From IMG/VR virus record IMGVR_UViG_3300014515_000026: a DNA stretch of 6,314 bases. The stretch is one strand, 5' to 3'. The notes under the pieces were generated by a model. The model was not told where the DNA came from. It searched no databases and saw nothing but the letters and a program-made list of their open reading frames with translations. This document shows positions 1-6,314 of the stretch, in pieces. Each line of letters opens with the position of its first letter. The first letter of the stretch is position 1. This DNA is from a virus. Its lineage: Duplodnaviria > Heunggongvirae > Uroviricota > Caudoviricetes. The translations under genes and the position numbers were made by a program.

Positions 1-663
1 GATATCACCGGCCCAAATCCGTTCAAGCAGTCCAGCCAGCCGCTCCAGCGGCAGGGCAGGATAGTGCCGTCTGACAGGAGGTGTGGTCACGCCGCCAAGG
101 TTTGCTGCAGGGTTCGTATCGATTAACTCCTGATGGACCGCATGGCGCATTATGTTACTCAGGTGCTGCCGTGTGCGGGACGCAACCTCCAGCAGATCTT
201 TTTCCTCGATCCCTTTCAGCAGGTCAATGAAATGACGGGGTTTAAGTTCTGATACAGGTAGGTTCCCGATGACCGGAAAGATGTGATTGTTCAGGCTGGC
301 AAGCAGACGGTCGGCGGTGTTCTGCGACCATTTCCTGTTACTTTTATGCCACGCCAGCGCCACGTTTTTAAAAACTTTCTCCGGTGTTCGTGAGCCACGT
401 TCAGCAGCCCGCTGCTGTACCGGGTTGATATTCAGCGCCAGTATTTTACGGATACCTTCACGTTGCTGTCGCGCATCAGACAGGGAGATGGCTGGATAGG
501 CACCCAGCGCAATGCGGGATTCTTTACCGCTAATACGGTATTTGAGATACCAGTGGCGGGAGCCACCCGGCTTGACCCGCAGATACAGACCGTGAGAATC
601 GGAGACTTTAAAGGGTTTATCAGAAGGCTTGAGGGTGCGGATTTTTGCGTCGGTAAGGGATAT
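1..663 (-). CDS. P4-type tyrosine integrase, N-terminal ~221 codons; the 3' part lies beyond the window start; no canonical start codon, so possibly a pseudogene
   Basis: The minus-strand frame is open from 663 down to position 1 with no stop. It translates to ISLTDAKIRTLKPSDKPFKVSDSHGLYLRVKPGGSRHWYLKYRISGKESRIALGAYPAISLSDARQQREGIRKILALNINPVQQ..., which matches the N-terminus typical of P4-family integrases as I recall it. A GGAG Shine-Dalgarno lies at 674-677 (minus). The frame opens after a TAA at 679-681. The codon where Met is expected is ATA (661-663). The ORF track's 287-499, 432-674 and 463-690 calls are other-frame overlaps. Confidence 0.8.
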   Translation of the reverse strand, partial: MSLTDAKIRTLKPSDKPFKVSDSHGLYLRVKPGGSRHWYLKYRISGKESRIALGAYPAISLSDARQQREGIRKILALNINPVQQRAAERGSRTPEKVFKNVALAWHKSNRKWSQNTADRLLASLNNHIFPVIGNLPVSELKPRHFIDLLKGIEEKDLLEVASRTRQHLSNIMRHAVHQELIDTNPAANLGGVTTPPVRRHYPALPLERLAGLLERIWAGDI

Positions 664-824
664 ATGGGGGTCACTCCATTATCGAACTAACCTGACCCCA
701 GATTTGACCACCAATTTTTCCCGATGCGTAGGGTAAAATCAAAATGCACCGAGAAGAGTTTTCACACTAACCTGTTGAATCAACATCAGATAAAGATTCG
801 CAAGGATGCATGAAAACAGAAAAT

Positions 825-900
825 TGGCTCCTCTGACTGGACTCGAACCAGTGACATACGGATTAACAGTCCGCCGTTCTACCGACTGAACTACAGAGGA
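825..900 (-). tRNA. asnT: tRNA-Asn (anticodon GUU), 76 nt, ending in CCA
   Basis: Reverse complement of 825-900 reads TCCTCTGTAGTTCAGTCGGTAGAACGGCGGACTGTTAATCCGTATGTCACTGGTTCGAGTCCAGTCAGAGGAGCCA, a cloverleaf with a GTT anticodon. The asnT name comes from its position next to mtfA and serU, as in E. coli K-12; the four E. coli Asn tRNA genes are identical, so the symbol is by context only. Confidence 0.93.
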
Positions 901-918
901 ATCGTGTGAACGGGGCGA

Positions 919-947
919 ATATTACTTAGCGGTACCTTGTCTGTCAA
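919..947 (-). promoter_or_regulatory. sigma70-type promoter for asnT: -35 TTGACA (942-947), 17-nt spacer, -10 TAATAT (919-924), followed by a GC-rich discriminator (tcgcccc)
   Basis: Read directly on the minus strand: TTGACA, 17 nt, TAATAT, then GC-rich sequence about 18 nt before the tRNA 5' end at 900. A GC-rich discriminator is typical of stringently controlled tRNA promoters. AT-rich sequence lies upstream. Confidence 0.5.
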
Positions 948-973
948 CACTAAATTTCATAAGCCATTTCAAT

Positions 974-985
974 TGGTTAATTAAC
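974..985. repeat. Perfect 12-bp palindrome GGTTAATTAACC, with a related GTTAATTAAT at 994-1003
   Basis: Seen directly in the sequence between the mtfA stop (1001) and the asnT -35. It could be an upstream AT-rich or protein-binding element (Fis or UP-like), or a weak hairpin after mtfA. Confidence 0.3.
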
Positions 986-1000
986 CTTCAAACTTGTTAA

Positions 1001-1798
1001 TTAATGAACATTCGTCGCCGAAAACGAGTCTGTATCATTAGCGTGATGCAGTCTCTGCAAAGGATCTTGTTGATAAAATTGACAGAAACGTTGCCACAAT
1101 GAAGGGAAACGAGGAGCAAAAAGTTCTGGGGCGCTAAAGAAATATTCAGAAAGTACGGCAAAACATTCAGCAGGATCACTGGCAGCATAAGCATCAATGC
1201 TCGCCGCATTCTCACCAACTAATTCGATTTCTTCCTGAATGTTGTTCATTGCAGCATGAAGATCGTGTTCCCAGCCAGCAACCTCACGCAACGAAATAAA
1301 GGGAACTCCGCTGGCGCGATCGCCGTTACGGGTGTCCAGCTTATGAGCGACTTCATGAATAATCAGGTTAAAACCAGAAGCATCAAAAGAATCTTGTATA
1401 TCCAACCAGTTCAAAACGATAGGCCCTTGCTGCCAGCTCTGACCTGACTGAACAATACGTTGGTTATGCACCAGACCGATATCGTCTTCCCATTCATCAT
1501 CGACCACAAATGGCGCAGGATAAATTAAGATTTCATGAAAACCATCCAGCCATTCCAGTCCTAACTCCAGAACGGGCAGGCAAAATAGAAGTGCTATCCG
1601 GCAGCTTCTTAATGAATTCAGCTCAAAGCCCTGTAAAGGAACAAGCCGTTTTTGCTGTAAAAAACGTTCGGCAAGAGCGACCAATTTGCTTTGTTCCTGT
1701 TCTGTCAGACACGTTAAAAGGGGGATCGATAGTGCTTCCTGCCAGGGAAGGGCAGTTTGATGTGCTGATTCTTGTACTTTCCAGGGCCACTTAATCAT
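1001..1798 (-). CDS. mtfA: MtfA (Mlc titration factor A), a zinc-dependent peptidase, 265 aa
   Basis: The ORF 1001-1837 translates to ...[28 protein letters not shown]...[10 protein letters not shown]..., which I recognise as E. coli MtfA/YeeI with its HExxH zinc motif. I place the start at the ATG at 1796-1798 (MIKWPW), matching the usual 265-aa annotation; the track's start at 1837 adds 13 codons in frame. Flanking by asnT and serU matches the K-12 gene order. Confidence 0.9.
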
Positions 1799-1847
1799 CG
1801 TTTTGCTCGCAAACTCGTCACTTGAACAAAATTGCACGGACAGGGAC

Positions 1848-1856
1848 TGTTAAAAT
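1848..1856 (+). promoter_or_regulatory. Candidate extended -10 element (TGtTAAAAT) for serU
   Basis: TGTTAAAAT lies about 36 nt upstream of the tRNA 5' end. No good -35 sits at 17-nt spacing (TTGAAC at 1822-1827 is 23 nt away). This is a weak call. It would overlap the mtfA 5' region on the other strand. Confidence 0.3.
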
Positions 1857-1891
1857 GCCAAATTTCCTGGCATCATGGCAACCATCTGAAC

Positions 1892-1981
1892 GGAGAGATG
1901 CCGGAGCGGCTGAACGGACCGGTCTCGAAAACCGGAGTGGGGGCAACTCCACCGGGGGTTCAAATCCCCCTCTCTCCGCCA
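1892..1981 (+). tRNA. serU: tRNA-Ser (anticodon CGA), 90 nt, with a long variable arm, ending in CCA
   Basis: GGAGAGATGCCGGAGCGGCTGAACGGACCGGTCTCGAAAACCGGAGTGGGGGCAACTCCACCGGGGGTTCAAATCCCCCTCTCTCCGCCA. The acceptor stem GGAGAGA pairs with TCTCTCC, the anticodon loop is CTCGAAA, and the T-arm is GGGGGTTCAAATCCCCC. Confidence 0.95.
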
Positions 1982-2026
1982 AAATTCAATCACTTACACA
2001 TCATTAAGTCAGTGACAAAAATCACA

Positions 2027-2063
2027 CTTGGAATTACTTGGAATATTTTCTTGGAATATTTTC
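2027..2063. repeat. Tandem direct repeat: two full copies of TTGGAATATTTTC (2038-2050 and 2051-2063) plus a partial copy (2027-2037)
   Basis: Seen directly. It spans the integrase stop codon (2034-2036) and last 9 codons, about 50 bp from the serU 3' end. Candidate arm-type integrase binding sites, or a simple duplication. Confidence 0.6.
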
Positions 2064-3059
2064 AGGTAACGGGACATCAAGTGTTGGTGAAACTTTAACC
2101 TTCCTGTCATAGATTAGCACTTGCCCTTCGGTTTTGTGACCAGAGAAAAGTTGCTTATCCCGGCTGCTTCCTTCATAGTCTGAAATTCCTTTCGCCTTCA
2201 GATCATGAAAGGTGAAGTCGGTTAAAATACCTGAAATTTTTCCAGCACGATTTCTTGCATCTACCCACATTTCGTTAAAGCCTTTGTACATATATCGGTT
2301 GCCGTATTGATTGCTGATTACATAGGCGGATGTTGGTAACTGTTTTGCTTTTTCGATCGCCGCCTGTAATCGTGGACTCCATGCTTTTATCTGTTTTTTT
2401 CCTGTTTTCCCTTGCTGGATAAAGATCCCGTCGTTTCCAATCTGCTCCCATTTCAGCGATAACACATCGGAAACCCTCGCTGCACACAGATAGGCAATTT
2501 CCATTGCGATAAAAACAGGAAGAGGTGCAACGCTTAATACTGCCTGGTATTCTTTGTCGGTTACATATCGTTCGCGGTTTTTGGCCTTGAATTTACTTAC
2601 ACCTGCACATGGGTTAGCTTTCACGTACCCTCGCTCATACCCCCAACTGTAAACGCGGGACATACTGCTTTTTTCATGGTTGGCTTGCGTTTTACTCTGT
2701 TCCCCCCTCTTGTCCATGTATCGACGGATGTGTTCTGGTTTTATGGAATCTGCCGGCACCTTACCGAATACGGCAAGCAACTTTTTTTGATGTTGCAGAT
2801 AATCTTTTTGTGTTCTTGGACTGAGGTCACTGTAATAGGCGCTGGCGAGGAATTTTTCCCACAAGCGACCGAATGTCATTGCACGATCGCGATTATTTAC
2901 AGTTTCCTCATACTTTTTCCATAAAGCAGCTAAACCATCCTTGATGGCGGTTAGTGTTACAGATTCTCTGGATGTTGGTTTCCATACATAACTATATTTA
3001 TTTGGGTATACATTTGGAGGTAGTTTTTCGTGTTCAGGATTTTTCCTTCGTCTTCCCAT
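2034..3059 (-). CDS. int: Lambda-type phage integrase (tyrosine recombinase), 341 aa
   Basis: Begins MGRRRKNPEHEKLPPN, like lambda Int (MGRRR...LPPN). The C-terminal region carries ...AARVSD..., ...TFHDLKAKG..., ...FSGHKTEGQVLIYDRK..., aligning with the lambda Int R / H-x-L-R / GHK / Y catalytic blocks. It lies directly beside a tRNA 3' end, and its start overlaps the stop of an upstream small gene (TGATG at 3057-3061). Confidence 0.9.
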   Translation of the reverse strand: MGRRRKNPEHEKLPPNVYPNKYSYVWKPTSRESVTLTAIKDGLAALWKKYEETVNNRDRAMTFGRLWEKFLASAYYSDLSPRTQKDYLQHQKKLLAVFGKVPADSIKPEHIRRYMDKRGEQSKTQANHEKSSMSRVYSWGYERGYVKANPCAGVSKFKAKNRERYVTDKEYQAVLSVAPLPVFIAMEIAYLCAARVSDVLSLKWEQIGNDGIFIQQGKTGKKQIKAWSPRLQAAIEKAKQLPTSAYVISNQYGNRYMYKGFNEMWVDARNRAGKISGILTDFTFHDLKAKGISDYEGSSRDKQLFSGHKTEGQVLIYDRKVKVSPTLDVPLPENIPRKYSK

Positions 3060-3262
3060 CAGATTGCACCAAAATTCGGCTCTACCTCGCGTGGTGGTAA
3101 AGTTTTATTGCAGGTAAATAGATCCCGGCTGACTATCGGTTTGCCACTACGATTGGTATAGAACGGAAGCCCGTTTTCCGTTAACCATTTTCGCTGGTGG
3201 CTTGCATATTTGCAGCCCGTTAATATTAGCAATTCATCTTCGGTTAAAAATAAGCTGCTCAT
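3059..3262 (-). CDS. Putative excisionase-like small protein, 67 aa (DUF4224-like by recall)
   Basis: Small ORF MSSLFLTEDELLILTGCKYASHQRKWLTENGLPFYTNRSGKPIVSRDLF... directly upstream of int with a 1-nt stop/start overlap, the classic xis-int arrangement. The family assignment is from memory of similar small proteins found with integrases, not from a search. Confidence 0.6.
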   Translation of the reverse strand: MSSLFLTEDELLILTGCKYASHQRKWLTENGLPFYTNRSGKPIVSRDLFTCNKTLPPREVEPNFGAI

Positions 3263-3297
3263 AGCTATATCTCATAACCGCCGCTAACTATATACGG

Positions 3298-5796
3298 CTA
3301 ACGNNNNNNNNNNNNNNNNNNNNNNNNNNNNNNNNNNNNNNNNNNNNNNNNNNNNNNNNNNNNNNNNNNNNNNNNNNNNNNNNNNNNNNNNNNNNNNNNN
3401 NNNNNNNNNNNNNNNNNNNNNNNNNNNNNNNNNNCCGTTCTGGCATCGAAGTCTATGGCTTTCCCCAGCTCAACGATTGTGCGTACATCGCGATCGTTGT
3501 AGTAACGCCACGGGCAGGGGATACCCTGTCGTTCGTATGAACGGCGTAAAATCACGTTGTCGAAGTTGGCTCCATTTCCCCAGACCTGAACAAAAAATTC
3601 ACCGGAGTTTTCGTCGATAAATTCCCGCAATTGCAGTAGTGCATCATCTAACGGAATTTCATCGGTCAGAATGGCAGATTGCGCCTCACGTGATTGCTTC
3701 AGCCACCATTTAATGACGTCACGATCAATGACTCCGCCAGCAGTATCCAGATCGATGGTCTTGCTAAATTCCGGTCCCATATCTCCGGTTTGTGGATCGA
3801 AAAATATTGCGCCTATTGAGATAATCGGGGCATCGGGATTTTTTCCCATGGTTTCAAGGTCGATCATTAGATGGTCACACGTCATGCTGGTGGATGTGAT
3901 AACGTGATGACCGTTCGCCATAATTAAGGGATCTGCCGTCTCGCCAGTTTCACTATCGCTGGCGTGGTCCTGAGCGCTGCCAGCATTCTCCTTGTGTGGA
4001 TGTTCAGCGCCTTCCATTTTCTCAGAATCGTCTTCCTGAACTTCAACCTGGTTCTTGTCATCGAATGTTTCCTGGTATGTTGCGTCGCCCATCACCGCGC
4101 CACAATCAGGGCAGTTGCCGCCACCGCTCTTACCGCAGGCGGTGCAGATCTTTTCCGGTTCCTGTTGCGCTACTGGTTCGGATTGTTTCGTTTCTGGCTC
4201 GTTTTGTTGCGTATTTGGGCTGTTTTGCTCCGCTTTCTGGTCGTTCTGTTCCGTTTCTTGCTGGTTCTGGTTCACAGAATCGCGGGTTTCAATCCCCTTC
4301 ACCCATTTCGGATCGTTCGGGTCGCTAATCCCTGCAACAAATTCACCACGCGATACTGCAAGCAGCTGATTGGCGTCAGGCTGGCTGATATTGGCTGCCT
4401 GCATAATTTTGTTTACTTCGTCAGCGGTAACTTTTACCGGCTCTGGTTGTGCGGTCGTGTCAGACGCGCCAGTATTTTGTTGTGAGCCTGAGTATGTGCC
4501 GTTTTTACGGGCAAAATATTCTTCTTTCGTGATTTCAGTAGCCCCGGTAGCCAGCGCCTTATCCAGACCTGAAAGTTTGTTTGCACGACCGTATTTTTCG
4601 CCATCCTTATCTGTGAAGAGGAAGTAGAACGGCCCCTCACGCTCTACAGATGGTTCGACTTCCACTTTGCATTCGGTTTTTTCGTTGTCCGGCATTGCCG
4701 TTTCCACTGCATCAGTTTCAGGTACTGGCGACGGGAGAGTATCAGTTGTGCTCTGATTTGTTCCTTCATCTTCAAATACGCCCTTTGTAGTCAGGTATTC
4801 AGTGATGTATTTGTTCAGTGCCACAGGGTCTTTGTGAATGTCGATCGGACGCTCACGGACAAGACCAAAAATAGTCTGACGGTTGTAGCGAACGGCATCA
4901 GGTTGTTTGCGCATTGATGCGGAAATGCGCTTCCAGTCTTCGCGATCCTTGTCGATAACTTCATTTTTTGCCCAGCGATGGATGCTGCCGTCAATGTTTC
5001 CGGCATTAATATCGCCAGGCCACAGAGCGTAGGCCAGTTCTTCATCCAGCGTTTTCCATGTCTGCTTGTATTCGCGACGAATGGCGGCAGTGGCGGGGTT
5101 GATTTTTCCTGCTGAGTTTTCAGTGTGCTGCCGGTTGACTCTGGCGCGGGCAAGATCAACAACAGACGTGTATTTCCTGGTTTCTTTGCGTCCGGCTTCG
5201 CGACGTTTTTTCCAGGTGCGTAATTCTGTCTGGATCTCAGGCCATTTTGCACCCGGCTTACATTTATGTTTAACCCACCCGATGGCGAGCAGCTTAAGCT
5301 CTGAATACATGACGTTAACTTCAGGCATTTTCATCAATGCCTCAACGATATGCCCGTCGAATGTTGCCATGTCCTCCTGCAACAATTCCTGTGCACTAAT
5401 CACCATATCAACGGTGATGTTTTCACATGTACCGAACTTAACCAGGACTGCGTTCTGTACTTCAAGGGACAGCTTGTCAAAATTGACGTTCATCGGATCG
5501 GATTCTGGTTCGACCGGAATAAAGGAAGCGGATTCCTCATCCCAGCGGTTTTCCTGCATATATTCGGTATCCCAGGAGTCTATAGCAGGGCGGGGCATGC
5601 CGGTTTTATCCTCGCAGACAAGAAATTTATAAGCGCAGTCCTGAGCAGCCGGATATTGCTCCAGGAATTGCCAGGTAAATTTGGCACGGGCGCGGCGTTC
5701 GTCACCGGCTTCAATGGCAGTGGCTACAGCAACTGCACCTTCTTCCTTTATTGCCTGTTCGTCCGGAATGGCGGCGCAAATAAAGACTTTACTCAT
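3298..5796 (-). CDS. Large prophage nuclease, RecE-like (exodeoxyribonuclease VIII family) with a C-terminal DEDD-type 3'-5' exonuclease domain; the 3' end is obscured by the N run
   Basis: A continuous 787-codon frame from the ATG at 5794-5796 (GAGG Shine-Dalgarno about 9 nt upstream) to the N run. The C-terminal region has DEDD exonuclease motifs: MIDLETMG (Exo I) and VWGNGANFDNVIL (Exo II). A CxxC-x8-CxxC zinc ribbon is at 4102-4146 and a Q/E/N-rich linker at about 4153-4284. A middle segment, LLAVSRGEFVAGISDPNDPKWVKGIETRD, resembles what I recall of RecE-family proteins. The stop at 3298-3300 applies only if the N run is true to length. Confidence 0.7.
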   Translation of the reverse strand: MSKVFICAAIPDEQAIKEEGAVAVATAIEAGDERRARAKFTWQFLEQYPAAQDCAYKFLVCEDKTGMPRPAIDSWDTEYMQENRWDEESASFIPVEPESDPMNVNFDKLSLEVQNAVLVKFGTCENITVDMVISAQELLQEDMATFDGHIVEALMKMPEVNVMYSELKLLAIGWVKHKCKPGAKWPEIQTELRTWKKRREAGRKETRKYTSVVDLARARVNRQHTENSAGKINPATAAIRREYKQTWKTLDEELAYALWPGDINAGNIDGSIHRWAKNEVIDKDREDWKRISASMRKQPDAVRYNRQTIFGLVRERPIDIHKDPVALNKYITEYLTTKGVFEDEGTNQSTTDTLPSPVPETDAVETAMPDNEKTECKVEVEPSVEREGPFYFLFTDKDGEKYGRANKLSGLDKALATGATEITKEEYFARKNGTYSGSQQNTGASDTTAQPEPVKVTADEVNKIMQAANISQPDANQLLAVSRGEFVAGISDPNDPKWVKGIETRDSVNQNQQETEQNDQKAEQNSPNTQQNEPETKQSEPVAQQEPEKICTACGKSGGGNCPDCGAVMGDATYQETFDDKNQVEVQEDDSEKMEGAEHPHKENAGSAQDHASDSETGETADPLIMANGHHVITSTSMTCDHLMIDLETMGKNPDAPIISIGAIFFDPQTGDMGPEFSKTIDLDTAGGVIDRDVIKWWLKQSREAQSAILTDEIPLDDALLQLREFIDENSGEFFVQVWGNGANFDNVILRRSYERQGIPCPWRYYNDRDVRTIVELGKAIDFDARTXXXXXXXXXXXXXXXXXXXXXXXXXXXXXXXXXXXXXXXXXXXXR
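3304..3434. other. Run of 131 N: an assembly gap or masked sequence inside the 3' end of the nuclease gene
   Basis: Seen directly. The ORF track's 832-aa call reads through it as 44 X codons. Confidence 1.
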
Positions 5797-5875
5797 TTTG
5801 TTTTACCTCATTACAGATTTAAGGGTGAACAAATCCCTGCCATTGCTGGCATATAAAAATGAAACTGGATATTAA

Positions 5876-6079
5876 TTACGGCGCTGTTTTTAATCCTGCC
5901 GGGATTTCGTTATTATCCATGCGAATAACTTTCTCGACCGGATAACAGTTACCAGGAATTTTCTGTTCTGCTGCGGCAGCCATACATTCTTTCATTGAAC
6001 CATATATACCAGTAACCACATCAACAGGTTCGCCAGTATTAAGAAAAACAGTCAGAGTGAGGGCAACAGCAGTATTCAT
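5876..6079 (-). CDS. Small hypothetical prophage protein, 67 aa, with a hydrophobic signal- or TM-like N-terminus and two Cys; DUF1482-like by recall
   Basis: MNTAVALTLTVFLNTGEPVDVVTGIYGSMKECMAAAAEQKIPGNCYPVEKVIRMDNNEIPAGLKTAP. I prefer the ATG at 6077-6079, which overlaps the upstream stop as ATGA and has AGGA about 10 nt upstream. The track's longer start at 6133 has no Shine-Dalgarno. Confidence 0.5.
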   Translation of the reverse strand: MNTAVALTLTVFLNTGEPVDVVTGIYGSMKECMAAAAEQKIPGNCYPVEKVIRMDNNEIPAGLKTAP

Positions 6080-6264
6080 TGCCAGCGTCCTTTTTGCATC
6101 AGGCGTAAACGGGCCAGCATTGAAACAATGCATATTTTATTTAATAACTCCCGTTCGTGTTTTCTCTTGTTAATGGCATCTTCAGTAAATTCAGGGTTAC
6201 TGATAGTGACACCAATTTCAAAACAACCTTCAGACGTATTAACGTTTGGTAATAACGTTTCCAT
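6076..6264 (-). CDS. Small hypothetical prophage protein, 62 aa, acidic N-terminus and basic helix-like C-terminus
   Basis: METLLPNVNTSEGCFEIGVTISNPEFTEDAINKRKHERELLNKICIVSMLARLRLMQKGRWQ. A GAGGA Shine-Dalgarno lies 7 nt upstream of the ATG at 6262-6264, and its stop overlaps the next start (ATGA). Its own frame also stays open up to the window end, so the true 5' end could lie beyond the window. Confidence 0.45.
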   Translation of the reverse strand: METLLPNVNTSEGCFEIGVTISNPEFTEDAINKRKHERELLNKICIVSMLARLRLMQKGRWQ

Positions 6265-6314
6265 TATCGCGTCCTCAACAATGAATTTTGTGATGCGGTG
6301 CCTGGTGCCTCCAG

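What the first reader, a model, noticed from the sequence alone, without database searches (positions are those of the whole stretch)
5876..6264. Translationally coupled small-ORF pair directly upstream of the nuclease gene
Two small genes (62 and 67 aa) are linked by an ATGA stop/start overlap at 6076-6079, each with its own Shine-Dalgarno. A third open frame enters from the window end and stops at 6264-6266, overlapping the 62-aa start as TAATG. The 67-aa product has a hydrophobic N-terminus and two Cys, suggesting a membrane or periplasmic location; the 62-aa product is acidic then basic. This is the position where lambdoid phages carry kil, cIII, sieB or ral-type host-interference genes, and such tightly coupled small pairs can also be toxin/antitoxin or exclusion modules. 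I do not recognise either protein with confidence.
Basis: partly seen in the sequence, partly recalled or inferred. Interest (0 to 1): 0.5.

Follow-up and report, generated by a model that had tools for sequence, protein, structure and literature searches.

The report
Known prophage genes dicB and ydfD
The two overlapping small genes are the already studied E. coli prophage genes dicB (a cell-division inhibitor that also blocks lambda infection) and a ydfD-family lysis gene, so the finding is real but ordinary.

Summary
The pair is real. On the minus strand, 6264..6076 encodes 62 aa and 6079..5876 encodes 67 aa. They are joined by an ATGA stop/start overlap, and each has a Shine-Dalgarno sequence. 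Both are known genes. The 62-aa protein is DicB (Pfam PF05358, E 4e-39, full length; 90% identical to K-12 DicB). The 67-aa protein is a DUF1482/YdfD homologue (PF07358, E 1.3e-19; 67% identical to K-12 YdfD, annotated "lysis protein"). Identical DNA occurs in many E. coli chromosomes, where RefSeq annotates dicB, DUF1482, exonuclease, DUF4224, integrase and tRNA-Ser in the same order.

The claimed third ORF is not a gene. It has only 18 sense codons between stops and no ATG or GTG. That stretch is the end of the dicF-dicB leader. Window 6272-6300 is the 3' arm of a predicted 28-bp long-range stem that covers the dicB ribosome-binding site.

Published K-12 work gives the mechanisms. DicB binds MinC and, through ZipA, dismantles FtsZ rings; it also blocks ManYZ-dependent lambda DNA entry. 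YdfD causes division-dependent lysis, reportedly by inhibiting IspG, and DicB co-expression prevents that lysis.

Novelty: already known.

The parts
6076..6264 (-). dicB, 62 aa plus stop: cell-division inhibitor DicB
   Evidence: Pfam PF05358 E 4e-39, residues 1-62 on profile positions 1-62. NCBIfam NF049927 135.6 bits against a cutoff of 100. 90% identical to K-12 DicB. RefSeq annotates 'dicB' on identical DNA. The exact protein is seen on 836 contigs.
5876..6079 (-). ydfD-family gene (DUF1482), 67 aa plus stop: homologue of the Qin lysis protein YdfD
   Evidence: Pfam PF07358 E 1.3e-19. PHROG 1092 E 1.2e-35. 67% identical to K-12 YdfD, with C32 and C45 conserved. RefSeq annotates a 'DUF1482 family protein' with the same start. 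The exact protein is seen on at least 999 contigs. A 1-nt indel near the stop adds four residues (KTAP) compared with K-12.
6076..6079 (-). ATGA stop/start overlap (the dicB TGA overlaps the ydfD ATG)
   Evidence: Read directly from the sequence. The same overlap occurs in K-12, mEp460, PPompW (as GTGA) and a Klebsiella phage. The dicB and ydfD matches share one coordinate in all 20 phage records that carry DicB.
6272..6276 (-). dicB Shine-Dalgarno GAGGA, 7 nt before the ATG
6088..6092 (-). ydfD Shine-Dalgarno AAGGA, 8 nt before the ATG, inside the end of dicB
   Evidence: AAGGA is conserved in K-12, mEp460 and the Klebsiella phage.
6265..6314 (-). Last 50 nt of the untranslated dicF-dicB leader. 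DicF itself lies about 175 nt upstream of dicB, outside the window.
   Evidence: That frame has 18 codons between stops and no ATG or GTG. DicF (RF00039, 73.4 bits) is at L001 5825-5876. The leader is 173-174/174 identical in four loci whose coding genes differ.
6272..6300 (-). 3' arm of a predicted 28-bp long-range RNA stem. Its 5' arm lies just after the DicF terminator, outside the window. The stem covers the dicB Shine-Dalgarno sequence.
   Evidence: MFE -70.4 kcal/mol, z -6.2, 0 of 200 shuffles fold as well. Pair list. Inverted repeat. The stem is kept in 8 loci, including the Rac kilR leader, with 98.2% of cells paired. The reported RNase III cut that gives a 72-nt DicF (53 + 19 nt) would fall in the 5' arm (PMC5069750).
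5797..5875 (-). 79-nt spacer between ydfD and the exonuclease gene, with a weak 5-bp hairpin at 5838-5851
   Evidence: Terminator-like hit. The fold is no better than shuffles, z -0.15. In K-12 a 1,608-nt ydfABC-dicFB-ydfD transcript was seen and none extending into ydfE (PMC10448788).
3298..5796 (-). Context: 832-aa exonuclease gene downstream. It is the intact counterpart of the K-12 pseudogene ydfE. Its 3' end is masked by Ns at 3304-3434.
   Evidence: Pfam PF16473 E 1.6e-52. 86% identical over 256 aa to the K-12 ydfE translation. N run.

Best explanation
These are the last two small genes of a dicBF-type operon of a Qin-like lambdoid prophage integrated at tRNA-Ser(CGA) beside mtfA in E. 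coli.

Gene 1 is dicB. From K-12 work, the 62-aa protein binds MinC. The complex is recruited to the septal ring through ZipA and depolymerises FtsZ, so cells filament. The same DicB-MinC interaction inhibits the ManYZ inner-membrane proteins. This blocks DNA entry of lambda-type phages and also blocks mannose uptake.

Gene 2 is a ydfD homologue. In K-12, YdfD causes rapid lysis that depends on cell division. It is reported to bind and inhibit IspG of the MEP isoprenoid pathway, which starves envelope synthesis.

The ATGA overlap means ribosomes finishing dicB reinitiate on ydfD, so the lysis protein would be made together with the division inhibitor that suppresses its lysis. This last step is an inference.

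The operon is normally silenced by a DicA-type repressor upstream, outside the window. Transcripts must also read through the DicF terminator. The dicB ribosome-binding site is predicted to be buried in a long stem that is probably the known RNase III site.

Shown here: the identity, the gene anatomy and the conservation. Taken from the literature on K-12 homologues: the biochemical mechanisms. Inferred: the coupling logic and the role of the leader.
For: Identity:
- Pfam DicB E 4e-39 and DUF1482 E 1.3e-19, both far above their cutoffs.
- NCBIfam DicB 135.6 bits against a cutoff of 100.
- 90% identity to K-12 DicB and 67% to K-12 YdfD.

Context:
- Identical DNA is annotated dicB / DUF1482 / exonuclease / DUF4224 / integrase / tRNA-Ser / mtfA in APEC O1 and others.
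- K-12 Qin has the same order, dicF-dicB-ydfD-ydfE.
- The exonuclease is 86% identical to ydfE.
- DicF lies upstream on the extended DNA.
- The same arrangement is present in phage mEp460.

Selection:
- dN/dS is 0.14-0.51.
- The overlap is conserved.

Mechanism, from papers:
- DicB with MinC, ZipA and ManYZ: PMC6832061.
- YdfD lysis, its rescue by DicB or SulA, and IspG binding: PMC8835842.
- Operon regulation and transcripts: PMC10448788.

Leader stem. The 72-nt RNase III form of DicF: PMC5069750.
Against: - Nothing argues against the identity.
- The mechanisms are carried over from K-12 homologues, not tested on these alleles.
- This YdfD allele is only 67% identical to K-12 YdfD and carries a 4-residue C-terminal extension. 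In K-12, removing one C-terminal residue, or the L63A change, abolished killing (PMC8835842). Lytic activity of this allele is therefore uncertain.
- The IspG mechanism rests on one study, which had no enzyme-kinetic assay.
- In the operon context, deleting dicF and dicB relieved toxicity although ydfD remained (PMC5069750). YdfD may matter little at native levels.
- The long stem shows only one-sided substitutions, with no double compensatory change in helix 1.
Confidence: 0.93

Rival explanations
1. The pair is a genuine toxin-antitoxin module. YdfD would be the toxin and DicB the cognate antitoxin, neutralising it by direct binding, with coupling setting the ratio between them.
For: The genes are small, overlapping and co-transcribed. 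DicB co-expression abolishes YdfD lysis (PMC8835842, citing Masuda 2016). The linkage is conserved in all 20 phage records that carry DicB.
Against: - SulA, an unrelated division inhibitor, rescues equally, so the rescue is indirect.
- DicB is itself the more toxic product (PMC5069750).
- Neither protein hits a TA or defence family in Pfam, NCBIfam or PADLOC.
- YdfD homologues in Klebsiella, Salmonella and Citrobacter phages lack DicB and sit behind unrelated small ORFs.
Confidence: 0.05
2. The 67-aa protein acts at or across the inner membrane, as a membrane-anchored or exported envelope-targeting lysis factor, rather than as a cytoplasmic IspG inhibitor.
For: The N-terminus is hydrophobic (11-residue hydropathy maximum 2.19 at residues 3-13) and conserved in character across homologues. 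There are two invariant Cys. The IspG model comes from a single study without kinetic data.
Against: - There is no basic n-region, and the hydrophobic run is only about 11 residues. The 19-residue window maximum of 1.27 is below the usual 1.6 threshold for a membrane span.
- Pull-down, ITC and FRET show IspG binding through residues 1-28.
- IspG overproduction or HMBPP rescues lysis.
- Cys mutants still bind IspG (PMC8835842).
Confidence: 0.12
3. The real product is a longer DicB isoform of 97 aa from the upstream in-frame GTG, so the 62-aa ORF is only its C-terminal part.
For: The dicB frame is open for 45 codons upstream, with a GTG 35 codons upstream, in every locus examined. The mEp460 record annotates a 94-aa form.
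Against: - The Pfam and NCBIfam models are 62 positions long and match residues 1-62.
- A strong Shine-Dalgarno sequence lies before the internal ATG.
- K-12 and RefSeq annotate 62 aa.
- The title of Cam et al. 1988 says translation starts at an in-phase internal start (reference list).
- The upstream stretch is conserved at all codon positions (173-174/174) and is heavily base-paired. That fits a constraint on the RNA, not on a protein.
Confidence: 0.04
4. The genes are inert relics of a decaying prophage with no present function.
For: dicBF loci are usually repressed, and many lie in cryptic prophages (PMC10448788). In APEC O1 the neighbouring integrase is frameshifted.
Against: Both ORFs are intact and dN/dS is below 1. 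The exact alleles are each seen on hundreds of contigs. The same pair is present in isolated phages. In the window the integrase ORF is intact at 341 aa.
Confidence: 0.05

Closest known systems
DicB of the E. coli K-12 Qin prophage (b1575; Pfam PF05358)
   Same: 62 aa, 90% identical and alignable end to end. It has the same position after dicF and before ydfD, the same ATGA overlap and the same leader.
   Different: Six substitutions: K2E, V25E, Q36H, P57Q, C60R, A61W. Three are in the last six residues, which overlap the ydfD ribosome-binding site. The prophage sits at tRNA-Ser/mtfA instead of the Qin site.
YdfD of Qin (b1576, 'lysis protein'; Pfam DUF1482 PF07358)
   Same: It has the same position, the same overlap with dicB, the same hydrophobic N-terminus, the GEPVD and EQKIPGNCYPV motifs and both Cys.
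   Different: It is only 67% identical; residues 14-30 are diverged. It is 67 aa against 63 aa because a 1-nt indel adds KTAP after L63. Activity of this allele is untested.
Lambda Kil / Rac KilR (prophage FtsZ-directed division inhibitors)
   Same: It sits at the same place in the early-left operon of a lambdoid prophage and is a small division-blocking protein. Rac kilR is preceded by a roughly 80% identical version of the same structured leader and by a DicF-like sequence.
   Different: There is no sequence similarity (Pfam reports only DicB). From my own knowledge of the literature, DicB works through MinC and ZipA, whereas Kil and KilR act on FtsZ more directly.
Single-gene lysis proteins (phiX174 E, Qbeta A2, LysM)
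   Same: YdfD is a small protein that lyses cells by blocking supply of an envelope precursor rather than by degrading the wall, as framed in PMC8835842.
   Different: The reported target is different (IspG). The gene lies in the early arm of a tailed lambdoid prophage, not in a small ssRNA or ssDNA phage. Lysis is suppressed by its own upstream neighbour.
Rfam STnc100 (RF02076), a prophage-associated structured sRNA
   Same: The dicF-dicB leader aligns to the whole 206-position model, including the GGUGAAU...CACCUGGAGGCACCAGGCACC core.
   Different: It scores 38.7 bits, below the gathering score of 47. Here it is an mRNA leader ending in the dicB start. Reported STnc100 copies lie elsewhere, for example downstream of stx2 (PMC12370729).

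Membership tests
DicB (Pfam PF05358 / NCBIfam NF049927) | Full-length match to the family profile above the curated cutoff | tested here: met
   132.6 bits against a cutoff of 27, residues 1-62 on positions 1-62. 135.6 bits against a cutoff of 100.
DicB (Pfam PF05358 / NCBIfam NF049927) | Location in a dicBF-type operon: downstream of the DicF sRNA, next to a lambdoid immunity region | tested here: met
   On DNA identical to the window, DicF (73.4 bits) lies 175 nt upstream. ydfC and HTH repressor genes lie further upstream.
DicB (Pfam PF05358 / NCBIfam NF049927) | Binds MinC and inhibits division in a ZipA-dependent way; inhibits ManYZ | not testable with these tools
   Known for the K-12 protein (PMC6832061). 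This allele is 90% identical.
YdfD / DUF1482 (Pfam PF07358) | Match to the family profile above the curated cutoff | tested here: met
   70.2 bits against a cutoff of 25, residues 6-61 on positions 3-57 of 57. PHROG 1092 E 1.2e-35.
YdfD / DUF1482 (Pfam PF07358) | Two conserved cysteines and a hydrophobic N-terminal segment | tested here: met
   C32 and C45 align with the K-12 cysteines and are kept in seven homologues. The hydropathy maximum is at residues 3-13.
YdfD / DUF1482 (Pfam PF07358) | Division-dependent lysis on expression; binding to IspG | not testable with these tools
   Reported for K-12 YdfD (PMC8835842). This allele has a 4-aa C-terminal extension, so its activity needs testing.
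Type II toxin-antitoxin module | Either protein belongs to a recognised toxin or antitoxin family | tested here: not met
   Pfam, NCBIfam and PADLOC return only DicB and DUF1482, or nothing.
Type II toxin-antitoxin module | The antitoxin neutralises the toxin by direct binding and autoregulates the operon | not testable with these tools
   The literature points to indirect rescue, since SulA also rescues. Repression is by DicA, not by the pair.
   There is no K or R before the hydrophobic run. The run is about 11 residues. The 19-residue Kyte-Doolittle maximum is 1.27. No dedicated predictor was available.
Rfam STnc100 (RF02076), for the leader | Score at or above the family gathering threshold | tested here: not met
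   38.7 bits against 47. 27.6-34.2 bits in three other loci.
   18 sense codons between stops, no ATG or GTG. No ORF of 20 aa or more ends there. Nothing is annotated there.

The most novel reading that the evidence does not exclude
The ultra-conserved structured leader ahead of dicB may be a shared post-transcriptional gate for prophage division-inhibitor cassettes. Its 3' arm occupies window 6272-6300. The 28-bp stem would keep the dicB ribosome-binding site closed, and with it the translationally coupled ydfD. RNase III cleavage, the same event that makes the 72-nt DicF, would then remodel the stem, linking sRNA maturation to production of DicB and YdfD. The same leader precedes kilR in Rac prophages. 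It may be an unrecognised relative of the STnc100/PasD RNA family working as a cis element.
Probability: 0.25. Interest if true: 0.4.

Novelty: already known. Interest (0 to 1): 0.1.

Why it matters
It matters little as a discovery. dicB has been studied since the 1980s and ydfD since 2016, and RefSeq already annotates this exact DNA.

The result is useful as a clean resolution. The window shows the intact ancestral layout (dicB-ydfD-exonuclease-xis-int at a tRNA-Ser site) of the arm that is decayed in K-12 Qin.

Two small questions remain open and testable:
- Is the common 67-aa YdfD allele, with its C-terminal extension, still lytic?
- Does the long stem over the dicB ribosome-binding site gate DicB and YdfD synthesis?

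Tried and rejected
- The third ORF was rejected after extending the sequence on identical DNA.
- The Protein Data Bank sequence search found nothing for either protein at E up to 1.
- PADLOC found no defence-system family. NCBIfam has no model for the 67-aa protein.
- Rfam at gathering threshold finds only the two tRNAs in the window.
- The promoter and terminator scan found no more than shuffles give. The hairpin after ydfD is not better than random, so I make no terminator claim.
- The alternative 85-aa start (ATG at 6133) for the second gene was rejected. There is no Shine-Dalgarno sequence before it, RefSeq and K-12 use the ATG in the ATGA overlap, and the Pfam match starts after it.
- Masuda et al. 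2016 (PMC5975272) and Cam et al. 1988 (PMC338298) are not held. Their content is cited only as reported by PMC8835842 and PMC6832061. Faubladier et al. 1990 was also unavailable, so I could not check whether the leader stem has already been drawn in print.

Full report
**Observation**

On the minus strand the window carries two small ORFs. One runs 6264..6076 (62 aa) and the other 6079..5876 (67 aa). The junction reads CAATGA. The ATG of the second gene (6079-6077) overlaps the TGA of the first (6078-6076).

GAGGA lies 7 nt before the first ATG, and AAGGA lies 8 nt before the second. The 62-aa product has net charge -6 in its first half and +7 in its second half. The 67-aa product has a hydrophobic run at residues 3-13 and Cys at positions 32 and 45.

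**The third frame**

The TAA at 6266-6264 exists. To see what lies beyond the window I used DNA that is 100% identical to it over positions 5701-6314 (E. coli APEC O1, locus L001). There the frame has only 18 sense codons between two stops, with no ATG or GTG. No ORF of 20 aa or more ends at that position, and RefSeq annotates nothing there. It is not a gene.

The dicB frame itself is open for 45 codons upstream, and a GTG there would give a 97-aa ORF. Several things point to the 62-aa product instead:
- The family models are 62 positions long and match residues 1-62.
- A Shine-Dalgarno sequence sits before the internal ATG.
- K-12 and RefSeq both annotate 62 aa.

**Identity**

The 62-aa protein is DicB. 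It matches Pfam PF05358 at E 4e-39 (132.6 bits against a cutoff of 27) and NCBIfam NF049927 at 135.6 bits against a cutoff of 100. It is 90% identical to K-12 DicB.

The 67-aa protein belongs to DUF1482. It matches PF07358 at E 1.3e-19 and PHROG 1092 at E 1.2e-35. It is 67% identical to K-12 YdfD, which RefSeq calls 'lysis protein'. Both cysteines and the GEPVD and EQKIPGNCYPV motifs are kept.

Of 5426 complete E. coli genomes, 4324 have a match to this stretch. The exact proteins are seen on 836 contigs (DicB) and at least 999 contigs (the DUF1482 protein).

**Context**

The window reads, right to left on the minus strand: dicB, ydfD homologue, an 832-aa exonuclease, a DUF4224 excisionase-like gene and an integrase. 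It then meets tRNA-Ser(CGA), mtfA and tRNA-Asn.

K-12 Qin has the same order, dicF-dicB-ydfD-ydfE-(IS2)-intQ. The exonuclease here is 86% identical to the ydfE pseudogene remnant. On the extended DNA, DicF (Rfam RF00039, 73.4 bits) lies about 175 nt upstream of dicB. ydfC and two HTH regulator genes lie further up.

The same cassette is present in isolated phages such as mEp460, between the C2-type repressor and the exonuclease, xis and int genes. This is therefore the early-left arm of a lambdoid prophage.

**Conservation**

dN/dS against K-12, mEp460 and PPompW is 0.29-0.51 for dicB and 0.14-0.26 for ydfD. In all 20 phage records that carry DicB, the DicB and YdfD matches share one coordinate, which is the signature of the ATGA or GTGA overlap.

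Eight further phage records, from Klebsiella, Salmonella and Citrobacter, have a YdfD homologue but no DicB. In the three loci inspected (L004, L006, L007), it still overlaps a different small upstream ORF.

**Mechanism from the literature on the K-12 homologues**

- DicB binds MinC. The complex is targeted to the septal ring by ZipA and depolymerises FtsZ. The same DicB-MinC interaction inhibits ManYZ, giving about 100-fold resistance to lambda and other ManYZ-dependent phages (PMC6832061).
- YdfD lyses cells when expressed alone. Lysis is prevented by co-expressing DicB or SulA, so it depends on cell division. YdfD binds IspG, and lysis is relieved by IspG overproduction or by HMBPP (PMC8835842).
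- The operon is repressed by DicA and derepressed by the antirepressor Rem. A ydfABC-dicFB-ydfD transcript of 1,608 nt was detected (PMC10448788).

My inference is that the ATGA overlap ties YdfD synthesis to DicB synthesis, so the lysis factor is made only alongside its suppressor.

**Caveats on transfer to this allele**

A 1-nt indel replaces the K-12 stop after L63 with four extra residues, KTAP. In K-12, deleting one C-terminal residue or changing L63 to Ala abolished killing. In the operon context, deleting dicF and dicB relieved toxicity although ydfD remained (PMC5069750).

**What sits where the third ORF was proposed**

The 174 nt between DicF and the dicB ATG are 173-174/174 identical between this prophage, K-12, mEp460 and PPompW. 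Between the same loci, dS is 0.08-0.69 for dicB and 0.8-2.9 for ydfD.

The region folds far better than shuffles: -70.4 kcal/mol, z -6.2, with 0 of 200 shuffles folding as well. A 28-bp stem joins the sequence just after the DicF terminator to the sequence just before the dicB ATG. The second arm includes the GAGGA and corresponds to window 6272-6300.

Across eight loci the stem is 98.2% paired. Eighteen pairs are invariant, seven change on one side only and stay paired, and none shows a double compensatory change. An inner hairpin shows two double changes.

One of the eight loci is the leader of kilR in a Rac prophage, which is preceded by a sub-threshold DicF-like sequence. RNase III processing of the full-length mRNA is reported to give a 72-nt DicF, that is 53 + 19 nt (PMC5069750). 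That places the cut in the 5' arm of this stem. The stem is therefore plausibly the known RNase III site, and I infer that it occludes the dicB ribosome-binding site.

The leader also aligns over the full STnc100 model (RF02076) at 38.7 bits, below the gathering score of 47. I do not file it as a member of that family.

**Rivals**

- A true toxin-antitoxin pair is unlikely. Rescue is indirect (SulA also rescues), DicB is itself toxic, there are no TA or defence-family hits, and YdfD occurs without DicB in other genera.
- An exported or membrane-spanning YdfD is not supported by the sequence or by the reported cytoplasmic target. No dedicated predictor was available, and membrane association is not excluded.
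- A 97-aa DicB isoform and inert relics are both unlikely, for the reasons given above.

**Verdict**

Both genes are already known and annotated.

Novelty: already known. Interest: low. The only mildly open points are the activity of the extended YdfD allele and the role of the conserved leader stem.

Noticed in passing
window 6265-6314 (-), continuing beyond the window; L001 5877-6050: The dicF-dicB leader is 173-174/174 identical in four loci whose flanking coding genes have dS of 0.08-2.9. It folds with z -6.2 into a structure whose 28-bp outer stem covers the dicB Shine-Dalgarno sequence. It is probably the RNase III site that yields the 72-nt DicF.
   Followed up: partly
L010 and L011 (E. 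coli Rac prophages), positions 545-800: A roughly 80% identical copy of the same leader lies between sieB and kilR, a different division inhibitor. It is preceded by a sub-threshold DicF-like sequence (39.1 bits against a gathering score of 48). kilR is start/stop-overlapped with ydaE.
   Followed up: partly
L001 5874-6083 (corresponding to window 6232-6314 and beyond): There is a sub-threshold, full-length match of the leader to Rfam STnc100 (RF02076): 38.7 bits against 47, E 5.5e-7. A 2026 preprint links STnc100 to the PasD sRNAs. The relation to this cis leader is unexplored.
   Followed up: partly
window 5876-5890 (-); alignment A3 columns 620-640: A 1-nt indel shifts the ydfD stop, so this allele ends ...PAGLKTAP (67 aa) instead of ...PAGL (63 aa). 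Published K-12 mutants show that the C-terminus is critical for killing.
   Followed up: partly
L004 2254-2692; L006 and L007 around 1300-1700: YdfD homologues in Klebsiella, Salmonella and Citrobacter phages have no DicB. They are still translationally overlapped with unrelated small upstream ORFs (37-46 aa in Klebsiella; about 65 aa in Salmonella and Citrobacter).
   Followed up: partly
L005 1316-1504 (phage PPompW_132418): This DicB variant has an N-terminal half like the one here, but its C-terminal 20 residues are unrelated (LLNDNSILSRIALLELGIIGEQQ). The upstream leader is nevertheless 174/174 identical.
   Followed up: no
window 3304-3434: A run of 131 N (masked sequence) lies inside the 3' end of the exonuclease gene. 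The ORF end at 3298 and the 52-aa ORF at 3288-3446 reported by the ORF lister are therefore artefacts of translating N.
   Followed up: no
window 2034-3059 (-): The integrase ORF is intact here (341 aa), whereas the otherwise near-identical APEC O1 locus is annotated as frameshifted. The prophage abuts tRNA-Ser(CGA) at 1892-1981.
   Followed up: no
window 1-667 (-): Beyond tRNA-Asn (825-900), the corresponding APEC O1 DNA is annotated as a second tyrosine recombinase pseudogene with an internal stop. This suggests another integrated element at the tRNA-Asn site.
   Followed up: no
phage collection: A 2016 paper reported no DicB or DicF hits among about 2,000 phage genomes. The 2025 phage collection now has 20 records with DicB and 28 with a YdfD homologue, including isolated lambdoid phages.
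   Followed up: yes
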